A DNA stretch of 64,000 nucleotides, from the NCBI GenBank assembly GCA_965217585.1, contig OZ244561.1:5344001-5408000 (forward strand), in the 5' to 3' direction. The notes below the pieces were generated by a model, which did not search any database, was not told the DNA's origin, and saw nothing but the letters and a program-made list of their open reading frames with translations. The stretch is from Candidatus Latescibacterota bacterium (GTDB lineage Bacteria; Latescibacterota; UBA2968; UBA8231). Positions 1 through 64,000 of this stretch are shown here, piece after piece. The position numbers and the translations under genes are program-made. The number at the start of each line of letters is the position of its first letter. The stretch's first letter is position 1.

Positions 1-1394
1 GAGGTCAGCGATACTTCCGCCACAAAGCCCTCCCCGTAGAGCATCACCTCCGTAAAAGCTATGTAGCTGAGCGAACTCAGTGGGTTCTGGAACGGAGAGC
101 GAATAAAGCGGATCTTGATGGGCTCAATCTGGATTTCGCGAAATCGCAAGCCGCGGGAAGAGGTATGGCCAAAAGCGTCCCTAGCGGTACTTTGACCCAC
201 CCGAGTCCACTTGATGCTGCCGTCGGGTGCCCGGGTACCATCGGAGGTATCGACGTAAAGTTCGTTGATCGCTGAGGCTCCGTCGGTGAGAAAGTGCATG
301 GTGTCGACCCAGAATAGAGCCCCCAGATCCTCGAAGTAATTATAGTCGCGATAGCCGAAAATGGACCCATTGGCACCCGTGCTGTAGTTGCCGTCGGTAA
401 CTGCTGCCCCAATGTCCTTAACGCCACCATTGTGCTCGATTGTCACCTGTCCTCCCCGCTCCACCACGCCGATGTTGATATTGTCTCCCTCCGTCACGAC
501 CTCTACCTCGGCGATCTTGGGAATTTCCCTCCGGTAGTAGCGGATCGGGCCCCGGCGTTCGGGATTAATGCTGTCGTATTCCTCTTGTGAAATTAGAGTT
601 TCTCGGCCGGACCGCTCTTTCCGGTAGAATTCGATAGCGCCTTGCTGGTCTGTCGGCAGATTCTCGTACTCCTGTTCGGTCAATTCCTCAGCCTTGGTCG
701 AATCACTATTAATGGCAATTATTAGAATGCGCTCGAGCGGATCGCCCCTGAAGAGCAGATCCGATCCTTCGGTCGGACGGGGTTCAAATTCGAATACGCG
801 CTGTGTCTTGTTGGGTTTATCGGTCCTGCCGATCTCCCAGAAGTTGGGGACGTTGGTCTTGGGCTCGTCGAGATAATAGCCCGAAACCGAGCGCGGTGGG
901 GGTTGCCGCCAGCCCAGCACCTTGAACTGCAGGAAGGGATCTCCCTCGCCTTCTTGGGCAAAGCGCACGACTATTTTCTTGACGACCACTATGCGGCCAA
1001 GATTCACCTCTGCCCACCAGTCTTCCAGAGGGCTTTCGGGATTGGGGCCCCACATGGTCTGCAGGTCGCCATCTATCAGGTTGTTCACCGTATTGGTGCC
1101 GGAGCCTGCTATCACCCCTCCCTCGCCGGTAGTGGAAAATTGCGTCGCGTTCTGAGCTGCGTTGACCTCTTTCCGTATAAAGGAGGGCTGCACTGTATTG
1201 TCGGCCGTGGAAATATCCAGAACACTCGAAGCCCCTTTCCACGCCTGCCAGTGAGCTGCTCGGTCAATAAGGACTTGATTGCCGCGAATAGCGTGGCCCT
1301 GTTGCGACCAGGCTTGGAGGGGAAAGATCAGCAGTGTACCGATCCACACCAAGCTGGAGATGCCCCGCCGATAAGAAATCGAGTCAACTACCAT
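1..1394 (-). CDS. Secreted discoidin/F5-8C-like beta-sandwich protein (partial, runs off the window start); distant relative of the FlgD-tail array
   Basis: Not in the ORF track. Hand translation from ATG 1394 (GGAGGAG upstream) is open to position 1: signal-like MVVDSISYRRGISSLVWIGTLLIFPLQAWSQ, then NLIDGDLQTMWGP..DWWAEVNLGRIVVVKKIVVRF and FTEVMLYGEGFVAEVSLT, which resembles EVNEIEVYAKGFVEQATY in the array proteins. Confidence 0.75.
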   Translation of the reverse strand, partial: MVVDSISYRRGISSLVWIGTLLIFPLQAWSQQGHAIRGNQVLIDRAAHWQAWKGASSVLDISTADNTVQPSFIRKEVNAAQNATQFSTTGEGGVIAGSGTNTVNNLIDGDLQTMWGPNPESPLEDWWAEVNLGRIVVVKKIVVRFAQEGEGDPFLQFKVLGWRQPPPRSVSGYYLDEPKTNVPNFWEIGRTDKPNKTQRVFEFEPRPTEGSDLLFRGDPLERILIIAINSDSTKAEELTEQEYENLPTDQQGAIEFYRKERSGRETLISQEEYDSINPERRGPIRYYRREIPKIAEVEVVTEGDNINIGVVERGGQVTIEHNGGVKDIGAAVTDGNYSTGANGSIFGYRDYNYFEDLGALFWVDTMHFLTDGASAINELYVDTSDGTRAPDGSIKWTRVGQSTARDAFGHTSSRGLRFREIQIEPIKIRFIRSPFQNPLSSLSYIAFTEVMLYGEGFVAEVSLT

Positions 1395-1453
1395 GATGGC
1401 TCCTCCAGAATGTGAATTTGTCGCGTGGTTAAACAGCTTTTAGATAGATAAAC

Positions 1454-1487
1454 ACAAAGAGGGGATATCGAAATATCCCCTCTTTGT
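1454..1487 (-). terminator. Intrinsic terminator of the 1504-2433 gene
   Basis: Perfect 15-bp inverted repeat ACAAAGAGGGGATAT/ATATCCCCTCTTTGT with a UUCG loop on the minus strand, followed by U-rich sequence. Confidence 0.85.
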
Positions 1488-1503
1488 ATTTGAAAGACTG
1501 GAA

Positions 1504-2433
1504 TTATTCTTCCAGCAGATAGTGGGACTTGATTCTGCCCCACGAGTCGTTTTCTACAGCGGTGGGGAACAGCTCTTCATCGACCTCCAGCAACTCCATG
1601 TCGCCCATGAGATTGCCATTGCGCCAGACGTTGTGAACAGCCGGAAAATCGTAGGAGCCCTCGTAGCTGGAGTCCAAGTCGTAGTCTTTAGACAGGGAGC
1701 CGACGTGGATGATATTGCCTACTTCCAAGTCGAAGATTGTGCTTTGCTCAGGACCATCCCAACTCCAAGTTTCCCACGGGGTCATCATGATCTCGTAGGA
1801 ATAAGTACCCGGACCACCAGTCTCGCCGGTGCGGGACCAGCCCACTTGGGCGTACTCGGGGAAGGGGATCTCGCGGCCAGTGGTCTCCCAGTCGGTCGCC
1901 TCGATGTACTTGAAGGCCCAGTACCCATCGATGGGCGGCACGTGGATCTGCCACAGTTGACCCGTGACGAAAAACAAATCCCGGCGCTCGTCCTCGGACA
2001 AATCGTTCCAATCGTTGTTAAACATATCGCCACCGCTGTGATCGGCGTCGAGCACGAAGTGCCAGTCGTCATCCCAGTTGAAGACGGTGGGGTCGTCGCG
2101 GTCGTTGTTGAGATTATCGTCAACCACAAAGGCAAAGGAGAAAACCCGGTTCATTTCCTCGTTCCAGGCCCATGCGCTCCTAGCGTTGAAATCCGACAGC
2201 TCGCCGCTGTCAGTCCCGCGCACGGTCTCTTGGATATGGCCTCCTTCCACCGAGATCTCGAAGATATCTGGATCTACCATGTCCCAATCGCTTAGATCGC
2301 CGTCGATGGCGGGCACGGCGTGAAGGGGGAACTGAAAGGCGAAGTAAACCTCGCCAGGCGGTTCGTGAGCCGAGCCGATACTAGCGCAGGCGACCACGAG
2401 CGCTAAAGCCAGAAAGCAACGAATCAGTTTCAT
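1504..2433 (-). CDS. Secreted acidic CBM9/DOMON-like protein with C-terminal PTAVExxSWGRIK tail
   Basis: Signal peptide MKLIRCFLALALVVACASIGSA, P.IDGDLSDW motif typical of CBM9-like sugar-binding folds, strong SD (AGGAGG). Confidence 0.65.
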   Translation of the reverse strand: MKLIRCFLALALVVACASIGSAHEPPGEVYFAFQFPLHAVPAIDGDLSDWDMVDPDIFEISVEGGHIQETVRGTDSGELSDFNARSAWAWNEEMNRVFSFAFVVDDNLNNDRDDPTVFNWDDDWHFVLDADHSGGDMFNNDWNDLSEDERRDLFFVTGQLWQIHVPPIDGYWAFKYIEATDWETTGREIPFPEYAQVGWSRTGETGGPGTYSYEIMMTPWETWSWDGPEQSTIFDLEVGNIIHVGSLSKDYDLDSSYEGSYDFPAVHNVWRNGNLMGDMELLEVDEELFPTAVENDSWGRIKSHYLLEE

Positions 2434-2622
2434 TACTTTAACCTCCTGTTAGGTATTGGATTGAAAAGCCGATTCATCTGTCTGCTCAATTCTGCATATA
2501 CAGTGCCGAGTTACCAGGCTATGAGACCTCCTTTCGCCTGACTGTTTAAACGTTCTTTATTCCTGCTACGGACACTTAGTTTGGTAATATACGAGCAAAA
2601 AGTCTAAGTACATAGAAAAATT

Positions 2623-4764
2623 TCAACCCTCTCCCTCCAACTGCTGTATTCGGCCCGCCGATGGATGATTGGGTGCCAACTCTACCCCCTTCTGCCAGTA
2701 CGCACGGGCCTGCTGACGTCGTTCCAAGCGCCACAAGGCCCGGCCTAGATTGAAGTAGGCCGGGGCAAAATCCGGGTGCAACGCGACCAGCTCTTCCCAA
2801 GTTTCCACGGCTTTTTCCAGATCTCCCAAGGAGGCGTACGCCACTCCGAGTTCGTTGTACGCCTCTTGGTACGCTGGCTTCAGAGCTATAGCCTGCTCCA
2901 AAAAGCGCACGACCTGCTCTAGCTGGCCCAATTGAGCATAGGTCCGCCCCATTTGGGTGTAGAGATAGCGTCCCACTTCTAGGCCGACCAATTCTTCGGG
3001 CGCTGGCGCAATTTCCAAGGCCCGGTGGTACGCCTGCAAGGCGCCCGCCCAATCTTTTTCGGCCCTAGCTTGGTGACCGCGCAAAACCCAGTGCAGTGCC
3101 TCAAAGTAGGAACGGGCCTCTATCCGCACCGAAGTTCCGTTCACAGAGAGCGTGTCTAGCCGGACGACAGGTCCCGTCTTTTCTACTTGGTCAAATCCCG
3201 CAATCGGCAAAAAGTACCAGTCCATTCGGTCGAAAACAGCCGCTTCCACCCGGCCTGGTGAAAAGACTTCCCGCCATTGGCCTGTCCCTAGGAGGGACTG
3301 GAAATCGGGTGGTATCTCCTCGTCGGAGCACACAGGATGCTGATAGTGGACGATCACGACTGGGGCACTAGCGCTGTCCTGGGACGTCGACTTTACCTTC
3401 TCCACCTTCGTCTCCAGGTACAGGGGCGGCAGATCGTCGCGCCGGGCCAGTAGCGCGTACGCCCGCAGCAACGCTTCGCTGCCGTAGCTCTGCAGGTAAT
3501 GGGTCTGCCGCACCTGCAAGCGCTCGGGTGTCAGCACCTGGATCTGGCCGCACTTTGAGGGCAATTGGATCAGGCGCTGGTACTGGGGAAGGTGGGTCTG
3601 GAGCCAAGCCTGAGCCTCTATGCGGGTGTCTTGGCCGCTGAGTAGAGATCTAGTGCGGAGCGAGGCGTACAGGGGCTCGGCCACCAAGGTCAGGGTGACC
3701 AAGCCACCCACCAGAGGGTACTTACATCCCATCCCGACCAAACGTCCGATGAGCAAGGCTAGCAAGGGCGCAAGGGGTAGGGCATAGCGCATAAAAGTGG
3801 AGCCAGCAAGAGCGAGAACTGCGGCCAAGGGAATGATGCCAGCCAGCAAGACAAGTTCCTGCCATTGCCTCTGGCGAATGCCCCAGAGCAGGGACAGGGC
3901 TACGGCCACGGCAGCCACCGCGCCCAGACCGTGGCGCAAAGTATAGCGCAGGTGGTAGAGCCAAGCCTGTTCCTCTGCACCCGGCTCCGCCAGCAGATGG
4001 GTCCGTCCCATATCGGCGAAATGGTCCCAAAACTGCCCGGCATCGAGCCAGACAAAGGGTGTGGCTAAGGCAAAACTCAACGCAGCCCCACTGCCGACCC
4101 AGATGATGCGCCTGCGTGGCCAAGGTCTATTCAGCAAAATCGCCGTGGCTACTGGTATCGCCACTAGAACCGCCGGGTACTTGGTCGCCCCGGCCAAGCC
4201 AGTGAAAATACCCGCCGCCAGAAAATCCCACACGTGCCCCTCCTGTCGGGCCCGCACGGCCCACAACAGGGCCATTACCGCCCAGAAAACAGCCGGCGTA
4301 TCCACGATGGCCAAATGGGCAAAACGCACGGCCAGCGGCATGGTCGCCAAGATCAGGGCGGCCAAGAGTCCTTCTCTGACGCCGTAGAGGCGTCGGCCTA
4401 GACAGGCGACAGCCCCTACTGTGGCAACGGACAGCAGGGTGTTGACCCCACGCACTAGCGCTAGCAAATCGCGGCCGTCCACCAGCAAGTGATAGGCGAC
4501 AAACTGCTCCACTGATTCGGCGCTTGTCACCAGATAGTAGAGCAGGTATAAAAATGAACTAAGGTAGAAGTGAAAGGTTGGGTAGTTAAAGTAGTGGGGA
4601 TTGAGATCGCCGCTCCAGAAACCCAGCGGCAGGACTATGAAGGCGATCTCGTCGAAGTGGGTCCAGGCTGGTATGGGCACTGGCCAGCGCAGCGCCAGCG
4701 TTAGCACCAAGATAGCGCCCGTACCCCATCTGAAGGGAATGCGCCCTGTGTTCTTCTCTGACAT
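2623..4764 (-). CDS. GT-C fold glycosyltransferase (ArnT/PMT_2-like) with C-terminal TPR repeats
   Basis: HFDE motif, NPHYFNYP, many TM helices, GLAGATKY, RYALP, then a TPR array (EAYNELGVAYASLGDLEKA); ATG 4764 follows AAGG. Confidence 0.8.
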   Translation of the reverse strand: MSEKNTGRIPFRWGTGAILVLTLALRWPVPIPAWTHFDEIAFIVLPLGFWSGDLNPHYFNYPTFHFYLSSFLYLLYYLVTSAESVEQFVAYHLLVDGRDLLALVRGVNTLLSVATVGAVACLGRRLYGVREGLLAALILATMPLAVRFAHLAIVDTPAVFWAVMALLWAVRARQEGHVWDFLAAGIFTGLAGATKYPAVLVAIPVATAILLNRPWPRRRIIWVGSGAALSFALATPFVWLDAGQFWDHFADMGRTHLLAEPGAEEQAWLYHLRYTLRHGLGAVAAVAVALSLLWGIRQRQWQELVLLAGIIPLAAVLALAGSTFMRYALPLAPLLALLIGRLVGMGCKYPLVGGLVTLTLVAEPLYASLRTRSLLSGQDTRIEAQAWLQTHLPQYQRLIQLPSKCGQIQVLTPERLQVRQTHYLQSYGSEALLRAYALLARRDDLPPLYLETKVEKVKSTSQDSASAPVVIVHYQHPVCSDEEIPPDFQSLLGTGQWREVFSPGRVEAAVFDRMDWYFLPIAGFDQVEKTGPVVRLDTLSVNGTSVRIEARSYFEALHWVLRGHQARAEKDWAGALQAYHRALEIAPAPEELVGLEVGRYLYTQMGRTYAQLGQLEQVVRFLEQAIALKPAYQEAYNELGVAYASLGDLEKAVETWEELVALHPDFAPAYFNLGRALWRLERRQQARAYWQKGVELAPNHPSAGRIQQLEGEG

Positions 4765-4821
4765 TTGGCGCCTTTCCCGCCTAGGCTGGCTCAATTACCG
4801 CCCGTCGGCGAGAATTCCGCG

Positions 4822-6570
4822 CTAGCCGCCGGTGAGAACGCGTTTTAGGTTGTCCTCCCTGACCTCGACCTGCGCCGCGTACTTAGCCCGTAGTTCGGCC
4901 AAGAATTGCTCGAATACCTGCTGCTTCTTGATCCAGTTGACTGTGGCCCGCACCCGCTTTTTGGCTTCTTCAAAGGAGGCGCGCTGCCGCTCGCGGGACA
5001 ACACCTTGAAAATGGAGTACCCCTCGCGCACCTGCAGCGGCCCGGTCAACTCGCCCACGGGGGCTTTGCGGGCCGCCGCCACCAAGCGTCCGTACACCGC
5101 TGCGGCCGCAACCGTAAAACGCCGTCGGCCCTCCTCGTCCCGCAGCTCTGGAGCGCGTTTGGAGTATTGGCGTGCCAAGTCGCTCATGGGCGCACCCAGC
5201 CGGAGGCGTTCGAGCAAGTCCTTGGCTTCCGCTTCGGTAGCGACGAGGATTTCCTGAATCTCGATTTGGGCGGGCTGCATGTAGCGGTCGGGATTTTCTT
5301 TGTATTCCCGGCGGATATCCTCTGCGGAAATGCTTAGGCGCTCCTTCAACACCTGGACGCGCAACTGCACGACCAATTCCTGTTCTCGTTTCCTCGCCAG
5401 CCATTGCGTCACTTCCTCTTCCTGATCTAGGCCCTCCCTCAGGGCGGCCTCGACAAAGAGCGCATCGGGCACCAAGGTGCCTTCGGCGTACTCGATGACT
5501 GCCTCTTTGCTGCGCAAGTCCAGCGTTTTGTATTTGAATTGACTGGCGGCATCGAGTACATCTCCGGCCGTGATCTTTCCTCCTTCATAGCGGTAGAGAA
5601 CAATAGCCCGCACTTCCTCATTTCCGGAGGTGGCTCCCCTGTGCATTGCCGCCGAGAAGGCATCCAACCCCCGCTGATCCCTTTCGAGTTTGAGGGCTTC
5701 TTTGAGGCTGTCGGTCAGGGCAGCCCTCGCCTCGACGCTGCGCTCGATGAAGAGTTGGCGGTAAATATTTTGGAATTGCTCGGCGTCTAGCCCGGTTTCG
5801 ATTGACTCCAAGGCTTTGAAAAGGGCGAAATGACCACCTATGTCTATGGGCTGGCTTACTTCTCCTTTTTCAAGTGCGAAGAGGGGCAGGCGCAGATAGG
5901 GCGGCATATCCAGCTTGCCGACAAACCGACCGGTGTCTCCTCCTTGCTCCATTGTTGGTTCGTGGATGGACCACTGCTCAGCTACTTCTCCGAAATCTCG
6001 CCCCGAGGAGATCTCGCGCAGTGCGGACCAAGCGCTGTCTTCGCTGGTGGTGATGAGTTGGGCAAAGCGGACCTTGCGCGCCAATTCCCGTTCCCGAAAG
6101 TAATCGCTGACCTCCTGTCCTGAGACTCGCACCTTGATCTTTTTGATCTGGTAGAGGCCAATGAGCTTTTCCTTCCTGTACTGGGCTATCTTATAAATGA
6201 AGGCTGGCAGGCGATCTATCCCTTGCTCCTTGGCCTCCAACTGCAGCAGCTCCATATCGATGAGCGTCTGCAAATGGTTGCGCTCCTTCTCCAATCCTTC
6301 ACTGTCGCTCTGGAGGTAATTGGGAATTTTGCCGTAGAACTTCCGCAGTTGGCCAGCAGTGATGGATCGATCTCCCACCCGGGCCAGTTCCAGTTTCCAC
6401 TGGGCCGTCGAGTCCGGAGTGGTGACGAGCTCTGCCTGCGGCTGGAGGGCTTCTTCCTCCTGATTGGCACAGCCAGTTCCCAAAATGGCTAATAGCACCA
6501 CCCCGATTCTCCATCTTGTCGCGACGGGTACAAGACGTATTATTGCCTTGGGGCTTAGGTATTTCATCAT
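4822..6570 (-). CDS. Peptidyl-prolyl cis-trans isomerase/foldase (PrsA/SurA-like, two parvulin domains), probable lipoprotein
   Basis: Lipobox-like LGTGC; rotamase motifs DFGEVAEQWS..QGGDTG and MSDLARQYS..GELTGPLQVREGYSIFKV. Confidence 0.8.
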   Translation of the reverse strand: MMKYLSPKAIIRLVPVATRWRIGVVLLAILGTGCANQEEEALQPQAELVTTPDSTAQWKLELARVGDRSITAGQLRKFYGKIPNYLQSDSEGLEKERNHLQTLIDMELLQLEAKEQGIDRLPAFIYKIAQYRKEKLIGLYQIKKIKVRVSGQEVSDYFRERELARKVRFAQLITTSEDSAWSALREISSGRDFGEVAEQWSIHEPTMEQGGDTGRFVGKLDMPPYLRLPLFALEKGEVSQPIDIGGHFALFKALESIETGLDAEQFQNIYRQLFIERSVEARAALTDSLKEALKLERDQRGLDAFSAAMHRGATSGNEEVRAIVLYRYEGGKITAGDVLDAASQFKYKTLDLRSKEAVIEYAEGTLVPDALFVEAALREGLDQEEEVTQWLARKREQELVVQLRVQVLKERLSISAEDIRREYKENPDRYMQPAQIEIQEILVATEAEAKDLLERLRLGAPMSDLARQYSKRAPELRDEEGRRRFTVAAAAVYGRLVAAARKAPVGELTGPLQVREGYSIFKVLSRERQRASFEEAKKRVRATVNWIKKQQVFEQFLAELRAKYAAQVEVREDNLKRVLTGG

Positions 6571-6702
6571 TTTCCTCCAATGCCTCTAGGGACACATGTT
6601 AAACATTGGCCCAGAGGCGAAATTTACAACCTACAACACCCCAATAAAGCCAACTTTTTCGCTACTGTCGAGAAACAGGCACTCGCTGCCTGCGTCTTGT
6701 CT

Positions 6703-8724
6703 ATGTTCGCAAATAACCGCTATGTCGTTGCTCTTTTCCTCTTGGCCCTGATTCTGCGTCTGGCCTACCTAGTAGAAATCCGCGATACACTCTACTTTCA
6801 CACCTTAATCCTCGACGCTGAGGAGTACGATTATCTAGCCCAGGCTCTGCTCGAAGGCGACTGGTGGCTCACCACTCATCGCACCTATGTCCACGGTCCG
6901 CTCTATCCCGCGCTATTGACCCTGCTTAAACTGGGCGGTGCCGGGCTTGTGGCCACGCGCCTGTTCCAAGCCGTTCTCGGGGCTTTCTCCTGCGTCCTAC
7001 TCTACGCTATTGCTCGTCGCTTTTTCCCCACTCCTACCCCTTTGCTAACCGGTCTGATAGCAGTTGGGTACTGGCCCTTTATCCTCTACAACGGCGAACT
7101 ACTGGCCACCACCCTGACCATCTTTATCGAACTGCTTTTGGTGATTCAACTGGTGCGCTGCGCCGACCGGCCTAGCTATTGGTCGGTCGGCGGTGCCGGG
7201 GCGCTACTGGGCCTGCTGATTGAGACGCGCAGCAATACCCTGTTACTGGTGCCGGTGGCTCTCTGGTGGCTCTACTATCGGACTCGAACCCGACTACTGG
7301 TACCTTTCTTGTTGGGGCTCTGCGCCGTTCTGACTCCCTTTCTGGTCCACAACAGCCTCGTCCAAGGCACGCCGCTCCCGTTCCAAGGTGCTTGGAGCTT
7401 TTACATGGGCAACAATCCGGTGGCCGACGGCACTCCATATGCACGCCAGGGGATAGACTGGCAACGTCTCGAATTGCTGCCCTACCAGGCAGATATGGCC
7501 GCTTCGCCAGCCGCCAGAGGCCGGTTCTATCTGATCGAGGGATTCGGCTTCATTGTCGATCAACCGCTTTCCTACCTCCACTTGCTCTACCGCAAATTCA
7601 GGCTGTTCTGGCACGCCTTTGAAATCCCAGTGAGCGTTGATATCCACTTTTACGAGGTGCATTCCTACTTAAGCCGCTTGGCTGTTTTCGGTTTTGGCAT
7701 TGTCGCTCCCTTAGCTCTAGTCGGGTTGGTGGGGAACTGGCATCGATGGCGCCAATACGGCTTGCTCTACGGTTTCGGACTATCCTACCTGGTCTCGGGC
7801 CTGCTCTTTACGGTATGCGCTCGCTATCGGCTCCCCGCGGTGCCTTTTCTGATGCTTTTCGCCGCCGAAGCTATCCGTCAAGGTGCCCTAAGTTTAAAGG
7901 AGCACCAGTGGCGACGCAGTGCTGCCTTGGCGCTGGTGCTGGGTGCTGCTTTTGCACTGGGACACACTGGAATTGATCCCGCACAGGTGGATCACCTGCG
8001 TTCTGCTTGGCTCCAGGGGCAGGTCCACATGCGCAACCAAGCATATGACCGCGCCGAGGCGGCCTATTTGCAGGCGCTCCAGGACGATGCCGACGCAGAT
8101 GTCTACAGCAGTCTGGGTGCAGTCTACGAAGGGCAGAGGCGGCCTCGTGAAGCTGAAACGGCGTATCGCCGAGCCCTTGTTCTGGCCTCTGATCACACCC
8201 GGGCTCGGCTCAATCTGAGCAATCTCCTGCGCGGGGAACAGCGCTTCGATGAAGCCAAGGCCATCCTCCTTGAGGCACTCGCCAACGACCCCCGTCCCTC
8301 CATTCAATACGAGGGCCACTACTATCTGGGCTATCTCCATCTAGACCAGCGGGACTATCTGCAGGCGTATGGCTCTTTCACCACGGCCCTAGAAGCGGAG
8401 CAACGAGCCGAAGGTTTCTACGCCTTGGCTAATGCCTGCCACCATCTAGGGCACCAGGACGAGCAGATCCGGCACTTGCGGAAGACTGTAGATATAGATC
8501 CAGAATTTGCCGCTGCTCATCGGAACCTTGGAGCCTTGTACCTGCAGCGAGGTGAATACGCGCCTGCCGAAGAGGCGCTGCGCCGAGCCCTGCACCTTGA
8601 ACCCGATGTGGCCATTGCCCACTACAATATAGGTGTGCTCTATGTGCACACCGGGCGACGAGAATTGGCCCAGACCGCCTTCGAAACCGCCGAGCAGCTA
8701 CGCCGGGCAGAGACGTCCCCTTGA
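6703..8724 (+). CDS. GT-C fold glycosyltransferase (family 39-like) with C-terminal TPR array
   Basis: LDAEEYDYLA, GPLYP, FYMGNNP and ARYRLP motifs, multiple TM segments and TPR repeats; ATG 6703 preferred over the upstream extension. Confidence 0.8.
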   Translation: MFANNRYVVALFLLALILRLAYLVEIRDTLYFHTLILDAEEYDYLAQALLEGDWWLTTHRTYVHGPLYPALLTLLKLGGAGLVATRLFQAVLGAFSCVLLYAIARRFFPTPTPLLTGLIAVGYWPFILYNGELLATTLTIFIELLLVIQLVRCADRPSYWSVGGAGALLGLLIETRSNTLLLVPVALWWLYYRTRTRLLVPFLLGLCAVLTPFLVHNSLVQGTPLPFQGAWSFYMGNNPVADGTPYARQGIDWQRLELLPYQADMAASPAARGRFYLIEGFGFIVDQPLSYLHLLYRKFRLFWHAFEIPVSVDIHFYEVHSYLSRLAVFGFGIVAPLALVGLVGNWHRWRQYGLLYGFGLSYLVSGLLFTVCARYRLPAVPFLMLFAAEAIRQGALSLKEHQWRRSAALALVLGAAFALGHTGIDPAQVDHLRSAWLQGQVHMRNQAYDRAEAAYLQALQDDADADVYSSLGAVYEGQRRPREAETAYRRALVLASDHTRARLNLSNLLRGEQRFDEAKAILLEALANDPRPSIQYEGHYYLGYLHLDQRDYLQAYGSFTTALEAEQRAEGFYALANACHHLGHQDEQIRHLRKTVDIDPEFAAAHRNLGALYLQRGEYAPAEEALRRALHLEPDVAIAHYNIGVLYVHTGRRELAQTAFETAEQLRRAETSP

Positions 8725-8781
8725 AAGGGGCTTTAAGATCCCGGCCCAGCGGTACATGACGGCAACGGCCACCGGAAATAT

Positions 8782-10665
8782 TTAATAGACGACATGTAGT
8801 GGTTTTATCGCCGTGACCGTTTTGTGGTCGGCATCGACGGAGACGCGGTATAGATAGAGTCCCGGCGGCACCAGCCGCCCCAACTCGTCCCGACCATCCC
8901 ACACCCGCTCATACGCACCAATCCCATCCAACCCCTCATACACCTGACGCACCAGCCGCCCCGACAAGTCCCACACTGCCACCACCACCCAGGACGGACC
9001 GGTCAACTCCACTAAGCTATACCCCAATCCCACCACATCGTTGCGCTCATCCCCGTTGGGCGTCAAGACCACCGATCCTACCCCTATCTGCAACACATCC
9101 TGATGTTCCGCCCGGGTGGCCACCCACACCCGATTGTCCTCATAGGCGGGCGTAGCATCGCCCTCCTGCACGCTCTGGGGCACCTCCAACGGTAAGGCAC
9201 TGTCCCACACCCGCATTGAAAAAGTCGATCCATAGCGCAGCACTTCTGCCTCGAAAACCACCTCCACCAAAGCACCCGAATCCTGAGCTGCCAGTCGCGG
9301 GATACTCACGACCATCCGGTGTAGCTCGGCCGCTTCCACCGCATAGGCCACCGGCTCATCGCCGATGCGCACTTGGGTTACAGGTCCCAGCCGTGCCGTT
9401 GTGATTACCTCTAACCGGTCAAAGCCCTCGTTACTAGTGGTAAGGGTTGGTCGCAGTACGTAAGTGAACTGCTGCGGCTGTCCTACGGCGACTTCGACAG
9501 GCCAGACCTCGCCGACCAACTGCGTAGCCACTGGTGGGGAAGCGCGCACTTCGAGGAAGTCCACTTGGCCGCCGTCGTCGTCTTGGGGGAGGAAGTCGAC
9601 TTTGAGTTGGAGATAGCGTCGTGGGCTCAGTGACACGACGGGGGTGCCGTTGCTATCGGCAAAGGCGTAGGGGGCCGACCAGAACGTCCAGTTGGCTTGA
9701 TCGTAGCCGATACCGGCTTTTTCACCCACAGCTAACTTGGCGTAGTCGGTTCGGCTGACGGGTATTTTTTCGTTGCCTCGTCCGGTGAATCGCCAGAACA
9801 GGTCGGGATCGTCGTCTTGTCCGGATCGGGATTGGATGAGCACTTGGGCTTTGGGGTCTTGGCGTCCGGACCAGCGCAGGTCGCCCCAAGCCATCGGCTG
9901 ACCAAAATCGAGAACATTGGAGATATACGTCGCTTGTTCGACAAAGCCTTTGGCGTAGACTTCTATCTCGTTCACTTCCCAATCATCGCCGTGCTCGCCG
10001 ACGGTGACCTGCACGAATTCCACGTCCTCGTGCGCTGGAATGGGTACATCCAAGATCTGCTCTCGGTTGTCTCGCACCTCGACGATCCAAGGCGAAAACG
10101 GTTCGGGAGTAAGACTAAAAGAAATGCGCGCGGGCAGCGGCCCAATGTGGACGCGGAAGGTCCGCACAGTTCTGCTCGGGTCGGTCAACCCGGATATCAT
10201 CCGAATCCGATCAATGCGATAACGACTGCCCAAGAAAATATTGGCTGTACCTTGGCGACCGAAATCGTCGGTGCAGGATCCTCGGCTGCGGAATTGGGCA
10301 CACAGATATTTTTCTGCCAGCCAGAAGACACCCGTATCCCCATCCCATACCTCTCTATTTATATTGGGCCTTAAATGTGCCCCTCCTCTCTCTTCAACTC
10401 CAGGTGCGATGTTGAAGTTTGGATCGCGTTTCAGAGGCCAGATACTAGCGCTATCCAAACCCACCTCAGTAGCTTCCCCACCGCGGTCGGCCTCTATATC
10501 GGTCCAGCTTAGCTGGATAAATTCCACCTCTTCGTGGTCTACTTCGGGCGGCGGCGCTAGTGCTTCACCGCCGAAACGGTAGATGACCAACCCGGAAGCT
10601 TCTCCAGTCGCGAAGCCAATCCACAGGAAGAGAGCCCAGGTCAACAAACGGAATAGGTCGCTCAT
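8782..10665 (-). CDS. Secreted protein with C-terminal FlgD-Ig/TPNGD tail, paralog 1
   Basis: N-terminal signal peptide; C-terminal VLTPNGDERND...WDGRDELGRLVPPGLYLYRV. Confidence 0.8.
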   Translation of the reverse strand: MSDLFRLLTWALFLWIGFATGEASGLVIYRFGGEALAPPPEVDHEEVEFIQLSWTDIEADRGGEATEVGLDSASIWPLKRDPNFNIAPGVEERGGAHLRPNINREVWDGDTGVFWLAEKYLCAQFRSRGSCTDDFGRQGTANIFLGSRYRIDRIRMISGLTDPSRTVRTFRVHIGPLPARISFSLTPEPFSPWIVEVRDNREQILDVPIPAHEDVEFVQVTVGEHGDDWEVNEIEVYAKGFVEQATYISNVLDFGQPMAWGDLRWSGRQDPKAQVLIQSRSGQDDDPDLFWRFTGRGNEKIPVSRTDYAKLAVGEKAGIGYDQANWTFWSAPYAFADSNGTPVVSLSPRRYLQLKVDFLPQDDDGGQVDFLEVRASPPVATQLVGEVWPVEVAVGQPQQFTYVLRPTLTTSNEGFDRLEVITTARLGPVTQVRIGDEPVAYAVEAAELHRMVVSIPRLAAQDSGALVEVVFEAEVLRYGSTFSMRVWDSALPLEVPQSVQEGDATPAYEDNRVWVATRAEHQDVLQIGVGSVVLTPNGDERNDVVGLGYSLVELTGPSWVVVAVWDLSGRLVRQVYEGLDGIGAYERVWDGRDELGRLVPPGLYLYRVSVDADHKTVTAIKPLHVVY

Positions 10666-11109
10666 AAGATGGGCCTAGGGAGATAGGGGGCCTTAGAAGA
10701 AACGATCCTACGATCACTACATCGCTACATGTCTTCTATATATATAGATACGAATATCAGCTCAGATTGCGAAAGTTGACTTTTCGCGGATGGTCAACGG
10801 CAAACGAAAAATTGTTCAATATACCACGTGCAGGAGTCCGGCTTGCTCGACCCTTTGGTGGTCGGCCTCGACAGAAACCCGGTATAAGTAGAGACCCGGC
10901 GGCACCAGCCGTCCCGACGCATCGCGACCATCCCATATCCGTTCATACGCACCCACGCCGTCCCGTCCCGCATACACCTGCCGCACCCGACGACCCAACA
11001 AATCCCACACCGCCACCGCCACCGACGCTGTCCCCGTCAGTTCCAATAAATCGTAGCCCAGCCTTACTGTGTCGTTGCGCTCATCCCCGTTGGGGGTCAA
11101 AACCGCCGG
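10498..11109. repeat. Near-identical ~610-bp direct repeat, copy 1 (5' end of paralog 1 + spacer + 3' end of paralog 2)
   Basis: Aligns base for base with 12535-13154 apart from scattered SNPs and small indels. Confidence 0.9.
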
Positions 11110-12702
11110 CTTCCTGCTCATCTGCAATACCCCCTGATGCTCCGCCTTGGTGGCCACCCACACCCGATTGTCCTCATAGACGGGAGTAGCATCGCCCTCC
11201 TGCACGCTCTGGGGCACCTCCAACGGTAGGGCACTATTCCACACCCGCATCAAAAAAGTCGAGCCATAACGCAACACCTCTGCCTCGAAAACCACCTCGA
11301 CCAAAGCACCCGAATCCTGAGCCGTCAGCCGGGGGAAACTCACGACCACCCGGTGCGGCTCAGCCACCTCCACCGCATAAGACACTGACTCATCGCCAAT
11401 GCGTACTTGGGTTACAGGTCCTAGCCGCGCCGGGGTGGCGACCTCCAACCGGTCAAACCCGCCACTGTCCACCCCAAGGGTGGGTCGCAGCACATAGGTA
11501 AACTGCTGCGGCTGTCCTACGGCGACCTCTACCGGCCAGATCTCGCCGACCAACTGCGTCGCTACCGGTGGGGAAGCGCGCACTTCGAGAAAGTCCATCT
11601 GTCCACTGTCGTCGTCTTGGGGGAGAATGTCAACCTTGAGTTGGAGGTAGCGTCTTGGACTCAGCGACACGATGGGGGTGCCGTTGCTGTCGGCAAAGGC
11701 GTAGGGGGCCGACCAGAACGTCCAGTTAGCACGATCGTAGCCGATACCGGCTCTTTCGCCTCTAGCTAACTTGGCGTAGGTAGTTCGGCTGACGGGTATT
11801 TTTTCATCGCCTCGTCCGGTGAAGCGCCAGAACAGGTCGGGGTCGTCGTCTTGGCCGGATCGGGATTGGATGAGGATGCGGGCTTTGGGGTCTTGGCGTC
11901 CGGACCAGCGCAGGTCGCCCCAGGCCATCGGTTGGCCAAAATCGAGAATGTTCGAGATGTACGTCGCCTGTTCGACAAAGCCTTTGGCGTAGATTTCTAT
12001 CTCGTGGACTTCCCAGTCCTCGTTGTGCTCTCCGACAGTCACCTGCACGAATTCCACTTGCTCGTGCGGTGGGATAGGGATGTCGAGGATCTGCTCTCGA
12101 TTGTCGCGCACCTCGACGATCCAAGGGGCAAAGGGCGGAGGATTGAAAGTGATCCTCATTGTGGGAAGAAGCGGGGACATGAAAACGCGGAGGGAGCCCA
12201 CAATTTTGCCTGGGTCGTCCAACCCGGATTTCACCCGGATCCGGTCGATGAGGTAGCGACCGCCTAAAAAAATATTAGCCGTGCCCGGGGTGCCGAAATC
12301 GTCAATACAAATGAGATTATAGGCCTCGAATTCGGCGCACAGATATCTGTCTGCCAACCAGATCGTACTCTCGTCCCCATCCCAGACCTGTCCATTGACG
12401 TTGGGTCTGACGTGGCTTCCCCCCTTTTCCTCAATCCCGGGGGCTATATTAAAAGTAGGATCTCGTTTTAGAGCCCGAATGGCGGTGGCGTCTATATCCA
12501 GTTCGACCGTCTCGCCGCCTAGGGAAGGATCGAGATCGGTCCAGCTTAGCTGGATAAATTCCACCCCTTCGTGGTCTACTTCGGGCGGCGGCGCTAGCGC
12601 TTCACCGCCGAAACGGTAGATGACCAACCCGGAAGCTTCTCCAGTCGCGAAGCCAATCCACAGGAAGAGAGCCCAGGTCAACGAACGGAATAGGTCGCTC
12701 AT
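10816..12702 (-). CDS. Secreted FlgD-tail protein, paralog 2
   Basis: Same architecture as paralog 1; start set at ATG 12702 (MSDLFR) by identity with paralog 1. Confidence 0.8.
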   Translation of the reverse strand: MSDLFRSLTWALFLWIGFATGEASGLVIYRFGGEALAPPPEVDHEGVEFIQLSWTDLDPSLGGETVELDIDATAIRALKRDPTFNIAPGIEEKGGSHVRPNVNGQVWDGDESTIWLADRYLCAEFEAYNLICIDDFGTPGTANIFLGGRYLIDRIRVKSGLDDPGKIVGSLRVFMSPLLPTMRITFNPPPFAPWIVEVRDNREQILDIPIPPHEQVEFVQVTVGEHNEDWEVHEIEIYAKGFVEQATYISNILDFGQPMAWGDLRWSGRQDPKARILIQSRSGQDDDPDLFWRFTGRGDEKIPVSRTTYAKLARGERAGIGYDRANWTFWSAPYAFADSNGTPIVSLSPRRYLQLKVDILPQDDDSGQMDFLEVRASPPVATQLVGEIWPVEVAVGQPQQFTYVLRPTLGVDSGGFDRLEVATPARLGPVTQVRIGDESVSYAVEVAEPHRVVVSFPRLTAQDSGALVEVVFEAEVLRYGSTFLMRVWNSALPLEVPQSVQEGDATPVYEDNRVWVATKAEHQGVLQMSRKPAVLTPNGDERNDTVRLGYDLLELTGTASVAVAVWDLLGRRVRQVYAGRDGVGAYERIWDGRDASGRLVPPGLYLYRVSVEADHQRVEQAGLLHVVY

Positions 12703-13154
12703 AAGATGAGCATGGGGGATAGGGGGCCTTAGAAGAAACGATCCTACGATCACTACATCGCTACATGTCTTCTATCATATAGATACGAATATCAGCTCAG
12801 ATTGCGAAAGTTTGCGAAAGTTGACTTTTCGCGGATGGTCAACGGCAAACGAAAAATTGTTCAATATGCCACGTGCAGGAGTCCGGCTTGCTCGACCCTT
12901 TGGTGGTCGGCCTCGACAGAAACCCGGTATAAGTAGAGACCCGGCGGCACCAGCCGTCCCGACGCATCGCGACCATCCCATATCCGTTCATACGCACCCA
13001 CGCCGTCCCGTCCCGCATACACCTGCCGCACCCGACGACCCAACAAATCCCACACCGCCACCGCCACCGACGCTGTCCCCGTCAGTTCCAATAAATCGTA
13101 GCCCAGCCTTACTGTGTCGTTGCGTTCATCCCCATTGGGCGTGAAAACCGCCGG
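12535..13154. repeat. Near-identical direct repeat, copy 2 (carries an extra 10-bp TTGCGAAAGT duplication)
   Basis: Direct comparison with 10498-11109. Confidence 0.9.
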
Positions 13155-14747
13155 TGCCACCCGCACTTGCAACACCTCCTGTTCTCGGGCTGCTGTGGCC
13201 ACCCACACCCGATTGCCTTCATAGGCCGGACTGGCATCGCCCTCCTGCACGCTCTGGGGCACCTCCAACGGCTGGGCACTGTCCCATACCTGCGCGGCAA
13301 AGGTCGATCCATAGCGCAATACTTGGGCTTGGAAAACCACCTCCACCAAGGCTCCTGAATCCTCGACCGTCAGTCGCGGAAAACTCACTACCATCCGGTG
13401 TGGTTCGGACACCTCCACCGCATAGGACACTGGCTCATCGCCGATGCGCACCGCAGCGACCCCCTCGACAATCGACGAGGTCGCTATCGCCAACCGGTCA
13501 AAGCCCTCGTCGTTGGTGCCAAGGGTTGGTCGCACCGCGTAGGTAAACTGCTGCGGCTGTCCTACCGTTGCCTCCACCGGCCAGACCTCGCCGACCAACT
13601 GCGTGGCCACCGGTGGGGAAGCGCGCACCTCGAGAAAGTCCACCTGTCCACCGTCGTCGTCTTGGGTCAGAAAGTCGACTTTGAGTTGGAGATAGCGTCG
13701 TGGACTCCGCGACACGATGGGGGTGCCACTGCGGTCGGCAAAGACATAGGGGGCCGACCAGAACGTCCAGTTGGCTTGATCGTAGCCGATACCGGCTTTT
13801 TCGCCTATAGCTAGCTTGGCGTAGTCGGTTCGGCTGACAGGTATTTTTTCGTCGCCGCGTCCGGTGAAGCGCCAGAACAGATCGGGGTCGTCGTCTTGTC
13901 CGGATCGGGTTTGGATGAGGGTGCGGGCTTTGGGGTCTTGGCGTCCGGACCAGCGCAGGTCGCCCCAGGCCATCGGCTGACCAAAATCGAGGATGTTCGA
14001 GATGTAGCTGGCCTTTTTGACTAGCCCCTTGGCGTAGACTTCTATCTCGTTCACTTCCCAGTCCTCTCTGTGCTCGCTGGCGGCTACCTGCACAAAGGTC
14101 GTTCCCTCTTGTGGCGGGATGGAGATGTCGAGGGTCTGCTCTCGGTTGTCTCGCACCTCGACGATCCAGGGCGAATACGGCGGGGGATGATCAATGAGAG
14201 ATCTTTTTTTCCACGGCAACTCCGGCGCGATGTAAATGCGGACCGTCCGCACTATTTTGCTCGGATCGGTCAGGCCGGATATAATCCGGATCCGGTCGAT
14301 AAGATAGGGACTGCCTAGGTTGATATTAGCCGTGCCCTGTCGGCCAAAATCGTCTACGCAGAAAAACCTGCTGAGTGCGCCGCACAGATAACTGGCCGCC
14401 ACCCAAGCCGTACTGACATCGCCATCCCACACTTCAACATTCACATTGGGTCTGACGTGCTCCCCTCCATTTGCTTCAATGCCGGGGGCTATATTGAAAT
14501 TTGGATCGCGTTCAAGAGGCCGGATAGCGGCGGTGTCTATATCCAAATCAATGGCTGCCCCGCCCAGGGGAGGATTGAAATCCGTCCAGTTTAGCTGGAT
14601 GAATTCCACGCCTTCATGGCCTGCTTCTGGAGGCGGGGCCAATGCTTCGCCGCCCAATCGGTAGATAACCAACCCGGAGGCCGGTCCGGCCGCGAAACTA
14701 GCCCACAAAGAGAGGCTCCAGATCGACAAACGGAATAAGGCAGTCAT
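12861..14747 (-). CDS. Secreted FlgD-tail protein, paralog 3
   Basis: Same architecture; C-terminal segment nearly identical to paralog 2. Confidence 0.8.
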   Translation of the reverse strand: MTALFRLSIWSLSLWASFAAGPASGLVIYRLGGEALAPPPEAGHEGVEFIQLNWTDFNPPLGGAAIDLDIDTAAIRPLERDPNFNIAPGIEANGGEHVRPNVNVEVWDGDVSTAWVAASYLCGALSRFFCVDDFGRQGTANINLGSPYLIDRIRIISGLTDPSKIVRTVRIYIAPELPWKKRSLIDHPPPYSPWIVEVRDNREQTLDISIPPQEGTTFVQVAASEHREDWEVNEIEVYAKGLVKKASYISNILDFGQPMAWGDLRWSGRQDPKARTLIQTRSGQDDDPDLFWRFTGRGDEKIPVSRTDYAKLAIGEKAGIGYDQANWTFWSAPYVFADRSGTPIVSRSPRRYLQLKVDFLTQDDDGGQVDFLEVRASPPVATQLVGEVWPVEATVGQPQQFTYAVRPTLGTNDEGFDRLAIATSSIVEGVAAVRIGDEPVSYAVEVSEPHRMVVSFPRLTVEDSGALVEVVFQAQVLRYGSTFAAQVWDSAQPLEVPQSVQEGDASPAYEGNRVWVATAAREQEVLQVRVAPAVFTPNGDERNDTVRLGYDLLELTGTASVAVAVWDLLGRRVRQVYAGRDGVGAYERIWDGRDASGRLVPPGLYLYRVSVEADHQRVEQAGLLHVAY

Positions 14748-15039
14748 AGGTGGGCATTGATCTCGCTATTGTGGAAGGGCGAAAATCACAGGAGCCATTG
14801 CAGAGCAATGAATGGCATCTGCAAAAGCTCCGAAATTTGGCCCAGATTGTGAAAAGTTGAATATTCGAAAACAAAATAGCGATTATCCATGCAGAGGAAA
14901 GAACTATAAAAAGAAATCAACGAGTATATCAATCAAAAATTGCCCGCTCTACCTACACACAGACAACAAAAACCTCGCCTAGGCCAGCTAAAAAGTTGCG
15001 GCAAATCGGCACCCAGATACCGTGGCTTCGCAGTAAAAC

Positions 15040-15077
15040 TTGACAATCTCCCAAAATGGTGGTATCTGGAATATAAT
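15040..15077 (+). promoter_or_regulatory. Possible sigma70 promoter for the monooxygenase operon
   Basis: TTGACA-17 nt-TATCTG, with a TATAAT at 15072. Confidence 0.35.
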
Positions 15078-15165
15078 AGGTTAACAGACGTAGGCTAGTG
15101 ATTTTCTCGCACGTCTGTGGCATTGGCCTATCATCTTATTATCCCCGCACTTGTGGAGGATAGCT

Positions 15166-16548
15166 ATGCGGCGAATTGGCTTTGTACTAAGCGCATTGCT
15201 CAGCGCTATGAGTTGGTCTCTGAGCGGCTGCGATTCCGGTCGCCCGGCAGGGCCCGAGGAAATATCGACTTGGGATACGATCCAGCACGACATCTTCGCC
15301 TCCAACTGCGTTAGCTGCCACAGTGCCGGTGCCTCCTTCGCTCGGCAGTCAGACTTGGTTCTGACTCCAGATTTGGCGTATAGCCAACTGATCAATACTG
15401 TACCGCGCAATGCTGCGGCCGCCCAAGACGGCTTAGTCTTGCTGAGCAATGAGGGACTTGGGGGTCTTTTCAAGAGCTATCTATGGGAAAAGATTAACGC
15501 GCCGAACCAAGAGCACTTTTACTCCGATCATCCCACTTATGGCGAGCAGATGCCGCTGGGTCGTCCGCCGCTGACTAATGGTGAACTGGAATTCATACGC
15601 CAGTGGATCCGCGCCGGAGCCCCCGAAGAAAGGGTGGTAGCAGACTTGGCCCTGCTGCAGGACGAGGAGCGCTATGCAATACCGGAGTTCGCGCCGCTAA
15701 ATCCGCCGTTCAATGGCATCCAACTCCACTTGGGTCCCTTCGAGGTGGCACCCCAGTACGAGCGCGAGGTCTATTTTTATCAGCCCCTCGACCACGCCGA
15801 GGATCTCTTCGTCAACCGCTTTGAATTGTCCATGCGGTCGGGGAGTCACCACTTCATCCTCAACCAGTTTCCCGACTACACCCCGACCGATGTTATTCCC
15901 CAGCCAGAGATCTACCGCGACCTGCGCGACACCGCAGGCAATTACCAAGACGCCGAAGGGTACGATCTGTTCGACTGGCGGGTCATGCAGTACCAGGTTC
16001 CCATCGTAATCGCCCAGTCTACGCGCCTTGACTTCAGCTTGCCTCCCGGCGTGGCCATGCGTCTGCTCGCTGGAACGGGACTTGATATGAACTCCCACTA
16101 TGCCAATGCCACCGATCAGGCCGCGATCGGCGAAGTATTTGTCAACCTGCATCTTATTGAACCCTCGGAAGTAGAACGGGTAGCCGAGGTCTTCGCCCTG
16201 AGCAACTTCGATATTGATCTGCCCGCTGGCCAAGTCACTTCCCTAGAGAAAGAGTTCATTTTTAAGGAGGACAGGCACATCTTCCAACTTGTTTCCCACA
16301 CCCATGACCGCATGGAGGAATTCACCGCCGAACTCATCGGCGGACCCCGGGATGGGGAACTGATCTACATCGGCTACGACTGGGAACACCCGGCCCCTCT
16401 CAGATTCGATCCGCCGCTCATGGTCGAAGAGGGCCAAGGCTTCAGGATTAGGGCCACCTACGACAATGACACCGAGCGGAATCTCAACTTCGGGTTCACG
16501 CGTGCCGATGAAATGATGATTCTCTACGGCTATTACTACGCCGACTGA
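15166..16548 (+). CDS. Lipoprotein: c-type cytochrome domain fused to a copper type II (PHM/DBH-like) monooxygenase
   Basis: Lipobox LSGC, heme motif CVSCH with distal QMP and FIRQWIRAGA, CuH-like SHHFIL..NSHY, CuM-like SHTH..DEMM; GGAGG before ATG 15166. Confidence 0.75.
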   Translation: MRRIGFVLSALLSAMSWSLSGCDSGRPAGPEEISTWDTIQHDIFASNCVSCHSAGASFARQSDLVLTPDLAYSQLINTVPRNAAAAQDGLVLLSNEGLGGLFKSYLWEKINAPNQEHFYSDHPTYGEQMPLGRPPLTNGELEFIRQWIRAGAPEERVVADLALLQDEERYAIPEFAPLNPPFNGIQLHLGPFEVAPQYEREVYFYQPLDHAEDLFVNRFELSMRSGSHHFILNQFPDYTPTDVIPQPEIYRDLRDTAGNYQDAEGYDLFDWRVMQYQVPIVIAQSTRLDFSLPPGVAMRLLAGTGLDMNSHYANATDQAAIGEVFVNLHLIEPSEVERVAEVFALSNFDIDLPAGQVTSLEKEFIFKEDRHIFQLVSHTHDRMEEFTAELIGGPRDGELIYIGYDWEHPAPLRFDPPLMVEEGQGFRIRATYDNDTERNLNFGFTRADEMMILYGYYYAD

Positions 16549-16676
16549 GTAGGTGGCCGATCTGGCCCCTGATAGCACTGGGCTTGGGATGAGGCAGGTT
16601 TGGGCTGCCTGTCTCCCGTCTGTGGCACCTCGGTGCCAAGCGAAGTCCATCGCCGGCGGCTGGAACGGATTGGTAC

Positions 16677-18626
16677 ATGGCAACTGAGGGGAAAAACTCG
16701 GGCGGCGGTGTCACCTTCAAAGCCCTGCTAATCGGCGGCGGAGCCTCGATCTTCATCGGCGTTGCCGTACCTTATTCCAATATGGTCATCAAGGGGACGG
16801 TACTAGCGCACAACTTCAGCACTCCGGTCGCCCTCTTTATCTTCTTCATTCTCGTCCTTTTCCTCAATCCGCTGTTGCACCTGTTCCACCGAGGCTTGGC
16901 CCTGTCCCGAGGGGAATTGGCCGTGGTCTACATCATGGCGATGGTAGCCACTTCCATCCCCACGATCGGCTTCACCGAATACGTCCTGCCCATCACCACG
17001 GGGCTCTACTACTTTGCCACCCCTGAGAACAACTGGGCATCCTTGATCCACCCCCATGTGCCCGAGTGGATGGTTCCCCAGGATCCCGACGCCATTCGCT
17101 ATTTCTACGAAGGGCTACCCGAGGGGCGGCCACTACCTTGGGGTGCTTGGGTCGAGCCCTTGACCTACTGGTGCCTGTTCATCCTCGCCTTCTACTGGGT
17201 ATCCATCTGCGCCATGGTCATCGTGCGACGACAGTGGATGGAAAGCGAAAAACTGCTTTATCCCCTGGCCCAAGTTCCCCTAGAGATGATTCAGAGCGAT
17301 GGGAGACGAACGCTGCTGGCCCCTTTTTTTTGTAATACGGCTATGTGGCTGGGTTTTGCCATCCCCTTCCTCATCGGCCTTATAAATGCCCTGAATAGCT
17401 ACTACGAATTCGTGCCTCGCATCACCACCTCGACCGGCTTTCACCTCTTCCGCGGCACTACGTACCTCCGCCTAGATATGAACCTAGCGCTGATCGGCTT
17501 TGCCTACCTATTGAGCCGGGATATTGCCCTGGGGTTCTGGTTTTTCTTTTTGCTATCCTCCCTGCAGCGGGGTGTCTTCAATGTGCTGGGCATCTACAGT
17601 GAGGAAAACCTGAGCCGTTTCGCCAACCTAGTCGGGCCGCACATGGCCCACCAAGCCATGGGGGCCATGATCGTGCTAGTGCTCTCTGGGCTGTGGATGG
17701 GACGGGGGCATTTGCGCGATGTCTTCATCAAGGCGTTGCGGAGGGATGCCCGCATTGATGATTCCGAGGAGATACTATCCTACCGCAACGCCGTATTGGG
17801 CTTGGTGGTCGGTCTAGCGGTGATGATCGGCTGGTTGTGGAAATCGGGCATCCCACTGTGGATCGTCTTGGTGTTTCTCTTCGGGGCTGCCGTTGTCCTT
17901 ATAGCGCTTACTCGGGCTGTAGTCGAAGGGGGGATTTCCGTCCTGCGCACGCCCATTACCCCCGCTGATTTCACTATCTCCGGCCTAGGTACGACCGCCT
18001 TGGGAGCCTCCGGATTGATCGGCGTGGCCTTCACCTACGTATGGAGCGCCAATGTGCGCATTTTCTTTATGGCCTGCTTCGCCAATGCCCTCAAACTGGC
18101 GGAAGAGATCAAAGGCAGCAAAAGAAAGCTGCTCTGGGCTGTATTGCTAGCCATTGTCCTCACCTTGTCCAGCTCCATCTATCTGGTTATGGAAATGGCG
18201 TACGCCCACGGCGGCATCAACCTGCACAATTTTTTCTTCATCTTCGTTCCGCAGATGGCTTTCACCTATGTGGCCCCTAAGTTCGACAGCCCCGTACCTG
18301 CCAGCCTAGATGGCTGGGCCTTCACTGGCTTGGGAGCCTTCTTGATGAGTCTATTCACCTATATTCGCTACCGCTTTGTGTGGTGGCCGATTCATCCCTT
18401 GGGCTTTGCCACCGGCACATTCTACATTATGAACTGGGTGTGGTTTAGTATCTTTTTGGCTTGGCTGTTCAAAACAATCGTCCTCAAATACGGGGGAGCA
18501 GCCGCCTACAGCCGGACTCGGCCCTTTTTTCTTGGGTTGATCCTAGGCCAAGTAGTGGTGGCGGGCATGTGGCTGGTAATTGACTACTTCACTGGTATGA
18601 CGGGGAATGTCTTGGGCTACTTGTGA
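16677..18626 (+). CDS. Polytopic membrane protein, DUF6785-like (putative transporter), paralog A
   Basis: Many TM helices; ELAVVY, RRQW..EKLLYPL, WWPIHPLGF and KYGG motifs. Confidence 0.7.
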   Translation: MATEGKNSGGGVTFKALLIGGGASIFIGVAVPYSNMVIKGTVLAHNFSTPVALFIFFILVLFLNPLLHLFHRGLALSRGELAVVYIMAMVATSIPTIGFTEYVLPITTGLYYFATPENNWASLIHPHVPEWMVPQDPDAIRYFYEGLPEGRPLPWGAWVEPLTYWCLFILAFYWVSICAMVIVRRQWMESEKLLYPLAQVPLEMIQSDGRRTLLAPFFCNTAMWLGFAIPFLIGLINALNSYYEFVPRITTSTGFHLFRGTTYLRLDMNLALIGFAYLLSRDIALGFWFFFLLSSLQRGVFNVLGIYSEENLSRFANLVGPHMAHQAMGAMIVLVLSGLWMGRGHLRDVFIKALRRDARIDDSEEILSYRNAVLGLVVGLAVMIGWLWKSGIPLWIVLVFLFGAAVVLIALTRAVVEGGISVLRTPITPADFTISGLGTTALGASGLIGVAFTYVWSANVRIFFMACFANALKLAEEIKGSKRKLLWAVLLAIVLTLSSSIYLVMEMAYAHGGINLHNFFFIFVPQMAFTYVAPKFDSPVPASLDGWAFTGLGAFLMSLFTYIRYRFVWWPIHPLGFATGTFYIMNWVWFSIFLAWLFKTIVLKYGGAAAYSRTRPFFLGLILGQVVVAGMWLVIDYFTGMTGNVLGYL

Positions 18627-18668
18627 GCCTACGACGAACATCTATATCCCACCCCTCTGGGAAAAGAC

Positions 18669-20705
18669 ATGCGGAAAAGTATCCGAGCAGGACATCCAGT
18701 CCTTCCAGATGGCGACGGGATGGGCAAGCCAGGCGTGACTTTCCGGTCCCTGTTAATCGGCTCACTCATGGCCCTTTTCATCGGCATCGTCTTGCCCTAC
18801 ACCAATATGATCATCAAGGGTTCGCTCCTAGCCCACAACCTCAATACACCGGCTGCTCTCTTCGTCTTTTTTATTTATGTCGGCATTATCAATGTGGTTC
18901 TGAGCTTCATCAGACGGCAGTATGCCCTTTCACCTCCCGAGTTAGCCGTGGTCTATATCATGGCGATGCTGGCCACGGCCATACCAACTATCGGTTTTTC
19001 CGAGTACTTGCTGCCCATTGTCGCCGGAATCTACTATTATGCTTCGCCCGAAAACAGGTGGGAAGAGATCATCCACCCCTATGTGCCCAAGTGGATGGCC
19101 CCCCAGGATCCCGAGGCTATTAGGTATTTCTATGAGGGGTTGCCCAAGGGCCTCTCCGTGCCTTGGAACGTCTGGATCGAGCCCATTCTGTACTGGTGTC
19201 TGTTCATCATCGCCAGCTACTGGGTATCTATATGCCTGATGGTCATTGTGCGCCGGCAGTGGATTGAACACGAAAAGCTGCTCTATCCGCTGGTCCAGGT
19301 CCCGCTCGAAATGATGCGGGATGAGGAGCGAGGGGTGTGCAGCGATGGCGAAAAGCGTTCTTGGGTCAAGCCTTTCTTCAAGAATCCGGTCATGTGGATA
19401 GGCTTTTCCATCCCCTTTCTGTTGGGCTCTTACAGCGCTCTATACAACTATTTTCCCTTCATCCCGGGCATGAGCCAGTTCAGCGACCAAGGCATCCTGA
19501 CGGGCCAGTTTACCATCTTCAGGAATACGACCGTGCTCATCGTCATGTTCAATCTGGGCTTGGTCGGATTTGCCTATCTGCTCAGTCGAGATGTGGCCTT
19601 AGGGCTCTGGTCTTTTTTTTTGTTGTCCAATATCGAGCGGGGAGTCTTCAACATTCTGGGCGTCCAGAGCGCCGAAAAGCTGAGCCGCTTTGCCAATTCC
19701 AGCGGCCCCTACTTAGCGCACCAAGCTATGGGCGCTATGATCGTGCTGGTACTGTCCGGCCTGTGGATGGGCAGAAGCCACCTCAAGGGTGTATTCAGCA
19801 AGGCTTTCAAAGGGGATGAGGAGGTCGACGACAAGGACGAAATTTTGTCTTACCGAACCGCGGTCTGGGGCCTGCTCGTCGGCCTACTGATCATCAGCGC
19901 TTGGTTGTGGAAGTCGGGCCTCCCCCTGTGGGTCGTCCCGGTTTTTCTCTTTGCTGTCTTCGTCGTCTTCATGGCCTTGACTCGGGCCGTGGTGGAAGGG
20001 GGAGTGGCAGTCATCCGCACGCCGCTGACACCGGCGGATTTTGTCGTGTCGGGCCTGGGCACCAGCGCGCTGGGTGCCTCGGGCATCGTGGCTTTGGGCT
20101 TTACCTATGTATGGGCGGCCAATATCCGCATCTTTTTTATGCCCTGTTTTGCCAACGCCTTGAAAATCGCCGAAATGGTCAAAGGGGATAGGAGGACTCT
20201 GATCTGGGGCGTGGCTCTGGCCGTGGTGATCGCCTTAGCCAGTTCTATATGGAGCGTTATGACGCTGTCCTATACTTATGGGGGCGTCAATCTCCACGGT
20301 TTCTGGTTCATTGGTGTACCCCGAAACGCGGCTAACTACATGGCCGTCATCCTGTCCAACCCCACCTCCGCTCATATCGGGGGCTGGTTGTTCACCGGCT
20401 TAGGAGCGTTGGTGATGGGCCTGCTGGCCTATATCAGGGCGCGTTTCGTGTGGTGGCCCGTGCATCCTCTGGGTTTCGCCACCAGTACGTTCTTTATCAT
20501 GAACTATGTATGGTTCAGTGTATTCATCGCGTGGGCGATCAAATCGGTGGTGCTCAAATACGGAGGACCGGCGCTGTACAACAGCACCAAACCGTTTTTC
20601 CTCGGCCTGATCATGGGACAGATCTTCGTCGCGGGGATGTGGCTGGTCATCGACTATTTCACCGGAATGGTCGGCAACCAGCCCATCGGAGGCTCGTTCG
20701 TCTGA
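18669..20705 (+). CDS. Polytopic membrane protein, DUF6785-like, paralog B
   Basis: Colinear and highly similar to paralog A; an alternative start at 18720 is possible. Confidence 0.7.
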   Translation: MRKSIRAGHPVLPDGDGMGKPGVTFRSLLIGSLMALFIGIVLPYTNMIIKGSLLAHNLNTPAALFVFFIYVGIINVVLSFIRRQYALSPPELAVVYIMAMLATAIPTIGFSEYLLPIVAGIYYYASPENRWEEIIHPYVPKWMAPQDPEAIRYFYEGLPKGLSVPWNVWIEPILYWCLFIIASYWVSICLMVIVRRQWIEHEKLLYPLVQVPLEMMRDEERGVCSDGEKRSWVKPFFKNPVMWIGFSIPFLLGSYSALYNYFPFIPGMSQFSDQGILTGQFTIFRNTTVLIVMFNLGLVGFAYLLSRDVALGLWSFFLLSNIERGVFNILGVQSAEKLSRFANSSGPYLAHQAMGAMIVLVLSGLWMGRSHLKGVFSKAFKGDEEVDDKDEILSYRTAVWGLLVGLLIISAWLWKSGLPLWVVPVFLFAVFVVFMALTRAVVEGGVAVIRTPLTPADFVVSGLGTSALGASGIVALGFTYVWAANIRIFFMPCFANALKIAEMVKGDRRTLIWGVALAVVIALASSIWSVMTLSYTYGGVNLHGFWFIGVPRNAANYMAVILSNPTSAHIGGWLFTGLGALVMGLLAYIRARFVWWPVHPLGFATSTFFIMNYVWFSVFIAWAIKSVVLKYGGPALYNSTKPFFLGLIMGQIFVAGMWLVIDYFTGMVGNQPIGGSFV

Positions 20706-20731
20706 AAATCGAATAAAGTTGGAGAGCGTTT

Positions 20732-21565
20732 ATGAACGAACACGAGAAATACTTTTTTGATGTGAACGGCTACCTAGTCGTTCAAAAAATACTGAGCCCG
20801 GATCTGGTCGCCGCCTTGAACGAAGCGATCGATCACAACCAGAACAGGGTGCGGCTTCGCGTGGATGAGCAGTTGCTGTCGGCGAATTCTCCAGTACTGC
20901 AAGGGGACCACGGCCGCGGGGACATCATGGGAATTCTCAATTGGCCGAAACCTTGGTGTCAGCCGTTTCGCGATCTGCTTTCGCACCCACCGGCGCTGCG
21001 CTACATGTTCGACCTGATCGGCGACGATTTCCGTTTTGGCAACGCCAATGGTATCAGCATGACCGAGGGTGCAGAAGGTTGTGTGCTACATGGGGGCGGC
21101 ACCCTCGTACACAAGCACACCTATCGCTACGTCAATGGCCGCATGTGGAACAACCTCGTGGGCGTTTGTTATCAACTCGCCGACGTCAATCCCGGAGACG
21201 GCGGCTTCGTCTGCATTCCCGGTAGCCACAAGGCGAACTTCGATACTCCGGCCGATGTCCTGACTATGGAGTACGATCTTGGCTGCTACCACCACGTTGC
21301 AATGGAAGCTGGAGACGCCCTCATCTTTACCGAGGGACTCACCCATGGCACGTTGCCTTGGAAGGGCAAGCACGAGCGCCGCACCCTCCTCTACCGCTAC
21401 GCGGCTGGCCCCTTCGTCAACGCCAAGGGAATGAACCGCCTCGAAGAGTACTGTCCGTTCTACGACGAACTCACACCGCTGCAGAGGGCGATCATGGAGC
21501 CCCCTTACAATCCGGGTCGGCCTAATATCGCCGCCTTGCTCGCCCAAGAGCTTACACATGCCTAA
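20732..21565 (+). CDS. PhyH-family Fe(II)/2-oxoglutarate dioxygenase
   Basis: FDVNGYLVV, LHGG, GGFVCIPGSHK, GDALIFTEGLTHGT motifs. Confidence 0.85.
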   Translation: MNEHEKYFFDVNGYLVVQKILSPDLVAALNEAIDHNQNRVRLRVDEQLLSANSPVLQGDHGRGDIMGILNWPKPWCQPFRDLLSHPPALRYMFDLIGDDFRFGNANGISMTEGAEGCVLHGGGTLVHKHTYRYVNGRMWNNLVGVCYQLADVNPGDGGFVCIPGSHKANFDTPADVLTMEYDLGCYHHVAMEAGDALIFTEGLTHGTLPWKGKHERRTLLYRYAAGPFVNAKGMNRLEEYCPFYDELTPLQRAIMEPPYNPGRPNIAALLAQELTHA

Positions 21566-22982
21566 CAAACGCCCCAACATACTGTTGGTCCTCACCGATC
21601 AGCAGCGGCCGGAGTGGGTCGAGATGAACCCGGATATCCCGGTGCGCACCCCGCATCTGCGGCAACTCGCCGAGCGCGGGATCTGGCTCGCCAACGCCAT
21701 CTGTCCGTCGCCTGTTTGCGCTCCTTCGCGCTCCTGCTTGGTGGCCGGGCAGGAGTACGATCGCACCCGAGTGTGGGGCAACGACACCTACCCCCCTGAC
21801 AATCTGCCCAAGTACCACCTGCGCCTGCGCGACGAGGCTGGATACCACGTCATGGCGGCCGGCAAACACCATGTGGGCAACAATCAATCTGGCAGCCCCC
21901 CACGGTTCCACCGGGGGATCGACGGCCGACAGGGGCTGGAAGAATGGGGGTTTGCCGACGCCATCTTCAACGCTGGCCTGAACCAAGCGACCATTCTGAT
22001 GCGCCGCAACGACATGGTTCCTCAGGATTCGTACATGGCGTTCCTGCACGAGCGCGGCTTGGCACAGGAGCACATTGCCGACTACGCGCGCCGCAACCAA
22101 GAGGGAGTGTGGACGGCTACTTTTCCGACGACGCTGCCCGACGACGCCTACTTCGACACTTGGATTACCACCAACGCCCTCACCCTGCTTGATCGGGCAC
22201 CCAACGACAAGCCGTGGTACCTAGAGGTGAATCTACAGAATCCCCATCACCCCTGGGACGTCACCGAGTCGATGCACCGGTGGTACCGCGAACCGCCGGT
22301 CGATTTTCCTCTTCCCCTGTTCAACACCGAGAATATTTCCCCTGAGACGCATCAGGAGGTGCGCCGCAACTGGGCCGCCACCGTCGAACACCTCGATCAG
22401 TGCCTCGGACGCTTGATAGAGCGTGTTTGCGCGAGGGGGGACCTAGAGAACACGGTCGTTGTTTTTACCAGCGACCACGGCGAGATGCTCGGGGATTACA
22501 ATCAATGGCAAAAGCTGTCCCCCCTGCAGGCTGCGGTCGGGGTTCCCTTGGTAATAGCAGGCCCGGGGGTGGCTGCTGTCGGTCGCGACGACGCTCCGAT
22601 GACGACCCTCGACCTGACCGCCAGCTTCCTCGAGTGGGCCGGGCTGACGCTTGGTGAAGATCTCGACAGTCGCTCCCTTGTCGGTTATCTCGGAGGAGGT
22701 GGGGACAGACACCGCGATTTGGTGTTTTCTGGCCTGAGTGCTTGGCGCATGGTCTTCGATGGTCGGTTCAAGTTGGTTCGCGGCTACGACCCGGGGAAGC
22801 GCATCGGGGGGGATGTCTTCGAGCCGATGCACATTCCGCCTGAGGAGACGGAGCGCCTTCAGCGCGATCGGCCCCCAATACTGTACGATCTCGAGCGCAA
22901 CGAAAGGGACGACGTGTCCTCCGCGTTTCCCGAGGTTCTTCACCGGCTCAGCGCCGCTCTCGATGAGCATCTGGCTTTATAG
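21558..22982 (+). CDS. Cys-type formylglycine-dependent sulfatase-like hydrolase
   Basis: RPNILLVLTDQQR, CAPSR (CxPxR), GKHH, PHHP, FTSDHGEMLG. Confidence 0.9.
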   Translation: MPNKRPNILLVLTDQQRPEWVEMNPDIPVRTPHLRQLAERGIWLANAICPSPVCAPSRSCLVAGQEYDRTRVWGNDTYPPDNLPKYHLRLRDEAGYHVMAAGKHHVGNNQSGSPPRFHRGIDGRQGLEEWGFADAIFNAGLNQATILMRRNDMVPQDSYMAFLHERGLAQEHIADYARRNQEGVWTATFPTTLPDDAYFDTWITTNALTLLDRAPNDKPWYLEVNLQNPHHPWDVTESMHRWYREPPVDFPLPLFNTENISPETHQEVRRNWAATVEHLDQCLGRLIERVCARGDLENTVVVFTSDHGEMLGDYNQWQKLSPLQAAVGVPLVIAGPGVAAVGRDDAPMTTLDLTASFLEWAGLTLGEDLDSRSLVGYLGGGGDRHRDLVFSGLSAWRMVFDGRFKLVRGYDPGKRIGGDVFEPMHIPPEETERLQRDRPPILYDLERNERDDVSSAFPEVLHRLSAALDEHLAL

Positions 22983-22997
22983 TATGGAGTCCATTCC

Positions 22998-25211
22998 ATG
23001 TTGGTGAGAAGCGGTTTTCCCCATCGGCCTTACATCCATCACTTCCCTAGCGTCGAGCTTGAGGAACGCCGTCGCCTGCACGGCAGCGGTCGCATAGCGC
23101 GGTCCACCGCGGTGCAGGCGGGAGATGATATCGAACTGACCCTGCGGTTCGAGCTCGGCGAGACAGCAATCCCTGCAGGCGGACACTTACGGGTCGCTTG
23201 GCTGTGGCCGTTCGACTGGTCCATGCTGCAGACGAGTGATCCCGGCGCTCCAGGGTACGTCCACGCATTCTGCTCGCGGCGCGAGGTCGACTTGCGGGTG
23301 ACCTTTGCCTTCCGGGGCGACCTGATCCCGTGGAATCACCATATCGATGTCGAAGTCCTCTCCGGTGTGCTGACCGAGGGAGATGCGGTTGAACTGACCT
23401 GCCGGGAGTGGCGTTCCCCCACCTTTGTCGTGCCCGATGCCGAGCTGCTCTTTCTGATTAATCCGGATGGCGGCGACCGCTGGATCCAGCTACCGCCTGT
23501 GCGAGGATTCCCCATTGTAGCTGGTGCTCCAGCGCGACTGTTCGCTCTCGCTCCGGCAGACGGGCTCGTCGACGAAGATCTCGTACTGACGCTGCGCGTT
23601 GAGGACGAGTGGGGAAATCCCTTGCTCATCGAGGATTCCGTTCCAGAGGTAATCCCTGCCGACGGAGTCAGAGTGGCCTCCGTCGAAAGCGCTGGTGACA
23701 TGCCTGCTTACCAAGCCCGGGTGCGTATCGCCAGCCCGGGTATCCATCGCATTGCGGTCGCTGTTCCCCGCTGCCAACTGCAGGCAGTGACCAACCCGGT
23801 GCGCATCGCCGCTGAGCCCCCTCCGTTGCGCATCTTCTGGGGCGACCTGCATGCTGGCCAGGGCCGAATCGGCTGCGGCGTCGGCTCGGTGCGCCACCAC
23901 TTCGACTACGCCCGTTACGTAGCCGGTCTGCAGGTCTGCTCGCACCAAGGGAATGACCACCACGTCAGCCTGGACCTGTGGGAGCAAACGCGCCGCGAGT
24001 CGGCCGCCGCCAATGAGGAGGGACGTTTTGTTGCCTTTCTCGGGTGCGAGTGGAGCGCCTACACACCGGACGGCGGCGACCGCAACGTCATTTATCGACG
24101 CGATGAGCCGCGCTTGCGGCGTTCTGGTCGCTTCTTCACCGAAGACGTGCCCGATCCGGAGCCCGACCTCGAAACAGCGACCGAGTTTCTGGATGTCATG
24201 CGAAATGAAGAGGTATTCATCAACATGCACGCTGGCGGCAGGCCGACCAACCTCGATTTCCACGAGCCGGGAATCGAAACCCTCGCTGAGATCCACTCCA
24301 CCCACGGCACTTCGGACTGGTTCGTGCTCGACGCCTTGCGTCGCGGTTACCGCGTCGGAATAACCGCTGGAACCGACGGCGTTGCCGGCCGGCCCGGATG
24401 CGACCATCCCGGTAGTCGGCTTATCCGCAACGCGCGCAGCGGTGTCACCGCTTTTCTAGCCTCCGAACTCACCCAGGATGCGTTGTGGGATGCGATTGCA
24501 GCGCGGCGGTGTTACGCCACTGACGGACCCCGCATACTGCTCGACGTCCGAGCCGACGGCCATCTCATGGGAAGCGAATACGCGACCGAGGATTCTCCCC
24601 TTGTGTCGATCGAGGCCGAGGGAACGGCGGGGATTGAGCAGATTGACCTGCTGTGTGGCCCCGACCTGCTGTGGACCTGGCGACCGACGATGGCACCTGC
24701 CGAAAGAGCCTTGCGCATCCTCTGGGGAGGAACCGAACGGCACGGCAGTGCTCCCGATCAGCGCGTCTTCTGGAAGGGCCGGTTCATCGTCGAAAACGGA
24801 CGAATCGCCAATGTCGAGCCAGTCGCTTTGGTTTCTCCCTTCGACCGTCTCGAACTGGCTGACGACCAAACGGTTTGTTTCGACACGGTCTCTGCGGGAA
24901 ACCGCATGGGGATGTGCCTAGAAATCGAAGCAGACGCGGCGACATTATGCCGCTTTGAATCCTGTCCTGCGACCTTCGAATTTGGCTTGGCTCAGGTGCG
25001 GGAACAACCGATGAGAGTGGATGCAGGGGGCGTCAGTCGGCACGTCATCGTCGGACAGGCTCCGAACCCGAACCTGCCGCGGCGGGTAGAACTCTCGTTC
25101 CGAGACACGCGGACGGCAAAGGGTCTATGTCCCTACTGGGTGCAACTGACGCAGTGCGATCAGCACCGCGCCTGGAGCAGCCCAATCTACGTTCAACGCC
25201 AGCTCGGCTGA
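22998..25211 (+). CDS. DUF3604-like (PHP-type metallohydrolase) protein
   Basis: FWGDLH, GCEWS, GGDRNVIY, EIHSTHG, RRCYATDG, AWSSPIYV motifs. Confidence 0.7.
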   Translation: MLVRSGFPHRPYIHHFPSVELEERRRLHGSGRIARSTAVQAGDDIELTLRFELGETAIPAGGHLRVAWLWPFDWSMLQTSDPGAPGYVHAFCSRREVDLRVTFAFRGDLIPWNHHIDVEVLSGVLTEGDAVELTCREWRSPTFVVPDAELLFLINPDGGDRWIQLPPVRGFPIVAGAPARLFALAPADGLVDEDLVLTLRVEDEWGNPLLIEDSVPEVIPADGVRVASVESAGDMPAYQARVRIASPGIHRIAVAVPRCQLQAVTNPVRIAAEPPPLRIFWGDLHAGQGRIGCGVGSVRHHFDYARYVAGLQVCSHQGNDHHVSLDLWEQTRRESAAANEEGRFVAFLGCEWSAYTPDGGDRNVIYRRDEPRLRRSGRFFTEDVPDPEPDLETATEFLDVMRNEEVFINMHAGGRPTNLDFHEPGIETLAEIHSTHGTSDWFVLDALRRGYRVGITAGTDGVAGRPGCDHPGSRLIRNARSGVTAFLASELTQDALWDAIAARRCYATDGPRILLDVRADGHLMGSEYATEDSPLVSIEAEGTAGIEQIDLLCGPDLLWTWRPTMAPAERALRILWGGTERHGSAPDQRVFWKGRFIVENGRIANVEPVALVSPFDRLELADDQTVCFDTVSAGNRMGMCLEIEADAATLCRFESCPATFEFGLAQVREQPMRVDAGGVSRHVIVGQAPNPNLPRRVELSFRDTRTAKGLCPYWVQLTQCDQHRAWSSPIYVQRQLG

Positions 25212-25541
25212 CCGCGGGATCAGCGGACTTCGCAATGGCACACCGAAACGTCCATTCGATCACCTATCGGTGCGTCAGCAACAGTCGATCAGGCTGCTGT
25301 CATTGTGTATCGGTCACATCCGTTACATATTCGTGGGAAGACGTACTCAATAGCCTCTTTTCCTGCCTGTGTAGGCGGGTTGAAGCGAGCTTTGTGAGGA
25401 AACCTAAAGGTCGTTTAATGGATAGTCCTTTCCAGGCGTTCCTAAAACAGAACGGGTTTTGAAACGGCTCTACAGGTTCTGCGTACTCTCCGCCTTTGAC
25501 CATCTGACGAAGTTTACTCTCTTGCCAAGGAAAAACCCCGC

Positions 25542-27107
25542 ATGAAGGACTCTTCGATCTACATTCCCGCCTGCGACTGGGACTCGACCGCATCCCTGCC
25601 GCAATCGCTTCTTGGCTGGCAGTACGCCAAGCGCCTGATGCTGGTGAACGACACCGCACACGACCGCCGAGGTGAACCGGTCGAAGCGGACGTGGACATT
25701 CACGCCGCCCACGTCACCGACCTCGGCCGAGAGGTCCGCGTCGCTCGTCTCTCCGGCGAAAACGGTCCTATAGAAGTCGTGCCGAGTCAGGCTCATCTCA
25801 TGGACCGCGAGGACGAGTTGCTGCGCTGTCGGCTATTTTTCCTTGCCGATGTGGCCGCCAGGGGTTCGGCGACCTACCTCCTGCTATACGGCAACCCGGA
25901 GGCACCCGAACCCTGCTACGACACCGACCTCAAGGTCTCGGGCGAAGGGTATGCCCTTGAGGTGGAAAACGAGTATTATCGGGCTGTCCTCGGGAAGATG
26001 AACGGCAACTGGAAGAATCACTACTCGAAAAGGGGGCCAGCAGAACTCGTAAACCGACACGGCCACGGAGTCGAAGGCACCATTCACTGGGGGCCTGACT
26101 GGAGCGACGAGCGCGTCGGCCGCTACCGGCTCACCAACTGGGATGGTCCACCCATGTTCGACTACGATGTGGTCAGGGGACCGGTCTGCGTGCGCATCCG
26201 CCGCTGGGGCCACCCGATCTTGTCAATCGGTCCCCAAGTCGGTCGGCTCCACAAGGTCATGGCTACCGTGACTTACAGCTTCTGGGCCGGTCAGCCCTAC
26301 GTCGTTATGGAATCGAAACTCGAGGTTCTCGAGGATGTGCGTTTCCGCGACTGCCGCAACGACGAGTTCGTCATCGGCGAACACCTGCCCGAACGAGCTT
26401 GGATGGGACCGGAGGGAGAGATCGGTTTTGGGGCCCGGGGCTGGCAGCGCGAGGACCCGCGCTGGGTGACCCATTTCAACCGCGAAACCGGCGAAGGATT
26501 CGGCAGCATTCACCTCGAATTCGAGAATACCAACCCGAGTTGGCCGCAGCCGGCCCACGCCGGATTCTCGCACACCGGCACTTGGGTCCGCTATCCGGTG
26601 CAGCATGCGGCGATGCGCGCTGGCGAGCACGTGTACGAAAGAAACGCCTACGTACTGCACCGCTACGAAGAGGGGGGGGAGCACGGCGGCCTCGCCGACC
26701 TCGTCAGCCACCAGCAACGCCTGCTCAAACCGATCACCCAGGGCGAAGCCCTCCCGGCTCCTAGGCCGATCAACCGCGACAATGTCATGGACGCGCTGCG
26801 GGCCACCAACGAATTTGAGCTCTACGTCCAGGGGTCACCTTGGGGGCAGCGCCAGCTTAGCTTCGTCGATATCGGAGTCGTGCAGGAGGTCGTCATCAAA
26901 GGGAGCGACATCCGCGTCGACGTCGTCATGCCGTACGCGGGCCGCGAAACTTGGTTCGACTGGTTTTCCGCTGGCATTGAGGAGCAACTCCGCGCCCGCC
27001 TAAGCGATGTCGGAGAGATCGAGGTGCGCCTAGTCCGCGAGCCGAAATGGACCCCGCGGCGATTGAGCGCCCGCGCCCGCCGCGTCATCGGGCCTAGGGA
27101 AGAGTAG
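25542..27107 (+). CDS. Hypothetical protein with C-terminal DUF59/FeS_assembly_P-like domain
   Basis: C-terminus LSFVDIGVVQEV..VRLVREPKWTPRRLSARARRVIG matches the DUF59/SufT pattern; the beta-rich N-terminus is unassigned. Confidence 0.6.
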   Translation: MKDSSIYIPACDWDSTASLPQSLLGWQYAKRLMLVNDTAHDRRGEPVEADVDIHAAHVTDLGREVRVARLSGENGPIEVVPSQAHLMDREDELLRCRLFFLADVAARGSATYLLLYGNPEAPEPCYDTDLKVSGEGYALEVENEYYRAVLGKMNGNWKNHYSKRGPAELVNRHGHGVEGTIHWGPDWSDERVGRYRLTNWDGPPMFDYDVVRGPVCVRIRRWGHPILSIGPQVGRLHKVMATVTYSFWAGQPYVVMESKLEVLEDVRFRDCRNDEFVIGEHLPERAWMGPEGEIGFGARGWQREDPRWVTHFNRETGEGFGSIHLEFENTNPSWPQPAHAGFSHTGTWVRYPVQHAAMRAGEHVYERNAYVLHRYEEGGEHGGLADLVSHQQRLLKPITQGEALPAPRPINRDNVMDALRATNEFELYVQGSPWGQRQLSFVDIGVVQEVVIKGSDIRVDVVMPYAGRETWFDWFSAGIEEQLRARLSDVGEIEVRLVREPKWTPRRLSARARRVIGPREE

Positions 27108-27114
27108 AACCCCC

Positions 27115-28485
27115 TTATAACACCAACTCGTCCGGCGGCTCGTAGTCGCTTTTGCGCGGGTCCCAGCGGGTTCCGCATTTGTCGCTAATGACCACCCATT
27201 CACCCGAACTGAGGTTGCCTTGGTGGTGGTAGTTAAAGCGCCTGAGCCCCGCGGCCTCGGCGGCGTCGAGCAACATCTTGAGGTCGCGCGCCGACATCGG
27301 GTCGCCATCGTGGGGAAAGCGACCGGTGTCGAGCCAGGGCACGATGCGCTCCGGGTCATCGACCGAGGCCAGCGCCCGTCGCGTCTCCTGCGTTACCACC
27401 TGCTCGAAAAACTCCGGATTGAGGGCACTCTCGAAATCGAGCATGTCGTCGCCCACGCCCGGCAGGACGATGCCGAAGAGAGCCTGCACGACATCGAGGG
27501 TGTCGGCCACACTGATCCCCGGATTCCACTCTAGAAGCGTCTGCGAGTAGCGGTAGACCGTGCCGAGGAATCCGTCGAAGCCCCGGTGAAAGAAGTAGTG
27601 TTTCGGCAGTAGGAAATCCATGAACTGGGCTAGGTCGACGAAGTCGTACCCACACAGGGGTGCAAAGGCCGCCGAGCGTGGGCCGCATCCTAGGCGCACC
27701 GGGCGCTCTAGCTCGGCGGCGACGCCTGCGCGGATGCGGCGAAAATAGCGAGTCAGCGAGTCGGCCCGGAACGACAGCCAAGCCATCAGATCGGGATCGG
27801 CTCCGAGCATGCGGTGGGCTCCGACTAGGCCGCCGCGGGCGTGTCCGCGGATGCGCACTGGGTCGAGGTTGTGAAACAGAGACAGGAGCCTGTCTTTGGC
27901 GGCCACCATGGCCTCGTAGTCGTACCCCAGATCCTCGGCCATTGGTGCCACAGATTCCGGCAGGTCGTGAAAGAAGTAGGAGCGGTGATTCATGTGATGA
28001 GGGGCGATTTCGTACCCCCACTCCGGTCCGTCCATCACGGCGCCGTCTGCCATCGGGAAGTGCTCTAGCGTATCGACCATGCGTGCTACCCGCGATGCCA
28101 GCGTCTTGTCGTCATGCAGGTGGTGGCCCGTACCCCCTGGACCGGCGCCACCGTCGGCGTACATACAGTAAACCTGCATACCGCGGTCTTTGGCGGCGTT
28201 CATCGTCTTTTCTAGCAGGGCCCTTTTCTCGGGCAGCTTCTGTGCCGGCGGCGGTGGTGGCTCGACTCCGAGCCGCGCGTACACCGCCGGGTTCGGATCG
28301 TACGCCTCCGCCACGATATCGCCGGTGGGAGCGGACACTGCATCCTTCGACAGTTTCGAAGTGCCGAACACGAGTGGTCCGAACACGACTCCATCGACGC
28401 CGCCCTCTGCCCAAGCATCGAGTATGCGCTCGTGATCATTCATCACGCTCTCGAGATCGCGCATTACATCCATCCACAGCTTCAT
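27115..28485 (-). CDS. Conserved hypothetical protein, probable TIM-barrel hydrolase-like fold
   Basis: Long ORF with strong SD AGGAGGAGG; alternating beta/alpha pattern and MDGPEWGYE motif. Confidence 0.6.
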   Translation of the reverse strand: MKLWMDVMRDLESVMNDHERILDAWAEGGVDGVVFGPLVFGTSKLSKDAVSAPTGDIVAEAYDPNPAVYARLGVEPPPPPAQKLPEKRALLEKTMNAAKDRGMQVYCMYADGGAGPGGTGHHLHDDKTLASRVARMVDTLEHFPMADGAVMDGPEWGYEIAPHHMNHRSYFFHDLPESVAPMAEDLGYDYEAMVAAKDRLLSLFHNLDPVRIRGHARGGLVGAHRMLGADPDLMAWLSFRADSLTRYFRRIRAGVAAELERPVRLGCGPRSAAFAPLCGYDFVDLAQFMDFLLPKHYFFHRGFDGFLGTVYRYSQTLLEWNPGISVADTLDVVQALFGIVLPGVGDDMLDFESALNPEFFEQVVTQETRRALASVDDPERIVPWLDTGRFPHDGDPMSARDLKMLLDAAEAAGLRRFNYHHQGNLSSGEWVVISDKCGTRWDPRKSDYEPPDELVL

Positions 28486-28520
28486 GGTCAACCTCCTCCT
28501 TGTCTTTTGGTGTCAGCCTC

Positions 28521-28590
28521 TCAAACGAAGGTCCCGCCGAGCGGCTGTTTCCTGCATACCCGTGAAATAGTCGATAACCAGCCACATGCT
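28521..28590 (-). pseudogene. 3'-end relic of a DUF6785-like gene
   Basis: Encodes MWLVIDYFTGM and, after a frameshift, QPLGGTFV*; paralog B ends MWLVIDYFTGMVGNQPIGGSFV*. Confidence 0.8.
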
Positions 28591-28622
28591 GGAGAATCTC
28601 ATAGGAAGCCGGCGAAGCGGTC

Positions 28623-29378
28623 TCAGTGGGTAGGCGTAAAGCGGCATACGCCGTCGAAGGAGACGCGCAATCGGGGGTGGCTCTCGTAGGGCCACGGATT
28701 GTAGGAGCGGGGAATGTAGTGGCCTGCCCAGCTATGGCGAAAAGATCCCCCGTCCAAAATGGGGCCGCCGCGGTGGATTAAGCGGCCGTTAAAGAACACG
28801 ATGTCGCCTTTGTCCGCTTCAATGGCAATTTCCGGCAACCCGTTGCGCGCGAAAAGGGTGTCAAAAGCGTCGTCTTGGTCACAGCCATACCAGGGGCCCG
28901 GTTCGCCGTTTTCATCGCGGCGGAAGTGGCGCTTTTCTATTAGATCTCCCTTGTGGGAGCCCACCTGAATGTGAATGCTGCCGTTGCGGGCGCTGACTTG
29001 CTGGAGAGCGACCCAGGCCGACATGCAGCCCGGCAGGAAAAAGGCGTCTTGGTGCCGGCGTTGCTCGGAACCCTGGTAAAAGTACATGCTCTGGACCCCA
29101 TCGGGCTCGGTGCCGAGGAAGGTGCGCAACGGCTGGCGCAGTCTGGGATCGAGCATCCAGGCTAGGCCAGCGGGATGGTGCAGGCTGCGGCTGATTAAGC
29201 GGCTCCAATCGTCCGGCTGGCGCGGGGGATAGCCTTCGACGCTGAAGCGGCCGGCGTGGAGGTCCATCATGTAGGTGACAAAGCGGTCGCACTCGTCGGC
29301 GGTAAAGCCGCCGCGGACGATCGCAAAGCCATCGCGCTCGTACTGTTCTTGGTGCAGGGAGGTTATTTCCAGTTCCAT
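28623..29378 (-). CDS. PhyH-family dioxygenase
   Basis: YERDGFAIVR, HQD, NGSIHIQVGSHK, GDIVFFNGRLIHRG; ATG 29378. Confidence 0.85.
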   Translation of the reverse strand: MELEITSLHQEQYERDGFAIVRGGFTADECDRFVTYMMDLHAGRFSVEGYPPRQPDDWSRLISRSLHHPAGLAWMLDPRLRQPLRTFLGTEPDGVQSMYFYQGSEQRRHQDAFFLPGCMSAWVALQQVSARNGSIHIQVGSHKGDLIEKRHFRRDENGEPGPWYGCDQDDAFDTLFARNGLPEIAIEADKGDIVFFNGRLIHRGGPILDGGSFRHSWAGHYIPRSYNPWPYESHPRLRVSFDGVCRFTPTH

Positions 29379-29404
29379 CGGGTTCTCGCTCTGTGATTGT
29401 GGGC

Positions 29405-29440
29405 TTGACAACTGACTGAATTAACGTTAATTCAGTCAGT
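29405..29440 (+). promoter_or_regulatory. TTGACA -35 box followed by a perfect 30-bp palindrome (operator candidate)
   Basis: ACTGACTGAATTAAC|GTTAATTCAGTCAGT at 29411-29440, ending 3 nt before ATG 29444. Confidence 0.75.
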
Positions 29441-29443
29441 ATC

Positions 29444-30595
29444 ATGTCCGGTATTTATATTCCCCAAGCACAACTTACTCGACTCAAGCGCCTGGCTACC
29501 CCCGGTAAAGTCGCCGTGGTGTACGGTCCTAGGCGGGTGGGTAAGACCACCTTGATCCAGCATTACGTCCAACAGTACGACCGCGACGCCCTCTTGGTGA
29601 CTGGGGAAGATATAACGGTACGCGAGTATTTGGAAAGTCAATCCTTAGTCAAATTGCGAGCCTTTATCGGTCAACGGCGCACATTGATTATCGACGAAGC
29701 CCAGCACGTGCGGCAAATCGGCCTAAATCTGAAGCTATTAGCCGATCACGTCGAAGAGCTACGCATTATCGCCACGGGTTCTTCTTCCTTTGATCTAGCT
29801 CAGCAGACGGGCGAGCCTTTGACGGGCCGCAAATACACGCTGTTGCTGTTGCCCTTGGCCCAGCTCGAACTGCAGGAGGTGGAAACAGCTCACCAGACTA
29901 GGGCTCAGCTCGAACTGCGGTTGATCTACGGGTCGTATCCCGAAGTCGTCCTCATGGAGTCGAACGAAGACCGCCAGCTTTATATAAAGGAACTAATAGC
30001 TTCCTATCTGTTCAAAGATATTCTACAGTTGGAAGGCGTTCGACACGCCGACAAATTGCTCCGCTTGCTCCAGTTGCTTGCTTTTCAGATTGGCCGCGAG
30101 GTTTCGGTGGCGGAATTGGGAGCCCAACTAGGGATGAACAAGAACACGGTGGAGCGCTATCTCGACCTACTCGAAAAAGCCTATATCCTCTATAGCCGCC
30201 GTGGCTTCAGCCGCAATCTCCGCAAGGAAATTACCAAGAGCCGGCGCTACTATTTTTACGACAATGGCATTAGGAACGGACTGATCAACAACTTCAACGT
30301 CCTATCTTTGCGCGATGATGTGGGGGCCTTGTGGGAGAACTATGTCTTGGTCGAACGACTGAAGTACAACCTATATACGGGGCGCTTGGCCGAGAGCCAT
30401 TTCTGGCGCACCTACGACCAACAGGAGATCGATTTGATCGAGGAGTGGGGAGGGGAGCTGCACGCCGCTGAAATGAAGTGGTCGCCGCAAGCCACTACCC
30501 GGGTACCCCGAGGGTGGCGTCAAGCGTACCGCGATAGTTCGTTCAAGGTCGTCCATCAAGGGAATTACCTCGATTTTATCACCGGTTCAAAATAG
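29444..30595 (+). CDS. AAA_14 ATPase with HTH and DUF4143/PD-(D/E)xK-like C-terminus
   Basis: Walker A GPRRVGKT, Walker B IIDEAQ, TGSS, LTGR, YFYDNG, GALWEN, EIDLI..EMKW. Confidence 0.9.
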   Translation: MSGIYIPQAQLTRLKRLATPGKVAVVYGPRRVGKTTLIQHYVQQYDRDALLVTGEDITVREYLESQSLVKLRAFIGQRRTLIIDEAQHVRQIGLNLKLLADHVEELRIIATGSSSFDLAQQTGEPLTGRKYTLLLLPLAQLELQEVETAHQTRAQLELRLIYGSYPEVVLMESNEDRQLYIKELIASYLFKDILQLEGVRHADKLLRLLQLLAFQIGREVSVAELGAQLGMNKNTVERYLDLLEKAYILYSRRGFSRNLRKEITKSRRYYFYDNGIRNGLINNFNVLSLRDDVGALWENYVLVERLKYNLYTGRLAESHFWRTYDQQEIDLIEEWGGELHAAEMKWSPQATTRVPRGWRQAYRDSSFKVVHQGNYLDFITGSK

Positions 30596-30597
30596 GC

Positions 30598-32577
30598 CTA
30601 CAACGCGCCCGATTTCAGGGCCCGCCGGCCGAGGGCCTCGATGTCCTCATCTATATGGGTCGTCTGGACCAGTACCAAGCTCAGCGCTACTGCCCAGCGC
30701 GTGCCAGCGGCGATCGCCCCTCCATCCGCGCTCAGATTCAAGTGATTGTCTAGCCACGTTTCGCAGAGGGCGTATTCCTGTCTAGCGCCCTCGATTTGCT
30801 CGGGACAGCTCAACGCCAAGATACTCGCCCTTGGCCCACCGTACAAGGCGACAAATAAATTGCCCTCGTAGTGCTGGAATAGCTCCCCAGCCAGCACCCG
30901 GGAGGTCCCCGCCGCCCGGTGATCAATGCGCATCCATTGCCCGTCCTCGGCCATCACCAGCACCCGGTCCGAACCCCAAGTCTCCGGGTAGCGCTTCTCT
31001 TCTGGAAAGAAGTTACAGTACTGAATGGCCCCCGGCTCCCACCGCTCGTGCGCTGTGAAGCGGCAGCGCAAGTCGAGGCGCAAGCGGTCTGCCGCAAAGG
31101 GGATGCGTACCTCGATGTCGGATTCGGCTGTGCCTGCGGGATTCTCGGCCACGACCCGTAAGCCGACCGCATCCGGTCCGTTTTCAATTAGGTCCACCGT
31201 TTTGGGATGGTTGAGACATTGATACGCGGTGCTGGCGTTGGCAGTGAACCAGTAGAGCGGTAGCCGAGCCATGACCGAATGGGGATCGCCCGGCACTTTT
31301 AGATCCCGCATCTTCAGATCCCGCAGGCAGAACGCACCCAAGTTGCCGTTGGCGTGCGCCGTAGAGAATAGTAGCAAGTTCTGGCGCTCGTCCCACCGCT
31401 GCGCGGCCAGCCAAATTCCCGGGGCCGAAGTCAGTTCCACGTCCACCTTGCGGTCGGCGGCTAGGGAGACGGTCGTTAGCATCTCGTCCGGCGGCCGGTC
31501 CGCGTCGGTCAGGATCGGGCCGTGGCGGTCGTCGGGCCGCAGCAGGTTGGGGCCGTTCGGGTCGTCGGCCGTCCCCCCGTCGCTCAGCGGCCAGACGAGC
31601 TTGGCTGGGTTGCCAACCGGACGTCTCCCCAAGCCGCGAATGTGGAGCCGCACCTGCCGCTCTGCGGGATCGGCCGGAAAGGTCACTTTTAGGTGCTCAG
31701 CGGTTTTGCTGATCACCGTCGTCCCTTCCATCGGACCGTAGTAGAGAGCCTTCCCTCCGTCCACAACCGGGGTCAGCGGATTTTGCAAGGCACGTTTCTT
31801 GCGCGCCAAAGTCCCCTCGTCGCCAGCGGTCAAAAGGGCCAGCATCCCGTTGAAGGCTTCTGCGGGACCGCGGGCGCGCGATTCGCCCTCGGCCCAGACG
31901 CCCCGCACGACCGGCCCGTCCTCAAGCCGCACCGACGACCATCCGGGCGATCCCCCCCATTGTTCAAAATAAGGTCCCCAACTCCGGTAAAAGGGCGGTC
32001 CTGCGCTTGTTAGCGGTTCCCAAGCGCGGCGCACATCGGCGGCGGTAGGTTCCTCCACTCCCGTTGGATGGGCCCAGATGCCGCCGTTGTGGTAGCACAG
32101 GACCGCGGCGTGTGCCCCGCGCTCGTGGATTAGGTGGTGCTCGCCGTCGATGGGCTGCCAGCCGTCGACGAAGGCCAATTCCGCCGCGGCCGCGATGAGT
32201 GGCCCCCCGCGCCCCGGATGAATTAGGCGTAGCATGGCATTCAGGTATATTGACCCATCTACCCATGCCCAGGTCTCCTGCATGGCGTCTCCGAGGTGAA
32301 TGCCGTCGGCATCGCACAGGCGCTGAACGGCGCGCAGCGCGAGGCGGTGGGGGCCTGCTTCCACTGGGATCAGACGAGGGTCTTGATCGGCCGCCGAGCA
32401 GAGAGTGGCTCCCGCTAGGTGTGCGTGTATGGCGAAGCGACCGACCGGCAGCGACTCTCCGGCGACTAGCCGGGATATGGTCAGTCTGCCGCCCTCGTGC
32501 CGGTCCCAAGCCAACACGAGCGGGCCGATGCGTCCGATCAAATTCTTTCCCTCGCGGGTGAATAGCCCAATGTCCAT
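30598..32577 (-). CDS. Hypothetical protein (659 aa)
   Basis: Long ORF in a minus-strand gene run with GGAG upstream; no family recognised. Confidence 0.6.
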   Translation of the reverse strand: MDIGLFTREGKNLIGRIGPLVLAWDRHEGGRLTISRLVAGESLPVGRFAIHAHLAGATLCSAADQDPRLIPVEAGPHRLALRAVQRLCDADGIHLGDAMQETWAWVDGSIYLNAMLRLIHPGRGGPLIAAAAELAFVDGWQPIDGEHHLIHERGAHAAVLCYHNGGIWAHPTGVEEPTAADVRRAWEPLTSAGPPFYRSWGPYFEQWGGSPGWSSVRLEDGPVVRGVWAEGESRARGPAEAFNGMLALLTAGDEGTLARKKRALQNPLTPVVDGGKALYYGPMEGTTVISKTAEHLKVTFPADPAERQVRLHIRGLGRRPVGNPAKLVWPLSDGGTADDPNGPNLLRPDDRHGPILTDADRPPDEMLTTVSLAADRKVDVELTSAPGIWLAAQRWDERQNLLLFSTAHANGNLGAFCLRDLKMRDLKVPGDPHSVMARLPLYWFTANASTAYQCLNHPKTVDLIENGPDAVGLRVVAENPAGTAESDIEVRIPFAADRLRLDLRCRFTAHERWEPGAIQYCNFFPEEKRYPETWGSDRVLVMAEDGQWMRIDHRAAGTSRVLAGELFQHYEGNLFVALYGGPRASILALSCPEQIEGARQEYALCETWLDNHLNLSADGGAIAAGTRWAVALSLVLVQTTHIDEDIEALGRRALKSGAL

Positions 32578-32626
32578 TTTTAACGATCTCCTCGTCGGTG
32601 CGAATAGATCGGCCGATCTGAGCGGT

Positions 32627-33583
32627 CTAGTACCCCTTCTTCTTATCGATGATATTGAGCACCGGTTCGCCCTTGAGGTAGCGCTCTAATTGGGCGCAGA
32701 AGAACTCGTAGACTTTGCGCGGTCGGTGCTGTGAGGCTCCAGCCCGATGCGGGGTGAGGATGATGTTGGGCGCGTCCCACAGCGGAGATTCGGGGGGCAA
32801 CGGCTCGACTTCGGTAACGTCGATACCGGCACCGGCGATCTGCCCGTCGTGCAGGGCCTCGCAGAGAGCATCCTCGTCAATGATGCCGCCCCGCGTCACG
32901 TTGATCAGATAGGCGCTCTTCTTCATCTGCGCTAGTTCCTCACTCCCGATGAGGTGATAGGTCTCCTTGGTGAGCGGACAGGCCATCATCACCACGTCGG
33001 TGCGACGGAGGAGGTCGTGCAGGTTGTCGCGGGTGTTGTCCCTGAGCTCGGAAATGCCCGGCGGCAGGTCGCGGCGCACCGGGTCAATGGCGATGATCGG
33101 CATATCGTAGCCGGCAGCCCGCTTGGCCATTTCAATCCCAAAGCCCCCCAGTCCCACAAGGCCCAACGTTTGCCCGGTCAATTCGACAGTAGCGCCACCG
33201 GCCCACTTGCGCTGGTCGTTTTGGCGAATCGACTGATCGATGCCTCGGGTCAGGGCGAGGAGCAAGGCCCAGGCGTGTTCGCCGCCTTGGGGGGCGTATA
33301 GCCCGGCTACGTTGGAAATGGCGACTTCGTCGCGGGCGATAATTTCGGGGAAGAGGAATTTGTCCATGCCGGTGCTGAAGGACTGGACCCAGCGCAGGTT
33401 GGGGGCAGCGGCACAGACTGCGGGCGGGAAGTTGCCGACAATGATGTCGATCTCGCCGGCTACGGCGATGGCCTCTTGATCGTCGTGGGCCACAAAGACT
33501 TCGTGCCCGCCGTTTTCGCGCGCTATCTGGCGCAGACGGTCGTGCTGTTCGTCGGTGAATGGGTAGTGGACTAGGATCTTCAC
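32627..33583 (-). CDS. D-isomer-specific 2-hydroxyacid dehydrogenase
   Basis: GLGGFG Rossmann motif, INVTRG, IDVTEVEPLP, ILTPH; GTG start after GGAGG. Confidence 0.9.
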   Translation of the reverse strand: MKILVHYPFTDEQHDRLRQIARENGGHEVFVAHDDQEAIAVAGEIDIIVGNFPPAVCAAAPNLRWVQSFSTGMDKFLFPEIIARDEVAISNVAGLYAPQGGEHAWALLLALTRGIDQSIRQNDQRKWAGGATVELTGQTLGLVGLGGFGIEMAKRAAGYDMPIIAIDPVRRDLPPGISELRDNTRDNLHDLLRRTDVVMMACPLTKETYHLIGSEELAQMKKSAYLINVTRGGIIDEDALCEALHDGQIAGAGIDVTEVEPLPPESPLWDAPNIILTPHRAGASQHRPRKVYEFFCAQLERYLKGEPVLNIIDKKKGY

Positions 33584-33596
33584 GCGAGCCTCCAAG

Positions 33597-34598
33597 CTAG
33601 GTTGAGAAGTGGGATAGGATGCGATCGATGCGATCGGCGAGCGATTGTTCTAGGCGCGGCCCGAAGCGGGTTACCACTTGCGCGGCAGCATAGCAGCCCA
33701 GACGCGCCGCGTCTAAGGGGCTGTACTCGTGGGACAGCCCGTAGAGCACGCCACCGGCAAAGAGATCACCGGCACCGTTGGTGTCGATAGCTTGCACGGG
33801 GACGCCGGGCACTTGGTAGTGGGTGCTGTCGGCGTACACTAGGGCACCGTCGGCTCCGCACGTTACGTAGGCCGTGCCGACTTGGGAAGCTAAGGCCGCG
33901 CCGGCTGTTTCGCGGTCGCTGATGCCGGTGCTGGCGAGGGCCTCCTCCTCGTTGCAGAAGAGCAGGTCTACGCCATACTGCAGGAGCGCGTCAAAGCGTG
34001 CCCGAAAGGCCCGGACGGCAAAGGGATCGCTCAGAGTCAGGGAGACGGCCGTGCCGTGCCGCTGGGCCATTTGCTGTGCTCGGCACGCAGCGGCAAAGCC
34101 GTCGTCCGAGCCGAGGAGATATCCTTCTATATAGATATACTGGCTGTCGGCGATGACCTCCTCTTGGAGCTGGGCCGGGCCGATGGCGCTGCTGATGCCC
34201 AAAAAGGTGTTGAGGGTGCGGTCGGCATCTGGCGTAATAAAAACCAAGCACTGGCCGGTCTTGCCTGCGCCGCGGCTGGCCGGATGAGTGGCCACGCCGG
34301 CTGCTTCGAGATCGCGCTGGTAAAAGTCGCCCCAAGCGTCGCGGCCGGTCAGGCAGGCATAATAGGTTCGGCCGCCAAAGCGGGCGACGCCGATGAGGGT
34401 ATTGGCCGCCGAGCCGCCCGAAGCCGAGGCGACCGGCTCGCCGCCGACCGCTGCTGTGAGGTTGCGCTGCCGCGCCTCATCGACGAGGGTCATAACCCCC
34501 TTTTCGATCTGGAGCTCGGCGAGGAACGCTGGGGCGACTTGATATTGGATGTCCACTAGAGCGTGGCCGACTCCATAGACGTCGTACGTGCGGGCCAT
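33597..34598 (-). CDS. PfkB-family kinase (adenosine kinase-like)
   Basis: SGGSAANT, FCNEEEA, IDTNGAGDLFAGG. Confidence 0.9.
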   Translation of the reverse strand: MARTYDVYGVGHALVDIQYQVAPAFLAELQIEKGVMTLVDEARQRNLTAAVGGEPVASASGGSAANTLIGVARFGGRTYYACLTGRDAWGDFYQRDLEAAGVATHPASRGAGKTGQCLVFITPDADRTLNTFLGISSAIGPAQLQEEVIADSQYIYIEGYLLGSDDGFAAACRAQQMAQRHGTAVSLTLSDPFAVRAFRARFDALLQYGVDLLFCNEEEALASTGISDRETAGAALASQVGTAYVTCGADGALVYADSTHYQVPGVPVQAIDTNGAGDLFAGGVLYGLSHEYSPLDAARLGCYAAAQVVTRFGPRLEQSLADRIDRILSHFST

Positions 34599-34758
34599 GG
34601 GCTTTCCTTCGGGTGGGAAATAGGCAAAATAACCTATTCGCTCATGGCTGCCAAAGAGGGAAGGGGCAAATCTTTTCTTGTTTTAATTCGCACTGCGAAT
34701 ATATTAAAACTTCTGCGGGAAACGCCCGCGCCTTCCACCCTTTACGGAGGTTGATGCA

Positions 34759-35280
34759 ATCGCAGCAAAGAAAAAGAGTTTTACGAGAGTAAACGATGAT
34801 ATTCGCGTGCCCCAAATTCGGCTCATCGGGTCCGATGGGGGGCAGGTGGGGATCATCGAAACGGCCCGTGCCTTGGCCATGGCGGAGGAAGCCAATCTCG
34901 ACCTAGTGGAAGTGGCCGCCGAAGCGCGCCCGCCGGTCTGCCGGATTATCGACTACGGTAAGTTCCGCTACGACCAAGAGAAAAAGGCCAAGGAAGCGCG
35001 CAAGAAGCAGCAAAACGTGCAGATGAAGGGCATTCGCATCGCCGGAGCCAATATCTCCGAACACGACCTTGAATACCGGATGGGCCACATCCGCACGTTT
35101 ATCGAAAAGGGGAACCGGGTCAAAGTCAGCGTCCGCTTCAAAGGGCGGCAGATGGCCTATCAGGAACGGGGGCACCAGCTACTGCAAGAGTTGGCTGCCA
35201 AGCTCGAGGATGTGGCCGTCGTTGATCAGAATCCCAAAATGGAGGGCCGCGAAATGTCACTCATTCTCAGGCCCCTCTGA
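34759..35280 (+). CDS. infC: Translation initiation factor IF-3, probable ATC start
   Basis: RVNDDIRVPQIRLIG..LDLVEV..PPVCRIIDYGKFRY; in-frame ATC 8 nt after GGAGG. Confidence 0.92.
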   Translation: MAAKKKSFTRVNDDIRVPQIRLIGSDGGQVGIIETARALAMAEEANLDLVEVAAEARPPVCRIIDYGKFRYDQEKKAKEARKKQQNVQMKGIRIAGANISEHDLEYRMGHIRTFIEKGNRVKVSVRFKGRQMAYQERGHQLLQELAAKLEDVAVVDQNPKMEGREMSLILRPL

Positions 35281-35298
35281 GGTTGGTCTAGAGCGCGC

Positions 35299-35339
35299 AA
35301 AAAGGCCGGTGTCCGCACTGCGGGCGTCGGCCTTTTTTA
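35299..35339 (+). terminator. Intrinsic, probably bidirectional terminator after infC
   Basis: AAAAAGGCCGGTGTCCGCA-C-TGCGGGCGTCGGCC-TTTTTT. Confidence 0.85.
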
Positions 35340-35420
35340 TTCGCGCTCTTCCGCCGCTGCCCGCCTTGCCTAAAGGGTTTTGGCACTTAGGGATAGAACT
35401 CTTTTTTTAGAGCGGTTGCT

Positions 35421-36221
35421 TCAGGAGGAGACTAGCATGTGTTCGGCTGCGCCATCGAGGCCGGCGATGACCGGGAAGGACTTCGACCGCGGGCCGTTGG
35501 CACCGGGTGTGTAGCGCACATGCGGTGAGAAATAGGCGTAGAGCGCGGTGTTGCGCGAGCGGTCCGTCTGGTTGGGGCCAGAACCGTGGACCATCAAGCT
35601 GTGGAACAGCACGGCAGACCCGGCCGCAAGCGGCACGTCGATCTGGCGCGAGCGGTCGATGTCCTCGCGGCTAGTCAGCGGTGCCCCTTGCTGTTGGGCG
35701 ATGTGGCCCCATTCCTGCAAGCCCCAATGGTGGCTACCGGGAATGACCTTAATGCAGCCGTTGTCCGGGGTGGCGTCGTCGAGGGCGATACTCGCGGTCA
35801 CGAGAGCGGGAGGCTCCATTGGCCAATAAGCCGAGTCTTGGTGCAGGGCGTGGGCCGAGCCGTGGAAGGCGGGCTTGAGCATTAGGGTACTCCGGAAGAG
35901 GAGCAGGTCGTCCCCGAGGAGCGATTGCACGGTGGCGACGAGGTGGGGATGGGCCGCGAGTTGGGCAAAGCACGGCGATAGAGCGCGAGTGTTCTCGATT
36001 TTGCGCAGCACCGGCAGGCCGTCGCGGTTTTGATCCTTAGAAAAAGGCTCGCGCTGAAAGTGACTGCTGAACGGGTCTTGGCGGTCTTCTAGGTCGGCGG
36101 CTAGTTGGTGCAGGCGTTGGATCTCGCGCTGGCATTCGGCGACCTCGCGGCCGTTGAGCAGGTCGGGGACGATTAAGTAGCCCTGCTGCTCGAAAAAGGC
36201 TCGCTGCTTGTGTGGGTCCAT
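35421..36221 (-). CDS. PhyH-family dioxygenase
   Basis: FEQQGYLIV, HQDSAYW, NGCIKVIPGSH, HSLMVHGSGPN. Confidence 0.9.
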   Translation of the reverse strand: MDPHKQRAFFEQQGYLIVPDLLNGREVAECQREIQRLHQLAADLEDRQDPFSSHFQREPFSKDQNRDGLPVLRKIENTRALSPCFAQLAAHPHLVATVQSLLGDDLLLFRSTLMLKPAFHGSAHALHQDSAYWPMEPPALVTASIALDDATPDNGCIKVIPGSHHWGLQEWGHIAQQQGAPLTSREDIDRSRQIDVPLAAGSAVLFHSLMVHGSGPNQTDRSRNTALYAYFSPHVRYTPGANGPRSKSFPVIAGLDGAAEHMLVSS

Positions 36222-36303
36222 GCGGCACTCCCGCTGTTGAGGTGATAACCCGCTAAGTGTACACTGGCCGCCGACTAGGTGTCAACCGGCCCATAGCGAA
36301 CGT

Positions 36304-38043
36304 ATGAAGCGATTTTTTCCATTTATATGCTGGCTGCCCGAACTCGGCCAGCCGGGCGTCTTGCGTGCCGATTTGATCGCGGGCCTCACCGTAGCGACGA
36401 TCCTCGTGCCCCAGGCCATGGCCTACGCCGAGTTGGCGGGGCTGCCGCCGGTCTATGGACTATACGCGGCCTTTCTGCCGCCGGCCGTAGCCGCGCTCTT
36501 TGGCTCTTCCCGGCATTTGTCCACCGGCCCGGTGGCCATAGCTTCGCTCATCAGCGCGACGACCGTGCAAGGGCTTGCTCCCGAGGGCGGCGAGCTATAT
36601 ATCGCCTATTCGCTGGTCTTGGGCTTGCTCGTCGGTCTGATACGGATCGCCTTGGGCGTGTTGCGGTTGGGTTTGCTGATTGACCTGCTGTCCGGCCCGG
36701 TGGTCGTCGGCTTTACCAATGCCGCGGCCTTTATCATCGCCATTTCCCAATTGCACAAGGTATTCGGTGTGGAGCCTCAACAGGGGGGGCATTTGCTGGC
36801 GGCCCTCCGCGTCATCGACGTGGCGCTATTAGAGGTCCATTGGCCGACGCTGGGGATGGCGGCGTTGGCCGGAGGGCTGCTGGTGGTTTTGCGCCGCGTG
36901 CGCTGGGAGCTGCCGAGCATGTTGACGACGCTGCTGGTCACCACACTCGTCTCTTGGCTGGTCGGATTTAGCGGGGAAGTGGTCGGCGAGGTCCCGCGCG
37001 GTTTGCCGCGGCCTTTGGTGCCGGCCCTAGACGCGGAGATCCTATCCCAGCTTTTCGTGGGGGCCTTGACCTTGACACTGCTCGGCCTGATGGAGGCCAT
37101 GGCCATTGCCAAGACCCTTGCCGCACGGACGCGACAGCATCTCGATATCAATCGGGAACTCATCGGCCAAGGCATGGCTAACGTGATCGGCGGGCTTTTC
37201 CAAAGCTATGCGACTTCGGGCTCGTTCTCGCGGTCGGCCGTCAACTACCAAAGCGGGGCACGGACGGGTTTTGCGTCGGTCGTGGCGTCGCTGGTCATCG
37301 CCGCGACGCTGCTCTGGCTCACGCCGCTGTTGTACTATCTGCCGCAAGCGACTCTCGCCGTTGTTATCATCACCGCGGTGTTCGGCTTGGTGCGCATCCA
37401 GCCCCTAGTGACAGCTTGGCGCATTAAATTCCACGACGGGTTGATTGGGGCCGCGACTTTTGTCGGCACGCTGGTCTTGGCACCGGACCTGCACTTGGGG
37501 GTTGGCCTTGGGGTGGGGGCTTCGCTGGTACTCAACTTCTACCGCACCATGCGGCCCCGCGTGGTTCTTCTCGCTCGGCACCTCGACGGCACGATGCGCG
37601 AGAGCGACGCGGGCCTGAGGCCGGATCAGCAGATCGCGATTATGCGCTTTGACGGCCAACTGTACTTTGGGTCTGGCCGTTATTTTGAGGACAAGGTACT
37701 CGAAACGATCGCTTCGGCACCCGAACTGAGGTACTTGATTCTCGATGCAGACGGAATCAATCGGATCGACGCTTCTGGCGAACAGGCGTTGCGCAACGTG
37801 GTTGAACGCCTGCGCGAAGTTGGGCTGGACCTATATTTCACGCGGGCGAAACGGCAGCTTACCGACGCGCTGGAGCGGTCGAGGCTGATGGAGCAGATTG
37901 GCCGCGATCACTTTTTTCGCTGGAATCAACACGCGCTCGAGTTCTTGTGGGCGCGGCTCCATCCCGATTACAAGGCGCGGTGTCCACTCAATGTGCCTCA
38001 CGCCCAAGAGTATAGGGACCGGGAAATCCAGTACTATATATAG
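36304..38043 (+). CDS. SulP/SLC26 anion transporter with STAS domain
   Basis: DLIAGLTVA..PQAMAYA.LAGLPP.YGLY, GSFSRSAVN, STAS motif IDASG. Confidence 0.92.
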   Translation: MKRFFPFICWLPELGQPGVLRADLIAGLTVATILVPQAMAYAELAGLPPVYGLYAAFLPPAVAALFGSSRHLSTGPVAIASLISATTVQGLAPEGGELYIAYSLVLGLLVGLIRIALGVLRLGLLIDLLSGPVVVGFTNAAAFIIAISQLHKVFGVEPQQGGHLLAALRVIDVALLEVHWPTLGMAALAGGLLVVLRRVRWELPSMLTTLLVTTLVSWLVGFSGEVVGEVPRGLPRPLVPALDAEILSQLFVGALTLTLLGLMEAMAIAKTLAARTRQHLDINRELIGQGMANVIGGLFQSYATSGSFSRSAVNYQSGARTGFASVVASLVIAATLLWLTPLLYYLPQATLAVVIITAVFGLVRIQPLVTAWRIKFHDGLIGAATFVGTLVLAPDLHLGVGLGVGASLVLNFYRTMRPRVVLLARHLDGTMRESDAGLRPDQQIAIMRFDGQLYFGSGRYFEDKVLETIASAPELRYLILDADGINRIDASGEQALRNVVERLREVGLDLYFTRAKRQLTDALERSRLMEQIGRDHFFRWNQHALEFLWARLHPDYKARCPLNVPHAQEYRDREIQYYI

Positions 38044-38050
38044 AAGAGAA

Positions 38051-38383
38051 TCAGAACCGCTTGGTGTCTGTGGCGGGGGGATCGTCTGTGGCGGGGGGAT
38101 CGTCGGACAGCAACTGGGTGAAGGAGTCGATGCGGGCATCGGCTCTGTTGATCAGCGCGTCTTTGTGCTGGCGGGCGCGGATCACTTCTTCGGCGATATC
38201 GAGCGCGGCCAAGATGGCGATATCGAGCGCGGCTCGGGATCCGACCCTAGCGGCGGTCTGCTGCATCTTCTCGTCGAGATAGGCCGCAGCGAGCCGAATG
38301 TACTCGGGGTCTTGGCCCTCGCTGTTGACGAGCTGATAGGTCTGATTATAGATGCGGACAGCGACAGGTTGTTGTTGTGACAT
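38051..38383 (-). CDS. zapA: Cell division protein ZapA
   Basis: V.IYNQTY....DPEYIRLAAAYLDEKM...IAILAALDIAEE pattern. Confidence 0.85.
   Translation of the reverse strand: MSQQQPVAVRIYNQTYQLVNSEGQDPEYIRLAAAYLDEKMQQTAARVGSRAALDIAILAALDIAEEVIRARQHKDALINRADARIDSFTQLLSDDPPATDDPPATDTKRF
38066..38104. repeat. 18-bp tandem duplication in the zapA tail (DDPPAT x2)
   Basis: GTCTGTGGCGGGGGGATC occurs twice in a row, exactly. Confidence 0.9.
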
Positions 38384-38394
38384 GAGATTTTGTG

Positions 38395-38443
38395 AAATAA
38401 AAAGTGGAGACTTCCGCGATCTCCCCTTGTCCCGGAAGCCCCC
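38395..38443 (-). terminator. Terminator-like hairpin in the zapA leader
   Basis: GGGGGCUUCCG/CGGAAGUCUCC stem (G-U pairs work only on the minus strand) followed by ACUUUUUUAUUU. Confidence 0.6.
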
Positions 38444-38475
38444 TCTTTTGCGCGCTAACCACGTGGCAACTAACC

Positions 38476-38504
38476 AATCTATTGGGGTCGAAAATGTTTG
38501 TCAA
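38476..38504 (-). promoter_or_regulatory. Sigma70 promoter upstream of zapA
   Basis: TTGACA-17 nt-TAGATT on the minus strand. Confidence 0.65.
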
Positions 38505-38695
38505 CTACATATTGGATATTTTTTTAGAAAAATGAAAAACAAGTTTTCATAAAAATGAGGAACTCGGCCAGTGCGGGAATTTGACGGCCCGTAGAGTGCG
38601 TTCTTAGTTATTGAGATGTCTCTACCAAGTGACCAAAGTGCGCACCAGTCCTCTTTAAGGCGAAGAAGAAGCGCACAATCGATCAATGCCTAAGA

Positions 38696-41551
38696 ATGGA
38701 TAGAAATACATTGGAGATGGCCTTGCAGCAGGCCATCCAAGGCGAAGTGCGCTTTGACGCTGTTTCGCGCATGCTCTACCGCACCGACGCCAGCATCTAC
38801 GAGATGGAGCCCCTAGGGCTGGTCGTGCCCAAAGACGAGGCCGATGTGGTCGCCGTGGTAAAAATTGCCGCCGAGCAGGGGGCGGCTGTATTGCCGCGGG
38901 GCGGCGGTACGAGTTTGGCGGGCCAGTCAGTGGGTGCCGCGGTCCATCTCGACTTTTCCAAATACATGAACCGGATCTTGGAGTTCGACCCGGACGAGTG
39001 CTGGGTTCGGGTCCAGCCAGGCTTGGTGCTCGATGAGCTCAATGCCTACTTGCAGCCCTACGGCCTGATTTTCGCGCCCGATGTATCCACGAGTAGCCGG
39101 GCCAATATCGGCGGGATGATCGGCAACAATTCTTGCGGTGCGCACTCTATTATATACGGCAAGACCATCGACCACGTACAGGAGCTAAAGGTGGTACTGG
39201 CCGATGGCTCGCAAGCGGTATTCGGGCCGCTAGACGACGAGGAGTGCGAACTCCGCGCGAGCTTGGACAGCCTCGAAGGTCGCATTTACCGCGAAGTTCG
39301 CCGCATCGTCCGCGAGCGCGAAACGCAGATCCGCACAGGCTTTCCCCAAGTGATGCGCCGCGTCTCGGGCTACAATCTCGACGAGTTCATCGACGGCGCT
39401 CCCTTTGACCTGAGCAAGCTGGTCGTCGGCTCGGAGGGCACGCTCTGCGCGGTCGTCGAAGCGCGGTTGAACTTAGTGGAGCTGCCCGCGCACAAGGGCT
39501 TGGTGGCCGTCCACTTCCACGACTTAGTCGAGGCCACGGAGGCCAATTTGGCCGCGTTGGAGACCTCGCCAGTCGCCAGCGAGCTGATGGACGACATCCT
39601 GCTCGACCAGACCAAGGACTCCAGCGAACACGCCCCGGGTCGCCGCTTTTTGCGGGGCGACCCAGCCGCCCTGCTCGTCGTCGAGTACTACGCGGACTCG
39701 GCCACCGAGCTGGGCCGCAAGCTGGACGGATTGGAAGAACGATTGCGGGAGCGCGGGATGGGCTACGCTTGGGTGCGGTCCGTCGATCCGGCAGACCAGC
39801 AGGCGATTTGGGGGATACGCAAGGCCGGATTGGGACTTTTGATGGGCATGAAGGGCGACCCCAAACCCCAGCCAGGGGTGGAGGATACCTGCGTCCCGGT
39901 GGCCAAGCTGCCCGAGTACGTCCGCCGGGTGGTCGCGCTGATGGCGGAATTGGGGATTGAGGCCGAATTCTATGGGCATGCGAGCGTCGGCCTGTTGCAC
40001 ATCCGGCCGATCTTCAACCTCAAAGCCCCCGAGGGTATAAAGCTCCTGCGCCAGATCGAGGAGCGGATGAGCGATATGGTGCGCGAATACGGCGGAGCCA
40101 TGTCGGGCGAGCACGGCGATGGCTTGGCCCGCAGCGAGTGGATCGCCAAGATGTTTGGCCCGGAGTTGGTCGCGGCTTTTGTCGAGGTTAAGGACGCCTT
40201 TGATCCACAGGGAATTATGAACCCCGGCAAAATCACTCGCCCCCCTCGGATGGACGAGAACCTGCGCTACCACGAGGATTATCAGACGCCCAAGGTGGAG
40301 ACGTTTTTCAGCTTTAGCGAGGCGGGCGGCTTTCAGGAAGCCGTTGAAATGTGCTCCGGGGTGGGCCACTGTCGCAAAAAGCTGGTGGGCACGATGTGCC
40401 CTTCGTACATGGCGACTTTAGACGAAGAACACACCACCCGCGGCCGGGCCAATGCCCTGCGCGCCGCGCTCGCCGGTACGTTGCCCGACGGCCTGCACAG
40501 CCAAGAGGTCCACCGCGTGATGGACCTCTGCTTGGAGTGCAAAGCCTGCAAGACCGAGTGCCCGTCGAGCGTGGATATGGCCAAGCTCAAGTACGAATTT
40601 CTCGCTCACTACCATCGCGAACACGGCTATCCGTTGCGGTCGCGGCTCTTTGCCGACATAGCCCGCATTAGCCGCTTGGGATCGGCGTTGGCACCGCTGT
40701 CGAATTGGATAGGTCGCAGCGGGTTCAACCGCTGGCTGTTGGATGCGTTTTTGGGCATTGACCGGCGGCGGCGGCTACCGGCCTTTGCCCGCCAGCCGTT
40801 TTCGCGCTGGTTCGCCGGGCGGCGTCCGGCTCGCGGCTCCAAGGGCCGCGTCGTGCTCTTCAACGACACCTTCGTCGAGTACAACGAGCCGGCCATTGGC
40901 ATGGCGGCGACGATCATCTTGGAGCGCACCGGGTACGAGGTTGCCTTGGTCGCCAACAAGGTATGTTGCGGTCGGCCGCTCATATCCAAGGGCTTTCTCG
41001 ACCGCGCTCGTGCCTTGGCACAGCGCAATGTGGAGGTGCTCGCGCCTTGGGCTGCGGAAGGGGTGCCGATCATCGGGCTGGAGCCGAGCTGCGCGTCGGC
41101 TCTCAGCGACGATTACCTAGACTTAGTTGACGATCCACAAAGCCGACTCGTGGCTGAGCAGGTCGTCTTGCTCGAGGACTTTCTCGTCCGCGAGTCTCCG
41201 CTAGATTTGGAGTTTACCTCGACTATCCGCCATATTTTGGTGCATGGCCACTGCCATCAAAAGGCCCTGACGGGAACGGCCGCGACATTGGCCGTGCTCA
41301 ACATGCCGCCCTACTTTCGCGCCGAGGAGATCCCGTCGGGTTGCTGTGGTATGGCCGGTAGTTTCGGCTATGAGAAGGAGCACTTTGAAATATCGCGCGC
41401 GGTGGGGCAGGAGCGGCTTTTTGCCGTGCTAGAAGCGGCAGCGGAGGACGTGGAGATCGCGGCTGTAGGCACCTCGTGCCGCCACCAGATTGCCGATTTT
41501 ACCGGGCGTCGGGCGCGACATTGGGCCGAGATTTTCGTCGAAGCACTATAA
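38696..41551 (+). CDS. FAD-binding and Fe-S-binding oxidoreductase (GlcD/GlcF fusion, YdiJ-like 2-hydroxyacid dehydrogenase)
   Basis: PRGGGTSLAGQ, GSEGTL, SGEHGDG, CLECKACKTECPS and CCG domains. Confidence 0.9.
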   Translation: MDRNTLEMALQQAIQGEVRFDAVSRMLYRTDASIYEMEPLGLVVPKDEADVVAVVKIAAEQGAAVLPRGGGTSLAGQSVGAAVHLDFSKYMNRILEFDPDECWVRVQPGLVLDELNAYLQPYGLIFAPDVSTSSRANIGGMIGNNSCGAHSIIYGKTIDHVQELKVVLADGSQAVFGPLDDEECELRASLDSLEGRIYREVRRIVRERETQIRTGFPQVMRRVSGYNLDEFIDGAPFDLSKLVVGSEGTLCAVVEARLNLVELPAHKGLVAVHFHDLVEATEANLAALETSPVASELMDDILLDQTKDSSEHAPGRRFLRGDPAALLVVEYYADSATELGRKLDGLEERLRERGMGYAWVRSVDPADQQAIWGIRKAGLGLLMGMKGDPKPQPGVEDTCVPVAKLPEYVRRVVALMAELGIEAEFYGHASVGLLHIRPIFNLKAPEGIKLLRQIEERMSDMVREYGGAMSGEHGDGLARSEWIAKMFGPELVAAFVEVKDAFDPQGIMNPGKITRPPRMDENLRYHEDYQTPKVETFFSFSEAGGFQEAVEMCSGVGHCRKKLVGTMCPSYMATLDEEHTTRGRANALRAALAGTLPDGLHSQEVHRVMDLCLECKACKTECPSSVDMAKLKYEFLAHYHREHGYPLRSRLFADIARISRLGSALAPLSNWIGRSGFNRWLLDAFLGIDRRRRLPAFARQPFSRWFAGRRPARGSKGRVVLFNDTFVEYNEPAIGMAATIILERTGYEVALVANKVCCGRPLISKGFLDRARALAQRNVEVLAPWAAEGVPIIGLEPSCASALSDDYLDLVDDPQSRLVAEQVVLLEDFLVRESPLDLEFTSTIRHILVHGHCHQKALTGTAATLAVLNMPPYFRAEEIPSGCCGMAGSFGYEKEHFEISRAVGQERLFAVLEAAAEDVEIAAVGTSCRHQIADFTGRRARHWAEIFVEAL

Positions 41552-41571
41552 CGCCAAGCGAAAGGGGTTCT

Positions 41572-42096
41572 ATGGCATTTAACGTCAAGCAACGCGGCCG
41601 ATTGACCTATTACTACAACGGGGATCACCCGACCTTATCGGCCTTGGTGACCGAGGCGCTGGACAACGGCGACTTGAAGATCTACTTCGCTGGTTTGACC
41701 GGCGGACATTCGGCGCAGGGGATCCTCGGCCGCGACGAGTTGGTGAGGATGACGCCCGCCGTTGAGGTCGAACTAGTCTTCCGCTGTTGGGAGAAATGGC
41801 TGCAGGAAGCCGGGATTTGCGACTCGATTGCCCAGATAGATTTTATCGAGGTGCACGCTTTCGGTGCCCAGCCCAAGGACGTCAACCCGCTGACCGATCC
41901 GCAGCGCTTTCACGAGGAACAACAGCGCATTTATCAGGAATACGCCCAAGCCTATAGCCGCTTTTTCCGCGACTGTATGCCCGACGCCGGGGTACCGGCC
42001 CGTTTCACGGTTCACGTAGTTGATTTCCCGGACAAAGCTGCTGCTTATGAATTCTACAGCGTGGGCCTGTATCAGAAGGCCCTGCACGGAGCCTGA
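41572..42096 (+). CDS. Hypothetical protein, possibly a divergent Rid/YjgF-like fold
   Basis: C-terminal YSRFF....PARFTVHVVDFP....YEFYSVG resembles Rid PART.V.V..LP....EI; ATG 41572 after AAGGGG. Confidence 0.5.
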   Translation: MAFNVKQRGRLTYYYNGDHPTLSALVTEALDNGDLKIYFAGLTGGHSAQGILGRDELVRMTPAVEVELVFRCWEKWLQEAGICDSIAQIDFIEVHAFGAQPKDVNPLTDPQRFHEEQQRIYQEYAQAYSRFFRDCMPDAGVPARFTVHVVDFPDKAAAYEFYSVGLYQKALHGA

Positions 42097-42099
42097 GCC

Positions 42100-42321
42100 A
42101 TGCCGATTTTTGAATACGCCTGCAAGGAGTGCGGCGCGGAGTTCGACGCGCTCATACAAGGGGCGGCTAGGCCCGCTTGCCCGTCTTGTGAGAGCGTGCG
42201 GTTAGAGAAGAAGCTGTCGAGTTTTGCCGTTGCCGGCCGCGCCGCCAGCGAGCGCGAGCCAATAGGGCCGTGTGGAACCTGCGGCGATCCACGCGGTGCT
42301 GGTGCCTGTGCCCTCGACTAA
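42100..42321 (+). CDS. FmdB-family zinc-ribbon protein
   Basis: MPIFEYACKECG..F.......CPSCES..LEKKLSSF with a Cys-rich tail. Confidence 0.85.
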   Translation: MPIFEYACKECGAEFDALIQGAARPACPSCESVRLEKKLSSFAVAGRAASEREPIGPCGTCGDPRGAGACALD

Positions 42322-42334
42322 TTGAGGAGGAGCT

Positions 42335-43597
42335 ATGGCTGTGACGCAAATCGAGCTGCCCTTTGGCGACTCCCACCTGCAAGTCACCGTGCCTAGTGAG
42401 CACCTGCTAGGCATCGTTCTGCCGAGAGCAGAACAATGCGGCGACGGCGCGGAGCACGCGTTGGTGCGGGATGCGCTGGACCGGCCCGTGGGCACGCCGG
42501 CATTGCGCGCGTTGGTGCGGCCCGGTCAGCAGGTCGCGATTGTCGTCAGCGATATGACCCGGCCCTGCCCAACGGATCGCCTGTTGTCGCCGGTGCTGGA
42601 GGAACTCGCCGCGGCCGGTGTGCCGGACGCCGACGTGACCGTGGTCGTGGCCTTGGGACTGCACCGAGCGCAGACCGCAGCCGAACTGGCCGCTTTAGTG
42701 GGGCCGGCGGTCTATGCTCGGGTGCGGGTCGTGAACCACGATCCAAAAGACGTGGTGCGGCTAGGCGTCACCGCCCGAGGTACGCCCGTGGAACTCTTCC
42801 GTCCCTTGGTAGAGGCCGATGTGCGGATCTGTTTGGGTAACTTGGAGTTTCACTACTTCGCCGGCTTTTCGGGCGGGGCCAAGGCGATCTTGCCCGGCTG
42901 TGCCTCCCCTAGCGCCATAGCGGCCAACCACGGCTTGATGGCCCGGCCCGGCGCGGAGACCGGGCGGCTCGTGGGCAATCCGGTGCGGGAAGATTTAGAA
43001 GAAGGGGCGGCCATGTTGGGGATTGACTTCATCCTCAATGTGATCGTCGACGATCGCCACCGCATTGTCGCCGCCTTTGCCGGGCACGTGCGGGAGGCCC
43101 ACCGCAAAGGGTGCGAGCGAGTGGCCGAGCGCGGGGCCGTGCCCATTGCGCGATGCGCTGATATCGTCCTCGTCAGCGCGGGCGGCTATCCGCTGGATGT
43201 CAATATGTACCAAGCGCAAAAGGCCCTCGACAACGCCGTGCATGCCGTGCGCGAAGGAGGCGTCATCGTCTGGGTGGCTGAATGCCGAGAGGGACTGGGC
43301 AGTGCTACCTTTGCCTCTTGGTTGCAGGAGGCGGATTCGGCCGACGGGATTCTCGCACGCATAGAGCGGGAATTCGTCTTGGGCGGGCACAAGGCCGCAG
43401 CCATTGCCGCGGTGCTGAAAAAGGCCCGCGTGCATTTGGTCTCATCGCTGCCGGCCGAGGCCATCGGCCGCGTCGGTTTAGTGCCCTTTGACGACCTAGA
43501 CCAAGCTGTGGCGGCCGCGCACGAGGTAGTCGGCCCCGAGGCCCGGGTCTGGGCGCTGCCCTATGGAGATTCGGTGTTGCCGCAGGCCGCAGCCTAG
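42335..43597 (+). CDS. larA: Nickel-pincer-dependent lactate racemase family protein
   Basis: SDMTRP, LGLHR, VNHD, HYFAGFSGGAKAILPG, ANH, YQAQKA, GGHKA. Confidence 0.88.
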   Translation: MAVTQIELPFGDSHLQVTVPSEHLLGIVLPRAEQCGDGAEHALVRDALDRPVGTPALRALVRPGQQVAIVVSDMTRPCPTDRLLSPVLEELAAAGVPDADVTVVVALGLHRAQTAAELAALVGPAVYARVRVVNHDPKDVVRLGVTARGTPVELFRPLVEADVRICLGNLEFHYFAGFSGGAKAILPGCASPSAIAANHGLMARPGAETGRLVGNPVREDLEEGAAMLGIDFILNVIVDDRHRIVAAFAGHVREAHRKGCERVAERGAVPIARCADIVLVSAGGYPLDVNMYQAQKALDNAVHAVREGGVIVWVAECREGLGSATFASWLQEADSADGILARIEREFVLGGHKAAAIAAVLKKARVHLVSSLPAEAIGRVGLVPFDDLDQAVAAAHEVVGPEARVWALPYGDSVLPQAAA

Positions 43598-44499
43598 GGC
43601 TTTTCACCGGCAAACAAATCGAGCTGTTCGATCTCCTCGTCGGCAAATCCCCCCAACCCTATGCCGAGCAGGCGCGTGCCCAAGTCGCCGGCCTCTGTGT
43701 CCTCTAACAGCTCGCAGGCAGCCGCGAAGATGGCTTGGGCGCGGTCGGTAAAGGCGGCTAAGCGCGATGTGCGCGTCGCGGTACGAAAATCTGGGTAGCG
43801 CACCTGTAGGCTCACGTCGCGCGCTTGCAGTCCTCTGCGCTGCAAACGCCCACAGAGCGCAGCGGCCAACTCGCGCAAGGCCTCGCGCATTTCTTCGCGG
43901 GTGTACATCGGGGTGGCAAAGGAGGTTTCCTCGCGGATTTGGCTAAGCTGCTCGGCCAGGGCGACCGAGTCGTCGTCCCGGCCTTGGGCAAGGTGCCAAA
44001 AGCTACTACCCCGCTGGCCAAAGTGGCGCACGAGTTCGTTCAGCGACACTTGAGCCAGCGAGCCGACGCGCTCTATTTGCATAGCCGCGAGTTGCTGGCG
44101 CGTAATGGCCCCCACGCCGGGGAGCTGGTCGATGGGCACGTCGGCGAGGAAATCTCCTATCTGTTCGGGCAGCACGACCGTTAGGCCATCGGGCCGCTGG
44201 CGCTCCATAGCCAGCCGCGCCAAGAACTTGCTAGGTGCCAACCCCACGGAAACGCTCCAACCTAGCTGCCGCTTGATATCGCTCTTGATCATCTTGGCGA
44301 CACGCATTCCGAAGGGGATGTCGAGCTTATTGTCGGTGACGTCGAGGATGGCGTAGCCGTCGCCCCATTCGATCCAATCGGTGTATTCGCGCAGGAGCAC
44401 GGCGAATTTGGAGCAAGCCTGGGTGTCGCGGCTAGGCGGGCCGCTATCGACTCCAATGTGAACTATCTTGCGGCGTCCGCCAGCCCTAGTGGGACTCAT
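43594..44499 (-). CDS. Catalytically inactive DinB/Pol IV-like protein lacking the fingers domain
   Basis: Palm (SVGLAPSKFLA..RPDG), thumb (LPGVG) and little finger are present with C-terminal EQLDLF; HVDMD reads HIGVD and SLDEA reads GDGYA. Confidence 0.8.
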   Translation of the reverse strand: MSPTRAGGRRKIVHIGVDSGPPSRDTQACSKFAVLLREYTDWIEWGDGYAILDVTDNKLDIPFGMRVAKMIKSDIKRQLGWSVSVGLAPSKFLARLAMERQRPDGLTVVLPEQIGDFLADVPIDQLPGVGAITRQQLAAMQIERVGSLAQVSLNELVRHFGQRGSSFWHLAQGRDDDSVALAEQLSQIREETSFATPMYTREEMREALRELAAALCGRLQRRGLQARDVSLQVRYPDFRTATRTSRLAAFTDRAQAIFAAACELLEDTEAGDLGTRLLGIGLGGFADEEIEQLDLFAGEKP

Positions 44500-45451
44500 G
44501 CGACAAAAAAGGCAGGGAAACTACGGTGGCCTGTGCTCCGTCCGCGTCTAGCGCAGTGCCCTCGGCGCAAGCGCTCCGCCGCACATAGGCGAGGGCGATC
44601 GGGCCGAGGCTTGGGGAATGGACCGCAGAAGTGATGCGCCCTACTTCGCGCACTCCATCGCGCAGCGGTTGCCCCGTTGGCGGCAGCTCGGCGGCGGAAA
44701 GCCGCAGCCCCACTAGATGCTGCTTGACTTTGTCGTAGGTGTCTAGGCGAGCGATGACTTCTTGGCCGATATAGCAGCCTTTGTCTAGATGAATGGCGCG
44801 ACCAAGCCCTGCTTCCCAGGGGTTGTAATCTTGGGTCAGTTCTCGCCCGCGCAGGGGAAGACCCTGTTCGACGCGCAGAATTTCCCAGGTCGCCGCCCCT
44901 ATTGGACGAGCACCTGCGGCGGCAAGGCGTTGCCAAAGGGCCGCTACGGCTGCGGGCGGCCCGAAGGTGCGCAGCCCCGGCCCGGCCGTCCGCGCCAGCC
45001 ACAGGCCGTCCGCGACCTGTGGGTCGAGTAGCTGGTGATCCTGAAGTTTTGCCAGATCCGCGTCCAATACGCGGGCGACTAGCTGGGTGGCGTGTGGGCC
45101 GACGAGTTCGAACATGGCCGTCTCGTCTGTGCGGTCTGCCAATTCGAGAGCCTCGGCAAAGATAAAGCGGTCCAGCCAAGCGGGGATCGCAGTGCGCGAA
45201 TCGGGACTGAGGATCAAGGCGGTGACGTCCGGGCCGCGATAGCAGGTGGCGAGGTCGAGAATCCGCGCCCGCTGTTCGATAAAAACGGCTTCGAGGCCGT
45301 GCCCTAGTTGCAGGTTATGGAAGTCGTTGGAGGTCATGCGGTGCAGGAAATCGAGATGGTCGGCACCGCGCGTGTACAAGCGAAACGAGGCTTGCGCGTC
45401 GCGTAGGGCCGCGCTGGCGCGGGCGGCGTGGTATTCGTCGTAATGGGTCAT
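44486..45451 (-). CDS. YgfZ/GcvT-family folate-binding protein
   Basis: KGCYIGQEVIAR signature of YgfZ. Confidence 0.88.
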   Translation of the reverse strand: MTHYDEYHAARASAALRDAQASFRLYTRGADHLDFLHRMTSNDFHNLQLGHGLEAVFIEQRARILDLATCYRGPDVTALILSPDSRTAIPAWLDRFIFAEALELADRTDETAMFELVGPHATQLVARVLDADLAKLQDHQLLDPQVADGLWLARTAGPGLRTFGPPAAVAALWQRLAAAGARPIGAATWEILRVEQGLPLRGRELTQDYNPWEAGLGRAIHLDKGCYIGQEVIARLDTYDKVKQHLVGLRLSAAELPPTGQPLRDGVREVGRITSAVHSPSLGPIALAYVRRSACAEGTALDADGAQATVVSLPFLSHESH

Positions 45452-45464
45452 AACGGGCAAGAGG

Positions 45465-48400
45465 CTAGGCGTGCTGCGTCACGGAGAAACGCGAGCCTAA
45501 GTCGGGGTGTTTGGCGACCTCTATTTGCACCGGGAAGGTCGCCTTGAGCTGGTCGAGATGCGTGACGATTAACACCTTTTTGAAATCCTCGCTGATTTTT
45601 TGGATGGCTTCGATGAGTTGCTCCAGCCCCTGCTCATCTTGGGTCCCGAAGCCCTCGTCGATAAAGAGGGTGTGGAGGCGGGTGCCCGAGCGCATGGCCA
45701 GCACCTTGGAAAGCGCGATGCGCAAGGCGAAATTGGTGCGGAATGCCTCGCCCCCAGAATAGAGGTGATAGGAGCGCTCGCCGACCTCGTCGGCGATTTT
45801 GACGTCGAGGGTTTCGCGGGTGCCGCCTTTTTTGAGGTCGCGCAGCGACTCAAAGGCGATTTGGATGCGGTTGTCTGTCAGGCGTGCGAGGATGGCGTTG
45901 GCCTCGTCGGCGATCTGCGGCACGGCGTTTTCAATGATCAGCGCTTGGATCCCATCCTTGCCGAATGCCTTGTCGAGCTGTTGGTAGATCCAGGCCTGTC
46001 GCTGGGTGCCTTGCAGGTCTTGGCGCAACGCGTCCCGTTCCAGCGCTAGTTCGGCGCAGCGCGAGCACAAGGCCTCTAGGTTGCCTCGGCGCTGGAGGAG
46101 TTGATCCCTTTCGACCCGCAGCTTTTCCAAGAGGGCTTGGTTTTCGCCGAGTTGCCTATCGACGTCTTCTAACTCGCCGGCCCGCTTGTCTAATCTTTCC
46201 TGTTCTTTTTTCGCGGCCTGCAATTGTTCCGCTAGAGAGGAGGCTTCGGCCTCGTAGCGCACCCGCGATTCACTGGCCGAAGCACGGCGTTCGCGGGCGT
46301 TTTGCAGGCGCTCGAATTGCCGCGCGCTGTCGCGCAGGTCGTCCTGTTGGTGGCGTAGCTGCTGGTGCTCGGCACCATTGTAACCCAAGGCTGCGAGCTG
46401 GTGCTCGACTTGGCCGAGTTGTTCCCGTTCCTCTTGGGCATAGCGGGCCTCGGCGAGTTGGCGGTCTGCTTGGTCGAGTTGGTTCTGGGCTTCGGCCCGA
46501 TCGCTGTTGAGGCGCTCGGCTTGGCTTTTGGCGTCCTGCAAGCGGGCGTGCTCGGCCTCGACCGGGCGCAACTCGGCGAGCTTTTGGCGCAGCGCCTCGT
46601 GCTCGGCGCTGCTGTAGCCCAATAGCTCTATTTCCCCGGCTAGCTTGTGCAGGCGTTCGCGTTCGCTGGGAGCGTATGATTGGTCGCTGAGTTCGCGGTC
46701 GAGGGCGGCTAGTTGCTCAGCTAGCGACTGGGCCCCAGCGGCCGATTCCCGCAATTGCCCGAGACGAGCTTCCCCGGCGGCCAGTTCTTGATGCACCTGC
46801 TGGAGGGGCGCGATTTCCTCTCCAAGGGCCCTGTAGTGCGTGCGCATCTTTTGCAACAGGTCGTCGAGAGTGGCCAGCTCGCTGCCGAGAACGGCGATGC
46901 GCTCTTGGCGGCGTTCTTCCCGTTGCGAGAGTTCTGCCGCGACCTGCTGGCGATGTTCGGCGTCGAGTGCGCTGCCGCACAATGGGCAATTGGCGTCGTC
47001 GGAACCGGCCAAGGCCTGAGCCTGCTGGCGCTCGTTGGCCAATTCTTCTTCTTCGGCGCGGAGTTTTTGCTGCCGCTCGGTGATCTGGGCATTGAGATCT
47101 CGGCCCTCGTCCTCGAGGCGGTTCCGTTCTTCGACTTTGGCCTGCAATTGGGTCCGTTGCGCTTGCAACTGGTGGATGTGAGCTGCTAGGGTTTCCCCCT
47201 CGGCGCTGGCTCGTTCTAACTGCGCCAATTGCTTGGCTAGTGCTTGGCGCTGGCTTTTGCGGCGCTCTTCTGCGAGAGATAGTTCGTGTTCGAGGCGACG
47301 GCGCTCGCGGAGGAGATCCTCGTAGCGAATCCGCGCCTGCTCTAGGGCTTGGGCCTGCTCGCTAATGGTTTTGAATTGGACGTAGCGGATGGCGATGGTC
47401 TGTTCCCGATTGAGCAAGGCTTGGTGCTCGGCGAGCTGGCGCTGTCGCTCGCCGAGGGTGGCCGCCCAGCGCTCTTGCTGTCGCTCCACTTCTTGGCGCA
47501 CCTGGGCGATTCGCTCTTCTAGCTGGCGGCGGCGGGCCTCTAACTCGCCGTGCTCCTGAGCTTTTTGTTCGATTAGGCCGATTTGAGTGCGAAGCTGGTC
47601 GTAGGTCGCAAAGTCCCGCTCGATGGATTCGGTGGCCGCTAGAATTTCGCCGTCTTGGCGCTGCTGCTCCCGCAGGTTTTCGAGTTCGGCGGAGACCTGT
47701 TGCGCCCGCTCGGCAACGCGCTGCTGCTCCCTCACTAGCTCGGAGACACGCTGGCGGATCTGCGCTAGCTCTAGGCGCTGGGCCTCCAACTCGGCTTGCT
47801 CTTTTTCACGGCTGCTGATTTCGCGGCCGAGTAGAGCGAGGTGATCATCGACGGCGCGCAGCTCGGCTTCGTAGCCTTCTCGCCTAGCCAATTCGGTATC
47901 GAGTTCACCGAGGCGAGTTTGCTGAGCCTCGCTCTGGCGCTGGTGCTCTTGATAGCGGACCCGGGCCATGCCTTGGAGCTGGTCGTAGCGCCCCAAGCCG
48001 AGGATGCGACCGAGTACCTCCTTGCGCTGCCTGGCGTTTTTCTGGGTGAACTCGTCGGCGCGCCCTTGGACGATGAAGGCCGAGTTGACGAAGGTGTCGT
48101 AGTCCATGGATAGGAGCTCGTTGATGCGCCGCTGGGTGGGATTAATGCCCTCGCCTTCGCTGAGAGTGCGGAAGACGCCGTCGCTTTCTACTTGCAGGTC
48201 TAGGGCCGGGACGCCTCGCTTGGTGCGGCGCCAATTGCGGATGACGCGGAAGTGCTTTTCGCCGAGGGCGAAGTCGAAGTCGACCCGCATCTCTCTGGCT
48301 CCGATCCGACACAGTTCTTCGTCGCTGCGGCTTTTGCGAGCTTGGCCCCACAGGGCGTAGGTAATCCCGTCGAGCAGGGCGGATTTGCCGTGGCCGTTGC

Positions 48401-48500
48401 CGCCTGTGAGGCAGGCGACGTGGAACTGGGTAAAGTCGAGTGGTGGCACCTCCTCGCCGTAGCTGAGAAAGTTGCGCAGCGAAAGGGAGAGAGGGATCAT
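45465..48500 (-). CDS. sbcC: SbcC/Rad50 SMC-like ATPase
   Basis: Walker A GGNGHGKS, coiled coil with CPLC zinc hook, YSGGE, LFIDEGFGTQD. Confidence 0.92.
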   Translation of the reverse strand: MIPLSLSLRNFLSYGEEVPPLDFTQFHVACLTGGNGHGKSALLDGITYALWGQARKSRSDEELCRIGAREMRVDFDFALGEKHFRVIRNWRRTKRGVPALDLQVESDGVFRTLSEGEGINPTQRRINELLSMDYDTFVNSAFIVQGRADEFTQKNARQRKEVLGRILGLGRYDQLQGMARVRYQEHQRQSEAQQTRLGELDTELARREGYEAELRAVDDHLALLGREISSREKEQAELEAQRLELAQIRQRVSELVREQQRVAERAQQVSAELENLREQQRQDGEILAATESIERDFATYDQLRTQIGLIEQKAQEHGELEARRRQLEERIAQVRQEVERQQERWAATLGERQRQLAEHQALLNREQTIAIRYVQFKTISEQAQALEQARIRYEDLLRERRRLEHELSLAEERRKSQRQALAKQLAQLERASAEGETLAAHIHQLQAQRTQLQAKVEERNRLEDEGRDLNAQITERQQKLRAEEEELANERQQAQALAGSDDANCPLCGSALDAEHRQQVAAELSQREERRQERIAVLGSELATLDDLLQKMRTHYRALGEEIAPLQQVHQELAAGEARLGQLRESAAGAQSLAEQLAALDRELSDQSYAPSERERLHKLAGEIELLGYSSAEHEALRQKLAELRPVEAEHARLQDAKSQAERLNSDRAEAQNQLDQADRQLAEARYAQEEREQLGQVEHQLAALGYNGAEHQQLRHQQDDLRDSARQFERLQNARERRASASESRVRYEAEASSLAEQLQAAKKEQERLDKRAGELEDVDRQLGENQALLEKLRVERDQLLQRRGNLEALCSRCAELALERDALRQDLQGTQRQAWIYQQLDKAFGKDGIQALIIENAVPQIADEANAILARLTDNRIQIAFESLRDLKKGGTRETLDVKIADEVGERSYHLYSGGEAFRTNFALRIALSKVLAMRSGTRLHTLFIDEGFGTQDEQGLEQLIEAIQKISEDFKKVLIVTHLDQLKATFPVQIEVAKHPDLGSRFSVTQHA

Positions 48501-49765
48501 CCGTCGTCTTCGTCGCGTTGGCCAGATTCGAGCTCGCGCTCGAGGTGGAGCGCGTAGTTTTTGAGCTCGGACCGGTGCGTTTGCAGGTCTGGGCTGTTGT
48601 CGATATAGCGGTCGAGGGCGTCGCCTAAGCCGGCCTCCTCGCTGATTTCAGCACGGCGTTGACGCACTTCCGGGGCGAAGCGCGGCTGGATAAAGGCGAC
48701 GTGGAAGGCCGGTTCAAGTGCCTGCCGCACCTGTTGTAAGTCCACCGGCGTGGCGTAGCCTGCGGGCAGGTCGTAGAGGACGCGGACTACGGCGTCTGCC
48801 AGATCGGCCTCGGCGCAGGCCGCGACGAGGCGCTCGGTGGCGTCTTGGCCGTCGAGCACCTTCAGCTTGATGGTCGCAAAGCGCCGGGACGGGACGGGGA
48901 CGAACTCAAAAGTAGTCGCCTGGCCCCTCGGCGCAGTTGCGTCCTCTGCGATACGTACGAGGCAGAAGCCCTTGTCTTCGCCTTCCTCGCCAAAGTCGAT
49001 GCGCTCTAGGCTGCCCGAATAAATCACGGGCGGATGTTGGCCGGGGTTGAGGTCTTGATATTTGTGAATGTGCCCCAAGGCGACATAGTCGTAGGCGGGA
49101 TTGGCAAGGGTGCTGGTGAGCAAAACGGGGTCTTGGCCGATAATAGCGGTGCGTTCGCCCCCAGAATAGACGGCGTCGGCGGCAGCGAGGTGGGCGATGA
49201 GTACGCCCGGCAGCTCGGGGTCGAGCTGCCGGGCGTACTCATCGATCTGGGCTGCGCAGATCTTTTGAATCTCGACGCGGACTTCCTCTAGGGACAGGTC
49301 GCGGTATTCATCGCGGGTGAGTAGGGCATGGCGCGTTGGCCAGGGTAGGCCGGCCACTTGTACCGGGCCATTGGCCGTTTCGATCCGCAGAAGCTCCGGG
49401 CGGCGGATGACATGGGTGCCCTCTAGCTGTAGGGTGCTGAAAATATCGACCGAAGTAGCTTTGCCGAAAGCGCCCGGTGCGTCGTGGTTGCCGACCACCA
49501 GCACGATGGGGATGCGGGCCGCTTGCAGGCGCTGGAGCTGGCGGGCAAAGACGCGCTGGTGGGTCGGGGTCGGATCGCAATTTTTGTACATGTCGCCGGC
49601 GAAGAGGACCAAATCGACCGCCTTTTCAATGGCTAGGTCGAAGACTGCTTCTAGGCTGGCGGCAAAATCTCGAACCCGCGAATGCAGGCCAGAGCTTGGG
49701 TCGAGGCTGCCGTGGTTTTCGATGCCCAAATGCAGATCGGCAAAGTGCAGGAGTGTCAAGGCCAT
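48497..49765 (-). CDS. sbcD: SbcD/Mre11 nuclease
   Basis: HFADLHLG, FAGDMY, VGNHD, ALGHIH, YSGSLERIDFGE. Confidence 0.92.
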   Translation of the reverse strand: MALTLLHFADLHLGIENHGSLDPSSGLHSRVRDFAASLEAVFDLAIEKAVDLVLFAGDMYKNCDPTPTHQRVFARQLQRLQAARIPIVLVVGNHDAPGAFGKATSVDIFSTLQLEGTHVIRRPELLRIETANGPVQVAGLPWPTRHALLTRDEYRDLSLEEVRVEIQKICAAQIDEYARQLDPELPGVLIAHLAAADAVYSGGERTAIIGQDPVLLTSTLANPAYDYVALGHIHKYQDLNPGQHPPVIYSGSLERIDFGEEGEDKGFCLVRIAEDATAPRGQATTFEFVPVPSRRFATIKLKVLDGQDATERLVAACAEADLADAVVRVLYDLPAGYATPVDLQQVRQALEPAFHVAFIQPRFAPEVRQRRAEISEEAGLGDALDRYIDNSPDLQTHRSELKNYALHLERELESGQRDEDDG

Positions 49766-49857
49766 GAGACGCGCGAATGCGTTGTGTTTGGAAAGGGGGC
49801 GGCTCGGTCTGTAAATTTATTAAAAGGAGGGTGGCGAACTTGGGCAAGTCCCTTTGC

Positions 49858-49886
49858 TTGCACCTAGACATCGTTTTTAGTACATT
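49858..49886 (+). promoter_or_regulatory. Sigma70 promoter, probably the original greA promoter, now upstream of the IS
   Basis: TTGCAC-17 nt-TACATT; the -10 box lies within the target-site duplication. Confidence 0.6.
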
Positions 49887-49888
49887 AA

Positions 49889-51000
49889 CTGACGTTACGC
49901 ACCTGTATTTATCTTGGTATATTCCCCGTATGGACAAACACCTTTTAGAATTATATAGCGATTATCTGCTCAGTTCGTTTGGCGCGACGACGGCGACCGG
50001 CTTATCGGCACTGGTGGACGGGGCCTTAAGCCATGATCAAGTCACGCGCTTTCTGTCGGGTGCCGACTATGATGGCCGCACGCTGTGGCAGCAGATCAAG
50101 CCGATGGTACGCGAGATCGAGCAGGACGATGGGGTGCTGATCGTCCCCCCGCGTACGCGGGGGCAAGAAAAGCCGCATACGGATGAAAATGACCTGATCT
50201 GTTGGCATTATGATCACAGCCAAAACCGTTCGGTCAAGGGCCTCAACCTGCTCAACTGTGTGTATCATGCCAGCGGGGTGAGTCTGCCGGTGACGTATGA
50301 GTTGATCCGTAAACCCATTCTCTTTAGCGATGTGCAGACTCGTCAGGTCAAGCGCCGGAGTCTGCACACGAAAAATGAGTTGATGCGCCAGATGTTGCGC
50401 ACCTGGCAACATAATCAGCTCCCCTATCGCTACGTGCTGGCCGATAGCTGGTTTTCGGCCAAAGACAACTTAACCTTCATCCGCAAGACCCTCCACAAAC
50501 ACTTCGTCGTCGCCCTTAAATCCAATAGGACGGTCGCCTTGAGCTATGAACAGAAACGTCAAGGAGCCTTCGCACGCATCGACGCACAACCGTTGCCTGA
50601 ACATCAGCCGGTACTCGGCTGGATCAAAGGATTAGACTTTCCCGTCCTGTTGCTCCGGCAGGTCTTTACAAACCAGGATGGCAGCACCGGCACCTTGTAT
50701 CTGGCGTGTAGTGATCAAACGTGTGATGGAGCCACCATCGAAACAATCTACCAGAAACGGTGGAACGTGGAGACGTTTCATAAAACGCTCAAGTCGCATG
50801 CTGCCTTAGCCAAGTCGCCGACCAAGCGGGTACGCACCCAAAGCAACCACTGTTTTATGGCCCTGTATGCGGCCGGTCGCTTGGAGGGCCTGCGGATCAA
50901 GCACCGACTCAATCACTTCGCGCTGCGATCCCGACTCTATCTCAAGGCCATTCGATATGCCTTCGATGAACTACAAACGCTCAAAACTGCGTAACGTCAG
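49889..51000 (+). mobile_element. IS701-like insertion sequence, 1112 bp, 13-bp TIRs, 8-bp TSD
   Basis: TIRs CTGACGTTACGCA / TGCGTAACGTCAG; TACATTAA duplicated at 49881-49888 and 51001-51008. Confidence 0.9.
49930..50994 (+). CDS. DDE transposase (IS701-like), probably inactivated
   Basis: SHDQVTRFL, YVLADSWF, YQKRWNVETFHKTLK; the expected LIVDDT motif reads LIVPPRTRG; the stop codon lies in the right TIR. Confidence 0.85.
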   Translation: MDKHLLELYSDYLLSSFGATTATGLSALVDGALSHDQVTRFLSGADYDGRTLWQQIKPMVREIEQDDGVLIVPPRTRGQEKPHTDENDLICWHYDHSQNRSVKGLNLLNCVYHASGVSLPVTYELIRKPILFSDVQTRQVKRRSLHTKNELMRQMLRTWQHNQLPYRYVLADSWFSAKDNLTFIRKTLHKHFVVALKSNRTVALSYEQKRQGAFARIDAQPLPEHQPVLGWIKGLDFPVLLLRQVFTNQDGSTGTLYLACSDQTCDGATIETIYQKRWNVETFHKTLKSHAALAKSPTKRVRTQSNHCFMALYAAGRLEGLRIKHRLNHFALRSRLYLKAIRYAFDELQTLKTA

Positions 51001-51019
51001 TACATTAATTTACTTGAGT

Positions 51020-51051
51020 AGCGGAAGCGGTCAGCGCGCTTCCGCTTTTTG
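51020..51051 (+). terminator. Intrinsic terminator in the greA leader
   Basis: AGCGGAAGCG-loop-CGCTTCCGCT followed by TTTTG. Confidence 0.8.
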
Positions 51052-51094
51052 TGTTAAGTAGCACATGTTGTTCTCTCCTGCTTGAGGCTTGGTA

Positions 51095-51565
51095 ATGAGT
51101 GAAGTATATCTTTCGCGAGAAGGCTACGAAAAACTTCAGGTCGAGTTGAAAGGACTCAAGGAGACCGAACGCCCGGCAGTGCGCCAAGCGCTGCAGCGAG
51201 CGCGGGAGTTTGGCGACCTGTCCGAGAACGCCGAGTATTCAGCAGCTAAAGAAAGGTTGCTCTTCCTAGAGCAGCGCATCGGCAAGCTCGAAGAGACACT
51301 CAGCCGGGCCCGCCTGCTAGAAAACGAGGCGATCCCAGAAGACAAGGTCTATATCGGTGCCACCGTAGAGCTAGAGGACCTCGCGAAGGCGCGGCAGCTC
51401 ACGTACACACTAGTCGCACCCGAGGAAGCGGATTTTGAGGCGGGGAAAATTTCCACGGTTTCGCCGATAGGCAGGGGGTTACTAGGGCACGAAGAAGGAG
51501 AAGAAATCGAGATTGAAGTGCCCGTTGGCAAGCTGCACTACAGGATTGTCAAGATCACGCGCTGA
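51095..51565 (+). CDS. greA: Transcription elongation factor GreA
   Basis: AREFGDLSENAEYSAAKE, ISTVSPIGRGLLG. Confidence 0.96.
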   Translation: MSEVYLSREGYEKLQVELKGLKETERPAVRQALQRAREFGDLSENAEYSAAKERLLFLEQRIGKLEETLSRARLLENEAIPEDKVYIGATVELEDLAKARQLTYTLVAPEEADFEAGKISTVSPIGRGLLGHEEGEEIEIEVPVGKLHYRIVKITR

Positions 51566-51587
51566 GCGCAGTGCCAGTTTACTTGAC

Positions 51588-51630
51588 GGCTCCCGGAAAG
51601 GTCTGCGCCTCTCCGGGAGTTTCGCGTTTT
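51588..51630 (+). terminator. Probable terminator after greA
   Basis: GCTCCCGGA...TCCGGGAGT stem followed by TTCGCGTTTT. Confidence 0.5.
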
Positions 51631-51649
51631 GGGTTCGCGCCGGGTCTTC

Positions 51650-51678
51650 TTGACATATTAAAAAAGCTGTTGTATATT
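51650..51678 (+). promoter_or_regulatory. Sigma70 promoter of the tRNA-rpmG-secE cluster
   Basis: TTGACA-17 nt-TATATT. Confidence 0.8.
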
Positions 51679-51717
51679 ATGTCTTCTATAAATTAAACGG
51701 GCATTAATCCGGCTCGA

Positions 51718-51794
51718 GCGGGAATAGCTCAGTTGGCTAGAGCGCGAGCCTTCCAAGCTCGGGGTCGCGGGTTCGAGTCCCGTTTCCCGCTCCA
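51718..51794 (+). tRNA. tRNA-Gly(TCC)
   Basis: Cloverleaf with anticodon loop CTTCCAA, GGTTCGAGTCC and encoded CCA. Confidence 0.96.
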
Positions 51795-51813
51795 GATAGC
51801 CAAAACAATTGCA

Positions 51814-51889
<76 letters not shown>

Positions 51890-51926
51890 CTTTCCTAGTG
51901 CTTCCATCTAAACACGGCAAGTTCTG

Positions 51927-52079
51927 ATGCCAAGAGATCAAATAACGCTGGAATGCGAAGTATGCAGTCAGCAAAATTACACTACGACCAAAAATAGACG
52001 AAGCCAGCCAAGCCGCGTGGAGTACAAAAAATATTGCCGCTTTTGCCACAAGCACACGGCCCACAAGGAAGCCCGCTAG
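51927..52079 (+). CDS. rpmG: 50S ribosomal protein L33 (zinc-ribbon C+ type)
   Basis: Hand translation [50 protein letters not shown]; not in the ORF track. Confidence 0.95.
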
Positions 52080-52083
52080 GCAT

Positions 52084-52159
52084 AGGGCAGTAGCTCAATT
52101 GGTAGAGCTCCGGTCTCCAAAACCGGCGGTTGCAGGTTCAAGTCCTGTCTGCCCTGCCA
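52084..52159 (+). tRNA. tRNA-Trp(CCA)
   Basis: Anticodon loop CTCCAAA, encoded CCA, canonical position before secE. Confidence 0.96.
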
Positions 52160-52181
52160 GGCTTCTGTATTAGGGAACGGG

Positions 52182-52370
52182 ATGTGGAATAAACTTACTA
52201 ATTTCGTCAAAGATGTGCGGACCGAATTCTCCAAAGTGAGTTGGCCCACTCGCGAGGATTTGGTCAGTTCCACAGGAGTAGTATTAGCCTTTTCGGCGAT
52301 CTTTGCGGTTTTTATCGGCATGTTCGACCTGATTATCTCCTTTGTTTGGGGAATGCTTCTAGGACAGTAA
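52182..52370 (+). CDS. secE: Preprotein translocase subunit SecE
   Basis: EFSKVSWPTREDL motif plus one TM helix; synteny. Confidence 0.95.
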   Translation: MWNKLTNFVKDVRTEFSKVSWPTREDLVSSTGVVLAFSAIFAVFIGMFDLIISFVWGMLLGQ

Positions 52371-52469
52371 CTCCCGCTAGGGCCTATCTAAGGGAAGCGG
52401 CGCATAGCATGCACCGCTTCTTTTCCTTGTTTACGCTCGGCAAACGGGAGCTAACACCGGATTGAAGTC

Positions 52470-53015
52470 ATGGCACAGCGCTGGTACGCTCTTCATACGT
52501 ATTCGGGGCACGAAAATAAAGTAAAGACCTATTTGGAGTTGCTCATTGAGTCGGGGGCTGCCAGCGGTGCAATTGCTCAGGTCGTTGTGCCGACCGAGGA
52601 AGTGGTTGAACTCCGCGCCGGCAAGAAAACCAAGACTAGGAAGCGGTTTTTGCCTAGTTATGTGCTGGTGGAAATGGAAATGTCCAAGGACGCTTGGTAC
52701 CAGGTGACCAACATTCCCGGGGTGACTAACTTCGTCGGCCCAGCGCGCAAGCCACAACCGCTGCGGCAGGAGGAAATCGACCGCATCTTGGGGCACGTTG
52801 ACCGCCGCAAAGACCAAGATGTCGAAGAGATTCCCTTTGCCGTCGATGATCAAGTCAAGGTCAACGACGGCGCGTTCAAGGATTTTATCGGCACCGTGCA
52901 GGAGGTGCTGCCAGAGAAGCGGAGATTAAAAATTATGGTGAGCATCTTCGGGCGCGGTACATCAGTGGAATTGGACGTGTTGCAGGTCGAGCCAGTCCAA
53001 GAGGCGGTTGGCTGA
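52470..53015 (+). CDS. nusG: Transcription termination/antitermination factor NusG
   Basis: WYALHTYSGHENKV, KOW domain, VSIFGR. Confidence 0.97.
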   Translation: MAQRWYALHTYSGHENKVKTYLELLIESGAASGAIAQVVVPTEEVVELRAGKKTKTRKRFLPSYVLVEMEMSKDAWYQVTNIPGVTNFVGPARKPQPLRQEEIDRILGHVDRRKDQDVEEIPFAVDDQVKVNDGAFKDFIGTVQEVLPEKRRLKIMVSIFGRGTSVELDVLQVEPVQEAVG

Positions 53016-53035
53016 TTTTCAGAGGGATTAAATAA

Positions 53036-53458
53036 ATGGCTAAAAAGGAAATAGCCCAAATCAAATTGCAGGTTCCGGCCGGTCAGGCGAATCCGACGCC
53101 GCCCGTTGGGCCGGCACTGGGTCAACACGGCGTCAATATCATGGAATTCTGCAAGACCTTCAATGCCCAGACCCAAGACCAGCAGGGGTTAATCATTCCC
53201 GTAATCATTACGGTGTACGCTGACCGCACGTTTTCGTTTATCACCAAGACGCCGCCGGCTGCGGTACTGTTGTTGCGGGCTGCTGGGCAACCCAAGGGGT
53301 CGGGCGTGCCCAACAGGGACCACATCGGCGTTGTATCTGAGGACCAAGTGCGCGAAATCGCCGAATTGAAAATGCCCGATTTGAACGCTGCCTCAATGGA
53401 AGCCGCGATGTCGATGATCGCGGGGACGGCCCGCAGCATGGGGCTCTTGATTGAGTAG
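53036..53458 (+). CDS. rplK: 50S ribosomal protein L11
   Basis: [19 protein letters not shown]. Confidence 0.98.
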
Positions 53459-53495
53459 TTGCTTCGCATCACAACCCTCATAAGAGGTTTAAAAT

Positions 53496-54194
53496 ATGGC
53501 CAGAGGAAAAAAATACAGGAACGCCTTGGCGTCTTTCGACCGCGACAGGGCCTATTCGTGGGAAGAGGGGATCAATATCCTCAGGGGATTCCCAGCCTAT
53601 AACTACGACCCGACCATCGAGCTTTCTTGCAACCTAGGGATCGATGGCCGACAGGCCGACCAAGCGCTGCGTGGCACGGTGATGTTGCCCCACGGCACCG
53701 GGAAGGAACTCCGGGTCTTAGTCATTACCCAAGGACCGCTAGTGCAGGAGGCCCAAGACGCTGGGGCCGATTTCGTTGGCGGGGCCGATATGGCCGAGAA
53801 AATCCAGGGCGGTTGGCTCGATTTCGACTTGGTCATCGCCTCTCCAGATATGATGGGGCAAGTGGGTAAGCTGGGAAGGATCTTAGGGCCGCGGGGCCTG
53901 ATGCCCAATCCCAAGACCGGCACGGTAACGCGCGAAGTGGCCCAAGCCGTTCGCGAGGCCAAGGCCGGCCGCGTTGAATACCGCGCCGACAGCAAATCCG
54001 GCAACAACGCCCAAGGCCCCATCGGCAAGCTGTCCTTTACCGATCATGCACTGATCGAAAACGCCCAAGCGTTTACTGACGCCATTTTGCGTGCCAAGCC
54101 GGCCGCGGCGAAAGGGCAGTACATCCGCAAGTTAGTCCTCTCGTCGGTAATCGGGCCGGGCATCAAGATCGACCGCGCCCAGTTCGCTGAGTAA
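53496..54194 (+). CDS. rplA: 50S ribosomal protein L1
   Basis: LGPRGLMPNPKTGTVT. Confidence 0.98.
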   Translation: MARGKKYRNALASFDRDRAYSWEEGINILRGFPAYNYDPTIELSCNLGIDGRQADQALRGTVMLPHGTGKELRVLVITQGPLVQEAQDAGADFVGGADMAEKIQGGWLDFDLVIASPDMMGQVGKLGRILGPRGLMPNPKTGTVTREVAQAVREAKAGRVEYRADSKSGNNAQGPIGKLSFTDHALIENAQAFTDAILRAKPAAAKGQYIRKLVLSSVIGPGIKIDRAQFAE

Positions 54195-54209
54195 AGAAAG
54201 CTCTGTACT

Positions 54210-54743
54210 ATGGCGACGGTAGAGAAAGAAGCAAAAGTAGAAGAATTGAAGGCCATTATGGCCGAGGCCAAGGGCTTTTATTTGGCTGATTTTACGGGTA
54301 TTGACGTAGCCGCGGTGACCGAGCTACGCAATAAGCTGCGCGATGCCGACGTCCAATACCAAGTGATCAAAAATCGCTTGGCCATTCGCGCGGCCGAGGA
54401 AGTAGGCATCGCCGGCCTCAAAGAGTATTTCACCGGGCCTACGGCCATGGCCTACTCAATAGAAGATCCCATCGCACCGGCCAAAATTCTGCAAGACTTC
54501 GTCGCCGATGGCGGGAAAATTCAGATCAAGACCGGCTTTATGGAAGGCGAGGTCCTCGCCGCCGACAAAGTCGAGGCGTTGGCCAAGCTGCCCTCTAAGG
54601 AAGAATTGCTAGGCAGGGTAGCTGCCGGCGTCCAGAGCCCGCTCTACGGGCTGAGCGGCGTCTTGAGTGGGTTGCTCAGAGGCTTGGTCGGCGCGTTGTC
54701 GGCCATCGAAAAGCAACGGGGAGAAGGCGGGGAAAACGCCTGA
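54210..54743 (+). CDS. rplJ: 50S ribosomal protein L10
   Basis: [21 protein letters not shown]; synteny. Confidence 0.96.
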
Positions 54744-54802
54744 TTCCCACTCGTTCCTTATTCAATAAAACTCAAATACGGATATACAGGAGGCTGTATC
54801 CC

Positions 54803-55210
54803 ATGACCGAAGAAACCACTGCCACCGCCGCCAACGGCAAGATAGGCGAAATCATTGAGACCATCGGCGGCCTGACCGTCCTAGAGCTGGCCAAGCTGGT
54901 TAAAGCCCTTGAAGACAAGTTCGGAGTGTCAGCCGCAGCACCGGTGATGATGGCCGGCGTGATGCCCGGCGATGGCGGCGAAGAAGCTGCCGAGGAGAAG
55001 GATTCTTTTAATGTCGTGCTCACCAATGTCGGCGAGAAAAAGATCCAAGTCATCAAGGTCGTCCGCGAGATCACCAGCCTAGGGCTGAAAGAGGCCAAAG
55101 CTCTCGTCGACGAGGCTCCCAAGCCCGTCAAGGAAGGAGCGACCAAGGAAGAAGCCGAAGAAATCCAGAGCCGGTTGCAGGACGCCGGGGCCACGGTAGA
55201 ACTCCAATAG
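54803..55210 (+). CDS. rplL: 50S ribosomal protein L7/L12
   Basis: [30 protein letters not shown]. Confidence 0.98.
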
Positions 55211-55267
55211 GGAACTGCTGCGGATACAGTAGTTCATCTATTCATACCTGCTTTTCTGCAGCACGCA

Positions 55268-55299
55268 CTCATGGAGCTATTGGTTGATAGCTCCATGAG
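55268..55299 (+). promoter_or_regulatory. Stem-loop between rplL and rpoB (attenuator or processing-site candidate)
   Basis: CTCATGGAGCTAT-TGGTTG-ATAGCTCCATGAG, a perfect 13-bp stem. Confidence 0.55.
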
Positions 55300-55334
55300 C
55301 ATTTGCCTTAAACCACCAATTGAGGAGTTGGACT

Positions 55335-59114
<3,780 letters not shown>

Positions 59115-59146
59115 ATCGCAGAGCATTCGCATAAAGCGCAAAGGGG

Positions 59147-62100
59147 GTGCCAGTGTTACAGATTGCCAATGCATCGCGCAAACCGACTGATTTCGATTCC
59201 ATTCGCATTCAGCTCGCTTCTCCTGAGACCATTCGCGCTTGGTCTCAAGGTGAGGTCACCAAACCCGAGACGATCAACTACCGCTCCTTCAAACCGGAGC
59301 GCGACGGGTTGTTCTGCGAACGCATTTTTGGTCCGGTCAAGGACTGGAACTGCCACTGCGGCAAGTATAAAGGCATCCGCTATCGAGGCGTAGTATGCGA
59401 CCGTTGTGGCGTCGAGGTCACACAGGTCAAGGTTCGTCGCGAGCGTCTTGGGCACATCGAGTTGGCCGTACAGGTCTCCCATATCTGGTATTTTAAGTCG
59501 CTGCCTTCGCGCATCGGTGCTCTACTCGACATCTCGATGCGCAACCTCGAGCGCATCCTCTATTACGAGTCCTATGTCGTCATCGATCCGCGGGGTGCAC
59601 CTGTGGAGAAGTTGCAGCTTTTGACTGAGGAGGAGCTCTTTGAGGTAGAGGAAGAGGGTGGCGATCCCGATGTTGATATGGGAGCACCAGCGGTCAGGCG
59701 ACTCTTAGAGCAGATCGATATCGAAGAGCTCTCGGCCGAATTGCGAACCTTGGTCAGGATGGAGAGTTCGATCCAGCGCAAGCAAGAGGCGCTCAAGCGG
59801 CTCAAGGTCGTCGAGGCCTTCCGCCAGTCCGAAAACCGGCCCGAGTGGATGATTCTCGACAACATCCCAGTCATTCCGCCGGATCTGCGTCCCTTGGTGC
59901 CCCTAGAGGGCGGTCGCTTTGCCACTTCCGACCTCAACGACCTCTACCGCCGAGTCATTAACCGTAACAACCGCTTGAAGAAGCTAATCAACATCAAGGC
60001 TCCCGAGGTCATTCTGCGCAACGAGAAGAGGATGCTCCAAGAAGCCGTTGACGCCCTCTTCGACAACGGGCGTCGCTCGCGGGCTGTACGCGGTGACGGC
60101 AATCGCTCGCTCAAGTCACTCAGCGATTTGCTCAAGGGTAAGCAGGGCCGTTTTCGCCAAAACTTGCTGGGCAAGCGCGTCGACTATTCGGGCCGTTCAG
60201 TCATCGTCGTCGGTCCAGAACTCAAATTGTACCAGTGTGGCCTGCCCAAGGGCATGGCACTAGAGCTGTTTAAGCCATTTGTGATCAAAAAATTAGAAGA
60301 AAAAGGGCTGGTGCAAACCGTCAAAAGCGCCAAGAAGTTGGTCGAGCGCGAGCGCTCGGAGGTCTGGGACATTCTCGAGGAGATCATTCGCGACCACTGC
60401 GTATTGCTCAATCGGGCGCCGACGTTGCACAAGTTGGGCATTCAGGCTTTTCAGCCCATTCTCGTCGAGGGTAAGGCCATTCGCCTACACCCGCTGGTCT
60501 GCGCCGCCTTTAACGCCGACTTCGACGGCGACCAGATGGCTGTGCATGTCCCGCTCTCGTTCGAGTCCCAGATCGAGGCGCGGCTCCTAATGCTCTCTAC
60601 CAACAACATCCTCAAACCGGCCGATGGCGAGCCGGTGATTATGGACAATCCTCAGGATATCGTACTCGGCAGTTATTACCTGACCAAGGTGCGCTTTAGC
60701 GAAGCCGGTGGAGTCGAGCGCAGCTTTGCCAATAAGACCGAGGCGGTTGCGGCCTTTGAATCGGGCCGCATTACCTTGCACCAGCCGATCGTGGTGCGCA
60801 TCGATGGCGAGATGGTGAATACGACCGTCGGTCGCTTGCTCTTCAACGAGGTGCTCCCGGAGGAAATCGGCTTCATTAACCGCACGGTTGACAAGGGCGA
60901 TATCAAGAAGATCACCTCTAAGGTGCATCGCCTACTGGGCAACAGACGCACGGCCGAGTTCGTCGATCAGCTCAAAAACGTGGGCTATCACTATGCGACG
61001 CTGGCAGGAGTATCCATTGCCGTTGACGACGTAGTCGTACCCGATAGTAAAACCAAGCTCATTGACGGGGCGCTCAAGGAAGTGGAGAAAGTCCGTGATC
61101 AGTACGCCAATGGCATCATCACCGATGGCGAGCGCTATAACAAGATCATAGACATCTGGATGCATTCCACTGAAGTGGTCTCGCGCGCTGTGCAGAACGC
61201 GCTCGAGGAAGCCGAAGAGGGCTTTAACTCGGTTTACATTATGAAGGATTCCGGCGCACGCGGCAGCGGGGATCAGATTAAACAGCTAGGCGGCATGCGT
61301 GGCCTGATGAACAAGCCGCAGAAAAAGTTGACCGGTGCCGTCGGCGAAATTATCGAAACGCCGATTATCGCCTCTTTCAAAGAGGGGCTGTCGGTACTCG
61401 AGTACTTCATCTCGACTCACGGGGCGCGCAAAGGCTTGGCCGATACGGCCCTGAAGACGGCCGAAGCCGGGTATCTGACTCGTCGGATGGTCGATGTGGC
61501 CCAAGATGTGGTAATCAGCGAGAATGACTGCATGACTAGCCAGGGGCTGAAGACCGGCGCTCTCAAGGACGGAGAGGAGGTAATCGAGCCGCTAGCCGAC
61601 CGCATTGTCGGCCGCGTGTTGCAGGAGGATGCCCTCGACGCCGACGGCAATGTGGTAGCCCAAGCGGGCGTTCTCTTGGAAGAGGAAGACGCCAATCGCA
61701 TTGCCCAAGTCGGCATTGAAGAAGTGCTCATCCGCTCGGTGCTTACATGCGAGTCCGAGCGCGGCGTGTGCATCAAGTGCTACGGGCGCAACATGGCTAC
61801 TGGCCGCGAGGTCAATGTGGGCGAGGCGGTTGGGGTCGTGGCCGCGCAGAGCATTGGCGAGCCAGGTACTCAGCTAACGCTGCGAACTTTTCACATCGGC
61901 GGTACGGCTAGCCGCATTGCCGAACAGTCGCAGATCACCGCTCGCCGGACCGGCCGCGTCCAATTTTCCAATGTCGATACGGTACAAAATCCGACAGCCG
62001 GCGTCACGGTCGTCGGACGCAACGGTGAAATCGAGTTGCTCGACGAACAGAATCGAGTGCGGGTGCGGCAAATCGCTCCTTATGGCGCGGTGCTCAAGGT

Positions 62101-63235
62101 CGAAGACGGCGATCAAGTCGAGATAGAACAGGTGTTATACGAATGGGATCCATACAACACTGTGATCCTCACCGACCGCCCAGGCAGGATCAAGTTCAAC
62201 GATATCATTGCCGGGGTAACTATGCGCGAGGAATTCGACGAAAGCACGGGCATGAGCGTCCGCGTCATTGTCGAACAGCGAGACCGCTCGCTGAGCCCGC
62301 AGATCGAGATCGAGAGCGAGGAATACGGAGCCCGTTCCTATATCATTCCGGTCGGTGCTCGTCTTCTGGTCGAAGACGAGGATCAAATCGCACCGGGGCA
62401 GGTGTTGGTCAAGATCCCGCGCGAGCGTTCCAAGACGCGCGACATCACCGGCGGCTTGCCGCGCGTTGCCGAGCTCTTCGAGGCGCGCCGGCCCAAGGAA
62501 CCTGCGGTAATATCGGAAATCGACGGCACTGTGAGCTTTGGCGGCCTAGTCCGCGGCAATCGCGAACTGTTCGTCACTCCGCTGGACGGCGAGAAAAAGA
62601 AATACTCGGTGCCCTACGGCAAGCACCTGCGCGTACACGAAGGCGACCGGGTCGAAGCCGGCGAGCGCCTCTCCGAGGGTTCGGTCAACCCGCACGATAT
62701 TCTGCGGGTCCAGGGCGTGAATAAGGTACAGGAGTACTTGGTCAACGAGATTCAGGACGTCTACCGCCTACAGGCCGTGGAGATCAACGACAAGCACATT
62801 GAGGTGATCGTTAAACAGATGCTGCAGAAGGTGCGCATCATCGACCCGGGCGACACGAATTTTCTTGAAGGGGAGGAAGTGGATAAGATCCGCTTCAACA
62901 GGGAAAATGACAAAGTCCTCTACGAGGGAGGGGACCCGGCTACCTGCCAGCCAATCCTTCTAGGCATTACCCGCGCCTCGCTGCGTACGGACAGCTTTAT
63001 CTCTGCCGCCTCCTTTCAGGAGACGACGCGTGTGTTGACCGAAGCGGCCGTGCAAGGCAAAGTAGACCATCTGCGCGGTTTGAAAGAAAACGTCATCATC
63101 GGCCGCTTGATCCCAGCCGGTACGGGCACTACGTCCTACCAAGAGATCACCTATGAGAGCTTGGTGCCCGAAGGTAATGGCAAAGCTGAGTTGACCGAAG
63201 TCGCGGCTGCGGAAACGGGTGTTTTGGACGAGTAG
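59147..63235 (+). CDS. rpoC: RNA polymerase beta' subunit
   Basis: NADFDGD catalytic motif and zinc-binding cysteines. Confidence 0.99.
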
Positions 63236-63237
63236 TA

Positions 63238-63266
63238 TTGACAGTTATACAATTTGTAGTTAATAT
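63238..63266 (+). promoter_or_regulatory. Sigma70 promoter of the str operon
   Basis: TTGACA-17 nt-TAATAT. Confidence 0.7.
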
Positions 63267-63309
63267 ATGAGCTTGCTATTTATTACGGAATCGCGAGGAG
63301 AAACAGCGC

Positions 63310-63681
63310 TTGCCAACGGTTAGCCAGCTGGTCCGCAAAAGCCGGCAAAAATCACTAAAAAAGACGGACTCTCCAGCGCTGAGAGGTTGTCCTCAGCGCC
63401 GCGGCGTATGTACGCGCGTTTACACTCAGACGCCCAAGAAGCCCAATTCGGCCCTGCGCAAGATGGCTCGCGTGCGTTTGACTACGGGGATTGAAGTCAC
63501 GGCTTATGTTCCAGGCGAGGGCCATACGCTTCAGGAGCACTCCATCGTTTTGGTGCGCGGGGGGCGGATCAAGGACTGCCCCGGCGTGCGCTACCACATC
63601 GTGCGCGGCGTCCTCGATGCGACGGGCGTGGCCGACCGCCGCCAGGGTCGCTCCAAATATGGCACCCGGCGGCCAACCTAA
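63310..63681 (+). CDS. rpsL: 30S ribosomal protein S12
   Basis: [11 protein letters not shown]; TTG start after GAGGAG. Confidence 0.98.
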
Positions 63682-63693
63682 GAGTACAAACTA

Positions 63694-64000
63694 ATGTCGC
63701 GGCGTAAAAAAGCAATCAAACGCAAGCTGCTACCGGACCCGAAATTCCACAACGTCTTGGCGGCGAGGTTCGTAAATTCGCTGATGAAGCAAGGCAAGAA
63801 GAGCGTGGCCGAGCGCATATTCTACGACTCGATTGACTTAGCCGCCGAGCGCAGTGGCCAAGACGGTATTGATGTCTTCCAGAAGGCGCTAGAAAACGCC
63901 AAGCCCATCGTCATGGTTAAATCGCGTCGAGTCGGTGGCCAGACCTATCAGGTACCGGTTGAAATGCGGCCAGACGAGCGCACGGCGCGTTCGATTCGCT
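63694..64000 (+). CDS. rpsG: 30S ribosomal protein S7 (partial)
   Basis: MSRRKKAIKRKLLPDPKF..GKKSVAERIFY..KSRRVGGQTYQVPVE, open to the window end. Confidence 0.97.
   Translation, partial: MSRRKKAIKRKLLPDPKFHNVLAARFVNSLMKQGKKSVAERIFYDSIDLAAERSGQDGIDVFQKALENAKPIVMVKSRRVGGQTYQVPVEMRPDERTARSIR

Follow-up and report, generated by a model that had tools for sequence, protein, structure and literature searches.

Gene content and packing of the dinB* locus

Within the 64,000-nucleotide stretch of Latescibacterota DNA that was analysed (the window), the minus strand carries a packed cluster, sbcD-sbcC-ygfZ-dinB*, whose last gene is the orthologue of the DNA polymerase IV gene in this Latescibacterota genus. 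The cluster and its flanking elements are as follows.

42335-43597, (+): larA-family gene (malate racemase-like), convergent; NF052593 503.5 bits, above the cut-off of 500
43594-44499, (-): dinB*, 301 aa, fingerless, active-site-degraded DinB (Pol IV) orthologue; ORF with partial Pfam and NCBIfam matches
44486-45460, (-): ygfZ-like gene (folate-binding, GcvT fold), 324 aa; PF01571 117.9 bits, and PF08669
45465-48500, (-): sbcC (Rad50-like ATPase, zinc hook), 1011 aa; AAA_23, SbcC_Walker_B and Rad50_zn_hook above their cut-offs
48497-49765, (-): sbcD (Mre11-like nuclease), first in the cluster, 422 aa; TIGR00619 163 bits, above the cut-off of 77.65, and Metallophos
49888-51001, (+): IS element (DDE transposase), between sbcD and greA; DDE_5 and DDE_Tnp_1

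The ORF coordinates bear out the overlaps described in the earlier note, which are 4 nt between sbcD and sbcC and 14 nt between ygfZ and dinB*; sbcC and ygfZ are separated by a 4-nt gap, and the 3' end of the larA-family gene overlaps the dinB* stop by 4 nt. Both subunits of the SbcCD nuclease carry their expected signatures, an Mre11-type phosphoesterase in SbcD and a Rad50-type ATPase with a zinc hook in SbcC, and TIGR00618 scores 304 bits on SbcC, below its cut-off of 478.5. The ygfZ-like protein combines the GcvT fold with the YgfZ signature (TIGR03317, 89.1 bits; cut-off 49), and its gene is the sole YgfZ match in the genome. The larA neighbour is conserved across the genus and at most sister-genus loci.

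DinB* lacks the fingers domain and the catalytic carboxylates

Catalysis by Y-family polymerases requires a fingers domain and three carboxylates, which in E. coli Pol IV we take to be D8, D103, and E104. The elements of dinB*, from the N-terminus to the C-terminus of the protein, are listed below.

44446-44472, (-): N-terminal palm strand RKIVHIGVD, retained, with Gly at the first catalytic Asp position; alignments and predicted strand 12-17
44407-44445, (-): linker SGPPSRDTQACSK (13 aa) in place of the fingers domain; direct sequence check
44350-44364, (-): GDGYA, a degenerate form of the catalytic S-[LI]-D-E-A motif; alignments and sequence
44110-44124, (-): LPGVG helix-hairpin-helix (HhH) motif of the thumb; PF21999 38.4 bits, above the cut-off
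43612-43629, (-): EQLDLF, C-terminal putative beta-clamp-binding motif, residues 291-296; sequence

The closest full-length relatives of dinB* are 364-368 aa long and about 50% identical to it, and where these read HVDMDAFYA...(fingers)...ALDEAYLDVT in the alignment, dinB* reads HIGVD-linker-...GDGYAILDVT, for a net loss of about 64-67 aa relative to full-length DinB. Of the 148 positions of the Pfam IMS model, dinB* covers only 76-148, with IMS_HHH_1 and IMS_C also matching; matches to the NCBIfam Pol IV models begin at approximately profile position 91 and all fall below their cut-offs, the best being NF002677 at 177.1 bits versus a cut-off of 256. When PDB was searched with phmmer, residues 32-282 of dinB* aligned to residues 87-337 of E. 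coli Pol IV, which placed G-Y opposite D103-E104. The three catalytic carboxylates of active Pol IV are absent from dinB*, their aligned positions being occupied by Gly, Gly, and Tyr. The earlier note had described a short in-frame linker in place of the fingers domain, and both the strings that it quoted and our alignments agree with this; its statement that the catalytic acids are lost is correct for the first Asp of HVDMD, now Gly, and for D-E, now G-Y, but the second Asp of HVDMD is kept.

The change of the first catalytic Asp to Gly is found in every fingerless sequence examined, and G16 and D18 are invariant in an alignment of 20 of them. At the D-E motif, the deep-branching genus members L016-L019 keep the Asp, so that one or two carboxylates are retained, while the crown group of the genus has G-Y or D-Y instead. 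The linker varies among relatives in both sequence and length, from about 8 to 60 aa, and the invariant palm Lys of the APxK motif is still present in dinB*.

The palm core, thumb, little finger, and clamp motif are retained

Downstream of the linker, the thumb motif is conserved, with P127, G128, and G130 invariant in the 20 fingerless sequences, and the little finger is recognized by PF11799 at 91.1 bits, above the cut-off. Motifs of the QL[SD]LF type bind the beta clamp, and EQLDLF is invariant in the 20-sequence alignment, with two exceptions among other sequences (EQLYLF and EQLNLF). The protein stops five residues past this motif and has no C-terminal extension. An AF2 model of dinB* (pLDDT 90.4) could be superimposed through residues 8-289 on E. 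coli Pol IV (chain 0-341) with 277 residues aligned and a Z-score of 22.7, leaving about 65 Pol IV residues without a counterpart. The sequence, the Pfam matches, and the structural alignment confirm the earlier reading that the palm scaffold, the LPGVG thumb, the little finger, and EQLDLF are kept with no intervening stop.

A probable single origin of the fingerless form in one genus

In a tree that is the result of a quick search only, 24 fingerless sequences grouped as a single clade with SH-aLRT 100 and a long stem (0.6), nested among full-length, active-looking DinB orthologues of sister genera, which suggests that the deletion happened once. This nesting, together with the common ygfZ-dinB-larA locus, supports the descent of dinB* from dinB. 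A profile of 20 fingerless sequences was also searched against 1.84 billion representatives, and P0121 was the sole fingerless sequence among the best 150 matches. Ten short matches that were considered as other fingerless lineages (P0174, P0181, P0199, P0218, P0246, P0260, P0152, P0157, P0251, and P0209) were rejected, because they begin inside or just past the fingers and keep D-E, and are thus N-terminally cut gene calls or fragments; P0103, P0120, and P0074 were likewise rejected as cut calls or fragments.

The fingerless form occupies the same locus in all 31 genomes of the genus, in each case free of internal stops, and there PF00817 matches only from positions 66-80 to 147-148. Two TAG codons that had been flagged proved to be the ordinary ends of their genes. 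Amino acid identity across the genus is 52-90%, and in metagenomes the form is represented by about 80 clusters of proteins (51-100% identity), some of which are fragments. The median dN/dS of dinB* (NG86) was 0.226 over 159 of 210 pairs, which are not independent of one another; ten independent pairs gave a median of 0.24 (range 0.12-0.32), close to the value for the neighbouring ygfZ. By region, dN/dS was 0.17 for the palm remnant, 0.24 for the thumb, 0.24 for the little finger, and 0.79 for the linker, and the clamp motif was the most constrained part at 0.09, a figure that rests on nine codons, followed by the palm. The same region in full-length orthologues gave 0.12-0.26 within sister genera. 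These values indicate that dinB* is kept under purifying selection across the genus, as the earlier note had proposed, and the search for orthologues that it called for showed the deletion to be genus-wide rather than strain-specific, with dN/dS not near 1.

Some constraint appears to have been lost, as dinB* evolves approximately twice as fast relative to its neighbours as the full-length orthologue: the dN ratio of dinB to larA is 1.88 in the genus versus 1.02 in sister genera, and that of dinB to ygfZ is 1.21 versus 0.56. Basic positions of the little finger that are conserved in the sisters partly vary in the genus, for example the K of TLKVRY, so DNA binding may be altered. There are also positions conserved within the fingerless clade that sister sequences lack.

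Linkage to sbcCD and ygfZ predates the deletion

In all 21 genus loci compared, sbcC lies directly upstream of ygfZ-dinB*. In sister genera, ygfZ is directly upstream of full-length dinB at 13 of 14 loci, and at three of these 13 (L028, L033, and L035) sbcC or sbcD is in turn directly upstream of ygfZ; seven others have ygfZ-dinB without sbcCD within the fetched flank. As the sbcD-sbcC-ygfZ-dinB order exists around full-length DinB in several sister genera, it predates the deletion and is not tied to it, and the earlier proposal of a new module in which fingerless DinB became coupled to SbcCD is not supported as it stood. Complex prediction for DinB* with its YgfZ-like neighbour gave no support for an interaction, a result that counts neither for nor against pairing. 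LexA is present in the genome, and a comparison by eye of the regions upstream of lexA and sbcD revealed no shared operator.

DinB* is distinct from ImuB and other inactive Y-family proteins

Most of what is known of inactive Y-family homologues concerns ImuB-type subunits of DnaE2 mutasomes. In the single-contig genome of dinB*, no Y-family match was found besides dinB* itself, at which PF00817 matches once; a DnaE2 was likewise not found, the one PF07733 match being the 1159-aa dnaE frame, and neither was a PolB, where the genomes are MAGs, this one 94.6% complete, and a missing polymerase means one that was not found. Of the 31 genus genomes, 29 have no Y-family member besides the fingerless protein. 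The lack of another Y-family polymerase, DnaE2, or PolB in the genome argues that dinB* is not an ImuB, and the independence from ImuB claimed earlier is further upheld by its nesting within DinB orthologues and the missing C-terminal extension.

dinB* shares with E. coli Pol IV (PDB 4ir1, 6jup) the palm core, the HhH thumb, the little finger, and a C-terminal QLDLF-type motif, but differs from it in having no fingers, in the replacement of the first catalytic Asp by Gly and of D-E by G-Y, and in scoring below the NCBIfam Pol IV cut-offs. With ImuB it has in common a catalytically dead Y-family fold and a clamp motif, a resemblance of working principle only. In PMC6511836 and PMC11791113, ImuB is described as a Y-family protein without catalytic activity, in which the clamp motif is preserved and which is a presumed adaptor; according to PMC6511836 it forms a distinct and distant subfamily, has a C-terminal extension, and works with DnaE2. 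dinB*, in contrast, has no ImuB-C or RecA-NT extension, its fingers are physically deleted, and it is nested in DinB; whereas ImuB goes with imuA and dnaE2, the neighbours of dinB* are sbcDC, ygfZ, and larA, and there is a single dnaE. Other inactive PolY (iPolY) groups, the scDinB2-like and Kyrpidia-type proteins, are reported to be inactive homologues near PolY-core/DinB (PMC6511836, PMC12926913), and the operons or systems in which they are described include DnaE2 and/or ImuB-C and RecA-NT motifs, all of them absent in the case of dinB*. The accessible text of these two papers makes no mention of fingers loss in iPolY, their supplementary tables may list similar proteins, and truncated sequences were discarded before phylogeny in PMC12926913. 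We found no paper on a Y-family polymerase without fingers, nor one on an sbcCD-dinB operon.

A probable non-catalytic role for DinB*

With the fingers and catalytic residues lost and the DNA-gripping domains and clamp tail kept, dinB* most likely works without synthesising DNA. The best explanation, to which we assign a probability of roughly 0.6, is that dinB* is a selected, non-catalytic remnant of DinB that is tethered to the clamp, binds DNA, and derives from one ancestral deletion. A single in-frame event would have removed the fingers domain, the first catalytic Asp being lost alongside, and the remaining carboxylates would have drifted later in sublineages. The resulting fold, a palm remnant, an HhH thumb, and a little finger ending in EQLDLF, would be unable to bind an incoming dNTP or to catalyse synthesis, while its C-terminal motif would still dock on the beta sliding clamp and its thumb and little finger would still grip duplex DNA. 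DinB* may therefore be a DNA-binding factor that is tethered to the clamp and carries out no synthesis; it could, for example, occupy clamps or primer ends or serve as a platform.

A non-catalytic role that does not run through the clamp, whether in DNA binding, in regulation, or alongside RecA, the YgfZ-like protein, or another partner, would fit the family-wide adjacency of ygfZ and dinB (13/14 sister loci and 21/21 genus loci) and the constraint on the palm, which clamp docking alone does not explain; we consider it unlikely, as no element is more constrained than the clamp motif and the only YgfZ of the genome may simply be a housekeeping neighbour. The earlier note's idea that dead DinB links the co-encoded SbcCD to the clamp in a dedicated repair module would fit the tight packing of the four genes, the constant position of sbcC in the genus, and the conserved clamp motif, and yet seems quite improbable: the same order surrounds active-looking DinB, the linkage can be lost, as at the seven sister loci, and we identified no interaction surface or extra domain in a protein that ends so soon after its clamp motif.

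Loss of catalysis, the roughly twofold rise in rate, and the nearly neutral evolution of the linker could instead mark dinB* as a functionless relic that is still undisrupted. This is very hard to reconcile with 31 intact ORFs of 31 despite up to 48% protein divergence, with dN/dS values in independent pairs similar to those of ygfZ, and with constraint that is structured by domain. A split enzyme that remains a polymerase because its fingers are supplied in trans, or a polymerase that works in some unusual way, could draw on the carboxylates of L016-L019 and the palm Lys of APxK, but is barely credible given the Gly at the first catalytic position in all sequences examined and the G-Y or D-Y of the crown group; the single genome-wide PF00817 match, at dinB*, leaves no separate N-terminal or fingers piece and speaks against a split gene with this piece encoded elsewhere.

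Here a bona fide DinB orthologue stays under selection after the loss of an entire domain and of the active site. It would be a natural separation-of-function allele, in which selection would act on something that Pol IV does other than catalysis, such as occupying clamps, binding DNA, or recruiting partners, activities that are hard to isolate in model organisms because catalysis and scaffolding are entangled. The lineage apparently does without recognisable specialised translesion polymerases. On a bolder and unlikely extension, a non-catalytic Y-family clamp adaptor would have arisen here a second time, independently of ImuB, when the fingers were cleanly excised from an active Pol IV. The bacteria concerned would otherwise have given up Y-family, DnaE2, and PolB translesion synthesis, and dinB* would work at clamp-bearing DNA ends with SbcCD or another partner.

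Contigs from RNA libraries include pieces identical to dinB* (X8 and X9) and a 2672-nt contig of a relative that spans the gene (X19), with DNA carry-over possible in both cases. The IS element near the head of the cluster is bounded by perfect 14-nt inverted repeats (49888-49901 and 50988-51001) and lies 122 nt upstream of where sbcD starts, a site at which relatives lack it.

DinB* lacks the fingers and catalytic residues of Pol IV

The fingerless DinB orthologue gene, dinB*, belongs to a run of four minus-strand ORFs arranged head to tail, and a larA family gene converges on it:

48497-49765, minus strand: sbcD ORF (TIGR00619, 163 bits, above cut-off)
45465-48500, minus strand: sbcC ORF (AAA_23, Walker B and zinc-hook domains)
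44486-45460, minus strand: ygfZ-like ORF (TIGR03317, 89 bits, cut-off 49)
43594-44499, minus strand: dinB* ORF, 301 aa, DinB-like
42335-43597, convergent to dinB*: larA family gene, malate racemase-like (NF052593, 503.5 bits)

There is a 4-nt overlap between sbcD and sbcC, a 4-nt gap between sbcC and ygfZ, and a 14-nt overlap between ygfZ and dinB*. The 3' ends of dinB* and the larA family gene share 4 nt (43594-43597) that cover the dinB* stop codon, so a terminator would not fit between the two genes. The genome has a single YgfZ, encoded by this ygfZ-like gene.

When the protein was analyzed using Pfam, DinB* matched the IMS model over positions 76-148 of 148 only, corresponding to the last half of the palm/fingers, and also matched the thumb (PF21999) and little finger (PF11799). 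Its matches to the NCBIfam Pol IV models began near profile position 91 and all fell under the cut-offs. Comparison with PDB sequences aligned DinB* residues 32-282 with residues 87-337 of Escherichia coli Pol IV and put a G-Y pair at the positions that D-E occupies in the S-L-D-E-A motif; of the HVDMD aspartates, the first, which is catalytic, is replaced by Gly and the second is not replaced. An AlphaFold2 model of DinB* (mean pLDDT 90.4), in which strand 12-17 joins the palm, superposed on E. coli Pol IV with a Z of 22.7 over 277 aligned residues. Residues 8-289 of the model aligned to chain residues 0-341, leaving ~65 Pol IV residues with no counterpart. The sequence strings quoted in the earlier note were all located at the checked coordinates of the window, and the loss of fingers and catalytic residues that it described was confirmed.

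The fingers were deleted once and the deletion spans the genus

The nearest full-length proteins (364-368 aa, 45-52% identical to DinB*) are orthologues from sister genera of the same family, with HVDMDAFYA, the fingers and ALDEAYLDVT all intact, and have lineage-specific motifs and the EQLDLF tail in common with DinB*. In a tree of 47 sequences generated by a quick maximum-likelihood search, the 24 fingerless sequences grouped into a single clade with an SH-aLRT of 100. This clade, whose stem is long (0.6), branches from within the full-length orthologues. The fingers deletion therefore happened once. As the first catalytic position is Gly in every fingerless sequence, and the Asp of the D-E pair is kept in deep-branching members (D-D in one), the fingers and first Asp were lost on the stem, and the remaining active site decayed afterwards.

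The window sits in a 7.32-Mb single-contig genome, and its close relatives are MAGs in public databases under the name Candidatus Latescibacterota. In each of the 31 genus genomes, the window's included, the match to the full-length relative P0082 begins only at its positions 87-98, and in all 31 the PF00817 match at the dinB* locus is confined to positions 66-80 to 147-148; a "1 TAG" in two genus rows of the P0082 comparison reflects alignment continuing through the natural stop. Open frames in these genomes span 306-387 aa, and in some species the upstream open frame is out-of-frame read-through of ygfZ that encodes no fingers. Identity to the window's protein drops to 52% within the genus, and the linker that joins the N-terminal strand to the palm ranges among relatives from ~8 to ~60 residues of unrelated sequence. 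In the 353-aa fingerless relative P0070, the linker is expanded to ~60 residues of Pro/Thr/Gln-rich low complexity. The fingerless form also occurs in a metagenome protein collection as ~80 clusters, fragments among them, and when 1.84 billion representatives were searched with a profile, one of the best 150 was fingerless.

dinB* is under relaxed, domain-structured purifying selection

Within-genus dN/dS was estimated by the Nei-Gojobori method, the gene medians being drawn from pairs with 0.05 < dS < 1.5 (159 of 210 pairs for dinB*).

Within-genus dN/dS of cluster genes (medians) and of dinB* elements
dinB*: 0.226
ygfZ: 0.184
sbcC: 0.208
sbcD: 0.139
larA: 0.112
dinB* clamp motif: 0.09
dinB* palm remnant: 0.17
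dinB* thumb: 0.24
dinB* little finger: 0.24
dinB* N-terminus: 0.46
dinB* linker: 0.79

Ten phylogenetically independent dinB* pairs gave a median of 0.24 (range 0.12-0.32), and full-length orthologues within sister genera gave 0.12-0.26 over the shared region. The clamp motif is the most conserved element of DinB*, and the HhH and little finger are also conserved. Measured against the neighbouring genes, the evolutionary rate of dinB* is roughly double that of the full-length gene: the dN ratios are 1.88 versus 1.02 to larA and 1.21 versus 0.56 to ygfZ. Taken together, the dN/dS values and this ~2-fold relative rate indicate that constraint on dinB* is relaxed, yet far from lost and organised by domain, making it unlikely that dinB* is a relic. 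The fingerless DinB* is real, lineage-wide and under selection.

DinB* is a predicted inactive PolY in a lineage seemingly without recognisable specialised translesion polymerases

In the window's genome PF00817 has one match, which is dinB*, and DNA_pol3_alpha also has one match, indicating that there is no DnaE2. Neither DnaE2, PolB nor a complete Y-family polymerase was found in this 7.3-Mb single-contig genome, which is 94.6% complete, bears LexA and has one DnaN, near position 2640300 of the contig. Across the genus, a complete Y-family domain was not found in 29 of the 31 genomes. The other two, G016 and G023, are among the five members most divergent from the window and have one additional full-length PolY each: that of G016 (L121 7458-8936) is UmuC-like (NF002955, 365 bits, under the cut-off of 431), and that of G023 sits on G023:C15. 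The lineage seems to be without recognisable specialised translesion polymerases.

EQLDLF-type motifs bind the beta clamp, and the thumb and little finger of Y-family polymerases bind DNA. Judging from these properties, DinB* would bind the clamp through EQLDLF and DNA through its thumb and little finger, while polymerisation should be impossible without the fingers and catalytic residues. DinB* may thus be a clamp-tethered, non-synthesising factor. Among its candidate roles, it might act at primer ends as a brake or placeholder, or a partner might use it as a platform.

Known inactive Y-family homologues include ImuB as well as the scDinB2-like and Kyrpidia-type iPolYs, which have all been described with DnaE2 and/or ImuB-C (PMC6511836, PMC12926913). 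In the papers searched, no fingerless Y-family protein was described. Unlike ImuB, DinB* occurs in a genome in which DnaE2 was not found, has no C-terminal extension and nests within DinB; unlike active DinB, it is without fingers, has lost the catalytic carboxylates and scores under curated cut-offs. It is best called an inactive PolY derived from DinB through domain excision. The purifying selection and the failure of the ImuB tests support the suggestion in the earlier note that DinB* is a non-catalytic adaptor, kept by selection and unrelated to the ImuB system.

The gene order around dinB* predates the deletion

The order sbcC-ygfZ-dinB*-(larA) was present in 21 of 21 genus loci examined, and sbcD was seen in every one whose flank extends to it. 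Of 14 sister-genus loci, 13 have ygfZ as the immediate upstream neighbour of full-length dinB; L034, whose DinB is 37% identical, does not. In three loci (L028, L033 and L035) the gene immediately upstream of ygfZ is sbcC or sbcD, and in L032 sbcC is 5.9 kb distant; sbcCD was not in the fetched flank of seven (L024-L027, L029, L030 and L037) nor within the 2.6 kb available for L031, and L036 is left out of these sbcCD counts. The ygfZ/sbcCD arrangement is therefore older than the deletion and not peculiar to fingerless DinB. The SbcCD tether, or new module, proposed in the earlier note is not supported, as nothing beyond this ancestral gene order points to a specific link with SbcCD.

Expression and the upstream region

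Contigs X8 and X9, from RNA libraries labelled sponge metagenome, contain pieces identical to dinB* (43847-44003, 43979-44158 and 44178-44383), and X19, a 2672-nt contig of a relative (~93% identical), covers 43300-44809. These are a weak hint that dinB* is transcribed, as they are contigs only, DNA carry-over is possible and X19 crosses convergent genes. Two features lie upstream of sbcD:

49888-51001, between sbcD and greA: IS element, DDE transposase, with perfect 14-nt terminal inverted repeats
about 51021-51052, plus strand: hairpin GCGGAAGCG-N7-CGCTTCCGC and then a T-run, a short distance upstream of greA (51089-51565)

The IS element, flanked by a short ACATTA-like duplication, sits upstream of sbcD at a distance of 122 nt from the start codon. 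It is absent at this site in relatives (L014 and L021-L023), whose greA start lies ~200 nt upstream of that of sbcD, and in the window's strain its insertion may affect how the sbcD-dinB* cluster is transcribed. The hairpin, conserved in the genus and one sister genus, resembles a terminator or attenuator belonging to the greA leader; in E. coli, too, greA is preceded by a leader of this sort.
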